Source: Eledone cirrhosa
Taxonomy: Eukaryota
Direction: 5' to 3'
Assembly: GCA_964016885.1 (NCBI GenBank)
Contig: OZ024742.1
Coordinates: 55,738,001-55,802,000, forward strand
Length of the DNA stretch: 64,000 nucleotides
Shown: one piece after another, positions 1 to 64,000 of the stretch
Position numbering within the stretch: the stretch's first letter is position 1
Layout of the letters: every line of letters begins with the position of its first letter
Translations under genes and position numbers: made by a program
The notes under the pieces: model-generated
Database searches by the model: none
What the model saw: the letters and a program-made list of their open reading frames with translations, nothing else
What the model was told of the DNA's origin: nothing

Positions 1-603
1 GCATGTCGGTCCCTCCCCGACAGGAAACACGTTTTGTCTAAGGATATGTACTCTTTGACATTGCTAGGCACAAATATCGTCGCAAGTGATTTATTTCCAG
101 TTGGGTGGACTAAATTGACGCGAAAGAAAGTGATATCCTTAAGGAAACATTGAGCCTTTATATTTGTCATCGAAAGATAATAACTCTTACTATCAAGAGG
201 TATGCAAGGACGCGTTTAAACAAATAATACATTTTGGCTAAAACATTGCACAAAGATTTTGTATATTTATTTTGCATCTGGAACCATCCTTCATGATAGA
301 TTTACCTACACCAATTCACCTCACGTTCTTTTTCCCAGTGGGAATTAACATAATGAGCTCAGGTTTCGATATATAAGCTAATATATATGACATTTACATT
401 TTAAGTCAACATACTAATGTAGGTATTAATTTACGATTAAATAGACCAATCATAGATTTGGAATCCCTTGTATAATACAGCGGCTGGAAAACTAATCATA
501 TTTATTCAATAAGAATATAATTCATTTCCTAAGAGAGAATCTTTAGCAGATTCATATTAAGAGAAAAGCATATTACATCATTACGAAGGTAATGGTTTAA
601 AGA

Positions 604-967
<364 letters not shown>

Positions 968-1071
968 TGATGAATCGAATACGTTATTAATAAATGAAAC
1001 AGAGTCTAGCAAAGTTTACGTAAATCCATAATCAAATTAATATCTCATATTTTTCTTTGAAAACATACGGA

Positions 1072-1166
<95 letters not shown>

Positions 1167-1169
<3 letters not shown>

Positions 1170-2814
1170 GGAGGTGAGTTTTATTGTAGCAGCACAATAA
1201 AGTAATGCAAATATCTATTAAGTAACACTCTACAGTTTGTAGGACTGGAGTATAAATAATATAAGATCAATGGTTTAAAGAGTTCCAAGTATTTTATTAT
1301 GCGTATTTCAAAAACAAATATCATCATGGGATGATATCTGCATTCTCATCAGATACAATAAGGCTACATGATATGAAGCTTAAAAAACACTTGTGAATAG
1401 TGGAGTTTTACATCAACATATGAAAAATAATTTAAGATTGATGTATGAGATTTGGAAAAAGTGAGGGGGGGGTAGGAATTGTAATTGCTCTGTTAGAACT
1501 AAATGTCCTCTCAATAACCATTGTCTTGATAAAGTCTATGATTGTAAGGTTATATTTGATACCAATTCCTTTACCTATTTCGGTTCCACTTCCACCTCCT
1601 TCAAAGCTATATTTTATAATCACAATTCGTTTTTAAATACCAACTTAAAAGAACTAACACGGCACTCTTAGAACTCATATAGTCCTTGAAAGACAAAAAT
1701 ATTAACTATAACATCTCTTGGAGAAAAGTTTGTTCTGCCTCTCCCTACTTGAATGACTCCCTATCCAGAACATGTAATCTTTGCCTAGCTGGGAAATTTA
1801 CCATTATATCTAATTTCAATTCTATAATAAATAGACGCACGGATTTATTTTCTCTCTGCTTGCATAAATTACACAGAACATTCCATAAAGTATACAGCTA
1901 ATATCTAATACCTTACTAGTTTAAAATCCTTTTTCTCAAACGCTTATATATCTTTTAAAAATATAACCATCTGTCTACCTTAATTCAATATTATCTATTA
2001 TATATTATATAATACAAGTTACTCATTCTATATCACTTTCCTTTCTTCCTCTTTTCTTTTTTACTTCTAACCTCTAATCTGTACTTTTTCTTCCTAACTA
2101 CTTCTCAATTCTTATTATTACTCACCACAACATTATCCATTCTTCCATCTTTCCTCATATTATTGGCCATAAAAATAATTTTTTTTTTAATACATTATAG
2201 TATTACCTTTAATAGTCCTTCGTGAACATAAACATTTTTTTTTTTACGTTAGATTTTTCTTCCTTAAATGTCTTTCATGCTCGTTTGACTTTTACATATT
2301 ACAATACATAAAAACAAACTTAAACCCTTACTAATTTCTTTTAATATATTATGTTATTACCATTAGAACATATTTCGTAAACAATTTTTGATGTTAGATA
2401 TTTTCTTCCTTAAACATTCTTTTCTTCTTTGCCTTCTGCGCTCATTTTTAAACAAACTATTTACGTACACATATTACGCACACATATTACATTACATAAA
2501 AACAAATTCAAACCCTAACTAATTCCTCTAAATTCATAGCTCATTCATTCTGCTCCTTCTTTTCACATTATATCCTTAATAACATTAATATTTTTATTTT
2601 AATAATACATATAAATAATTTATTTTCCTCGCACATATTATTAAACCCTTCAATATACAAACCTTAATTTAATATTATTCTTAATTACTTTTTCTCTTCA
2701 TGCATAAACCTCATTAAATTTTAATTTCAAATTCTTTTAAATTATCTATTATCTTCCAACGGGCTTTTTAACTTCTCTCTGTGAGACAATATATTTGTTT
2801 TTCTCAGTTGTAAA

Positions 2815-2900
<86 letters not shown>

Positions 2901-3187
2901 CACCCATCTCTCCTCCTCTCTCATCCTTCCTTCTTATACTCCTCCCCTACCATTCTTTACTCTCATCTCCTCCTCTTCCTTACATTTTCCAACCTCCCTC
3001 ACTTCTCATACATCAATCTTAAATTATTTTTCATATGTTGATTTAAAACTTCACTATTCACAAGTGTTTTTTAAGCTTCATATCATGTATCCCTATGTTA
3101 TCTAATGAGAGCGCAGATATCATCCCATGATATTTGTTTTTGAAATGCACATAATAAAATACTTGGAACTCTTTTAGCCATCTTCTG

Positions 3188-3279
<92 letters not shown>

Positions 3280-3345
3280 AGATCAGAAGATGGTTAAAAG
3301 AGTTCCAAGTATTTTATTATGTACATTTCAAAAACAAATATCATC
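1167..3345 (+). mobile_element. Penelope-like element family A, 5'-truncated (GIY-YIG remnant + 3' pseudo-LTR) with inverted pLTR copy at left end
   Basis: 1478-1900 translates to NCNC..KCPL..HCLDK..Y.C....TYFGSTSTSFK and KDKNINYNISWRKV..CNLCLAGKFTII..INRRTDLFSLCLH. 1262-1470 is the reverse complement of ~2990-3190. Flanked by (TA)n. A further short inverted piece lies at 3279-3345. Confidence 0.9.
1290..1360 (-). ncRNA. Minimal type I hammerhead ribozyme motif (family A pLTR)
   Basis: Minus strand reads TATTGTAT-CTGATGA-stem II-GAAA-TACGCA-TA-ATAAAATA. The partner copy at 3094-3161(+) has a mutated core (CTAATGA). Confidence 0.75.
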
Positions 3346-4529
3346 AAATATATATATTTATCTATACATGATAAAATGTTGTACGTTGCTTGAAGCAATG
3401 TGTATAATATATGACGTTAGGAGAGATAGAAGCCTAAACAAGTCAAAATGAAATGTAAGACGAGGTAACGAAAAGTAAGTTACCTAGTAATCTTTGTTTT
3501 GTTTTTTGTTGTTGTTGTTCGTTTTTATGTCCAATATTTCGGGACATAAAGGTCCCTTCTTCGGGGTTTAAGGAACTTTTGAATTTCCTCTCTTTGGGAT
3601 TAAATTTTGATTTTAATTAAAAATTTTCTAAGTCGTTTTCAAGTGTTTCTTCGCGGTTATTTTGCTCTTCACAAGAATGACGTCTATTGCCAATATAGTA
3701 TTTCGGAAATACTATTTATTCACAATACTTGTTTAAGGGCACCGGCCACCTACCACACACGCCAAGTTAGTGTCTTGGAGCTTGCACTTTGTGCCGGAAC
3801 CTCTGAATCACGCTGGCTTTAGGGAACACCAACTTACAACTTATTTTTTCTTTACAAACCTTTCAACCCCTAGTCTTAATGCCCCAGTCGTCTTCCTAAA
3901 ATATGCTATGGCATCTACTCTCTCACACACACTATACATACCTCCTCTATCCTATGTCACAAACTCGTTAAAACACACGTAAACACTTACATGCAAGTCA
4001 CAGTTGTTACATACATTACACGTACACAATATAAGCTGCAACATACTACACACGTTTAAATGTAATCATATACTCACATATACAAAAAGCCACCCCTCTC
4101 AAAGACATACTCAAACACTGCCAGATACTTTATACACCCACAGAGAATGCGTGCAAAATAGGGACGCACTCCACCTTACATTGATATTGTCTCGAATGAT
4201 CACAGTACTCCCAAAAGTATACATAATTTTCAATAGCGAGTCTATTTCCAGTCACACTATATAGTTGGATTTGTTATAAAAACAGAAACGAATAGTCTGA
4301 AATGAGATAAAAGAAATAAAATATATATCATAATACACGTTTTCAATGATATTCTATCCTAAGCTAAAAACTCAGTAGTATGTGTCATTATAGAGGGCTT
4401 CGCTCTTTTCTCTTTGGTCGATAGCTCCTGATGGAGGTGTAGAGGCCCCATAGTGACATCCTGTGTTTCTTGGAGAGGTGAAAGAATGTGGGAAAATATC
4501 TGCTGTCTGGGTCGAAGATGAATGGTCTC

Positions 4530-4660
4530 CAGTACATAATTGGTACTTGCTTTATTGCTCCCCAAATGATGAAAGGCAAATTTGACCTCGACGGGAATCA
4601 AATCGCAGAGAGCAGGAATGAACACCGCTAATTAATCTATCCGTAGGGATTTACCGATTC
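4530..4660 (-). mobile_element. Decayed tRNA-derived SINE fragment (same family as 27165-27584 and 37098-37277)
   Basis: GGTACTTGCTTTATTG..ATGAAAGGCAAATTTGACCTCGACGGGAAT matches the younger copies. Confidence 0.65.
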
Positions 4661-4710
4661 GATGCCTCAATAGATCACAATTTATATGCTTCCCTTATGC
4701 ATATTTGCAA

Positions 4711-5030
4711 AGGCACGTCGCTTAGTGTTTATGGCGTCTTGCTCGTGATCGAAAGATCATGAGATCGAATCCCGGTGGCAAAATGTGTCTTCAAGAAAGA
4801 TATTTCATTTCTCATTACTACAATTAATTCAGTTGGGGAAAAATGTGAGTTGTACAAATAAATCAAAAAGGCCGACCTAGTCACATAATGTGACACACTG
4901 AATGTCCTTGAGAACTGCGTTAAACATACGCATATCGGAGGACGCTTAGCCACTTGCAGTTCAGTATCTTCAGATGTTGTTCCATTATCGAATGATTTGG
5001 ATCACTCGTCGACGAAACCGAAGGAGGTCT
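4711..5030 (+). mobile_element. tRNA-derived SINE (second family, cephalopod-like)
   Basis: A-box-like GCTTAGTG.T, B-box-like GAGATCGAATCCC, then a TGTGTC.T..AG.AAGA.A.TT.ATTTC body resembling octopus SINEs as recalled. Confidence 0.7.
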
Positions 5031-5789
5031 AACACATATAGAGTGACACGGATATGTACTTTAATTTGATGATTAAATGTAGAAACTTGTAGACATCTTT
5101 AATAAAATATTAAACATCCAACAAATGTTTCATAGTAAAAACAAAATTCTTCATGTGTTTTATAATAGAGTCATTGAAAGAGACAAGTGCCGCCAATGAG
5201 AAAGTAATGAAGCAAAAACCTTTGTAGAAATTACTTCAAGTACTCTTAAATCATATTTAATCATATTTATTGGAGAATGAATATTTTTTAGAGACACAAT
5301 ACAGAATATTCTGTTTGATGTTCAAAATCGTCTTCCAGCAACCTATATGAAATGAATATATTCTTTAGTCTATAATCGATATCTGTTCCTGATTAACATG
5401 TCTACAACTTCATACCTTCTATTATACTCATACTGTTGAGATCATACAAAACACAGAAATGATATTTTGTTACAATAGTTAGTTCTACTTAAAGTAGCTC
5501 GTAATGCTTTATGGCACATATATGCTGCCCCCTCTCACTAAAAATATATTAAATAGTTCATCTTTTTCTTTTGATTAGTTTTTATTTATTCACCGTAGGA
5601 AAATAATATTACATTGCAGTTTGATTCAGTATATCTCTTCGCAATAACGTGTTTCAGTCACGCTGCACAGCAACTTGGATAAATGTTTATAGTATAATCT
5701 CACTTTTACTAATGTCTGGTGATATGAATTTAATAAAAGCAAACTACACAAGACCATCGTATATATATGTATATACGTTTAAATTTTGT

Positions 5790-7430
5790 GGTTTCCACTG
5801 GGTAGAATTGGTTATTCTGCAATGTTAACCTGACGTAATATGAGGAAAGCACTCGACGTAACGCAAATGATCCATCTTCAATATTGAATTATGTTGGTGG
5901 TGCGGGAACGGAGTAAATGTATTATAAAGTGAAATAACAGCAGGCCAAATATGTTGAATCTCCTTATTTTTTTATTACTGTAAACACTGCACATTTCAGT
6001 GGCTAGGTTTCGTAAAAACCCGGTGACCTCATCAGGTGTAAATTGCGCAGTAGATGTATACCAACGGGATTATGGTGAAGAGGAAAAATTGTGTGCTAAG
6101 TCTTTTGACTCAGAGACGGACGATGTAGCATACTGCTACATTGCTTGCCCTCCTCTGAGTGAAGTCGTTTTTAACAAACTTTTGCTAGCGGGTAGGTGGA
6201 TGAATAATCCACTTGGCGAGATAATCCTATATGCCAACTCCAGCAGGCTTTGGACAGAGGCCAGTGAGGCGGAAAGTATCGTGTTACAGAGAATGGTGAT
6301 TCACCAGGGTCTAGCTGAGGTGTATGCACTCACGGAAAGCATACTGGGATGGGGGTCAGGAATATATCAAATAGAGAAACAAATTTCCGGTTAGAAATGT
6401 ATATAATTAGGAGTTAGGGTTAAGTTTAGGAATTAGAGATTAAAACTGAGTGGTTAAATAAGGAGACCAGTTACGTTAATGATTCCAATTATAGAGTTGG
6501 GTAAATCAGGGACCTAATAAGACAAATAACACAATGTTAGTTAAGCTAAGCTCAGTTGCTATCTGCTTCTAATTCCCCTCATAACTCAATGGTATATTAA
6601 ATTACGATAGTAGTAAGGTATAGAGGTTAACAACAACTAACAATACTCGACTTGAGCACTAACTTCACTAGCATGGATGGCTACGAATACATGGCATGTT
6701 ACGACACCGGCTGGCTATGGTTACCCTTTTAACTGCATTCGGGGAGACTGTGTTGTCCACCCCTTTGCGTGCTTGGAAACAAACTTAATTTCCCTTTTCT
6801 ACGGTAAACCGTAATTACTCGGAACGGTCGACGGACCTTTGGGCCCTGTGTGTGTTGGGGGAAGAGCCAACTTTCTCAGGTGTTGGTAACCGCCATACCT
6901 TACTACTGTGTACATATATATTTTAATTAAACAATTCTGATGATTGGATAATTATTTGTGTTTGTTTAATTGAGAGCTTTTATTCGGAATGTTGAGCGGA
7001 AATATTTTTTCCTTTGTTAACACTTTGAATTTACCCGCCAAAATCCGGGGTTTGCTTCGCTTGTTGGAAATAACGTGACAACGATACGTTTGAAGGCTGT
7101 CTATTTTAGTGATCGCATTTAGTGTGTTCACACCAGTTTGAGGCAATAGAACGGAATGCTTGTTGATGAAATGAATCCCCTGTTTGATAACGGAATACTA
7201 CAAGCTTACGTATTACGTAAGTTGGATAGATGATTTCAGTTTCATAGAAACATATCAGACGTATTGCAGAATATCGTCCGATTTGTCCAGGTCTGTTCTT
7301 TAATCTGATTAGTTCTTTCGTTACTTTGGTATTGTATGGTTGGGTTTTGCCTACCGCAATTTTCAATTTGTCAAGCTATTTAAACGTATATTATTACTCT
7401 AAGGACCTACCCTTATTGAATGGTTTGTTA
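5790..7430 (-). mobile_element. Old decayed Penelope-like element (family E pLTR plus ORF remnants)
   Basis: 5800-6050 aligns with 54185-54350 and the reverse complement of 54690-54770. It includes CTGATGA..GAAATGTGCA on the minus strand (~5985-6040). 6950-7300 shows weak similarity to the PLE thumb/linker (AGKFKVLTKEKIFP..LNKH). Confidence 0.5.
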
Positions 7431-7499
7431 ACTCATTCCTTATTATAGCTCGAATTTGCTTGACCACAGCCAAAGCTTCGATTTTACTAAGCTTCCACT

Positions 7500-7586
<87 letters not shown>

Positions 7587-7929
7587 TGTGTGTGTATGTG
7601 TGTGTGTGTGTGAGGTGGGAAATAGCACGGAAAATATATTTTAGGGTCTGTTTTTCTTTCTTAGATTCGTCAAAGTGACATTATTGAACAAATGAGAGGG
7701 ACATTTCTTTTAAACAAGAGTGTTCTAATGTATATAAAGTATATAAAGTATTACCGGTTTGCATTATTAAAATTCATCTTATCAAATGTTGAATATTATA
7801 ATTAAAAAGAATTAAGAATCAAAAACTGAAAATTAAAGATTTAAAATTAAGAGGTAATTTTTTAACTTCTTTGTTCAGAAGGATACTGGAGAATCCTATA
7901 TATATATACTGTAGAACCCTATACATATA

Positions 7930-8335
7930 AATGGCTACAAAATAAATTATACGGGCGCGGAACTTGTTCACGTGACAGTTATAATTTCATTTATAACCAA
8001 TCAAATTGCATTTTTTTTAAAATCCTACGGGAGCCACTTTTTTCATTGTCATAAAATTATGTAAAAGGCTACAAAATAAATTTCCAAATACGGGCGCGAA
8101 ATGTTAATGAACTTATTCACGTGACTGCACAATTTCATTTATAACCAATCAAATTACATTTAAAAAAAAAAAAAACCCTTCGTGAGCCACATTTTTATTG
8201 TCATAAAATTCTCTAAAAGGTTACAAAAGAAATTCCGAAATACGGGCGCGAAATTTAATGATTTCATTTATAATTTCATTTATAACCAATCAGATTACAT
8301 TTTTTTAAAAAAGCCTTCGTGAGCCCCTTTTTTAA
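7930..8335. repeat. Three ~135-150 bp tandem repeats
   Basis: The unit GG(C/T)TACAAAA..ATACGGGCGCG..(CACGTGAC)..ATTTCATTTATAACCAATCA..GAGCC occurs three times. Confidence 0.9.
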
Positions 8336-8399
8336 GTAAAAAGTAATTCATATATGAAAAAAACAACCTGACCCCCCCCCCCTTGTTTGAAGAACTTTG

Positions 8400-10222
8400 T
8401 AACGCAAATTGGCGCGAAATTCATTATACTTATTGACCAACCAATAAAATTACTTCTCTAAAAACCTGGCGTTTCGAGCCACTTTTTTCCATATAAAACA
8501 AGTAACATTCAAAGACCAACCAGATGTAAGAAAAACCACAGACCCTCCATCTCAACTCTACTTTTGAAAAGCAGAAGAACTGCGAAACCGGTAAAGGAAC
8601 CAAATAAATATATATATTTTTAAAAAAATAAGACTCCTGTTGCATTATCGATTTCATCTTTTTTTCTTTATATATATATATGTGTAATGTGTGTGACGTG
8701 TGTATGTTTTCGTAGGTGATTGTATATGTGATCACGTCCAGTAACTCAGCTGTTCGGCCAAAAGACAGAGATCAAGGATATATGTACCAACCTTCAAGCA
8801 AATGCGTATAGTGTTAGATATTATGAAGTAAATCAACGCGATGTTCCACTAAGACAGTAGTTTCAATATAAAAACAATTAAAATAATAAAGAAATAAATG
8901 CATGGTATATGGTACCATCTCGTCTTTGTTGGTAAAATTCACGTATGCTATTCAATCCTGAAGAAATATTAAGTGACAAAGAATGTTCTAATCATTCATG
9001 CTATATCTACTACCGGCTTTAGAATTTATAAGAATGAGTTGCTGTAACGTGAATTCATAATGGGAGTATTATATTATATCTAATACAAAGCATCCACTGC
9101 TGACGATTAGTTTTTAATATAATTTCATGAAGTATTTTATTTATATTATATACTAAATATCTACTTTGAGCAAATTCTGGTGACGACTAGTTTGATAATA
9201 TATTCCATACAATCGCTCCTCCGTAAAATCGGAGCTACAGCAGCCCATTTGAGGAAAGAGCCCGTGAGGTGGGTTGGCTGTTACAGTGGGTCGGCGGAGA
9301 TGCATTTACAATTTTTTTCCACGGGGCGAAGCCGAAACACTTCTCTGATGTAGGTTTATACTCTACCACCCTCCGCTTTCCGCTTTTCTTTCTTCCACTG
9401 CCTAAAATACCTTGCATTTTCCCTGATTTGTCCCAAATTTATGGCATTTATGGCCTTTTCCTTTACTTTCCCATTTTTCCTTCTTCTTTTTCTTTCTTAA
9501 AATTAGTTTTATCCTTTTTTTTATATTTTCATCGTTATATAACTATGTTTCAATAAATTCATTTCTAGATATATAGTAACCCAAACCTCAGCAAAAATTG
9601 ATATTACAATCAAGAAGATTGGATACCTGATTAGAATATCAAATTTAGGTGTTTAACCTATCGTATATACATTTAAGTATTGATATAAGTCAATGAATCT
9701 GAACATGATATGGCGTGTAAATATATATATATATACGTATATATGGGAAAATGCATGACCCCGACGGCTGAACTTGCCTGTAGAACAATGAGGGATGGGT
9801 GGAGCCGGTTAAGCGTTGAAAGTGAATTCTATACAGCACATTCTGAGACGTCTGAATTCTATACAGCAAATAGAGACGTCTGAAATCGGTCATCGAAATC
9901 TGACGAGCGAGTTCTTCTTAAGAATATTTTGTTTTCCTTTACCGGTTTCACATTTCTTATGCTTTACAAAAGTAGAATTGAGATGGAGGGTTTGTGGTTT
10001 TTCTCGCTTATGGTTGGCGTTCGAATGTTACTTCAGTTTCATCTGGAAAAACGTGGCTCGAAATGCTAGGTTCTTTAGAAAAGTAATTTGGTTGGTTGAT
10101 GGAGTCACGTGAATAAACACATCAACTTTCGCGCCAGTTCGAGGATTATTTATTCTCATTTTTACTTTAAAATAAATATTCTGAAAAAGATTGGAGATGC
10201 ATTTTCGATATCATCTTTTTTT

Positions 10223-10290
<68 letters not shown>

Positions 10291-10437
10291 GTAAATCTAA
10301 AATGCAGCTGCATTTCCGAGTCTTTTTAAGAAAATATAATTTTAAGTGAAAATTACAATAAAGAATCCTCAAACGCTAAGTGGCGCGAAAGTTGATGTGC
10401 TATTCACGTGACTGCATCAACCAACGAAATTACTTTA
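8400..10437. repeat. Dispersed repeat family in inverted arrangement (8400-8670 vs 9925-10230; 10105-10230 vs 10285-10437); another copy at 21610-21790
   Basis: Shared CCTTACCGGTTTC.CA.TTCTT.TGCTTT.CAAAAGTAGA.TTGAGATGGAG segment in opposite orientations. Confidence 0.8.
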
Positions 10438-10529
10438 TATATCTATATATCTATATATATATATTATATATATACATATGTATATGTATATAATATATAA
10501 GATCAAAAGATGGTTAAAAGAGTTCCATG

Positions 10530-10600
10530 TATTTTATTATGCGCATTTCAAAAACAAATATCATCATGCAGTAACATTTGTGTTTTCATCAGATAAAATA
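10530..10600 (-). ncRNA. Hammerhead ribozyme motif, intact core
   Basis: TATTTTAT-CTGATGA-AAACACAAAT..ATTTGTTTTT-GAAA-TGCGCA-TA-ATAAAATA: 8-bp helix I, with the palindromic helix III typical of PLE minimal HHRs. Confidence 0.88.
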
Positions 10601-11599
10601 GGAAGACATGATATGAAGGTTAAAAAACACTTGTGGATAGTGCAGTTTTAAATCAACATATGAAAAGTAGTTTTAGATTGATGTGTGATATTGGGAAAAC
10701 AAATTTTTGAGGGGGGGGGGGGGCGGAGGTTGGAAAGGATGAAAAAGAGGAGGAGATGAGAGTAAAAAGTGGAGGGGGAGGAGTATAATGAGGAAGGATG
10801 AGATAGGAGGAGAGATGGGTGATAGAGAGAGAGAGATATCTTTTATAACTGAGAAAAATATATTGTTTTACATAGAGAGGTTGAAAAACCGTTGGAAGAT
10901 AATGTATAAATTAAAAGAATTTGAAAATTAACGAAGAGAAAAATAATGTAAAGTTAAGGTTTGTATATTGAAGGGTTTAATAATATAATAATATGTGCGA
11001 TGAAAAGAAATTGTTAATATGTATTAAGAATAATATTTAAGGGTTTAATAATATGTGCGATGGAAAGAAAATGTTAATATGTATTAAGAATAATATTTAA
11101 GGATTTAATAATATGTGCGATTGAAAGAAAATGTTGATATGTATTATTAAAAATAGCAAGCAAAGGTAATGTAAGTAAGGATATATTGTGAAAAAAGTAT
11201 AAGATAGGATGAAATAGATGAGCATGAAAGTGAGAAAAAAATAATGAATTGAGGATGAATAATCTAACGTCAAAAAAATGTTTATGTTTACGAAGGATTT
11301 CTTCAAGGTGATATAAAGTAAGAATATATTGTATTGTGTAATAATTGTTTCTATGTTAGGCACAGTGAGAAAAAGGTACAGATTAGGGGTTAGAAATTAA
11401 AAGAAAAAGAAAAGAAAAGGAAAAGGAAGAAAGGGAAGTGATAAATAGGAGTGATATAGAATGAGTAACAAGTATTATATAATGTATAATAAATAAATTT
11501 GAAATAAGGTAGAAAGATGGGTATATTTTTAAAGAAGTATATATATATATATATATGTGCCTTTGAGAAAAGGATTCTAAATTGATAAAGTATTGGATA

Positions 11600-13350
11600 T
11601 TAGCTGTATACTTTATGGAATGTTCTGTGGAATTTATGCAAGCAGACAGAAAACAAGTCAGTGCGTCTATTTATTATAGAATCTAAATTAGATATAATGG
11701 TAAATTTTTTATTTAGACAGAGATTGCAAGTCTTGGATAGATTACTGTTCAAGTATGGAGAAGTAGAAGAAACCTTTGTCAAAGAGATGTTATATTTAAT
11801 ATTTTTGTCTTTCAAGGACCATATGAGTTCTGAGAGAGCCGTGTTGGTTCTTTTAAGTTGGTATTTAAAAGACGAATGATGATTATAAAGACGAGCTTTA
11901 AAGGAGGTGGAAGTGGAGCCAAAATAGGTGAAGGAATTGGTGTCAGTTATAACTTTACATTCGTAGATTAAATTTTTATCAAGACAATGGTTGTTGAGAG
12001 GACATTTATTTTTAACAGGGCAATTGCAATTGCGATTAGAGAGATTATTACGAGAGACCTAGTGTTATCTATAGAAGGAATTGGATTGGAGAAGTTATTT
12101 GCGATAGGAATAATAGTTTCTTGATTTTGAATGGGATTAAGAACATTTAGCGAAGTTGTGTTTGACGTTGTATTTGGGTTTGCAGAAATTAGCCTAGAGT
12201 TTACAATGACGTCGGGAGTACTATTACTATTATTATGATATTCAGTGTTGGAAGGAAGAGATTTAGTATTTAGTATTTTATTGTTGTGTTTAGAGATAAT
12301 GTTGGAAATGTTGGAGGATGTCGAATAGGAAAATGTTATAGTGTGTTTGTTAAATATTTTACTATAGATATGTGAGGGAGGGAAGCATTTATTTAAGGCA
12401 CTAAAGAATAATTTAGGAATATTATTATTAATAGAGATGGATAAAGGAGAATTATACCAGATTATGTTTTTGTATCTAGGTCTTTTATGAAAGTTATTGG
12501 AATGATCATGATTAATTATTCTACTGTAAGATCTTCTAGAATTTGTTTCTTTACTATATTTGATTTTATCAGGATAGCCGGCTTTAGAAAGCGCGTTATT
12601 ATAGTAATTGGCGTTAGCATCAAAGATGTTTTTATTAGAAGATAGGTTAGATATTCTTTTTCCAATATTACTAACTATAGCATTCTTAATATTAATAGGG
12701 TGGTTAGATTTAAAATTAACATAATTTAGATTCTCATTGTTTTTATGGTAAGGGTAATATAGGCCAGTGTCAAGATTAAGAGATACATCCAAGAAATTTG
12801 TTAGTTTGATGCTGTTATCAAATTCAATTTTTAAGTTATGTTGGTTAAAGAGATTACGTATATTGTTCTTAATAATATTAAGGTTAAATATGTTGCAATT
12901 TAAGATAGTAAAGAGTCCATCGTCACGATAAATTCCACCGCGAAGTTGAGGAATTTTCCGACTCAAAGAGTTCAAAATAAAGATACCAATTAAATCTGTC
13001 AATTGGGATGAATCGGATGCAACCATTGTGATGTCGAAGTTGTTAGAGGTATCAGCTCTGGTCCAATATTCATTGTTGAACTCTAGGATGGTTTTACGTG
13101 CGGTGAGAATGATGTGAAGTTCATCTGTGGTGATGTCAGAATATTTAAATGCGAAAGATAGAGCATTGTTGAGAAGTGAAGGCGAAATAGAAGAATAGTA
13201 GCTGGCAATATCAAATTGAACAAATTTTAGTTTGTTTTTATTATTCAATTTGTTGAACCAGCCAATCACTTCAGAAGTACCAAACCATAAGTTTAAGTTC
13301 AAAGAAGAGCAATTAGAACGAACCTGTAGGATAATTCTATCCAAGATGGC
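11600..13350 (-). pseudogene. PLE reverse transcriptase + Asn-rich linker + GIY-YIG endonuclease (5'-truncated, frameshifted near 12050)
   Basis: Motifs FVQFDIASYYSSI, GGIYRDDG, NFLDVSLNL, YVNFKSNHP, IIWYNSP; then, in another frame, CNC..KCPL..CLDKNLIYEC..TYFGSTST and CNLCLNKKF..INRRTDLFSVCLH. Confidence 0.92.
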
Positions 13351-14389
13351 ATTACTAACATAATTTAGGTTCTCATTGTTTTTATGGTAAGGGTAATATA
13401 GGCCAGTGTCAAGATTAGATTCTATAATAAATAGACGCACTGACTTGTTTTCTCTCTGCTTGCATAAATTCCACAGAACATTCCATAAAGTATACAGCAA
13501 TTATCCAATACTTTATCAATTTAGAATCCTTTTCTCAAAGGCACATATATATATACTTCTTTAAAAATATACCCATCTTTCTACCTTAGTTCAAAGTTAT
13601 TTATTATACATTATATAATACTTGTTACTCATTCTCATCACTCCTATTTATCACTTCCCTTTCTTTCTTTTCCTTTTCTTTTAATTTCTAACCCCTAATC
13701 TGTACCTTTTTCTCACTGTGCCTAACATAGAAACAATTATTACACAATACAATATATTCTTACTTCATATCACCTTGAAGAAATCCTTCGTAAACATAAA
13801 CATTTTTTTGATGTTAGATTATTCATCCTCAATTCATTATTTTTTTCTCACTTTCATGCTCATCTATTTCATCCTATCTTCTACTTTTTTCACAATATAC
13901 CCTTACTTACATTACCTTTGCTATTTTTAATAATACATATCAACATTTTCTTTCAATCGCACATATTATTGAATCCTTAAATATTATTCTTAATACATAT
14001 TAACAATTTCGTTTCATCGCACATATTATTAAACCCTTCAATATACAAACCTTTACTTTACATTATTTTTCTCTTCGTTAATTTTCAAATTCTTTTAATT
14101 TATACATTATCTTCCAACGGTTTTTCAACCTCTCTATGTAAAACAATATATTTTTCTCAGTTATAAAAGATATCTCTCTCTCTCTATCACCCATCTCTCC
14201 TCCTTCCTCATTATACTCCTCCCCCTCCACTTTTTACTCTCATCTCCTCCTCTGTTTCATCCTTTCCACCCACACCCCCTCAAAAATTTGTTTTCCCAAT
14301 ATCACACATCAATCTAAAACTACTTTTCATATGTTGATTTAAAACTGCACTATCCACAAGTGTTTTTTAACCTTCATATCATGTCTTCC

Positions 14390-14460
14390 TATTTTATCTG
14401 ATGAAAACACAAATGTTATTGCATTATGATATTTGTTTTTGAAATGCCCATAATAAAATA
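14390..14460 (+). ncRNA. Hammerhead ribozyme motif, intact core
   Basis: Same layout as 10530-10600; the helix III palindrome is mutated to TGCCCA. Confidence 0.82.
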
Positions 14461-14611
14461 CATGGAACTCTTTTAACCATCTTTTGATCTTATATATTAT
14501 GTATACTCCAGTCCTACAAACAGTAGAGTGCTTCTTATCCGATATCTGCATTGCTTTATTGTACTACAATAAAACTTACCTCCTACATATGTATATGTAT
14601 ATATATATATA

Positions 14612-15283
<672 letters not shown>

Positions 15284-15338
15284 TTTGTTTCGATACTCGA
15301 TTTCATATCAAAAACCTCGCAAAACTAATTCATCGCCG

Positions 15339-15451
<113 letters not shown>

Positions 15452-15707
15452 TATATACATATACATATATATACAGGTATATATATATATAAATATATAT
15501 ATATACATATATATATATACATATATATATACATATACATATATATATACATATATATATACATATATATATACATATACATATATATATATATATCTAC
15601 ATATATATATATATATACATATATATATACATATATATATACATATATATATACAGATACACATATATACAGGTATATATATATATATATAAATATATAT
15701 ATATATA

Positions 15708-17204
15708 TTGTTATACTTGGGGAGGGTCATATTTGTGTAATATTGCCAGAATTAATAACAGAACACACTCACTGTTTGGTTGGTTTTCGCTTCTCGCTTC
15801 TGTGTCTTTTATATCGGTAATCTAACTTACTCGATCCTCAATGTTGCCATTGACTGACCGGCGGTCAAAAATAATACAGATACAATATAGACACAAACAC
15901 ATATATATAGTTTATCATAAATCTTTCGTTGCACATCTGCAACATCGTCAGTGGTGCTCTATTTTCCTCCTGTTGTATTGTATGTCTACGCCATTTTTAT
16001 TCAGTCTGTCTATATATTTATTTATTTATTTGCTTGTTTGTTTATTTTAATTTGTCTTCTTTGCGCATGCGTTTGCGTGTGTGTATAGTGTTTTGTTTGC
16101 TGTGTTATGGGTGACTAGTGTGTGTTTATGTGCTTGTTGTTATTGTGCTTGTGTATGTATTTATTTATTTATTTATTTATTTATTTTATTTTATTTACTT
16201 ATTTATACTTCTTTTAGGTCAGTGTTGTTTGTTTGGGTGTTGTTGTTATTCCATTCATTCTTTCTGTTTAGCCTTGATCTTCTAATTTCTATTTCACTGG
16301 CCTCTCTGTTTTGCCTATCTGCTGGGTCATTTCTATGTTTAGATATTATTCTAATTTCTATGTTGTCTATGTTACCGTCATGTTGTTGTCTAGCATGTTC
16401 GTATAGTACTGACCCGTTTTTTCGTCCTTTTAGTTCCCCCCAGTGTTGGTCTATCCTTTCCCTTATGGTACGAGCTGTCTCACCTATGTATGTTGTTGTC
16501 ATGTTTCTGCAAGTACCCTCTGTACATCTTATGCTATAGACTACGTTTCTAGTTTTACAGTTTATCCGGGGGTTCACCTTACATATGATACACTTCCTAT
16601 TGGTACAGTGGGTTTTCTTAAAAGGGTAGGTTTTGCTGATCAGGGATTTTATGGTGGTTCCTGGCTTTTCTACCACCTTTATTTTTAAGTGGGTCTTTCT
16701 CAGGGCCTTTCTACACTGGTTAGCTAATTTCCCTCCAGCGGTAGCGTCCACAAACATGACACTCTGGTATCTCTGTTTGTCGTACCATGAGGTGGCTTTC
16801 CCTATCTTATGTCTAGCCCTATCTAAGCTATTCCATGATTTGCTCCTGTATAATGGGCAAATTCCTTTCATGTCCAGTTCTATGAGGGTCTTATACTTCT
16901 CCATGGCTCCTTCGTATACTCTGATTCTGTCTCTTTGGTTGTAGCCAGAGAACTCCATGCGGTTGATGAAGTGTTGGATGTGTCTTTCCATTTCTGTTGG
17001 GTCGCACATGCGGGACACATTCTTCATCACTCGTACCAAATCTGCGATCAGAATATTAAACTTAGCACTACTGGACATTGCTGAGTTTTTGAGTATTAGG
17101 TATTTGGAGGCCATGGGTTTAGCATAGTGTGAGTGGAGAATTTGGGCTCTCTCGTCTGTAGTGTTAATCCAGAGTTCTGTGTCTAATACAGGTAGTCTAT
17201 TGTT
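15708..17204 (-). mobile_element. Penelope-like element family B, 5'-truncated
   Basis: ORF plus 3' pLTR with HHR, flanked by TA repeats. Confidence 0.9.
16203..17200 (-). CDS. PLE RT C-terminus/thumb + GIY-YIG endonuclease (open frame, lacks a native start)
   Basis: LPVLDTELW, HYAKPMAS, C.NRKCIIC..C, NVVYSIRC..C....YIGETARTIRERIDQH, LYEH...H, RQNREA..I....LNRKNEW. Confidence 0.85.
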
Positions 17205-17348
17205 ATATATATATACATATATATGTAGGAGGTGAGTTTTATTGTAGTACAATAAAGCAATGCAGATATCGGATAAGAAGCACTCTACAGTTTGTGGGAC
17301 TGGAGTATGCATAATATAAGATCAAAAGATGGTTAAAGGAGTTCCATA

Positions 17349-17419
17349 TATTTTATTATGCGCATTTCAAAAACAAACATCATCAAACAATAATATTTGT
17401 GTTTTCATCAGATAAAACA
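17349..17419 (-). ncRNA. Hammerhead ribozyme motif, intact core
   Basis: TGTTTTAT-CTGATGA-stem II-GAAA-TGCGCA-TA-ATAAAATA on the minus strand. Confidence 0.85.
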
Positions 17420-20400
17420 GGAGAACATGATATGAAGGCTAAAAAACACTTGTTGATAGTGCAGTTTTAAATCAACATATGAAAAGTGGTTTTAGATTGA
17501 TGTGTGATATTGGGAAAAATATTTTATTTAGAGAGGGGGGGGGAAAGGATGAAAAGGGAAGGAGATGAGAGGGAGAGATGGGTGATAGAGAGAAAGAGAT
17601 AGTTTTTATAACTGAGAGGAGATATATTTTATATAGAGGGGTTGAAAACCGTTGGAAGATACTGTATAAATTAAAAATTTTGAAAATTAACGAAGGGAGG
17701 ATATGTGCGAGGAAAAAATATTTTATTTAGGGAGGGGGGGTGGAAAGGATGAAAAAAAGGGGGAGGAGATGAGAGTGAAGGTGGAAAGGGAGAGATGGGT
17801 GATAGAGAGAAAGAGATAGTTTTTATAACTGAGAAAAAGATATAATGTTTTAATATAGAGAGGTTTGGGAACCGTTGGAAGATAATGTATAAATTAAAGG
17901 AATTTGAAAATTAACGAAGGGAAATTATGTATGAAGATAGAGAGAAAAAAATAATAATTGTGGGTGAATATTCTAACGTCAAAAGAAGAAATGTATGTAT
18001 TGTGGCAATTTCAAAATTAGCAAAGAGAAAAATGTTAAGGTTTATGTGTAGAAGGATTTGAGAAAAATAATGTGAAGTTAAAGTTTGTATATTGAATTCA
18101 TATGTATTAATAATGAGTTCGTTGATGGGGAGAAAAAAAATAATAATAATAAATTAAGGATGAAATTGAGATTAAAAAGATTTATGATAGAGAGAAAAAA
18201 TAATAATGATTGCGGATGAATACTCAAAATGTCAAAAACAAATGTTATTGTTTTACGAGAAGATAGAATGAGGGTAATGAGTAAACGAGTATTATAGAGT
18301 GTATAATGCCCTTTAAAGTAAGGTAGATGGGTATATTTTAAAGAATATATGAGTATATATTAAAAAAAAAAATATATAATAATAAATTAAGGATGAAATT
18401 GAGATTAAAAAGATTTATGATAGAGAGAAAAAATAATAATGATTGCGGATGAATATTCAAAATGTCAAAAACAAATGTTATTGTTTTACGAGAAGATAGA
18501 ATGAGGGTAATGAGTAAACGAGTATTATAGAGTGTATAATGCCCTTTAAAGTAAGGTAGATGGGTATATTTTAAAGAGGTGTATGTATATGTGCCTTTGA
18601 GAAAAGATTCTAAATTGATAAAGAATTGAATATTAACTGTATACTTTGTGAAAAGTTCTACGGAATTTATGCAGGCAGATAGAAAATAAATCTGAGCGTC
18701 TATTTATTATGGATTCTAGGTTAGAGATAATGGTAAATTTTTCATTTAGGCAGAGATTACAGATTTTAGATAGAGAGCTGTTCAAGTATGAGGATGCAGA
18801 AGAAATCTTTTTCCAAAAGATGTTATATTTAATGTTTTTGTCTTTTAAGGACCATATGAGTTCTGAGAGAGCAGTGTTAGTTCTTTTAAGTTTGTATTTG
18901 AAAGATGAATGATGATTATAGAGACGAGCTTTAAAAGAGGTGGAAGTGGAGCCAAAATAGGTGAAGGAATTGGTGCTAGTTATAATTTTACATTCATAAA
19001 TTAAGTTTTTATCGAGGCAATGGTTGTTGAGAGGACATTTATTTTTAATGCGGCAGTTGCAATTAGAGAGATTATTAATGAGTGATCTAGTGTTATCTAT
19101 AGAAGGAATTGGATTGGAGAAGTTGTTTGCGATAGGAATAATAGGAATAATAGTTTCTTGATTTAGAGTTGGATTATGAACATTTAGCGTGTTGTGTTTG
19201 ACGTTGCATTTGGGTTTACAGAAGTTAGCCTAGGGTTTACAATGACGTCAGGAGTACTATTACTGTTATTATGAAATTCAATATTGGAAGGAAGAGATTT
19301 AGTATTTAATATTTTGTTGTTGTGTTTAGAGATGATGTTGGAAATATTGGAGGATGTAGAATACGAAAATTTGATGGTGTGTTTGTTAAATATTTTACTA
19401 TAGATATGTGAGGGAGGGAAGCATTTATTTAAGGCACTAAAAAATAATTTAGGAATATTGTTATTAATAGAGATCCATCTCTATTAATAACAATATTCCT
19501 AATTACCCTCATTCTATCTTCTCGTAAAACAATAACATTTGTTTTTGACATTTTGAATATTCATCCGCAATCATTATTATTTTTTCTCTCTATCATAAAT
19601 CTTTTTAATCTCAATTTCATCCTTAATTTATTATTATATATTTTTTTTTTAATATATACTCATATATTCTTTAAAATATACCCATCTACCTTACTTTAAA
19701 GGGCATTATACACTCTATAATACTCGTTTACTCATTACCCTCATTCTATCTTCTCGTAAAACAATAACATTTGTTTTTGACATTTTGAGTATTCATCCGC
19801 AATCATTATTATTTTTTCTCTCTATCATAAATCTTTTTAATCTCAATTTCATCCTTAATTTATTATTATTATTTTTTTTCTCCCCATCAACGAACTCATT
19901 ATTAATACATATGAATTCAATATACAAACTTTAACTTCACATTATTTTTCTCAAATCCTTCTACACATAAACCTTAACATTTTTCTCTTTGCTAATTTTG
20001 AAATTGCCACAATACATACATTTCTTCTTTTGACGTTAGAATATTCACCCACAATTATTATTTTTTTCTCTCTATCTTCATACATAATTTCCCTTCGTTA
20101 ATTTTCAAATTCCTTTCATTTATACATTATCTTCCAACGGTTCCCAACCTCTCTATATTAAAACATTATATCTTTTTCTCAGTTATAAAAACTATCTCTT
20201 TCTCTCTATCACCCATCTCTCCCTTTCCACCTTCACTCTCATCTCCTCCCCCTTTTTTCATCCTTTCCACCCCCCCTCCCTAAATAAAATATTTTTTCCT
20301 CGCACATATCCTCCCTTCGTTAATTTTCAAAATTTTTAATTTATACAGTATCTTCCAACGGTTTTCAACCCCTCTATATAAAATATATCTCCTCTCAGTT

Positions 20401-20591
20401 ATAAAAACTATCTCTTTCTCTCTATCACCCATCTCTCCCTCTCATCTCCTTCCCTTTTCATCCTTTTCCCCCCCCCTCTCTAAATAAAATATTTTTCCCA
20501 ATATCACACATCAATCTAAAACCACTTTTCATATGTTGATTTAAAACTGCACTATCAACAAGTGTTTTTTAGCCTTCATATCATGTTCTCC

Positions 20592-20662
20592 TGTTTTATC
20601 TGATGAAAACACAAATATTATTGTTTGATGATGTTTGTTTTTGAAATGCGCATAATAAAATA
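20592..20662 (+). ncRNA. Hammerhead ribozyme motif, intact core
   Basis: Mirror copy of 17349-17419. Confidence 0.85.
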
Positions 20663-20703
20663 TATGGAACTCCTTTAACCATCTTTTGATCTTATATTAT
20701 ACA

Positions 20704-20737
<34 letters not shown>

Positions 20738-20764
20738 CATATACATATATATATACATATATAT

Positions 20765-20826
<62 letters not shown>

Positions 20827-20868
20827 TTACATACATATATTTATATGTATATATATATATATATATAT

Positions 20869-20922
<54 letters not shown>

Positions 20923-20983
20923 CATACATATATCTATATGTATATATGTATATATATATATATATATATATCTATATATATAT

Positions 20984-21020
<37 letters not shown>

Positions 21021-21075
21021 TTACATACATATATCTATATATATATATATATACATACATATATCTATATATATA

Positions 21076-21172
<97 letters not shown>

Positions 21173-21370
21173 TAGAGAGAGAGAGGGTGAGTGAGAGAGA
21201 GAGAAAATCAGGATTTAGCTTCATGTGATCTGTATACAGATATGTAGAGAAATTTCCTATTTCGAAAGAAACATGGTATGTTAGCAGGTAAACATTGAGA
21301 AAGCCGTAGCTGTGCAAAAAATACCGGGGCTGACGCTCTGTGGTAGTGTCCAGCAGAAGTAAGGAAAACC

Positions 21371-21414
21371 ATCGTCGATGCATTTGGGACTTAACTGGTC
21401 CTCATCAGGACGAT
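21371..21414 (-). ncRNA. Decayed compact hammerhead motif (family F)
   Basis: ATCGTC-CTGATGA-GGAC-CAGTTAA-GTCC-CAAA-TGCA-TC-GACGAT; all helices pair, and G12 is replaced by C. Confidence 0.65.
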
Positions 21415-22110
21415 CCCTCTCATATTTGCCATTTGTGGACTTGAAAACAGTCGGGAATATATATTATACTCATCTGGTTAAATACGAAATCTCTATACAA
21501 ATCTGTATAAGTAATAAGAAATAATTCAACAAAGTGATTAGAATCTGAGAGTTTTTTACAAAATGAAAAATAACCGAGGTGTCCTACATTAGTGAAAGTA
21601 TAAGGTGAAAAGATGAAATCTAAAATGCAACTGAAGTCTTATTTTATAATATATATATATATTTACTTGGTTCCTTTACCGGTTTCGCAGTTCTTATGCT
21701 TTTCAAAAGTAGAGTTGAGATGGAGTGTCTGTGGTTTTTCTCACATCAGATGTGAGAATAACCAAAGAGCCTCCATCTCAACTCTACTATATATATATAT
21801 ATACATATATATATATACATTTATATATATATATATATATATATATACATACATACATATATATATATACATATATATATACATACATACATATATATAT
21901 ATACATACATACATATATATACATACATACATATATATATATACATACATATATATATACATACATACATATATATATATACATACATATATATATACAT
22001 ACATACATATATATATACATACATACATATATATATATACATACATATATATATACATACATACATATATATATATACATACATATATATATATACATAC
22101 ATATATATAT

Positions 22111-22169
<59 letters not shown>

Positions 22170-22202
22170 CATATATACATATATATATATATACATATAT
22201 AC

Positions 22203-22265
<63 letters not shown>

Positions 22266-22286
22266 TACATATATACATATATATAT

Positions 22287-22423
<137 letters not shown>

Positions 22424-22463
22424 CATACATATATATATACATACATACATATATATATATATA

Positions 22464-22579
22464 TAGGAACGAGTAGGACCCCGACGCTGAGCTGAAGCCG
22501 TTTCGTCGGCTACTTCTGGACTCCAGAATTAGCCGTCGAAACGGCTTGAGCTCAGCCGACGGGGTCCTACTCGTTCCTA
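22464..22579. repeat. 116-bp GC-rich palindrome (MITE-like)
   Basis: TAGGAACGAGTAGGACCCCG...CGGGGTCCTACTCGTTCCTA, with about 5 arm differences. Confidence 0.9.
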
Positions 22580-22656
22580 TTACCCACTCTACTACCCTAA
22601 GTATTGAGTACTTTGGTGCGTTATGGTCCACCTGGTTCCTTACCACATTTCCTCCG

Positions 22657-22769
<113 letters not shown>

Positions 22770-22786
22770 CATATATATATACATAC

Positions 22787-22927
<141 letters not shown>

Positions 22928-22977
22928 CATATATATATACATACATACATACATACATTTATATATATACATACATA

Positions 22978-24172
22978 GATGGCGGCTGCCAACTCGTTTT
23001 CGAGTACGGCCACTACTTTATATCCATGTAGGAGAACCCCTACCGATGCGATGCGCCTAACGAGTGTGACTTTTTAGTCCAGCCAGCGACTTGAAAATGT
23101 TGGTACAAACACTACACTTGTGACAATTACTGACACATAGTCCTGGGCCCATTGTACCATGTGATGACAAGTGCAGAGAGATCTCCAGATATAAAGCAAT
23201 GCCTGTACCGTGAAGCTTTTATAGTGAGCAAAGGCACTGCACAAAGCCAGTCCCACTCTCTTAACCAAGATGATATTTACCAAATGGAAGAACAAGTCAA
23301 CATCATTGGATACCATCAGGGTTTGCAGGGGTTATATCAGAGTTTTCCTTCTCCTAGAATTCTGCCTTGACAAAGGCTAAGAGGTCATCTCTCCCGGTGA
23401 TTTTGGATGGCCATTGACTCTTAAGAGCTCCTTTGCCCTTTGACAGGTTTTGTTTTTAGTCCTGCAGGATGTCCAAACTCACCCTCCTCACCAAGAAACC
23501 TTGGTGGGGTTGCACATACATACATACCTACATACACACATACATACCTACATATATACATGGTGGTGGCTGCCAACTCGTTTTCGAGTACGGCCACTAC
23601 TTTATATCCATGTAGGAGAACCCCTACTGATGCGCTAAACAAGTGTGACTTTTCAGTCCAGCCAGCGACTTGAAAACTCGGGTACAAACACTACACTTGT
23701 GACAATTATTGACACATAGTGCTGGGCCCATGGTACCATGTCACGACAAGTGCAGAGAGATCTCCAGATATAAAGCAATGCCTGTGCCGTGAAGCTTTTA
23801 TAGTGAGCAAAGGCACTGCACAAAGCCAGTCCCACTCTCTTAACCAATATGATATTTACCAAAAAGAAGAACAAGTCAACATCATTGGATACCATCAGAG
23901 TTGCAGGTGTTATATCAGAGTTTTTCTTCTCCTAGAATTCTGCCTTGACAAAGGCTAAGGGGTCATCTCTCCCGGTGATTTTGGATGGCCATTGACTCTT
24001 AAGAGCTCCTTTGCCCTTTGACAGGTTTTGTTTTTAGTCCTGCAGGATGTCAAAAGTCACCCTCCTCACCAAGAAACCTTGGTGAGGTTGCCAGTTTAGT
24101 CGCCAACGACCCGACCATGAGACAGGTTGTACTGGGATACATGTTACCAGTAGCACCAACTGGTGACCTGAC
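22978..24172 (-). mobile_element. Tandem pair (~585 bp period) of non-autonomous bipartite RTE-derived elements
   Basis: Units 22978-23512 and 23560-24172 are separated and flanked by (CATA)n-type repeats. The 3' part encodes HKCSVCTNIFKSLAGLKSHTR; the 5' part is homologous to 32555-32720. Confidence 0.75.
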
Positions 24173-24413
24173 ATACATATATACATACATACCTACATAC
24201 CTACATACACACATACCTACCTACATATATACATACATACCTACATACCTACATACACACATACATACCTACATACACACCGACATATATACGTACCTAC
24301 CTACACACATACATACATACACAGACAAAAAGGTGCAAACTGTTTAAATTCCAGTTCACCCACACCACCTCAACCCACCCCCATCACCCCCATTCCAAAC
24401 CTCCAATAACATT

Positions 24414-24914
<501 letters not shown>

Positions 24915-25058
24915 CATATATATATAACTGCTCTGTAGAACAAATGATGTTATTACATTGAGCTATTTATGTTACTGGTAATAAGGTAGTAATTAATTAC
25001 TGACCTTCATTGTTTGGGGTTGAAAATATATATAACTATAAAAAGTTTTAGTATATAC

Positions 25059-25178
<120 letters not shown>

Positions 25179-25829
25179 AGAGAGAATGGAATGAAACGAA
25201 ATTGCATCTCTCACTCTTAGTACGGCTGATACTTAAATGTAAGTATGTATACGTACACACATATATGTATACAGACATCGTACGGTAGTATGTATATATA
25301 TATACATACATGCACACATATATTTATGTACGTATGGGTTTACCGAACATTTATTATAATGTTCGGTTTGTTTGTAAACAAACACCCGTAATTACGCCGT
25401 ACAGTGTTCGGAAACCATATTCGCCTTTTTGTTCAACACTGACACTGTACGGCGTAATTCGGGTTGTTTGTATACCATTTCATTTATACCTAGTATATCT
25501 ATATATAGTTTGTACAAATATCTTTATCTAGTGTAATAACATAATCGTAGTTACATTTATATAAATAATTTAAACACTCAAATGACATTATTATAAGTGT
25601 TTGGTTTTCCCTGGAAGGTCGAACTTATATAATCATTTACTTAATACAATATATGAACAAATAATGAACAATAGTCTTGATATATTATGATCAATACACA
25701 CATACATATATATAGCTGAAAATTCTGACTCTTTAAGTTTAATTATAAGATCTGTTAATACTTTAGGCATTCAAACTATTTAACAATAAATTCTTTAATA
25801 GTTATAATTATAAATATCTCATAAATTAT

Positions 25830-26677
25830 ATTATAGAAACTGTTGTCAATATTATAAGTAATTTTGGTAAAGATTACCTTTGTGGGGATATAAAACATTA
25901 TATGTATATTTTCCTTCTTTCGCGGGTTTCGTAAATCCTTTAAATTTGTCTTCATAAAATTTGAATTTTAGAAATTTAACATAATTATATTATAATATTA
26001 ATACAAATACCCATTAACTTTTAAAACCTAAAATTTGATTCTTTACCCTGAAATAACATAAATTAAATATTTTGAAAATTTATGTGAATACATAACGTTA
26101 TATGAATATATGTATGAAGAAACTTGAGCATAAATTACTCCCTTTGTCACTCTCTCTCTTTACTCAGCTTTCATCTGTCTTCTCAAGCTAAATACTAAAT
26201 AAGTTATAACATCAGCTACTTCTTCCTCTATGCTTTCTTTTCCCGCATATTTTTCTAGTAGTTTTTTTTTAAATATTATAAATTCTATAACTGTTATATT
26301 GATGCCATGTATTTCTTAAAATATATTACTCACACTCTCTCTCTATTGATTGTATTACGTTTTCTCATGTTCTCAAAATTAGGGTATAAATATTGAGTTT
26401 TCTCATAAGTTAATCACTACCTTGATTAAATCTTAACCATCTACCATGTAAGGGTATGTCACGTAACATTTTATTTTATCTGATGAGGACGTACTGTTTA
26501 ACTTAATTCTGTACCTCTGAAATATGTATAATAAAATATAATTGATCACAAGAATATCTATTTTGTTAATATTTGGAATTAATATTAAAAACTCTGGAAA
26601 ATATTTTAATTGTAGAGTGCTTCCAGTCTATTGTAAAAGACATTATTTGATGTATTCATTGAATCTTGTTTAATTCT

Positions 26678-26680
<3 letters not shown>
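25830..26680 (+). mobile_element. AT-rich PLE-type pLTR repeat, family C (second copy at 52255-53178)
   Basis: Colinear with 52355-53178 and contains an HHR near the 3' end; followed by (TA)n. Confidence 0.75.
26472..26538 (+). ncRNA. Hammerhead ribozyme motif (family C), intact core
   Basis: TATTTTAT-CTGATGA-GGACGTAC..GTACCTCT-GAAA-TATGTA-TA-ATAAAATA. The copy at 52970-53036 has CCGATGA. Confidence 0.8.
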
Positions 26681-26724
<44 letters not shown>

Positions 26725-26737
26725 TTTTTTTTTTTAG

Positions 26738-26827
26738 GCCATGGAGCGCTTGCCAGCATGACTCGAAATTTGCGTTACGTTTCGCTTTTTCTACCCGCCG
26801 AAATGCGATTCTTACTGAATTTATATT

Positions 26828-26830
<3 letters not shown>
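26738..26830. repeat. ~95-bp dispersed repeat, also at 28708-28803 (start of a longer ~490-bp copy) and 29300-29395
   Basis: CCATG..GCTTGC.AGCATGACT.G.AATTTGC.TTACGTTTCGCTTTTT.TACC..CCGAAATGC occurs three times. Confidence 0.85.
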
Positions 26831-26918
<88 letters not shown>

Positions 26919-27164
26919 CTTATATTTTAACATGCTTCCTTCTATATGGATTTAGTTCCATATACAAGGAAGCATATTGAAATATAAGACATCGTAATAC
27001 GTACACATCAGAGGACCCTCTGAAATTTTATATAGATGTATACATTTTCATGTTTTTGAAGATTCAATCGAATCGAAAATTAATGTATATGAGAAGAATA
27101 TCCTTTCTTTTATTTTATTATTTATTCGATTTCCTTTGGGAATGATCATAGAACATTATCATTT

Positions 27165-27584
27165 GCGGTGGATTGGCAGTATCGGTAGAGAGTCGGACGC
27201 CATGCTTTGACGCATAGAGTTACGGCCCTTGCCATTCTGAGTTCAAATCCCGCCGAGGTTGACTTTGCCTTTCATCCTTACGGGATCGATAAAATAAAGT
27301 ACCAGTAGTGCACTGGGAAATTGCTGGCCTTGTGCCAAAAGTAGAAACAATTATCATTTATATATATACTCCAGTACTGGAATATATATATAAATGATAA
27401 TTGTTTCTACTTTTGGCACTAGGCCAGCAATTCTCCAGTGCATTACTGGTACTTTATTTTATCGACCCCGTAAGGAGGAAAGGCAAAGTCAACCTCGGCG
27501 GGATTAGAACTCAGATCGTAAAGGGACGTAACTATGCTGGAAAGCATGGCGTCCGACCCTCTACCGATACTTACAATCCACCGC
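27165..27584. mobile_element. Two tRNA-derived SINEs, tail-to-tail inverted
   Basis: B-box GAGTTCAAATCCC; body GACTTTGCCTTTCATCCTT..GATAAAATAAAGTACCAGT; tail GGCCTTGTGCCAAAAGTAGAAACAA; mirrored across TCCAGTACTGGA. Confidence 0.9.
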
Positions 27585-27750
27585 TGGGAACATGGATTAC
27601 AAAAGAGTATATTTTGGTTTGATAATGTTCATGGGAACATGAATTCTAAAAGAGTACATTCTGGTTTGGTAATGTTCATGGGAACATGGATTCTAAAAGA
27701 TTACATTTTGGTTTGGTAATGTTCTTGGCAACATGGATTACAAAAGATTA
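27585..27750. repeat. 47-bp minisatellite, ~3.5 units
   Basis: The unit TGGGAACATGGATTACAAAAGAGTATATTTTGGTTTGATAATGTTCA starts at 27585, 27632, 27679 and 27726. Confidence 0.92.
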
Positions 27751-27860
27751 TATATAAATGATAATGTTCTATAGTCATCCCTATCTATAAATTTTACTTC
27801 AGTTGCTGAAACGTGTATAAAACTAATTAAATCTCATACATTCTACTTAAACCTTTATTG

Positions 27861-27926
<66 letters not shown>

Positions 27927-27927
27927 T

Positions 27928-28002
<75 letters not shown>

Positions 28003-28169
28003 CTGTGTCTGTGTGTGTGTATACAAGACTAGAACTTTTATTCGTTTTATGAATGAAACATGTTTAGTCCTGTGGAAATCATGTGTAATGAAATAAATAT
28101 GCCTATACTCTACTAGCTTATTGAGTACTTTTTAACTTTGGTCATCTTCCGATATACATCGGGAATCCA

Positions 28170-28210
<41 letters not shown>

Positions 28211-28628
28211 GTTGGTGATGTATATATGAATGTACGTATTGTGTATTTAATATTATACAGTATGTTTATGTTAAAGCATTTTAAAGGTCTTTCGCTACGA
28301 TCAGCTTCACTATTTAACCCCGTGTATATCCTGGCATCATTAGCTCCCCATGGAGGTTAGCTAGATATCTATCACCCTTTTAAATCCCTACTAGGGAAGT
28401 AAGCCCGTACTGAATTATATATATATATACGCACATACAAATTTATATACATGCACACGCACATAAAATTGCATGCGCGCATGGACGTTTCTGTAACGAT
28501 CATCTAGGTTCTTGAAACCTTTGGTGCTGGAATATTTATATTGTGTTGTTTATTATGTAATTAAATATCTTTGTATAGAGTAGTCTTTTTTTCCTTTATC
28601 TTTTCTACTGAAATACCTAACAGATACG

Positions 28629-28681
<53 letters not shown>

Positions 28682-29387
28682 ATATATATACTGCTCTAGT
28701 CTTTTTTAGCCCATGTTCCGCTTGCCAGCATGACTAGGAATTTGCGTTACGTTTCGCTTTTTCTACCCGCCGAAATGCGATTCGCGGTGAATTTATATTT
28801 GTATTAATCTCTCGAGTCTTACAATTAACATGTTAATAAATCTATTGACAAATTAATCGTATAAGTTTATTTTTAAAACTACCCGGTCGAGAGATTATTC
28901 GATTTGTGCTATTTATGCAATTTTTTGCATCGATTTACACATACTGAATTCATTTACCAAAATATGGTGTTTTTCCCCTGTGAGTTACGCATGTGTTTTT
29001 ACAAAACACTGTGTCTTCCACTTCACTGGCGCAGAACAAAATACGTGTTGATAACGTGATATTCATCATTCGATCATTATACCAAAAGCTTATTGTTTTA
29101 AGCAGACAGTATTATTGATTTAGGTGTCACAGAAACCCTGTACTGGATTTTACCATCAATTCCATGAGTCCAGATTTGTTATATATATATATGTCATATA
29201 TTTTGTCTGACCTGTTTTGCTTGACTTGATTTTTTGCTTAGGTGGTTTATGGCTTTTGACCTCCTCAGTTTTGTATGTTTATTGCTCTGGTCCGTTTTAG
29301 ACCATGGAGCGCTTGCTAGCATGACTCGGAATTTGCCTTACGTTTCGCTTTTTGTACCTCGCCGAAATGCCATTCTCGCTGAATTTA

Positions 29388-29449
<62 letters not shown>

Positions 29450-29452
<3 letters not shown>

Positions 29453-30836
29453 GATAATTAGAAACTCAGCAATGTCCAGTAGTGCTAAGTTTAATATTCT
29501 GATCGTAAATTTGGTACGAGTGATGAAGAATGTGTCCCGCATGTGCGACCCAACAGATATGGAAAGACACATCCAACACTTCATCAACCGCATGCAGTTC
29601 TCTGGCTACAACCAAAGAGACAGAGTCAGAGTATACGAAGGTGCCATGGAGAAGTATAAGACCCTCATAGAACTGGACATGAAAGGAATTTGCCCATTAT
29701 ACAGGAGCAAATCATGGAATAGCTTAGATAGGGCTAGACATAAGATAGGGAAAGCCACCTCATGATACGACAACCAGAGATACCAAAGTATCATGTTTGT
29801 GGACGCTACCCCTGGAGGGAAATTAGCTAACCAGTGTAGAAAGGCCCTGAGAAAGACCCACTTAAAAATAAAGGTGGTAGAAAAGCCAGGAACTACCATA
29901 AAATCCCTGATCAGCAAAACCTACCCTTTTAAGAAAACCCACTGTACCAATAGGAAGTGTATTATATGTAAGGTGAACCCCCGGATAAACTGTAAAACTA
30001 GAAACGTTGTCTATAGCATAAGATGTACAGAGGGTACTTGCAGAAACAAGACAACAACATACATAGGTGAGACAGCTCATAGCATAGGTGAAAGGATAGA
30101 CCAACACTGGGGGGAACTAAAAGGATGAAAAAACGGGTCAGTACTATACGAACATGCTAGACAACAACATGACGGTAACATAAACAACATAGAAATTAGA
30201 ATAATATCTAAACATAGAAATGACCCAGCAGATAGGCAAATCAGAGAGGCCAGTGAAATAGAAATTAGAAGACCAAGGCTAAACAGAAAGAATGAATGGA
30301 ATAACAACAACACCCAAACAAACAACACTGACCTAAAAGAAGTATAAATAAGTAAATAAAATAAAATAAATAAATAAATAAATAAATACATGCACAAGCA
30401 CAATAACAACAAGCACATACACACACACTAGTCACCCATAACACAGCAAACAAAACACTATACACACACGCAAACGCATGCGCAAAGAAGACAAAATAAA
30501 ATAAACAAACAAGCAAATAAATAAATAAATATATAGACAGACTGAATAAAAATGGCGTAGACATACAATACAACAGGAGGAAAATATAGCACCACTGACA
30601 ATGTTGCAGATGTGCAACGAAAGATTTATGATAAACTATATATATGTGTTTGTGTCTATATTGTATCTGTATTATTTTTGACCGCCGGTCAGTCAATGGC
30701 AACATTGAGGACCGAGTAAGTTAGATTACCGATATAAAAGACACAGAAGCGAGAAGCGAAAACCAACCAAACAGTGAGTGTGTTCTGTTATTAATTCTGG
30801 CAATATTACACAAATATGACCCTCCCCAAGTATAAC
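29450..30836 (+). mobile_element. Penelope-like element family B, 5'-truncated, two nonsense mutations
   Basis: Near-identical inverse of 15708-17095; TA-flanked. Confidence 0.92.
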
Positions 30837-30956
<120 letters not shown>

Positions 30957-30959
30957 GAG

Positions 30960-31017
30960 AGACGGTACAGTAACCCCTGATAATTGTTCACAGGACAGAG
31001 GGGTTACTGTACCGTCT
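30960..31017. repeat. Hairpin with perfect 19-bp arms
   Basis: AGACGGTACAGTAACCCCT...AGGGGTTACTGTACCGTCT. Confidence 0.9.
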
Positions 31018-31258
31018 AACTATGGGTGTAACTTTCCCCTCCTCTACCCTTTGTGACATTAACTTTTTGTCTCTCATCTCGCTCTCTTCTTCCCTTCTTA
31101 TTTAACGAGATATAAATTTGTTATAAATGTAAAAAAAAAGGCTCTGAAATAACAATTGAGACATGACTGCGAGGTATTGATAATTTCAATATGATGAACA
31201 TAATTCGGTTTTCTCAACCGCAATAAATTATATTATATCCTCAATTAAATGTATCCTT

Positions 31259-31776
31259 GAATATATTAAGTGTATACTATGGAAATTTTCACCACATTGT
31301 TACGTTTCGTTGGTACAACTCTCATGCCAATATATCATAACACAAAAACTAGTATCTTTTCCTTCTCTGAATTGTATATCGACTTCATCATATTTCTATG
31401 CATTACCTTGCAATATTCTGAAGGGAATGTTAAACCCGCAAAGTTTGAAAATAAATTCACCCTCTCTCCCTTCTTGTGGAACAATAAGACAAGTCACTAC
31501 ATGTATAAGATAAAATTGAATATATTAAGTGTATACTATGGAAATGTTCACCACATTGTTACGTTTCGTTGGTACAACTCTCATGCCAATATATCATAAC
31601 ACAAAGACTAGTATCTTTTCCTTCTCTGAATTGTATATCGACTTCATCATATTTCTATGCATTACCTTGCAATATTCTGAAGGGAATGTTAAACCCGCAA
31701 AGTTTGAAAATAAATTCACCCTCTCTCCCTTCTTGTGGAACAATAAGAGAAGTCACTACATGTATAAGATAAAATT
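31259..31776. repeat. Recent 259-bp tandem duplication
   Basis: Two near-identical units; the ORF pairs are offset by 259 bp. Confidence 0.95.
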
Positions 31777-32552
31777 ATCGTAATTTTCGAACATACGTAA
31801 AACATATTACGTCTGTCTCTAAACAATTTAAAATTATCATTTTAAGAAATAGATAAAATGTGTCATTAAGTCTTCCTCTAGATAGAAATTAATAAGTTTG
31901 AAAAAACTAACGTAAATAAAAAATGTAACTTACATTTCAGTCTCGAGCGACATAATATATGTGACAGTAATCATAAATAACATTGAGAATAATCCTTTTA
32001 AAATCAATATATAAAATTGCCATTAATTTGGACAGAAGCTAAAAAGCTATTAATACTGAGTATATTTTAACAAAATATCACGTGGTAAAACATTATTATA
32101 AAAATATATATTCTACACGAAAAAAAATTAATAACTTCAAAAAACTTTTATTCAAAGCACTAAATTACCAACTTATTGTAAATATTTATGAGTGGATGTT
32201 TTGCTATTTGATAGTTAAACATTTATATGCATTTAAATTTGCTATAATATTTTAATTTTGTATCGGTAATATAAAAAGGCATCTACAATGTATGTGTGAA
32301 GTTTTTACTCAAAATATCTTGTTTGAATATTTCATTTGTCTACACAACTCAGAGCCTGTTAAATATATTTAGATTCAGTTTAACGTGGCGTATTCTCGTG
32401 AAATATATTTTCATAAATATACCTTCTCCTTCACAAGCTCAATTAACTATCTAGCCTTGGCCTTATTAATTTAATTATGACATAAGCATAAATATAATGT
32501 TCCACTTATAACAGCTGAATAGAACATATGATCACTATATGTATGTATGTAT

Positions 32553-33068
32553 GTCAGGTCGCTTTTCAGCGCTACTGGCAATATGTAATCCAGTACAACC
32601 CGTGCATGGTCGTGTCCTCGGCGACTAAACCGGCAACCCCAACAAGCTTGCTTGGTGTAGAGGGTCATTTTGGACACCCTGTGGCTTGAAAAACAAAACC
32701 CGTCAAAGAGTAAACGGCCATCCAATAAAGATTTTCATTTCCTTTGTTTGTGGAGCGAGAGACAACTAGACATCTCTCTAGGAGAAGTTTAATCTCATAT
32801 AAACCTGCGACTTCGTTTGCTTCCATTGATGTAGAACAGTTTCTCATTTTGGGCAAATGCAGTCGATGTTTAGAGAGTGGGATTGGCTCTATTCAGAGAC
32901 TTTCCTCATTTAAAAAAAGCACAGGCATCGCTTGGTATGTGAGTGCTTTTGTGTTGCATGATTATGCTGGCCATATGCAAGTCCCTAGAAGGACTAAATA
33001 TCCACGTCAGTGATGCTCATGCCTAAGAATCAAGCGATGGCATTACTCGAAATCGAATGTCAGGAGTC
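32553..33068 (+). mobile_element. Non-autonomous RTE-related element (relative of 22978-24172)
   Basis: 5' CAGGTC..GCTACTGG.AA.ATGTA.CCAGTACAACC..CATGGTCG..GGCGACTAAAC.GGCAACC; 3' TACTCGAAA.CGA; (TATG)n on both sides. Confidence 0.7.
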
Positions 33069-33319
33069 ATGTATGTATGTATGTATGTATGTATGTATGT
33101 ATGTATGTATGTATGTATGTATGTATGTATGTATGTATGTATGTAGGAAACCTTATTGCAATGTCTTTTTTTTTTCTTGGCCCAATTCAATTATGTTCCA
33201 AAACAATATAAAAGAGATAATTGGCAATAAGTGTTCTGGAACAAAAGAGATAATTGGCAATAGGGCAGGGGCCCCAGGTTATCACAGACTAGGGTCGCTC
33301 GTCATCGTGCCACTGTAAT

Positions 33320-36300
33320 AGAGCCAAACAAGACATTTAGTCTTGGCTGCTTGGCATAGATCTTGACATCGTGGCTTTATCTGGAGGTTAGCTGGAGATG
33401 TTCATCTTACAGAATTTTGTGGAGAATATACATTCTTCTGGAAAGGAAGAGATGAAGGAACCAGAAGAGAGGCTGGGGTAGCATTTGCTGTTAAGCCTGC
33501 TCTTGTGGATAAATTAGAAGAACTCCCAGTGGGGATTAGTGAGCGTCTTATGTCCATGAGAATTCTGCTGGACAAAGAAAGATATGCGACCCTGGTGAGT
33601 GTGTATGCTACAACTATGAATTCTGTTGATGAAGAAAAAGTGTCCTTTTACCATGCCTTGAAACGTGTTTTAAGAAATATCCCTCAGGCAGACAAAGTCA
33701 TTGTGCTTGGTGACTTTAATGCTAGAGTGGATAGGGATTTTAACACATGAAATGTAATCAAAAGGCATGGGGTGGGAAAGTGTAACAACAATGGTATGCT
33801 CCTGCTGCAGATGTGTGAGGAGCTGGATCTGTGTGTTACCAAACCATGTTCCAACAAAATAACACATTTAAGACTACATGGATGCATCCTGCATCTAAGG
33901 TATGGCATCTTTTGGACTACGTCTTTGTCAGGATGCGTGACAGACGGAATGTGCAGTGTGTTCGTGCTCTTCGTGGAGCTGAGTGCTGGAAGGACCACCA
34001 CCTGGTACCAACAAAAGTAAAACTAATCACTAAACGTAAAATCGGGGCTCCTGGTGTTACCCTGCCCAGAAGATTGAAAGCTGCTCGACTTAGGGATAAA
34101 AATGTGAAGAGGACATTGCGAGACGAGATGTAGGTTGCAGATCTTGGTGAGGATTGGCCGACCTTTAAAAAGTCGTTTTATGATGTAGGCAGGCGTGTTC
34201 TGGGATTCGTGCAGAGAAAACATCAGGACTGGTTTAATGATAATGGTGAACATATAGAAGACTTGTTGGCTGATAAGAGGCGTGCTCTGTCACCCTACTT
34301 GACAGCAAAACTACAGGAGAAGAATATGTTGCATAAGGAATTCAAGGATGTGAAATCACGTGTTAGGCGGAGTCTTTCTCAGATGAAGGATTAGTGGTGG
34401 AGTGAGAAGGCTGATGAAATACAAGCTGCGTCAGATTCCAATAACACAAAGCTATTGTACAGTCTCTTGCGCGAATTTTAGGGACCGTCTTCTTCTCTGG
34501 TGACACCGCTTCGCAGCAAGAATGGCAAAGAACTTCTTCGTGACTCACAAGGAATTATACGAAGATGGCGAGAATCAGCCGTCTGTCGTCAATGAAGAGT
34601 TCCTCAATCTCATTCCAGAGAATCCTGTGAAAGTAGCTCTCGTAGAACCTCCGACGCTTGTGGAGGTTGCAGTAGCTCTCTCGAAGCTGAACAGTGGAAG
34701 GTCTCCAGGTATGGATGGCATACATGCAGAGCTCCTGCAATATGGTGGTGAGAGACTTCTGCAATACTCTTTTTTTGGCTGGATATGGGCTAATGTATCC
34801 GTACCTGAGGACTGGAGAGATGCAGTAATGGTGGTCTAGTAGAAGAGAAATGGTAACAGGAATGATTGTAGGAACTACAGAGGTATATCATAGCTTTCTG
34901 TCGCAGGGAAAGTCTTATGTAGGGTGCTTCTGAACCGTCTGCTGACACACATTGCAGATTGTGTTCTTCCTGAAAGTCAATTTGGTTTTCGTGCTGGTCG
35001 CGGCACTACTGATATGATCTTTTCAGCTAGACAGCTCCAGGAGAAGTGCACGGAACAAGGTTTGGATCTGTATCAGGTTTTGTCGATCTGACAAAAGCTT
35101 TCGATACTGTTAACTGAAATGCATTATGGTAGGTTCTCCAGAAACTTGGTTGCCCTGATAAGTTCCTTGCTTTGGTTAGGTCTTTCCATGACGACATGAA
35201 GGCTTGGGTTAATGTCGGAGGTAACATGTCGGAGCCTATCAGTAAAAAATGGAGTGACACAGGCGGATATTCCAGCACCGACCCTGTTTGCCATATACTT
35301 TGCAATAGTTTTCTATATTGCATTCAGGAATTGCTAGCATGGTGTTTATATCCAATATCGAACTTCAGGCAGCATATTTAACATGAGGCGCTTTGCTGCA
35401 AAAACAAAAGTATTTACATCAATAATAAGAGACCTCTTGTATGCAGATGATTGCGATCTTGTAGCGCACACAGAGAGTGATATGCAGAACATTTTGAATG
35501 CATTTTCTGATGCTTGCACTGCCCTAGGATTGACTGTCAGTCTCAAGAAAACCGTCAGCATGTACCAACCAGCCCTTGCTAAGCAGTACAGTGAACCAAA
35601 TATCTATGTGTATGGTAAACAACTTGGAGTGGTTGGTCAGTTTGTCTACCTGTCTACTGTCAATCGATACAGCAACCTTGATAATGAAACCCACTCAGGA
35701 TTAGGAAAGCAAGTGATCCTTTCGGAAAGCTAGAAAGGCGACTCTGGTGTCGGCGAGACATAAAAAGAAGACAACGGTAAAGGGGTACAAGGCATATGTG
35801 CTCTCTTCTCTTCTTTATGCCTGCGAGACCTTGGTCACATATCGACACAAACCTAAGCAATTGGAGCGTTTCCATTAGATGTATCTCAGACGGATCCATA
35901 GCCTTCACTGGAGGGACCACATCAGTGATGTCGAGATTTTGGAAAGCTCTCTGTGTGACAGTATAGAAGCTCTTGTAATGAAGCAAAAGCTCGCTTGGAG
36001 TGGTCACCTTGCCAGGATGAAGGATTCTAGAATACGAAAACAACTCTTTTATGGAGAGTTAGTTAAAGGAAAACGACCTCCACATAAACCAAAAAAGAGG
36101 TCTAAGGATTCCTTAAAAGCCTCTTTGAAAGACGCTAATATCTCTGCTGATACATGGGAAATTGTTGCTGCTGATCGTAATAAATGGAGAAAGACTGTAT
36201 ATGAGGGGAAAGTTGCCTTTGAGGCATCTCGAATCGCATACGAAAAAGTAAACGGGATGTGAGGAAGGGCATTACTGTTGCATTTCCAGACGGCGAATGT

Positions 36301-36620
36301 CCTCCTATGGCGTTGACATGCAGCGTCTGTGCGAGACTCTGCCTAAGCAAAGCTGGACTCGAAAATCATCTTCGCAGTCATAAAGTGAGACCAGTGGTTG
36401 ACTACCAGGCTGCTTTTGGAGATGCTACTCATCATGCCTGCCAAGCATGTGGTAGAGAATCTAAATAAGCAGGAGGGCTCAAACGACATACAAAAGTACA
36501 TGAACTACAACCACAGCCGGCTATTTCTAGTGAATGTTTTGGTTGGCAAATCTGGGCAAGACATTTTAGATCATTGGCAGGGCTAAAGAGCCACATTCGA
36601 TCGCCGCGCTGTTATTTGTT
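33320..36620 (+). mobile_element. RTE-clade LINE, near full length, degenerate (APE + RT + three C2H2 fingers)
   Basis: VIVLGDFNARV, TTWMHPASKVWHLLDYV, SPGMDGI, NYRGIS, LPESQFGFR, FVDLTKAFDTV, LLYADD, LAWSGHLARM, CSVC..HLRSH, CQAC..HTKVH, SLAGLKSHIR. Confidence 0.95.
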
Positions 36621-36650
36621 ATCGTGTGTGTGTGTGTAGATATGTTAGCG

Positions 36651-36702
<52 letters not shown>

Positions 36703-36719
36703 TGTTGTTGTTGTTGTCG

Positions 36720-37098
36720 TTATTATTATTGTTGTTATTGTCCTTTGAGTCTCAGTCATTGAGGTTAGTTAACTGGAAAGTTTTTTGAAATAAAATTAAC
36801 CGATACCAGGACTTAAAGTGGGAGGTAAAAAGGATCTGGAACTGCCATGAAGTCAAAGTGGTCCCGATTGTCATAGGCGCACTAGGTACTATCTCAAAGA
36901 GTTTCCAAGGATGGTTAAAGAAAATTAGTCCAGCCCCGCGTTTTGGAACACTTCAAAAGGCATGCTTGCTGGAAACAGCAAGAAACCTCCGATACGTCCT
37001 GAACATCTGGGTCTGCAGGTAGTGGCTTGATATTCAGTTCAACAAACTTTCCAGTTAAATAACATCAATGACTGAGACTCAAAGAACAATAATAATAA
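36720..37098 (+). mobile_element. R4/Dong-type non-LTR 3' fragment with an inverted copy of its own 3' end at the 5' side
   Basis: YQDLKWEVKRIW..VVPIVIGALG..LQKACLLETAR.LR.VL (REL C-terminus). 36735-36785 is the inverse of 37045-37090. (AAT)n-type tails at both ends. Confidence 0.85.
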
Positions 37099-37277
37099 TT
37101 GTTTCTACTTTAGGCACAAGGCCAGCAAAAACTCAGTGTATTACTGGTACTTTATTTTATCGACCCCGTAAGGATGAAAGGCAAAGTTAACCTCGGCGGG
37201 ATTTGAACTCAGACCGTAAAGGGACGTAACTCTATGCTTCAAAGCATGGTGTCCGAATCTCCACCGATACTGCCAAA
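37098..37277 (-). mobile_element. tRNA-derived SINE (family of 27165)
   Basis: Colinear with 27400-27575. Confidence 0.9.
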
Positions 37278-37279
37278 TG

Positions 37280-40200
37280 ATTTCATTTATTAGCCACATG
37301 GGACGACATATAGGAGACAAGACAAAGACAGGGACAGTGGGGGTTTACAATAAGATCGTGTAAAAGTGCACAATGGCAAGACTAATTTAACAATGAAGAT
37401 ATAAAAATATAAAATAAACTATGCATAAATATAACAAAATAAATTCCCCGATAGGGGGTGGAGGACCTGGGGTGACTCAGGTACCTCACCAATCCTGAAC
37501 CATCCTACGCTTCTAGGGCACCCAGGCAGATCACCACTAGGCGCATGGTCAGAGTAGCCCCATTCACACGGGCCATTCTAGGCACATTCATCCACCTTTT
37601 AGCAAATGTACTGGGGGGCAGCACCTCTCTCTCCACCCTCACCTTCCTTTCCAGGTGAAACTTGAAGAAGTTGATGAGGGACTGGCCGAAGATAAAAGTG
37701 TCTGTCTTCAGTCCTTTTAATCCTGTCCAGCATATAACCTCTTTCGCAAAGGCCACAAGACAGAGGAAAATGTCCTGCTCTTCCTGACCTAAGGAAGGCG
37801 GCGGGTCGATCTTTACTATGGACTCGGCCGATAGCCGAATTCGTTCCACACGCGACAGTAGTTGTTCGACATAACTCCACAAGTCAGTAATGCACGGACA
37901 TTGGACAAGCGCGTGCAGAACGGTTTCATCATTCTGTGCGCATCTTGAGCATGTCCGTCTGACACCACTTCTGTGCCTGTAAAGTTTATCCCGAACCGGC
38001 AGTGTCCCCCGTTAGCACTGCCAGGCGAGGAATTTCTGCAAATTGTTCAACGTCCCCGACTCGAAAGTCCTCCGGTACAGACTGGTCAGTTCGACTTCGT
38101 CGAGGCCCAAAGCTTCTCCGAGTACGTCATCGCACTTGCCCACCACTAATCCTCTATAGAACTCGAGATTGGAAGTTCCACTGATCGATTTGCTAGCTTG
38201 ATAGAGGGCAGTGAGTTTCTGGCAACATTCCAGGTGCCAGTCACCCAGTCTCGGTCACTTCTTGACCCAGGACTGCAGCTAAGTCAAAGAAACGAGCTGC
38301 GGAAAGGCCCGTCTGATAAACGGCGACTACACCTGTTCACCGTTTAGGCAGAATATCTGGAGATGTCGCAGCCTCAACGCATGACTGCGCATCATTAGCC
38401 ACGGCATGCCCAGCCCTCCGCGTAGAGGGTGCTGGCAGCAGAAGGACCGCCTCACCAACGGAACTTGTCCCATCCACAAGAATTTGAAGATGAGCCGTTC
38501 CAACTTGACGAGGCGCTGACGGGGGCAGGACACGACGGTCAGGCGGTAGTAGATGACGGACGCGATGTACGAATTCGCCACCTCCACGCGACCTTTCAGT
38601 GATAGCTTCCTCCCAGCCTATTTTTGGGTGAGACTGGCTACTCTGCTCTTTACCTCGTCCCAATTCTTTTCCACCTGGAGGTCTGGTCCGAACCTTACCG
38701 GTCCATCCGTCCAGCGCTCCAGGACGCTGTTGGACGGCATAGTCTTGCCTCTCCAGGTTCTGAGCTGCAAGCCCACCGACTTTTCCGGGTTAAGTTTGGC
38801 TCCTGTCACCTTTCATATTCCTTCAATAAGGTGCCTACCGCCATTACGGTGATGTCGTCTGCATAAACCGACACCGCTTTTCCACGTCCCGGTTCGAGCG
38901 GGATGCCCTGCAACAGCTCCAGCTTCCGCAGTAAATTCTCGAGAGTCAATACGTACAGAAGGGAAGGGAGAAGGCACCCTTGACGGACCGATCAGGAGAG
39001 CAGAAATGGTTCCGAGAGGTGGCCATTAAACTTGACCACCGAGTGTGTGCCGCTGTGCATTGCAGCGATCCAGCTTCTGAAGACAGAGCCGAAGCCAACC
39101 GCTTTGATTACAAACTCCAGATACAAATGGTCGACCCTATCGAATGCTTTCGATTTATCTAAATTGATCTGAGCCCCACCGAAGCCAGGTTTACACCCTA
39201 CCCTCTCTATGATGTATCGCATGAGGTGGAGATTGTCGTGGATGGACTTGGCTGGGATTGTGCAAGTTTGCACCTCCCCAACCAAATTCTCGACGACAAG
39301 CACAAATCTCTTTGCTAACACCTTGGCCAAAATCTTAAACTCTGTGTTGAACGGAGTTATGGGCCTGAACTTGTCTAATGTATCCCTCTTGTTCTCGTAT
39401 TTCCTTATTAGCATCACCACTCCCCCACTCACAGAACTAGGAATACTCCCATTCTGCTGCCAGTTGCAGTAGAGTGCTTCGAGGAGATCGGAGAACAAGT
39501 CTGGCATATTTACGTAAAGCTCGTAGGGCAGGCCATCCAGACCTGGTGATTTGCGCCTCATGCAGCCCACACAGGCGTCCTGAATTTCGGCCGAAGTAAT
39601 CGGCCTTTCGCAGCGCTCATCGCCGACCGTTGAGACGCGCGGCAAGCCGTCAAGGTAGCAACTGAAATCTGCTACTCTCTCTCACTCGCCACTCTCCCGG
39701 AACAACCGAGCAAAGTGCTGGCGAAACGCCTCACAGATCCGCTTGGAATCGCTTATCTCGTGTCCGTCTCGGTCCGCCAAAGACCGAATTGTAGTTTTAT
39801 TACCACGCTGCGCCTCCATCAAACAGCTTTCGTTCTCTCGTTTCTCAGCGCACGCGCCTTAGCTCTGACAATGCAACCTTCGTGTTTCGCATTGAAGAAA
39901 CGGTCTAATGCCATTCTCGCCGCTAGCACGCCAGTTGCAATGCCACTACAAATAGCCTCCTCTAACTTATCTATCAGCTCCCCCTGCTTTCTATTTTTCT
40001 CTAACGCTAGTTCTTTGCTGAACTCTATCGAAGTTACTCTAATCTCTCTTTTGAGAGCTCCCCCCCTTCCACACACACACACCATTTGTTGTTAATCATC
40101 CCCCCTGTCAACTTTTTCTTAACTAAATTGTTGATTCGGTCCCTGTAAGCCTTACGTGCTGGAAATGACATGTTCAGCTTCCAGTAACCCGGTCCCAAAC

Positions 40201-40725
40201 TACGCGTTTTATCTTGGTCGACCATACAGATCACAAATTTGTGATCTGAATAGGCGACCGTTTTAAAAAGGGGGCAGCCTACACTATTTCTATCTATTTT
40301 CCTAATGAAGATCCTGTCTATATACGATCTAGAAGACCCCATGCGGTTGGTCCATGTCCATACTGGCGTATTGGGGAAATCTAGTCGATACCTGTCAGAC
40401 AGTTGGAACTGGCTGATTGGGTTCTTAAGGCTTTTGCACACAAATCCCCCCCCCCCGCTCCTATCAGCTACACCCACACAATCCCAGCGTGCGTCTAAGA
40501 TGCCGTTCCAGTCCCCCGCTAACAGTAAAGGGCGAGACGTAGAAAGAAAGGTCTCCAGGCGCCTAAAGAAGTCCGACCATCCGGCCCCTGTAGGGGCGTA
40601 GATGGCTAGCAGTCTAAAGGCACCACCTTCGTTACTGCTCACATCCAAGACCACCAACTTACCGTCCTGGTCCCGGAAGATCGACCTTACCTCGAGATCC
40701 AGTCCTTTCCTAAACAGCACTACCA
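37280..40725 (-). mobile_element. L1/Tx1-clade LINE, 5'-truncated, degenerate ORF2
   Basis: APE (AIYAP, LAGDWN, WTW..IDR, SDH, GYWKLN); RT (SPGLDGLP, LDKSKAFDRVDH, VSVYADDIT); CCHC (CSRC....ETVLHALVQC). Confidence 0.95.
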
Positions 40726-40876
40726 CGTTGTTTACCGTTTCAAGATAAACAATTTCCATTGGGGGCGCGGGTGGGGGGTTGAAAGCGATTTTTTTTCGAA
40801 GGTTTTCGAAGTTTTTAAAAATAAAACTGTTCCCCTGTTCCCCCGCAGCCTTGTACGTCTTCATACATGTGCATCC

Positions 40877-40928
<52 letters not shown>

Positions 40929-41169
40929 TTAATAAGGGGAGGGTAGCGAAGATACAAATAGACTTAGTGACCCGGTCAAACGTCAACGACTGTGGCACTG
41001 CTGGCTCCCCTCTTCCCCATCAACAATAGAAAAAGCCCCAGCACCACCACCGACAGAACCAACAACACAACAGGCAACTTCAACAAAAAGTATATTATAT
41101 TATTAATAACAATTCCATTCTTAAGCCACGCAGTGCTCAATTTAAGGAACCTCTCATGATAATAGTAAT

Positions 41170-44100
41170 TTAAAAACCCCCCAAAAAATCCGTGTCTAAG
41201 AAATACCGGGATGGCGGCCGGCGGGGAATAGCCGTGTCTCTAGGAGAGGACGACCCCTCTAGTCTTGGTTGACACTCGTCCTGGAGTGGTAACACGAAAT
41301 GATACCCCTTGGCGGTTAAGGATAAAACACAACAATAAAGCCAATGTCAAATGATAAAATCTCATACAGGATCGGCCGTCACCCGGGTCAAAAAGGCCGC
41401 GTCTCTCAGAGAGGAACCAGACTGGGGTCGAAAAATCAGCTAATGGTTCAAACCTTCCCATCAATTCGGAGCTGGAGACCTCCCATAACCGGAATACTCC
41501 TACTGTTGGCCTTCCATGCTCACCACCAATAAATCCAAAGAAAAAGAGAGAAAAATGGTCAAAGGAAGACAATAAAGAAGTCCTTGAGGCTTTCTACACT
41601 GCCATGTACTACCCATCAAATAGATCGAATACTGAACAGACATATATCAACTGGAAAAAGAAACATCCCGAAAACAGAGAATATATTGACAGTAACAAAC
41701 TAGCCAATATATGAAGAAATATTGTTAAGAAAGAATTACTATCTGATATAGAAATTGATCAGATCAAGCTATTAGCACAAAGTCAGCGAAGGGAAAATGA
41801 AACATGTGTCAGTGAAAACGAGGTAAATTGTAACATTTCGAATCCCAGGGTTGAGGCGGAATCACTGACAGCAGAACAAATTAAAGAAAGGATCGAAAAA
41901 GTGGAAGGAGTGCATGTTTAAGATGAAACTCAAAATGATAACAATGAGATACTAAATGATAAAGAAATGGATGAGATTGAACTCATCAACTTGCAGAATG
42001 AAATTATGATCGAATGAAAGAAAATGAAAGAATCTGACACGGGGGAACGAGACACTTTCCCTAAGATCCAGAACTCCAAACAGAACCAAAGGTAATAAAC
42101 AAGACAAACATAACTCAAAAACATTATGAAACAAACTAAACATTACTGATCTAAATCATCTCTATTATGCATCGCCTAAAGTGACCACTCACTTATATGG
42201 AGTGAAAATGAAAAAGAAAAGGAATTCCCACGAGAAACCTACTTGGCAAGAGAACATCAATCGGCAAATAAACCTTCTCCAATCTGACATATAAATGTTA
42301 ACAAACTACAAAGTAGGTGAACATGTTAAACAAACTAAACTTAGAAAATTGAAAAGAAAATACAGTATAAAATCAACAAGTGACATAGAAATGCTGATAG
42401 AAACAATCAAGCAAAAAGTGTCGGCTGCTCGTATAAGGTGCTTTGAAAAACGATCTAGATTCTATAAGGACAATAATATGTTCCAAAACAACCAAAGAAA
42501 CTTCTACAAAAAATTTGGCAATTTAACAATAATTGCTAAAACAATAGCACCCAAGGAAGTGCAAGAATTCTGGGAAAAGATCTGGGCCGAAGAAAAAGTT
42601 CATAATATACATGCCCCATGGATAGACAGCCAAATTAAAGATACAGCTCACCTTGAGGAACAAACATGGGGAAATATAACAGTTGAACAGTTAAATGAAA
42701 AACCAGCAAATGGAAATCCACAGGAAAAACAAAATACCAAATTTTTTAATAAATGCCTTCACAGAGTCTCATGAGATGTTAGCCCAACTTTACAATGAAA
42801 TAGTTAAGGAGCCAGAAAAGATATCATCATGGCTAGTTAACGGCATTACATTCCTACTTCCGAAGAATGATGAGACAAACAATCCTCAAAATTACAGACC
42901 GATAACTTGCTTGACCACAATGTATAACATTTTAACATCAGTCCTAACTGAATATACATATGATCACCTGATAACAAATGATCTATTTCCCAATGAGCAG
43001 AAAGGGTGTAAACGAGACTCATATGGGTCTAAAGATCAGCTTTTGGTTAACAAAATGATATTGGAAGATAGTCATAATAGACACAAAAATCTATCAATTG
43101 CTTGGATAGATTACAAAAAAGCATTCGATAGTTTGCCACACAGTTGGATTGAAAACTGTTTAGAGATTTTCAAAATATCTTCCGTTGTCAGGAGGTTCCT
43201 GTCATCCAGTATGAAAACATGGAAAATGACAGTCCTTTTGAATAGTGAAAAAAAGTTAATATTAATTGTGGAATTTTTCAGGGTGATTCTTTATCACCGC
43301 TTTTATTCTGCATCGCACTTATACCATTAAGTAAAATGCTCAATGAAACAAAACATGGATATAAAGTCTATGACAAAACCATTAATCATTTGTTCTACAT
43401 GGATGAACGGAAACTATTTGCAAAACATGATGAGCAAATTCACTGTGAAGCAATTCAGTAATGATATTAAAATGGAATTTGGACTAGATAAATGCACCAA
43501 AGCAACGTTCACCAGAGGAAAGTTGCTGAAAAGTTTAGACATTAATCTTGATTGGGGGGAATGTGATAAGAGAACTTGATCAAGAGGAAACTTACAAATA
43601 TCTAGGGGTTTGTGAAGGAGACGGAATCAAGCACTCGACAATGAGGGAAAGGATAAGGAAGGAATGTTATCGCAGTGTAAGTGCAATCTTAAGAACGGAA
43701 TTGAATGCAAGAAACAGGATTGATGCCATAAACACGCTTGCCATACCAGTAGTAACCTACAGTTACAATGTCATCAACTGGTCAAGCACAGAGATCCGTA
43801 CGCTCGATACAAAAGTTAGAAAATGTTTAACCATGCACAGAATGCATCACCCTAAGGCAGATACAGATAGAATATATCTCCCTAGGAAAGAAGGAGGACG
43901 TGGGTTAATCCAGTTAGATATTGCGTTGAAAACTACAACAATTGGATTATCTACATATCTAAGGGAATCACATGATTGGATGATCAAACTCGTTTGAAAC
44001 ACGAAAGCATCAAAAGATCATACTCCATTACAAAAGATGCACAAAGATACAGTAATGGACTACAAATTTCAGAAGTTCCATTTACTGCTGAAATGAAAAA

Positions 44101-45015
44101 CACAGAAAAAGTTAAGCAGGTAAAAGAACTGCAAAGAAAGAACTGCAAAGAAACTGGCTAAGACATGGCAAGAAAAGTCTCTGCATGGAAAATACCCAGA
44201 AAGAGCTAACAATCCTGATGTTGACAAAACTTTAACAAATCAGTGGTTGGTATCCTCTGGACTGAAATCGGAGACTGAAGGACTGATTATATCAGCACAA
44301 GTTCAGTGTCTGCCATAATAAAAAATGGATGCAGCTCATTATGCCGTGTATGTAAAAAACAACCAGGGACCATTGATCATATATAATTTCAATGTGCAGT
44401 CCTTTCGCTCCAACCGAATACCTAAACAGGCACGACAGAGCTGCACAATAAATACATTGGAGAATGTATAAGTATTTTGACCTGCCACATCAAAAGAATT
44501 GGTGGAAGCATCAACCACCTCCCGTACTTGAAAAAGATCACATCTCAATCTTGTGAAGCTTTAGATTCCAAATAGACCGAAAAATAGATGCAAATAGACC
44601 TGATATAATACTGAAGGACTTTAAAAAGAGGGTATGTCTACTAATTGATATGTCCGTTCCAATAGACAAGAATGTATCTATGAAAACATTTGGAAAAATA
44701 TGGAAATTGAGAACTAAAACAATACCAGTGGTTGTAGGCGCTCTAGGAATGATACCTAAGGGGTCTAATGATTACTTATCGGAAATCCCAGGAAACCTGC
44801 GTATAGGAGAAATACAAAAGATAGTACTAATGGGAACTGCCCTTATACTAAGGAAGATTCTGTCAATATAATTACATCACAAGTCTAAACACCTAAAGAT
44901 GCATGTGTGTGTATGTATGTTCTTTCTTGAACATGGCGGACCTTGTTGTCTCTTGAGGTCACTGGTTGTGACTTGGTGATAGGTCGTATGAACTTAACGC
45001 AAGATAAATGCAACT

Positions 45016-45017
<2 letters not shown>
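41170..45017 (+). mobile_element. R4/Dong-clade non-LTR retrotransposon, near full length, degenerate
   Basis: KWSKEDNKE N-terminus; NYRPITCL, EQKGCK, KDQLL, WIDYKKAFDS, GIFQGDSLSP, HLFYMD, YKYLG, GGRGL; C..C..IDHI...C; RPDI..LIDMSVP, PVVVGALG; (AAT)n tail. Confidence 0.93.
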
Positions 45018-45047
<30 letters not shown>

Positions 45048-45048
<1 letters not shown>

Positions 45049-45480
45049 CTTTCTTTATTAACCACAAGGGTTGACACAAAGTATAACATTAAGGACAACT
45101 CAAGACAATGCAAATGGGAATTTCTGCGTGTAAAAAAAACAAAAACAGAGTGTGACAAAAGGAAACAATGAAAATTCCCAAGAGGGGGGGCGAGAGCTCC
45201 GAGGGTTGCTCGTGGGGAAAGCCCACAAAAAAAGCCACGCTTACGCTGACCGCTAGGGCAAATGCCCTTTTCCAGTTTTCCTCCTACAATGCTACCGATG
45301 CTACAGACACACTCTCAGGGTAGACTCATTTACACGGGCTATTCTTGCCTCTCTAACCCACCTTTCAACAAACTGGCTGGAGATCAGCACTTCCCTCTCC
45401 ACCCTTGTCGGGTAAAGGCGGCGGGGAAATATTCACGATGGACTCAGCTGATAGCTGGATTCGTTCATTAGAGACGGTAC
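45048..45480 (-). mobile_element. Short Tx1 3' fragment
   Basis: The 3' end CTTTATTAACCACAAGGGTTGACACAAA is shared with 50562-50590; the body is homologous to 45560-45790. Confidence 0.75.
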
Positions 45481-48400
45481 AGAACAGTACAGGACGATAC
45501 AAATTGGGTTTTGGTCGTGTAAACAGGTTATAACAAAGTCGGGCTAGAAATCCAAAAAATTAAAACAACAAAGATTCCCCCAAAGGGGGGAAACTGCCGA
45601 GGGTCACTCGTGGTGAAAACAACACAAAAAGGTCACGGCCACCCTGAACACCAGGGCAAGCACCCTCTCTCAGTTTTCCCACACCTCAGTCTACAGGGTC
45701 ATACTCAGAGCGGACCCGTTCACTCGGACCAGACTTGCCACTTTCACCCACCTTTCAACAAACTTACTACAAGACAGCATTTTCCACTCCACCCTGTTTT
45801 TCCTCTTCAAGATAAACTTGAAAAAGTTAATCTGGGATTGGCCGAAGAGGAAAGTGTCTGTCTTCAACCCGTTCAACCATGTCCACCACACAATCTCTTT
45901 CGGCATGGCCACCAGACAGATGAAAACTGCCTTCCCTTCCTCCTATTTAAAGGAGGATGGCGGGGCTATCTGCACAGTGGACTCAGTGGATAACCGGATC
46001 AGTCCTACACGCGACAGCAACTGTTCGACATAGCTCCACAATTCAGCAATCGTCGGACACTGAACGAATGCGTGCAGCACGGTTTCGTCGCCCTGCGCTA
46101 CTCGGACAGACTCAAAGTTCTCTTGAAGAGAGCGAACAGCTGATCATCTTCGACGCCGAGGTGGATGTTCCACCGATACTAGTGTCCAGCTGGTAGAGGG
46201 TGGTGAGCGCTTGGAGACATTCCAGCCTCCAAGCGCTATCCCTCGGTCTTTTCCTGAACCACGACTGCAGCTCCGTTAAGGAGACGAGCTGGAGAAAAGC
46301 GCGTCTGGTAAACGGGGACCACACCTGTTCACCGGCAAGGAAGCACCAGAGATGTCGCAGCCTCAGCGCATGTTTGCGCATCATCAGCAACGGCATGCCT
46401 AGTCCTCTACGCAACGGTGTTGACAGCAAATGGATCGTCTGACCATGGGAGCACGTCCCTTTCACAAAAAGCGGAAGACAAGGCGCTCCATTTTGGTCAG
46501 AGGTGGGTGGCGGCAAGGTACGACGGTCAGGCGGTAGCAGATGACGGACGGTATGTACGCATTCGCCACCTCCGCCCGACCTTTCAGAGACAGCCTCCTC
46601 TAGGCCAATTTCTGGGTGAGAGAGGCTACCCTGCTCGTCACCTCGCTCCAGTTTTTCTCCATCTGGAGGTCCAGACCAAACTAGACTCCCGAGCAATTTC
46701 ACCCGACCTTCCGTCCAGCGTCCCACGACGCTGTCAGACGGCACGGACTTGCCTCTCCAGGTGCCGAGTTGCAAGCCACCAACTTTTCCTGGTGTATCTT
46801 TGCTCCTGTCACCGCTTCGTATTCCTTGAGAGCGGTGTCGAGCATCTATACGTGTTTGGTGCTCGACACCACCACGGTGACGTCATCGGCGTAAGCTGAC
46901 ACGGATCTGCCGCATTCCAGTTCGCGTGGGACTCCCCTCATCGTCTCCAATTTGTGCAGTAACGGCTCGAGTGCGAGTATTTATAAGAGGGACGAGAGAG
47001 GGCAACCCAGGTGGACCGAGCGCATGACGCTGAAAGGCTGCGACAGATGAACATTCACCCTAACAATTGAGCAGATGTCGCTGCGCATACAGGCGATCCA
47101 GCCCTAATAGCGGGCCCGAGCCGGTCGCCTCGAGGACCGCAGCTAGGTACCGATGGTCGACCCTATCAAATGCTTTAGATTGATCCAAGTTGATCAGGCC
47201 CCCACCCGTTACAGTTTCCTTAACCACAATCTCTATGATGTATCGCATGAGACGGAGGCTGTCGTGGATGGATCTGTCCGGCATGGCGCATATCTGCGCC
47301 TCTCCCACCAGATCACCGACGACAATCACAAGTGCCAATCTCTAACACCTTGGCCAAAATCTTGCGGTCTGCGTTTAGAAGAGTTATGGGCCTGAAGTTG
47401 TCATAACGTCCCCTTGTTCGGGTCTTTTCTCAGCAGCGCTACCTCTCCCCGGCTCACAAAACTGGGAATGCTCCCATTATGCTGCCAGTTGCAGAAGACA
47501 TCTGGCAAGTGGTCGCCGAACAAGTTTGGCATATACGCATAATCCTCGTAGGGCAGACCATCCAAACCTGGCGATTTACCCCTCGTGCAGTCAGACATCG
47601 CTTCCCATATTTCACCTGCTGTCATCGTCTTTTCGCAGCACTGCGTTGCGGTCGTCGAGAGCCGCGGCAGTCCGTCGAGGTATGCACAGAAGTCCATACT
47701 CCGAGCCGTCCCGCCGCTGCTCCGGAACAATTGACCAAAGTGCTGTTGAAATGCCGCACACATCTGCTCGGGTTCGAGCAACATGCGCTCGTTTTGATCA
47801 GGCAAAGACCGAATTGTGGACTTGTTGCCACGTCACGCCTCCACCACCCGGGCCCATTGAACGGCTTTCGTACCCTCGTGTCTTAGAGCACGCGCTCTAG
47901 CTGTAACAACGCAGCGTTCATGCTTAGCGTTGAAGAATTGGTCGAGTGCCAATCTCGCCGCAAGCACGTCCATTGCGATGCCTGTCTTAAACGCCTCTTC
48001 TAGCTTTCTAACTAACTCTCCGTCTACTCTATTTTTCTCTATCACTACTCCTTTGCTAGCACCACATAATCCCAGCGTGCATCTAAGATACCGTTCCAGT
48101 CGCCCACTAACACTAAAGAGCGGGATGTTCAAAGAAAGATCTCTAGACGTCCTGCCCTTATTGGGGCGTAGACGGCTACTAGCCTGAAAGCATTTCCTTC
48201 GCTGCCGGTCACGTTCAGCACTACCGATTACCTTCTGCGTCCAGGATAATGGCCCGTATGGCGAGATCCAAGCCTCTCCGAAAAAGCACGGCAACTCCTC
48301 CCCCTGACCAAGGACGGCTGGGAGATGCGTATACATCGTAGCCGTTAAGATCGGTGCGAAGGCTCGTGCTTCGGAGATTCTGGTATCGCTGATGGCCACC

Positions 48401-50530
48401 ACATCTATGCTTAGTGACTTGAGGTCGTTGAGCAGGTGACCCTGCTTCCAAGATGACCCCAGGCCACGTACATTTATACTGCCTATTCTAAGTACGGCCA
48501 TGTCGGATGAGAAACTGGGTAAGTGAGAAAGGATCAATTACCGTGATCGTGTGGTGAAGGGACAGTAGAACCGCTCCTTTGGCTTGTCATGGGTGTTTCC
48601 AAGAGGATGTTGGTGTATATCCTCTTGGTAACCGACCCTCTAAAGTCTCCAACTGCGTTGGGTAATTTTTTTTTTAAAGTTTCTACTTTGATTTCATTGA
48701 TGTTTATGTTTTTCGGGTGAGTTCTTGGTGTTGGTGGGGTGTACTCATTTTTTTCTGTGATGTCTATGTGCTGTTTTATATGGTGTAAGAGTTCTTTATT
48801 TGCCATGTTTATGGCTGTGTACTTTTTTTTTGGGGGGGGGGGGGGGGATTTGGTTGCCTCTTTTCTTCTTGTTGCTGTTGGGTGTTTGTGTTTTGTTGTG
48901 TTTGCCATGTTGGTATTTTTGGTGATGCTGGTGGAGGTGTGGTTGTTGTTGGTTGTGGTGCTTGTGGTGGTGATGGTGATGGTGGTGGTGTTGCTGCACG
49001 TCTCCTTGCAGCCTTTACCCCTCTTTGTTTGCCTTCATTTTGGAGGGTGAGGCTAAAGGTTTTTTTTCTTTTTTCTTTTTTTTTGTGGCACACCGTTTGC
49101 CACTTCCTTCCTGCCTCAAACTTCATGTGGGATTCCGTGGTTAGGGAGGGGTATGAGCTCCACTGCAATTGGTGCTGGCCATGGAGCCCGCTCCGGCGAT
49201 TTTGCCGCCGGTGTAGCTATTGCGACTGTTGGAGTTGCCGCCACTGCTGCCGCTGTTTTAGTTGTCCGTGGTGTTGGTATGGGTGCCACGGACGTTGACC
49301 TCCACCCACTACTCACCATGGAAGGGTCTTCTGCCTCTGTTGCCTGCCCTCGTCTTGGTAGCAGCGGATCAGGCGTTGGAAGGAGGGGGGCCTTCTTCTT
49401 GGCTGTCTTCTGTGGGCAGAAGGCCCTGAGGTGACCCAGCCAACGTATGGGCACGTCGTGCGGGACCTGAGTCACTTTGACGCTCACAATGTTCTGCCCG
49501 CAGTAGGAGGGCACCAAGACTATCTCCTCACTCTTTAGGGTTTACAAAGAGTGAGACTTCGCCTCTTAGGGGGTGGCGATAAGTACGTCTACTGTGGCGT
49601 ACTTTTTGCCTCGGGTGATGTGGGTTTTGCGCGCCCAGACGTACCCCAAGGCCTTTGGGATTTGAGCCTCCGTGGCTCTCTCCACCCGATGTGACATTTT
49701 GCTTATGGTACTGTAAGTCACCGTGCGTAGCTGCTGGTCTTTAAAGAAATCGGGTGGAAGTTTCGGGGAAACTCTATTGACATTTCTTGTCACCATGGCT
49801 CTTGCGACTGCCATCTCCTCCTCCGTGACTAGCACTGTCTCTATATTTCGGCCCACACCTTTGAAAGGAGTGGCCCATTTTTCAGCGGCACTATTGTTGC
49901 TGCCGTTACTGTTGCTACTGATCTTGTTGTTTGTGCTGTTGCTGTTGCTACTACTACAAACGATGTTGTTGGCGTTGTTGCTGTTATCACTGTTGTAGTT
50001 GGTTGTGTTTTTGGTTCCACCGTTGTTGTTGTTTCGGTGCAATTTGTATTGTTGCTGTTGGTGTTGTCGTTGTTTATTTTCTTGTTAGTGGTGTTAATAT
50101 CGTTGTTACATTTATTGTCATTTTTTACTGTCTGTATTTTGGTTGTCGCTGTTGTTGTAGTTGGTGTGGTAATTTTTTTTAAATTAGTGTTCTCGGTGTT
50201 GTTGTCTTTGTTCACGTTGTTTGTGGTGGTATTTGTTGTATGAATTTCTGTAACCCTCCTCTCAACTTTTACGCCGGTGTCACACGACAGCAGACACATT
50301 GTTGGCGGGCTTGGTTCAGTCATGTTTTTTATTTTTTTATTTTTAAAAGTAAAATGTTCAAATATTAATAAAATATTTGGGCGAAAAGGCCCAAATATTA
50401 TACTTACCCCTGCACAGGCAAAGTCCAAAAGCTTATATCCCTTACACAACAAGAAACATTTAACAACATTTAATTATAACAGGTAAATAAAGCGGCTTAG
50501 TGGGAGCGAGCAAAAAGACGTCGGAACAGA
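45480..50530 (-). mobile_element. L1/Tx1-clade LINE, near full length (Asn/Thr-rich ORF1 ~48534-50323; ORF2 ~45691-48501), degenerate
   Basis: ORF2 starts MAVLRIGSINVRGL; SPGLDGLP, LDQSKAFDRVDH, SAYADDV; ORF1 has a GHLRAFCP zinc-knuckle remnant. Confidence 0.92.
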
Positions 50531-50559
50531 CCAATAATAATAATAATAGTAATAAAGCA

Positions 50560-51805
50560 TTCTTTATTAACCACAAGGGTTGACACAAAATATAACATTA
50601 AGTATAATATTAAGGACGGTACAGGACGTTACTGGACGGTACAATTATGGATATCCGCAAGTATAAAAAGAAAAACAAAAACAAAGGATGCAACAAACAA
50701 ATCGAAACAAAGGAAAGTTCCCGAATTACGGGAGATACTTCCAAGACTCACAGGATGACACTGACCACCAGAGCAAGTGTCCTTCCCAATGTTCCACCTC
50801 CTATATACAGGTGCATACTCAGAGCATACCCATTCACTCAGGCCATGGTAGCCTCTCCCACTACTATTTCAACAAACTGCTGGGAAGGGATAACTTCCCT
50901 CCCCACACTGATTTTCCTTTTCAAATGAAACTTGAAAAAATATAATCAGGGCTTCTGAATAGGTAAGTGCTCGCCTCCAGCCCTTTCAGACGTGTCCACC
51001 ACATGAGCACTTTCACCCTGGCCACCAGACAGATAAAAGCTGCCTACCCATTTTCCGGAAGAAATTGGCTAATTGATTTTCATCGATGCCCAGGCTCAAC
51101 CCAAAGACGTTGTCGCTCTTACACTCCGCTAACCCTCTATAGAATGCCAAGGTGGAGTTTCCACCGAGCGTAGTGCCGGTTTGGCTGAGGGGTGTGAGCG
51201 CCAGTGTTAAAGACCTTCCTCTCGGTCTTTGCCTTACCCAGGACTACAGCTTCGTCAAAGAGATGAGACGAGGAAATGCACGTCTAGCAAATGGCGACCA
51301 CACCTTCTCACTGTCAAGGTAGCCTCAGCATAATTTTGTGCATCATTATCCTGGACATGCCTAGCTCTCCACATAGGGGATGCTGACAGCAGATGGAACT
51401 CATGACCATCGTAGCGCGTTCGTTCCACAAACCGCGAAAGAGCAAACGCTCCAATACAGTCAGGAAAGGTTTGGGAGATGGCATGCCGATCAGGCGGTAG
51501 TAGATGATGGACACGATGTATGCGTTTGCTACCTCCACCCAACCTTTTAGGGACAACTTCATTTCAGTCGATTTATGGGTGTGAGAGGCCACTCTGCTCG
51601 TCCCCTCGTCCCGGTTTTTGTTCATTTCGAGATCCGGACCAAACCAAACCCCTAACAGTTTAACTGATCCATCTGCCCAGCGCTCGATGACGTTGTTGGA
51701 CGGCAGGAATTTGCATCTGCAGGAGCCAAGCTGCAGGCCTGCTGACCTTTCCAGGTTAATCGTTGCTCCCGCCATTACCTCGTACTCCTTGTATAGCATA
51801 TTGCG
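50560..51805 (-). mobile_element. Tx1 3' fragment
   Basis: GATINLERSAGLQLG, VKLLGVWFGPDL, KLSLKG.VEVAN.YI. Confidence 0.88.
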
Positions 51806-51824
51806 TCACAGTGTTCACCATTAG

Positions 51825-51995
51825 CTCAGAAATGTGGTGGTAATATCAATAATAGTTGGTGTCTTGGGAATAGTAAGTACGGATATTGAGAAGTGAATCA
51901 AACAAATAGGGATTGCAATACTGATGGAAAACATTAAAAACCAGCTTTATTTGAAACAGCTCGAATGATCCGCAGGGTGCTCGAAAATTAGGGGG
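51825..51995 (+). mobile_element. R4/Dong 3'-terminal fragment
   Basis: VVVISIIVGVLG...TARMIRRVLEN followed by a stop. Confidence 0.7.
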
Positions 51996-52014
51996 TGTTA
52001 CCTCAGTTCACTCT

Positions 52015-53590
<1,576 letters not shown>

Positions 53591-53606
53591 AACTAAATAA
53601 ATAAAC

Positions 53607-53645
<39 letters not shown>

Positions 53646-53666
53646 TACACTTATATATGTATACAT

Positions 53667-53700
<34 letters not shown>

Positions 53701-53704
<4 letters not shown>

Positions 53705-54043
53705 CACTGATATTAATAAATGGAAATTATATTTATAAAACCATATTTATCCTATTATATATAATTCAAGGGCACCAAAACATTGGTTCGCTCTCATCAC
53801 ATAAAATACAAAGCTTGTTTTATAAATATTGACATATCCAGGAATGAGACCGTAACGGTTCAAGTTTTACCAGGTAAAACTTGAACCGTTAAGGTCTCAT
53901 TCCTGGATATGTCAATATTTATAAAACAAGCTTTGTATTTTATGTGATGAGAGCGAACCAATGTTTTGGTGCCCTTGAATTATATATAATAGGATAAATA
54001 TGGTTTTATAAATATAATTTCCATTTATTAATATCATTGATAT
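53701..54043. repeat. Near-perfect ~340-bp palindrome with a decayed HHR in each arm (family D)
   Basis: Centre TTTTACC-A-GGTAAAA; about 2 mismatches seen; TATTTTAT-GTGATGA..GAAT-TATATA-TA-ATAGGATA at 53936-53996. Confidence 0.92.
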
Positions 54044-54204
54044 TATACTCCAGAAACATGTCGAGTGCTTCGAATCTGTTATAAATATATATATTTCTTG
54101 AATTACCAACAAATTAAATATCTCTTTGCTTATATATATATATATTGATTTATTGATTTATTTAGGTTTGTTGGTTCACCACTGGATAGAACTGGTCATT
54201 CCGT

Positions 54205-54770
54205 ATGGTCAAGCTCAATGTGTGAGTACGGAGATAATTATTATAAAATAACAGGAGGCTTGACTGGTGTAATTCCTTGAAAGGTTTATTATACTATGAT
54301 CATTTCAATGACCGGGTTCCGTATGAATGCGGTGACATCATGAGGTATTCAAAATATAACAAAGGAATATAACAGATAAAATCAATGGGGCTGAAAATCA
54401 GAGGCAAGAGGATGACCGACCATTTAGCAGCTTCTACCTCGGTTGGCCTGCCTCAAGACTTAAGCGCGGCCGACCCAGGTGGAAGCTTTTAAATGGTCGG
54501 TCGTCTTCTTGTCTGATTTTCAGCCCGATGGATTTTATCTGTTATATTCCTTTGTTATACTGTGAATACCTGATGATGTCACGGATTCATACTGAACCCG
54601 GTCATTGAAATGATCATAGTACAATAAATCTTTCAATGATTTATACCAGTCCAGCCTCCTGTTATTTTAAAATAATTAACTCCATACTCGAACCACCAAC
54701 TACACACACGAAGACGGGTGAGTTGCATTACGTTGAGTGCTCTCCATAATATTACATTGAGGTTGACCAT
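54205..54770. mobile_element. ORF-less hairpin element with HHR motifs on both strands (family E)
   Basis: 54224-54448 pairs with 54468-54689; outer 54205-54221 pairs with 54754-54770. Confidence 0.85.
54565..54625 (+). ncRNA. Hammerhead ribozyme motif (family E)
   Basis: TAC-CTGATGA-stem II-GAAA-TGATCA-TA-GTA, with palindromic helix III. The mirror copy at 54290-54350(-) has a damaged core. Confidence 0.7.
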
Positions 54771-54956
54771 ATATATATAAGGGGCAATCCGTCAAGTTGT
54801 GATCGTTAGGTGTGATGAGGAGGGTTTGAGAATGTCAGAGACTAGAATTTCAGAATATTTTTATCCATCAGTGATGTTTACTCTATCGATATTAAGGTTC
54901 AACTTATCTATCTTATATATTCGGTCAACTGTAATGTAGTAGATGGACTGTTCGTT

Positions 54957-55032
<76 letters not shown>

Positions 55033-55061
55033 CATATATATATATACATATATATACATAC

Positions 55062-55108
<47 letters not shown>

Positions 55109-55205
55109 CACATATATATATACACATATATATACATATATATATATACACATATATATATACATATATATATATACATTTATATATATACACAAATATA
55201 TATAC

Positions 55206-55302
<97 letters not shown>

Positions 55303-57335
55303 CGCAATACGGTAGAAATCACTCGAATTGTGTGAGACATATACAAGCACTCAACTATGCGAAAATTCAATATATAGGGTGTATATAGGGTGTCATTTGC
55401 TGTTCAATGGTATTAAATTGAGATACCAGAACTATAAAATTGAGATGAGCGGAACAAATAAGCATTAAACAATCTTTTAAAAAAATTAAAATACGTTTTA
55501 AATATTCACCTATCCAAAATACATTTACCGATGGTTTCGCCTCACAAAAGATTGGAAATCCAAAGGACTTCCAATGAAAAGATCGGCTCTTCAGAAAGCT
55601 ATTTCTATTCCATAGGACGTAAAGTCTCACAGTTTGTAAATATATCGCCTGCTGTCACCTAGCGTAAGGTAAGGTCGTTAAAATGACCCACACATAAACT
55701 GGTCGTTAGTAAAAGCGGGAATATTATAGACGTGTTGTTTGCCACGCTACTAAAAATAGCAGTTAGGTAAACGCTTTATATATATATATATATTAAAATA
55801 ACAGATTAAAGTTTAACCAAAATTCGATGCTTTCACCCTTAACGGGATCTTCTGAAACTAAAATAAATCAATCTGTGAACACAGAAGTAAATATTTCAAA
55901 AAACGTTGCAACCACGTTTATGGAATAAAAGAAGTCGTAGACTAATATTCCATTAGGTGGTTCGTGGAGACGTTCTCTGGCAATGAGGCAATGAACGGAG
56001 AAACCGAAGATAATACGTCATTATGTGGAGCGTTGAGAACAATTAAAAGCAAAGACAAATCTACGAATATGGTATAACTGAAGTCGTAGACTAAAATTCT
56101 ATTTAGTAAACCGAATGATTTTCGGCTTCAGAGTTAAGAATAAAGTAAATAAATTACAGAGGTAATTGAAATTAAATATATACAGGCACGCATCCATATA
56201 CGTACATACACAAGAATACGCGAAAACACTCGCCTTGGGTATGCAAATACAAGTACGTACACAAAAACGCACGTACGCACATACCGTATACATTTATTAA
56301 ACAGGAATTGGAGGGATATTTCTAGTTTAGAGAATATCGAATTATTTATACTAGATCACACAGATTTTATTCTCCTTGCAGTTAATTTTAATATTCAGGC
56401 CATTCATGTGCTTTTTCGTATTTTAAGACGTTTTAAAGATATCGTATTGATCAAAGTATCGTGGTAGAAAAGTTGCATAGACGGAATTGAAATGCCCATA
56501 TATTTTCCGGTTGATTTGACGGGGCATTTGCGTCAACAGTATAAGTTTCAGTAGAATAATTAACCATTTACATATATGTTTTCGTGCTGAACATATATAA
56601 CCATCGTTAAACTGACGGAGGACACACTTTTGGAATAATCCTTTCTGAAAGGACTTAATGTTGCGGTTCCAAGGTCTTAAACTATGTAAGTAAGGGTCAA
56701 TTATTGTATATAAGTGCATGGTAGAAGCTTCCCTTATTAATTGGCATCCAATCCTTTAGAAGCATGTACGTCAATCTCAGTAGAAACAATGGTTGTGACA
56801 GTAATTGTTTGTAACGCATGCACAAGGAGTGGCTGTTTTTGTAGTAGGAAATAAAATGTATAAATGTATCGCTTTACTAGGAAGCACTTCACAAAATGTT
56901 ATTAAGTAGTATGAAGTGGTTAAAGGTAGGAAAGCACTTCACAAAATGTTATTAAGTCGTATGAAGTGGGTTAATTGTTCCCAGGGAAGAAGAACTTAAC
57001 ACCACACCGCTGTTTGCAGAAAATGGCAGAAGAATAATACAAATGTGTTTCGTTTCTGGCATCTAACTCTGTTTAATACGTTATACACATCTGAACATAC
57101 TTAACTTTCTGCAAATGAAATGCAACATTGAATATATTATGGATATCGATGTTACAGAACTCCTGGCAATAGCTAGAACATTTATAATTGCAACATACCA
57201 GAGACCAAGGGGAATAGAAAAGGTATAAAAACCACACACTATATGGAGATATATATATATATATATTTACAATCATAAACAAGCAGTTGTTCATTAAAAG
57301 TAACGATTTTGAAATACGTATACTTTTACCCTTAA

Positions 57336-58111
57336 CCCTATTATGTCGACAATGGAGACGGGGACTCTCAAAGCACATCCTCGTGGGCTTTTTGTTTTGC
57401 ATAAAATTTGAAAGGAAGCAGATTTTTTTCCGACATTTGGTGACTTTTCCGAAACTTTACTCTGTTAAATGCTCACATAACAGATTTTGAAAAACCTTTC
57501 GCTGTTGTCATGGAGACGACAGGAGTTGAACAGAGGGTATAAAATGATGATTTTTTGTTGTTTTTCTTGTTCAAAAATCTGATTATACAGACTTTGTAAC
57601 AAAAACACAATATCATCAATCTATGTTATGTGTTTTGAGCAGCACTGCAACTGTTGCTATGGCTAACACGTCGTTTCCATGGTAACCATGTGGTTACATT
57701 GGCAATATTTTTTTCCCAATTTGCAAATATTTTGACATTGCATTCTCGTTGTTTCACTATTATCAAACATGGCAAATAGAAGGTACATGATAGTACCTAT
57801 ATGCAGTACCTATATGCAGTACCTATATGCAGTACCTATATCGGTGAAAGGTTTCTTGCTCACAACCTTAGAGGTTCTGGGAAGTTATTCTGGAACAATA
57901 TAAAAGTACTACATTTTAACTCATCTGTGTACAACTGATGCCATGAGAATAATAAAAACGCAAGTAATATTTTTCTAATGCAGATATTTGATAATCAATG
58001 GTCTATACTTGTGCTAAGTTTCATTGTCATAGAATTATTGGTTCAGGGAGTTTCGCATAGCCCTCCCACCTCCGGCTTACGGAGAGCCTAAAAAGCCCAG
58101 GTCTTTTAGGG
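57336..58111. mobile_element. Non-autonomous TTAA-flanked DNA transposon (piggyBac-like ends)
   Basis: TTAA|CCCTA...TAGGG|TTAA; no ORF; internal palindromes and a 13-bp tandem (AGTACCTATATGC) at ~57791-57840. Confidence 0.65.
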
Positions 58112-61100
58112 TTAAATTAGATGTTTAAGCAATCAGGTATATAGAGGAAACTAAATGTGTCAACGGCAATAAAAAGAAAACATACGAGTGTCAAGTCTGT
58201 CGATGTAAATCGGATAATGTATAATAAGAAACACCTGCGATTTAAAAACAATTTAAAAGCAATTATGTGAAATTATTTCAGGGACAGTGAAAATGATAGT
58301 AGATATTTAGTTACTTGTCTTTACAGTCTATGTAAATAGGTGTAATTAAATCTGATAATATATGTGGAGCACGAGCTCGAATGGAAGCTCAACGTGTATG
58401 GTGGTGTCACTTTTCTGTGCATACCTCGGACAGTTTTAGCTACTCGTACATCTTGCAGAGATTTTTCCTCAGCAAGAAAATGATCCTTGTAGAGCTGCCA
58501 AAATTTGGATGTTTATCCAAAGCCACTGACCGAGAGAGACTATTCGGAATGATTCTCGTCGTTACCCAGAATAATTCCATGGCCTTAGTCGATTATACCT
58601 ACATTCAACCGTTCATACATAGCTGCAATGTATGACGTTGAGTCAAGTATATGCTTAACAGTGGTCCTGAAGTGATGTTCCTAACATCAGTACTTTATTT
58701 ACTCAGATCAAACAAGATCTAATATTGCGAAAAGTTTTATCTCTCGAACTATCAGCAGTGAATGTTATAGACGTAATGATAGTCCAGGAAAAGGTACAGC
58801 AAACAACCTGGTATTTTCAGAACCTCTGTTAATGGATTTTTTTTTCAGGAGCCAGATCTCCTTAACAATGGAAATGTTTGCACCCGCGAAAGCTTGAAGA
58901 GAAATATTGCAAATCCGAATCTGATTTTGTGTTACCTGAAACTCGACATTACCCTCAGGTGATATTGCTCCACAGAAGGTATGTAACAATTCCACACCTC
59001 CAAACAATTCTTTAGAAGCATATTTTCATTTGCCCATTTTTGAGTTATATAAAGTAATAGATTGTATATCCTCAAATATATTCTTCCTCTGCCACTAAAG
59101 AATACTCTTTTTCGAAATTCGTACAGACAATCAAATATGTGATTTCTTTTTCTTTAAGATGTTTCCGTCACCTGAGTCAGCGGAATGTTATTTTTTGGAG
59201 CTGCCTAAGATATGAGATCAAGACCTACCGAATTTGTCTCTGCTTTATTCAATGATTAGAAAAAATGTCAAACTCTGCGTTATTCTTCTGCCCATTATAT
59301 CTGTATCCCCTCCCCTTCTCTCATTCTCCTTTTCCCTTTCTTCCTTCATTATCTATGTCTTTCTCCTCATTCAAGATATCTGAGGAATTAGGTCACGCTG
59401 AATGTGTTACCAAATTACTGTTCACAATGAGCCTTCATTAATCTTTTCACCTCCACTATGTGACCACACTAAGAAAAAAAAAACATTACATTTTCCCCAT
59501 AAACTGTCTAACAACAAAATGAATTTGTACATCACAAATAGTAAAAAAGGTTTCATAGTGTAATAATAGCGATAAAACTACCACGTGAGAGAATGGTATA
59601 AACAACTAATGGAATAGAAGAATAGCATCTAAGAAATGCCTTCGACACTCTAAAATACGAATTGTTCTTACTCATACATAATTGTCATGATTAAACTTAT
59701 TTCAATGTCTCAAGAAACCTAGACGTTAGTGTATGCTTTCAGGTATTGACTGTTTAGAAATCCTGAAATATAATTCTATTTAGGTCTTCATGATTTCAAT
59801 ATAGAGAAACGTATATATTTCTCAGGTAGGGGAGATTCCATTAGAATCATTTTCTAATGAAGTTCAATAGAGTTAATTACTCGACGTACTGAATGCTTAT
59901 AAGTGGAAGTCGTTTGTTTGTGTCAAATAATTCAGTGAGAAATATAGCATATTTCATTCGCCCCCTAATGTGGTATAAAAATACAAATCTCAGCATAGAA
60001 AAAATAAATATATTTAAATGGATATATCATCATCATAGTCTTTATCTTCATGAGTAACAGCAGCATCATCATTCCCAACATGAGAAAAGAGTACAACTGC
60101 GGAGCAAGGCAAGCTAAGTAGGAAAATCATTGGAACTTTGTTCCTAATACAGTATGAGGTCAAATATAGGCGTAGACAAACAAACAAGAACATAGAAGAA
60201 TTAAAGGGAATCGAACCTTTGACGTCGAAAAAATTCAATGTTATAATATTGTATTGAAAGTTTACCGTGCATCGCTTTATGTACGATTTACGTTAAACAA
60301 AACTTCACAGCATCGGGTAGTACACATTCTTCTTTGTCTAAGAAAGTTGCTCTAAAGCAAGAAGTTTATTAATTAACTATTTTCCCGACATTTACCTCTA
60401 ACCTGACACTGAACTAAATGGTTTTAGTCGAGCGAAATTTAAGTATTAAATTAAGTATTTTGTATCGGTTAAACCGTTCATAATGAATGTCGTGGATCTT
60501 TCGACTAGATCTAATCAAATTTGAAACAATATGATGAATAACCTGAGGCAAACCCTATATCTTGCGTTATTGCTTCCATTAAATATATGCATAGTTAGAA
60601 AAGCAGCGAGAAGTAAACTGGGCAATGACCTTGTTATGTAGAAATAGTAATGCAATATACAGCCACAGAGGATACATCTCTATCTAAATATGTGGCTCAC
60701 AATGGAATATAGGTCTGCAATAATCTCGAGCTTTTATCTTCAATTATGTATTTTTCGATGTACGATTGATCTTTTCGATATTGGAATCAAAGCAATATGG
60801 AACTCACATAAGACGACAAAAGCCATAAACATTATTTAAATCATGTCATTTCCTCCCACTATGCATTTACATCAAATCACATCCGTATCGACGATCCTCG
60901 CTGTAGTGTGAGTAAATTAAATATAAATATCAGACAATTTCTCATCCTCATAATAACCCAATAATAATCATATAAATTCTAGTTTTAGGATTTATTGAAG
61001 AAATTTCCCCTGGTACCATCGTGTATTTATTATTCTTATTTTTTTGGTGGGATGTAACAGGCAATATTTTACTGCTGTAGTTAATAGTTATATGTTTAGA

Positions 61101-61723
61101 ATTATTGCTATACAATCCAATGGTTAATGGGCTGAGATCTTATAATGCAATAAGATTATTGAGAATATCAAATTAATTATTAAGGAAGGAAATGACAGGA
61201 AAAAAACCTGTCTAGATGTAACAATAAAAAAATAGAAAACAAAACAGACTTAATATTCCGAATATTATTTACATTTTGAATAGTTAAGAATCCTGCCTAC
61301 AAGCCATGACTACCTATTACCATGAATACTAACAAAATAATAATATAAAACTAAAACGCCCAGACAGTTACTTATTTGATACAAGGTAAATTTTCGGGGA
61401 ATTATCTCGAAGCTAAATATCAACAGGAAGCGATGTTTTCATCACGAGTTTCAAGACATGAATTGATAAAACCAAGTATAGTGCTATAAATGGGATTCAG
61501 TGTAAAGGTAATGCACTTCTAATTCGAAATAAATTTTCAACGGAAATATATATCAAAATTAGACTGTTTTCTCTTTTTCTATTCTTGATTTATTTTCTTT
61601 TTACTTTTAAGGTCTGATATTCATCCTCACTTTTTCTCTCCTATCTCTCTCTCTTTCTCTCCAACTTTCGATATCTCTTTGTCTCTACCTCGCATTAAAT
61701 TAACACCCCCTTAATCTATAGCA

Positions 61724-62103
61724 TGTAGGGGTCCGTAAGAACGAGACACTCGGAGAGAATTCAATGCAGCCAACGATACGGGGTGGCAGGAGACGTTATA
61801 TTTGTCATCTTGTAGCAAACAACGTGATTGGGGAGAGGAGGAAAGACGTGTGAGACGGCGGCGCTTGAGTATACTCGACATGAAGTGCAGTGGTCCATAG
61901 AGTAGTAGTAGAAAATTTCGAGAGGGGGTGAGAGATTGTAGAGAGAGCTTATTAATGACGAGCTTCTGGGAGTGAATTTCCTTGGACTTTCTCCGCCGCC
62001 ATGTAAAACTGAATATATAGTTGGTTTTATTTTGGTTTTTTCCTTGAGACATTTTATTTCATTGAGAAACAATTCTTACTTTATTAACGTTATCTCCCCT
62101 ACT
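61724..62103. mobile_element. Candidate solo LTR
   Basis: TGTAGGGG...CCCCTAC(T) terminal inverted repeat around a ~380-bp block that is GC-richer than its flanks; no clear TSD. Confidence 0.4.
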
Positions 62104-62190
62104 CATGTACATTAACACTTAAAAATATATATTCCGTATTGTGTTTCGTTGGCTTGGCTACAGCCGAAGCTTCGATTTTACTAAACTTCC

Positions 62191-62266
<76 letters not shown>

Positions 62267-62399
62267 TGTGTTTGTTTGAAGTGCATGAGACAATTTCCAA
62301 AATTAGATCATATACGAACTTTGTACATAACTTTCAACTCCCATTCGTTTCTATGTACAAACAAAACAAACATGTGAACTAGAGAGGATAGAACCAATA

Positions 62400-63195
62400 C
62401 TATTGATATTATTATGGGATCTTGTGACTCAGATCGGATCACTTATCAGGTTAGAATATATATTCTGACATACCTAAAAAGGAGATCTTCTGTTTGGGCG
62501 GAGGACTGTACCGTCGTGACGCCCATTTTACATCAGCTAACTTTACTAATACTATGATAAAAAGGAAACAGAAATTCTTACAGACTTAGTCATACACTCG
62601 GCATTCAAACTAGAAATAGAACAAAACAGGGAAATATTTAACTTCTTAGACATACCACCGGTTTTTACATCTGGATTATAGTACAATTAACACAAACCTA
62701 AAGAACATGTTATTTAAATACCAATTACAACCAGCGTAGACCAGTATTGTTAAGATTGCTTCCACTAGAATCCCAAAACGACTTGCTATTTACAAAATAC
62801 TCAATAGTAACTTTGATTATTATGAAACACTATCTAGGACAGGATGGAAAGAAAAACTGGAATACGCCCCGGATTATTTGACACACCAAAGGAAATTATA
62901 GTTAATTAACCCATGCGAACAATTCCAGTTACCACCTCAATTCATGAATGCACCTATTTATCTATATACCCAAGAGAATATTCTACCTTGTTAATACAAA
63001 TACCATCATATGTAACACATTCTACTACCAATAAAATATTTCTAATAGGGTAAACCAACAAAGGGTATACAATCTTAAGGGCTGTAATAAACGATAAACA
63101 TGGTATACAAACAAGCGAGGTATCAATCAGAGTCAGACATGGTTTGCCAGAAATATGCAGTACCAAGTGGAGTAATATATAGATAATTACATCCT
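62400..63195 (+). mobile_element. Old decayed PLE RT/linker remnant related to family A
   Basis: MGSCDSD, GGGLYRRD (cf. GGIYRDD), KLEIE..IFNFLDI, YYETLSRTGWKEKLEY (cf. YYNNALSKAGYPDKIKY). Confidence 0.7.
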
Positions 63196-63219
63196 ATTTT
63201 CGTATATATATATATATAT

Positions 63220-63610
63220 ACCCTGCTGAAACAGTCTCTTCTACGATGGCTCGGTCACGTACATCTTATGCCGGACAGGAAGACGCCAAAATACCTATAG
63301 CATGAGGAAATGGCCACCGGCACAAGAACACGAGGATCACTTAATCTTCGTTTCACAGAGATGTGAAGTTAATAAACCTGGACACCCATAGCAAGGTGGA
63401 GGTCACCAATTGTCGTCAACGATCGACACGAGTACTACGCAAGGGGGTGCAGCTAGCACCGGATAGATCATCTATAAATTCAGTCGCTGTATACAGGACT
63501 GCCACTTCCCCGTGGGCCTATACAGCCACAACAGTTACTGCAGCACGATCAAGCAGCTGACACAAATTTCTTCATGCGCAGATCCATGACTTTAGAGACC
63601 AACGGATGTT
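63220..63610 (+). mobile_element. RTE (BovB-like) LINE 3' fragment
   Basis: WLGHVHLMPDRKTPK..EMATGTR.RG..LRF; SRCIQDCHFPVGLYSHNSYC; followed by (TAA)n. Confidence 0.8.
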
Positions 63611-64000
63611 AATAATAATAATAATAATTATTATTATTATTATTATTATATATATATATATAACAATTGTTTCACTGCTAGAGTTGTCTAAAAATTGCTA
63701 AACACTAAAAGCAGTGGCAATCAATTTTAAATACGATGTTAACTCTATTAGATCTTCAGAAAATGTTAAAAGAATATATATATGTAACCGGCAAATTTAA
63801 AAAATTCAAATTACATCATCAATAATAATTGTTTCTATTTTAGGCACCAATAATAATATTAATAAGAAAGATATAGAGAGAAAAGGGGGAAGAAAGGGAG
63901 ATAGATACAGTAAAGAAAGAAAGGAAAGAAAGGAGAAAGAAGAAGAAGGAAAAAGAAAAAGAAAAAGAGAAAGAAGAAGAAAATGGAGAAATTATTATAG

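What the first reader, a model, noticed from the sequence alone, without database searches (positions are those of the whole stretch)
54205..54770. ORF-less rod-like hairpin with a hammerhead on each polarity (retrozyme/viroid-like architecture)
Seen: a ~0.55-kb non-coding element folds into one long imperfect stem, with an HHR on + (54565-54625) and its mirror on - (54290-54350). Established: PLE pLTRs carry minimal HHRs, and retrozymes are non-autonomous HHR retroelements, usually with tandem direct HHRs. Inference: inverted, ambisense-HHR mini-elements (also 14720-15283 and 53701-54043) may be a distinct class of non-autonomous PLE parasites with rod-like RNA.
Basis: partly seen in the sequence, partly recalled or inferred. 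Interest (0 to 1): 0.8.

Follow-up and report, generated by a model that had tools for sequence, protein, structure and literature searches.

The report
Head-to-head Penelope-parasite insertion hairpin
The hairpin is two shortened copies of the ribozyme-bearing end of an abundant 2-kb non-coding mobile element joined head to head, likely made afresh at each insertion by a Penelope-type retrotransposon enzyme, so it is likely an insertion by-product and not a viroid-like RNA.

Summary
It is two 5'-shortened copies of the 3' end of a 1.98-kb non-coding tandem unit (21 full copies seen), joined head to head in (TA)n. The second hammerhead is simply the inverted copy; in this copy its core is mutated. 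Of 72 junction loci, only 4 pairs clearly share a junction, 2 of them segmental duplications; arms run from tens of bases to over 2 kb. The two arms of one hairpin resemble each other, with no fixed left and right arm. Inverted insertions carry one end with a 148-nt tail and one without (50, against 1 tail-tail and 0 none-none), and either arm can be the longer: this points to two priming events on one RNA. The hammerhead motif is supported by stem changes across sister families, but in the rod it costs 82-95 kcal/mol to fold. Inverted ends, tails and opposite-strand hammerhead pairs are published for Penelope-like elements, and this scan reached a like verdict before on another genome. Expression, cleavage and the driver element are untested.

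The parts
54131..54144 (.). (TA)7 target tract, shared with the tail end of the neighbouring family G element
   Evidence: print
54158..54221 (-). Inverted outer piece of the tail (unit positions 149-86), the left end of the insertion; 54145-54157 is an A/T-rich extension
   Evidence: 94% identity
54222..54242 (-). Inverted start of the tail (about unit 1-20); about unit 20-85 is missing on this arm
   Evidence: sequence
54243..54457 (-). Inverted arm: unit positions 1980 to 1765
   Evidence: 87% identity to natural full copy L064
54292..54347 (-). Mirror hammerhead motif with a changed core (CUCAUGA), predicted inactive
   Evidence: sequence
54457..54458 (.). Head-to-head junction, blunt, at the 5' hot spot (unit 1765/1764)
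54458..54669 (+). Direct arm: unit positions 1764 to 1979
   Evidence: 84% identity
54567..54621 (+). Type I hammerhead motif: 3-4 bp stem I, CUGAUGA core, long stem II with U.U at its base, 2-bp stem III with palindromic loop, predicted cut after 54618
54670..54771 (+). Tail, unit positions 1-103, cut short (full tail is 148 nt), followed by a short (TA) run
53701..54130 (+). Family G element: hairpin 53701-54043 plus its tail to 54130; same build (one end with tail, one without)
14720..15283 (.). Family D hairpin: both arms match the 3' end of the copies at 15644-17103 and 29447-30902, the first of which has an open frame of 372 codons
5778..6420 (-). Family B copy, sister of the element (hammerhead and tail 74-80% alike)
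11600..13500 (-). Broken copy of coding family C, Hydra-like by motifs, a candidate type of driver

Best explanation
The hairpin is two 5'-shortened copies of the hammerhead-bearing end of a 1.98-kb non-coding tandem element joined head to head in (TA)n, likely made at insertion when a borrowed Penelope-type enzyme primes twice on one RNA, once from each cut DNA strand. Shown: the unit, its partial tandems, its two fixed 3' ends 148 nt apart, the varied junctions, the one-tail-one-no-tail rule, the likeness of the two arms. Inferred: one DNA strand primes at the tail end and the other at the unit end; both copies run toward the RNA's 5' end, the tail-primed one either stopping at the other primer or displacing it, and the two are then joined. 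Short hairpins are common because many copies end at unit position 1762-1766, a likely transcription start or a stall at a local stem. The driver is likely a Hydra-clade element. The hammerhead is a real inherited motif, predicted to work weakly and as a dimer in single-arm or tandem RNA, and predicted to be locked in the rod.
For: Unit and tandems; 21 full copies with no frame shared by all and no tblastn match to Penelope-type proteins. Junctions: 72 loci, 4 clear sharing pairs, 2 of them segmental duplications. Arms: mean distance 0.049 within a hairpin, 0.085-0.090 between copies, the same for left-left, right-right and left-right; partner arm is nearest for 30 of 82 arms, about 1 expected. 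Ends: 50 tail+no-tail, 1 tail+tail, 0 none+none; without the loci 26, 1, 0; P about 1e-7 given 21 tail and 14 no-tail single-orientation copies. Tail-less arm reaches further 5' in 28 of 51, tail arm in 19, level in 4; in 5 of 51 the tail arm stops inside the tail. TA-rich flank at 72 of 78 tail ends and 64 of 71 unit ends. A purified Penelope protein cuts and extends both strands, starts at two sites and is predicted to be a dimer (PMC11167929). Coding family C shows the same inverted partners.
Against: No RNA, cleavage or insertion assay. The driver was not found: likeness of the element's end to coding family C is modest (0 of 500 shuffles with the hammerhead, 5 of 500 without; family B against C 21 of 500). 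Two pairs share a junction with unrelated flanks (L008/L019, L023/L027), so whole hairpins are sometimes copied, and about ten further near-matches at the hot spot could not be called. Arm likeness could also come from conversion after insertion, and junction variety partly from later deletions at palindrome centres. The window copy is an exception: both arms carry part of the tail, and its arms are 10% apart and not each other's nearest (ranks 66 and 38). Thirteen further inverted insertions have an irregular end. PMC11167929 saw no difference in start site between strands. Samples are top hits of searches, not a census.
Confidence: 0.72

Rival explanations
1. Same by-product origin, but the second arm is made by fold-back: the first cDNA (or an antisense template) primes on itself and copies its own sequence back.
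For: Explains arms that share private changes (27 such; five or so in the family G hairpin, absent at the tested sites from 18 of 18 other copies). Self-priming was proposed for Penelope inverted junctions (PMC3846280).
Against: The second arm should lie within the first. The tail-less arm reaches further 5' in 28 of 51 cases, by over 50 nt in 15, often by more than 1 kb. The tail-less end also occurs on 14 single-orientation copies, so it is a start site of its own.
Confidence: 0.13
2. The two arms come from two RNA molecules, each bound by one half of an enzyme dimer, and arm likeness is due to later conversion.
For: In L023/L027 the two arms differ at a site that varies between subfamilies; several hairpins have arms 8-10% apart.
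Against: Arms of one hairpin do not fall into different main subfamily clades in the tree of 82 arms; the strict tail/no-tail pairing needs an extra rule.
Confidence: 0.08
3. One reading: the hairpin is itself the replicating unit, a rod-like RNA cut by hammerheads in both polarities, like a viroid or retrozyme circle.
For: 17 of 27 short hairpins keep the core pattern on both arms; short hairpins of like size are frequent; two pairs were copied whole, one with the centre flipped against the tail.
Confidence: 0.05
4. A MITE or other DNA transposon with terminal inverted repeats, or an assembly artefact.
For: Inverted repeats, TA targets, high copy number.
Against: Ends are unequal, arms vary in length, single-orientation and partial-tandem copies abound; arms are 13% apart in the window copy, which a read chimera would not give.
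Confidence: 0.02

Closest known systems
Endonuclease-bearing Penelope-like element insertions with inverted 5'-shortened copy and tail (Arkhipova 2013 PMC3846280, passages seen; Craig 2021 PMC8557442, passages and section 11 seen)
   Same: Partial tandems, head-to-head inverted partner, tail on one end only, (TA)n target, hammerhead near the 3' end, an initiator-like TCACT at the 5' hot spot.
   Different: No reading frame; tail is 148 nt against 30-40 nt reported; driver not identified.
Penelope minimal hammerheads (Cervera and de la Pena 2014, PMC4209133, parts 1-2 of 4 read)
   Same: Type I, short stem I, long stem II, palindromic stem III loop; that paper already notes pairs 100-700 bp apart on opposite strands and links them to truncated elements.
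   Different: U.U (G.U in family B) in place of the usual G10.1-C11.1 pair; not matched by Rfam.
Non-LTR retrozymes (Cervera 2020 PMC7229834, passages seen; Li 2026 bioRxiv 10.64898/2026.07.22.740005, part 1 and passages seen)
   Same: Non-coding tandem unit with one type I hammerhead per unit; the axolotl HHR_Amex2 also has U.U at the base of helix II and a 2-bp helix III and cuts weakly (22% in 1 h).
Non-autonomous Penelope-like elements such as MRC1 of Chlamydomonas (PMC8557442, passage seen)
   Same: Non-coding, forms pseudo-LTRs and head-to-tail copies.
   Different: Has a hammerhead, and its ends only weakly resemble the coding family tested.
Twin priming of L1 (recalled, not read here)
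   Same: Two primers from the two target strands on one RNA give an inverted 5' part.
   Different: Here the two copies usually overlap, which makes a hairpin, and both start sites are fixed.
Avsunviroidae and other ambisense viroid-like RNAs (search listing only; features recalled)
   Same: Rod fold with a hammerhead on each polarity.
   Different: Those are circular RNAs with two distinct ribozymes and a fixed sequence; this is genomic DNA with one motif duplicated and a variable centre.

Membership tests
Penelope-like element insertion (non-autonomous) | Partial tandems forming pseudo-LTRs, with variable 5' shortening | tested here: met
Penelope-like element insertion (non-autonomous) | Inverted 5'-shortened copy adjacent at the 5' end | tested here: met
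   64 of 104 complete insertions have two outward 3' ends; 72 junction loci
Penelope-like element insertion (non-autonomous) | Optional tail, present at one end | tested here: met
   50 tail+no-tail, 1 tail+tail, 0 none+none; 148 nt, longer than published
Penelope-like element insertion (non-autonomous) | Type I hammerhead with palindromic stem III in the pseudo-LTR | tested here: met
   221 of 247 pattern matches pair 3 of 3 in stem I, which the pattern left free; 231 of 247 have a self-complementary loop III; cross-type control 50 of 90. Rfam negative
Penelope-like element insertion (non-autonomous) | Ends shared with an autonomous partner | tested here: inconclusive
   Weak likeness to coding family C and shared short motifs around the tail; no coding copy with the same ends among the loci held
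Autonomous Penelope-like element | RT plus GIY-YIG reading frame | tested here: not met
   No match to three window fragments or the 821-aa family C protein
Non-LTR retrozyme | Non-coding tandem unit with direct hammerheads | tested here: met
   e.g. L062, L071, L098; L119/L120 and L118/L125 hits about 2 kb apart
Non-LTR retrozyme | Small unit (150-450 bp, under 1 kb) | tested here: not met
   21 full copies of 1911-2086 bp
Non-LTR retrozyme | Self-cleavage and circular RNA | not testable with these tools
   No RNA data; no genomic sign of the cut site among 186 5' limits
Ambisense viroid-like RNA | Fixed unit replicated whole | tested here: not met
Ambisense viroid-like RNA | Working ribozyme on each polarity | tested here: not met
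   Core changed on - in this copy; fold penalty 82-95 kcal/mol in the rod; prediction only, no assay
Ambisense viroid-like RNA | Circular RNA of both polarities, RNA-to-RNA copying | not testable with these tools
   No RNA data
Hydra clade (family C, candidate driver) | C-terminal GIY-YIG, DKT for DKG, CxCX5C linker, CxxC and CxH motifs, (TA)n target | tested here: met
   Read by eye from the 821-aa frame against section 11 of PMC8557442; Pfam gives only a sub-threshold GIY-YIG hit
Hydra clade (family C, candidate driver) | Placement in the RT tree | not tested
   No reference sequences held

The most novel reading that the evidence does not exclude
A minority of these hairpins have become second-generation mobile units that are copied whole from either strand: L008/L019 share a junction and arm-specific changes in unrelated flanks, and L023/L027 are flip isomers of one hairpin with the tail on opposite arms. 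If this runs through read-through rod RNA of both polarities, Penelope insertion by-products can turn into ambisense, hammerhead-bearing replicons, a genomic route toward viroid-like RNAs.
Probability: 0.08. Interest if true: 0.7.

Novelty: new member of a known kind. Interest (0 to 1): 0.33.

Why it matters
As a class claim it does not hold: the architecture is the usual Penelope insertion pattern on a non-coding passenger. What is worth keeping is mechanistic. How Penelope-like elements make inverted ends and tails is stated as open in PMC8557442 and PMC3846280. This family gives countable evidence (one tail per inverted insertion in 50 of 51, either arm longer, some tail arms stopping at the other start site) that favours two primers on one RNA over fold-back, and that can be tested with the published in vitro system. 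It also shows non-coding, hammerhead-bearing Penelope passengers of 1.4-2 kb, above the size range surveyed for retrozymes. And it warns that a hammerhead on each strand of a genomic hairpin is no sign of a viroid-like RNA.

Tried and rejected
Rfam: no hammerhead at gathering score in the window, at E<=10 in 53600-54900, or at E<=5 in the full unit; the miRNA hits are generic hairpin matches below threshold. Sequencing runs: no RNA holder listed, which says nothing on expression; no reads were laid, so there is no check against raw data. Exact hammerhead pattern in viral contigs: 0. Coding remnants in the unit: none by tblastn; ATG frames of 60-108 codons recur near positions 500-610 in 9 of 21 and near 1100-1170 in 8 of 21 full copies, none in all; one such region gave no Pfam hit, the other was not scanned. 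Search for the driver: family C by protein, families B, F and G by DNA gave no coding copy with this element's ends; family D's end is unrelated (447 of 500 shuffles). Free folding does not give the hammerhead as the best structure even for the isolated motif, so the motif rests on conservation, not on energy. One row of the alignment was the wrong stretch and is ignored. Literature: 'Penelope' + 'twin priming' + 'inverted' gave 2 unrelated papers; searches showed no paper on this family; subscription journals, Repbase and Dfam were not searched, and no supplements were opened (those of PMC8557442 list Hydra families and might hold relatives).

Full report
1. The observation. Window 54205-54770 folds into one long stem (-355 kcal/mol; 100 shuffles -135 +/- 6.5). 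The main arms are 87% complementary and no frame of 100 codons overlaps it. On + there is a type I hammerhead motif: stem I 54567-54569 with 54619-54621, core CUGAUGA at 54570, a long stem II with U.U at its base, GAAA at 54607 and a 2-bp stem III with the palindromic loop GAUC. On - the mirror copy reads CUCAUGA, a change in the invariant core. Rfam does not match either.

2. What it is part of. The window lies in a 3.0-Gb genome. The hairpin as query gave 3508 first-look candidates, 40 scored, and 30 loci that reduce to 27 places including the window; candidates are not copy numbers. These copies sit between (TA)n runs and read: inverted arm, variable centre, direct arm, tail. A query from one odd junction led to copies that run further upstream, and larger stretches showed a 1.98-kb unit that repeats head to tail. 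The natural copy L064:6254-8240 served as ruler. The hammerhead core is at unit position 1879; the 'tail' is the first 148 nt of the next unit. Twenty-one full copies (1911-2086 bp) share no reading frame and match no Penelope-type protein tested. The window insertion maps as [149<86] gap [1980<1765][1764>1979][1>103], so it starts near 54145-54158, not 54205.

3. Is the hairpin the unit that spreads? Mostly not. Of 104 insertions with both ends in view, 40 have one orientation only and 64 have two outward 3' ends. Eighty-eight junction records reduce to 72 loci. Four pairs clearly share a junction: L003/L005 and L081/L084 share their flanks too and are segmental duplications; L008/L019 and L023/L027 have unrelated flanks. 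About ten more pairs come close at the hot spot and could not be called. A pattern for the L008/L019 junction finds just those 2 loci; the L023 junction is matched in full by 2 of 40 scored hits; a pattern for the window's blunt junction type finds 2 loci, both with arm sequences unlike the window's. Arm reach upstream of the unit end runs from under 50 nt to over 2 kb.

4. The arms. Over 27 hairpins, mean distance is 0.049 within a hairpin and 0.085-0.090 between copies, alike for left-left, right-right and left-right. Variants private to one locus lie on both arms 27 times and on one arm 150 times, as expected for arms that start alike and then age. In 41 hairpins (42 offered, L131 dropped because no pair was found) the partner is the nearest arm for 30 of 82, about 1 expected by chance, and the tree shows no left or right clade. 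The window's own arms are 10% apart and are not each other's nearest. Conversion after insertion would give the same picture and is not excluded.

5. The ends. There are two fixed 3' ends, at the unit end (about 1980-1987) and at the tail end (about 148), both flanked by TA-rich DNA (64 of 71 and 72 of 78). Single-orientation copies use both (21 tail, 14 none). Inverted insertions with two regular ends are tail+none 50 times, tail+tail once, none+none never; without the loci, whose query favoured this form, 26, 1 and 0 (P about 1e-7). Thirteen more have an irregular end, the window copy among them. In 51 such mixed insertions (a second script, one more; L023 and L027 both counted) the tail-less arm reaches further 5' in 28, the tail arm in 19, and 4 are level; in 5 the tail arm stops 6-48 nt short of the unit end. 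Fold-back from one cDNA would keep the second arm inside the first, so it fits poorly. Two primers on one RNA fit all of this. That step is inference. It agrees with PMC11167929 (parts 1-2 of 4 read), where a purified Penelope protein cuts and extends both strands, starts at two sites that define the tail and is predicted to be a dimer; that paper saw no strand difference in start site and found the hammerhead dispensable for insertion.

6. Why so many short hairpins. In the sample picked by the hammerhead region alone, 8 of 31 5' limits lie at 1760-1770, including single-orientation copies. The site reads TCACT, the initiator-like motif noted in a Penelope pseudo-LTR (PMC3846280), and is followed by a local stem. 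A transcription start or a stall would both do; not resolved. None of 186 5' limits lies within 4 nt of the hammerhead cut site.

7. The hammerhead. Sister families B (2413 candidates), F (2103; a 1.39-kb non-coding unit), G (1986) and coding family C carry the same build with other sequences. A pattern that left stem I free gave 247 distinct matches in the loci held: 221 pair at all three stem I positions and 231 have a self-complementary loop III; 10 of 11 common stem I types pair fully, against 50 of 90 cross-type combinations. So the motif is under structural constraint. Activity is untested; published motifs of this kind cut poorly and as dimers (PMC4209133), and one with U.U at the base of helix II cut 22% in 1 h (PMC7229834). 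In a head-to-head hairpin each hammerhead comes after its own complement on either strand; forcing the fold costs 82.5 kcal/mol in the window copy and 94.8 in L025, against 19.7 and 12.7 in one arm. Seventeen of 27 hairpins keep the core pattern on both arms, which needs no more than young age.

8. The driver. Family C has 49191 first-look candidates and copies with open frames of about 820 codons, Hydra-type motifs by eye and the same inverted partners. Its end resembles this element's weakly, and short motifs around the tail recur in A, F and C. It is a candidate type of driver, not a shown one.

9. The other two hairpins. 14720-15283 is an inverted pair of the 3' end of a family with coding copies in the window; its + motif has GAAC for GAAA. 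53701-54043 belongs to family G, continues with a tail to 54130, and has the same two core changes on both arms, absent from 18 of 18 other copies. Three hairpins, three families, one insertion pattern.

10. Known and new. Inverted 5'-shortened partners and a tail at one end are described as typical of these elements (PMC8557442; PMC3846280), and opposite-strand hammerhead pairs 100-700 bp apart were noted in 2014 (PMC4209133). I found no paper on this family or on twin priming in Penelope elements in the searches made. New here: a 2-kb non-coding hammerhead unit, larger than surveyed retrozymes, and counts that bear on the insertion mechanism. Left open: the two hairpins copied whole, both within one contig (76 kb and about 700 kb apart), which may be DNA-level copying or read-through retrotransposition.

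11. Verdict. Observation partly confirmed, reading partly supported, new member of a known kind, interest 0.33.

Noticed in passing
L023/L027 (G000:C1, about 271.15 and 271.23 Mb): Two copies share one odd junction in unrelated flanks, but the centre is flipped against the tail: the long arm has the tail in one and lacks it in the other.
   Followed up: partly
L008/L019 (G000:C1, about 283.28 and 282.58 Mb): Two copies share a junction and arm-specific changes in unrelated flanks: an aged hairpin was copied whole, locally.
   Followed up: partly
L020, L111, L131, window 53701-54043: Arms identical or nearly so although the copy has several private changes; points to conversion between arms or to insertion from an aged template.
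   Followed up: partly
L064:6400-6425, L197 and L182 just after the tail end: Families A, F and coding C share a small GCTC...GAGC stem just 3' of the tail end and a GAGTGCT motif within the tail that can pair with it; a candidate signal for the start of reverse transcription.
   Followed up: partly
window 11600-13500; L165-L193: A very abundant Hydra-like Penelope family with many open frames of about 820 codons; Pfam barely detects it.
   Followed up: partly
L197, L206 (family F); window 5778-6900 (family B): Further non-coding hammerhead units (F is 1.39 kb) with tails and inverted partners; several parasite families coexist in this genome.
   Followed up: partly
L064:7085-7275: A G+C-rich block inside the non-coding unit, with a look-alike in family B; role unknown, no Rfam match.
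   Followed up: no
window 10080-10436, 27165-27584, 21708-21788, 26916-26991: More inverted-repeat stretches in the window, probably from other repeat families; not examined.
   Followed up: no
window 53600-54780; L014/L194: Elements of different Penelope-type families stack in the same (TA)n tract, one beside the tail of the other.
   Followed up: partly
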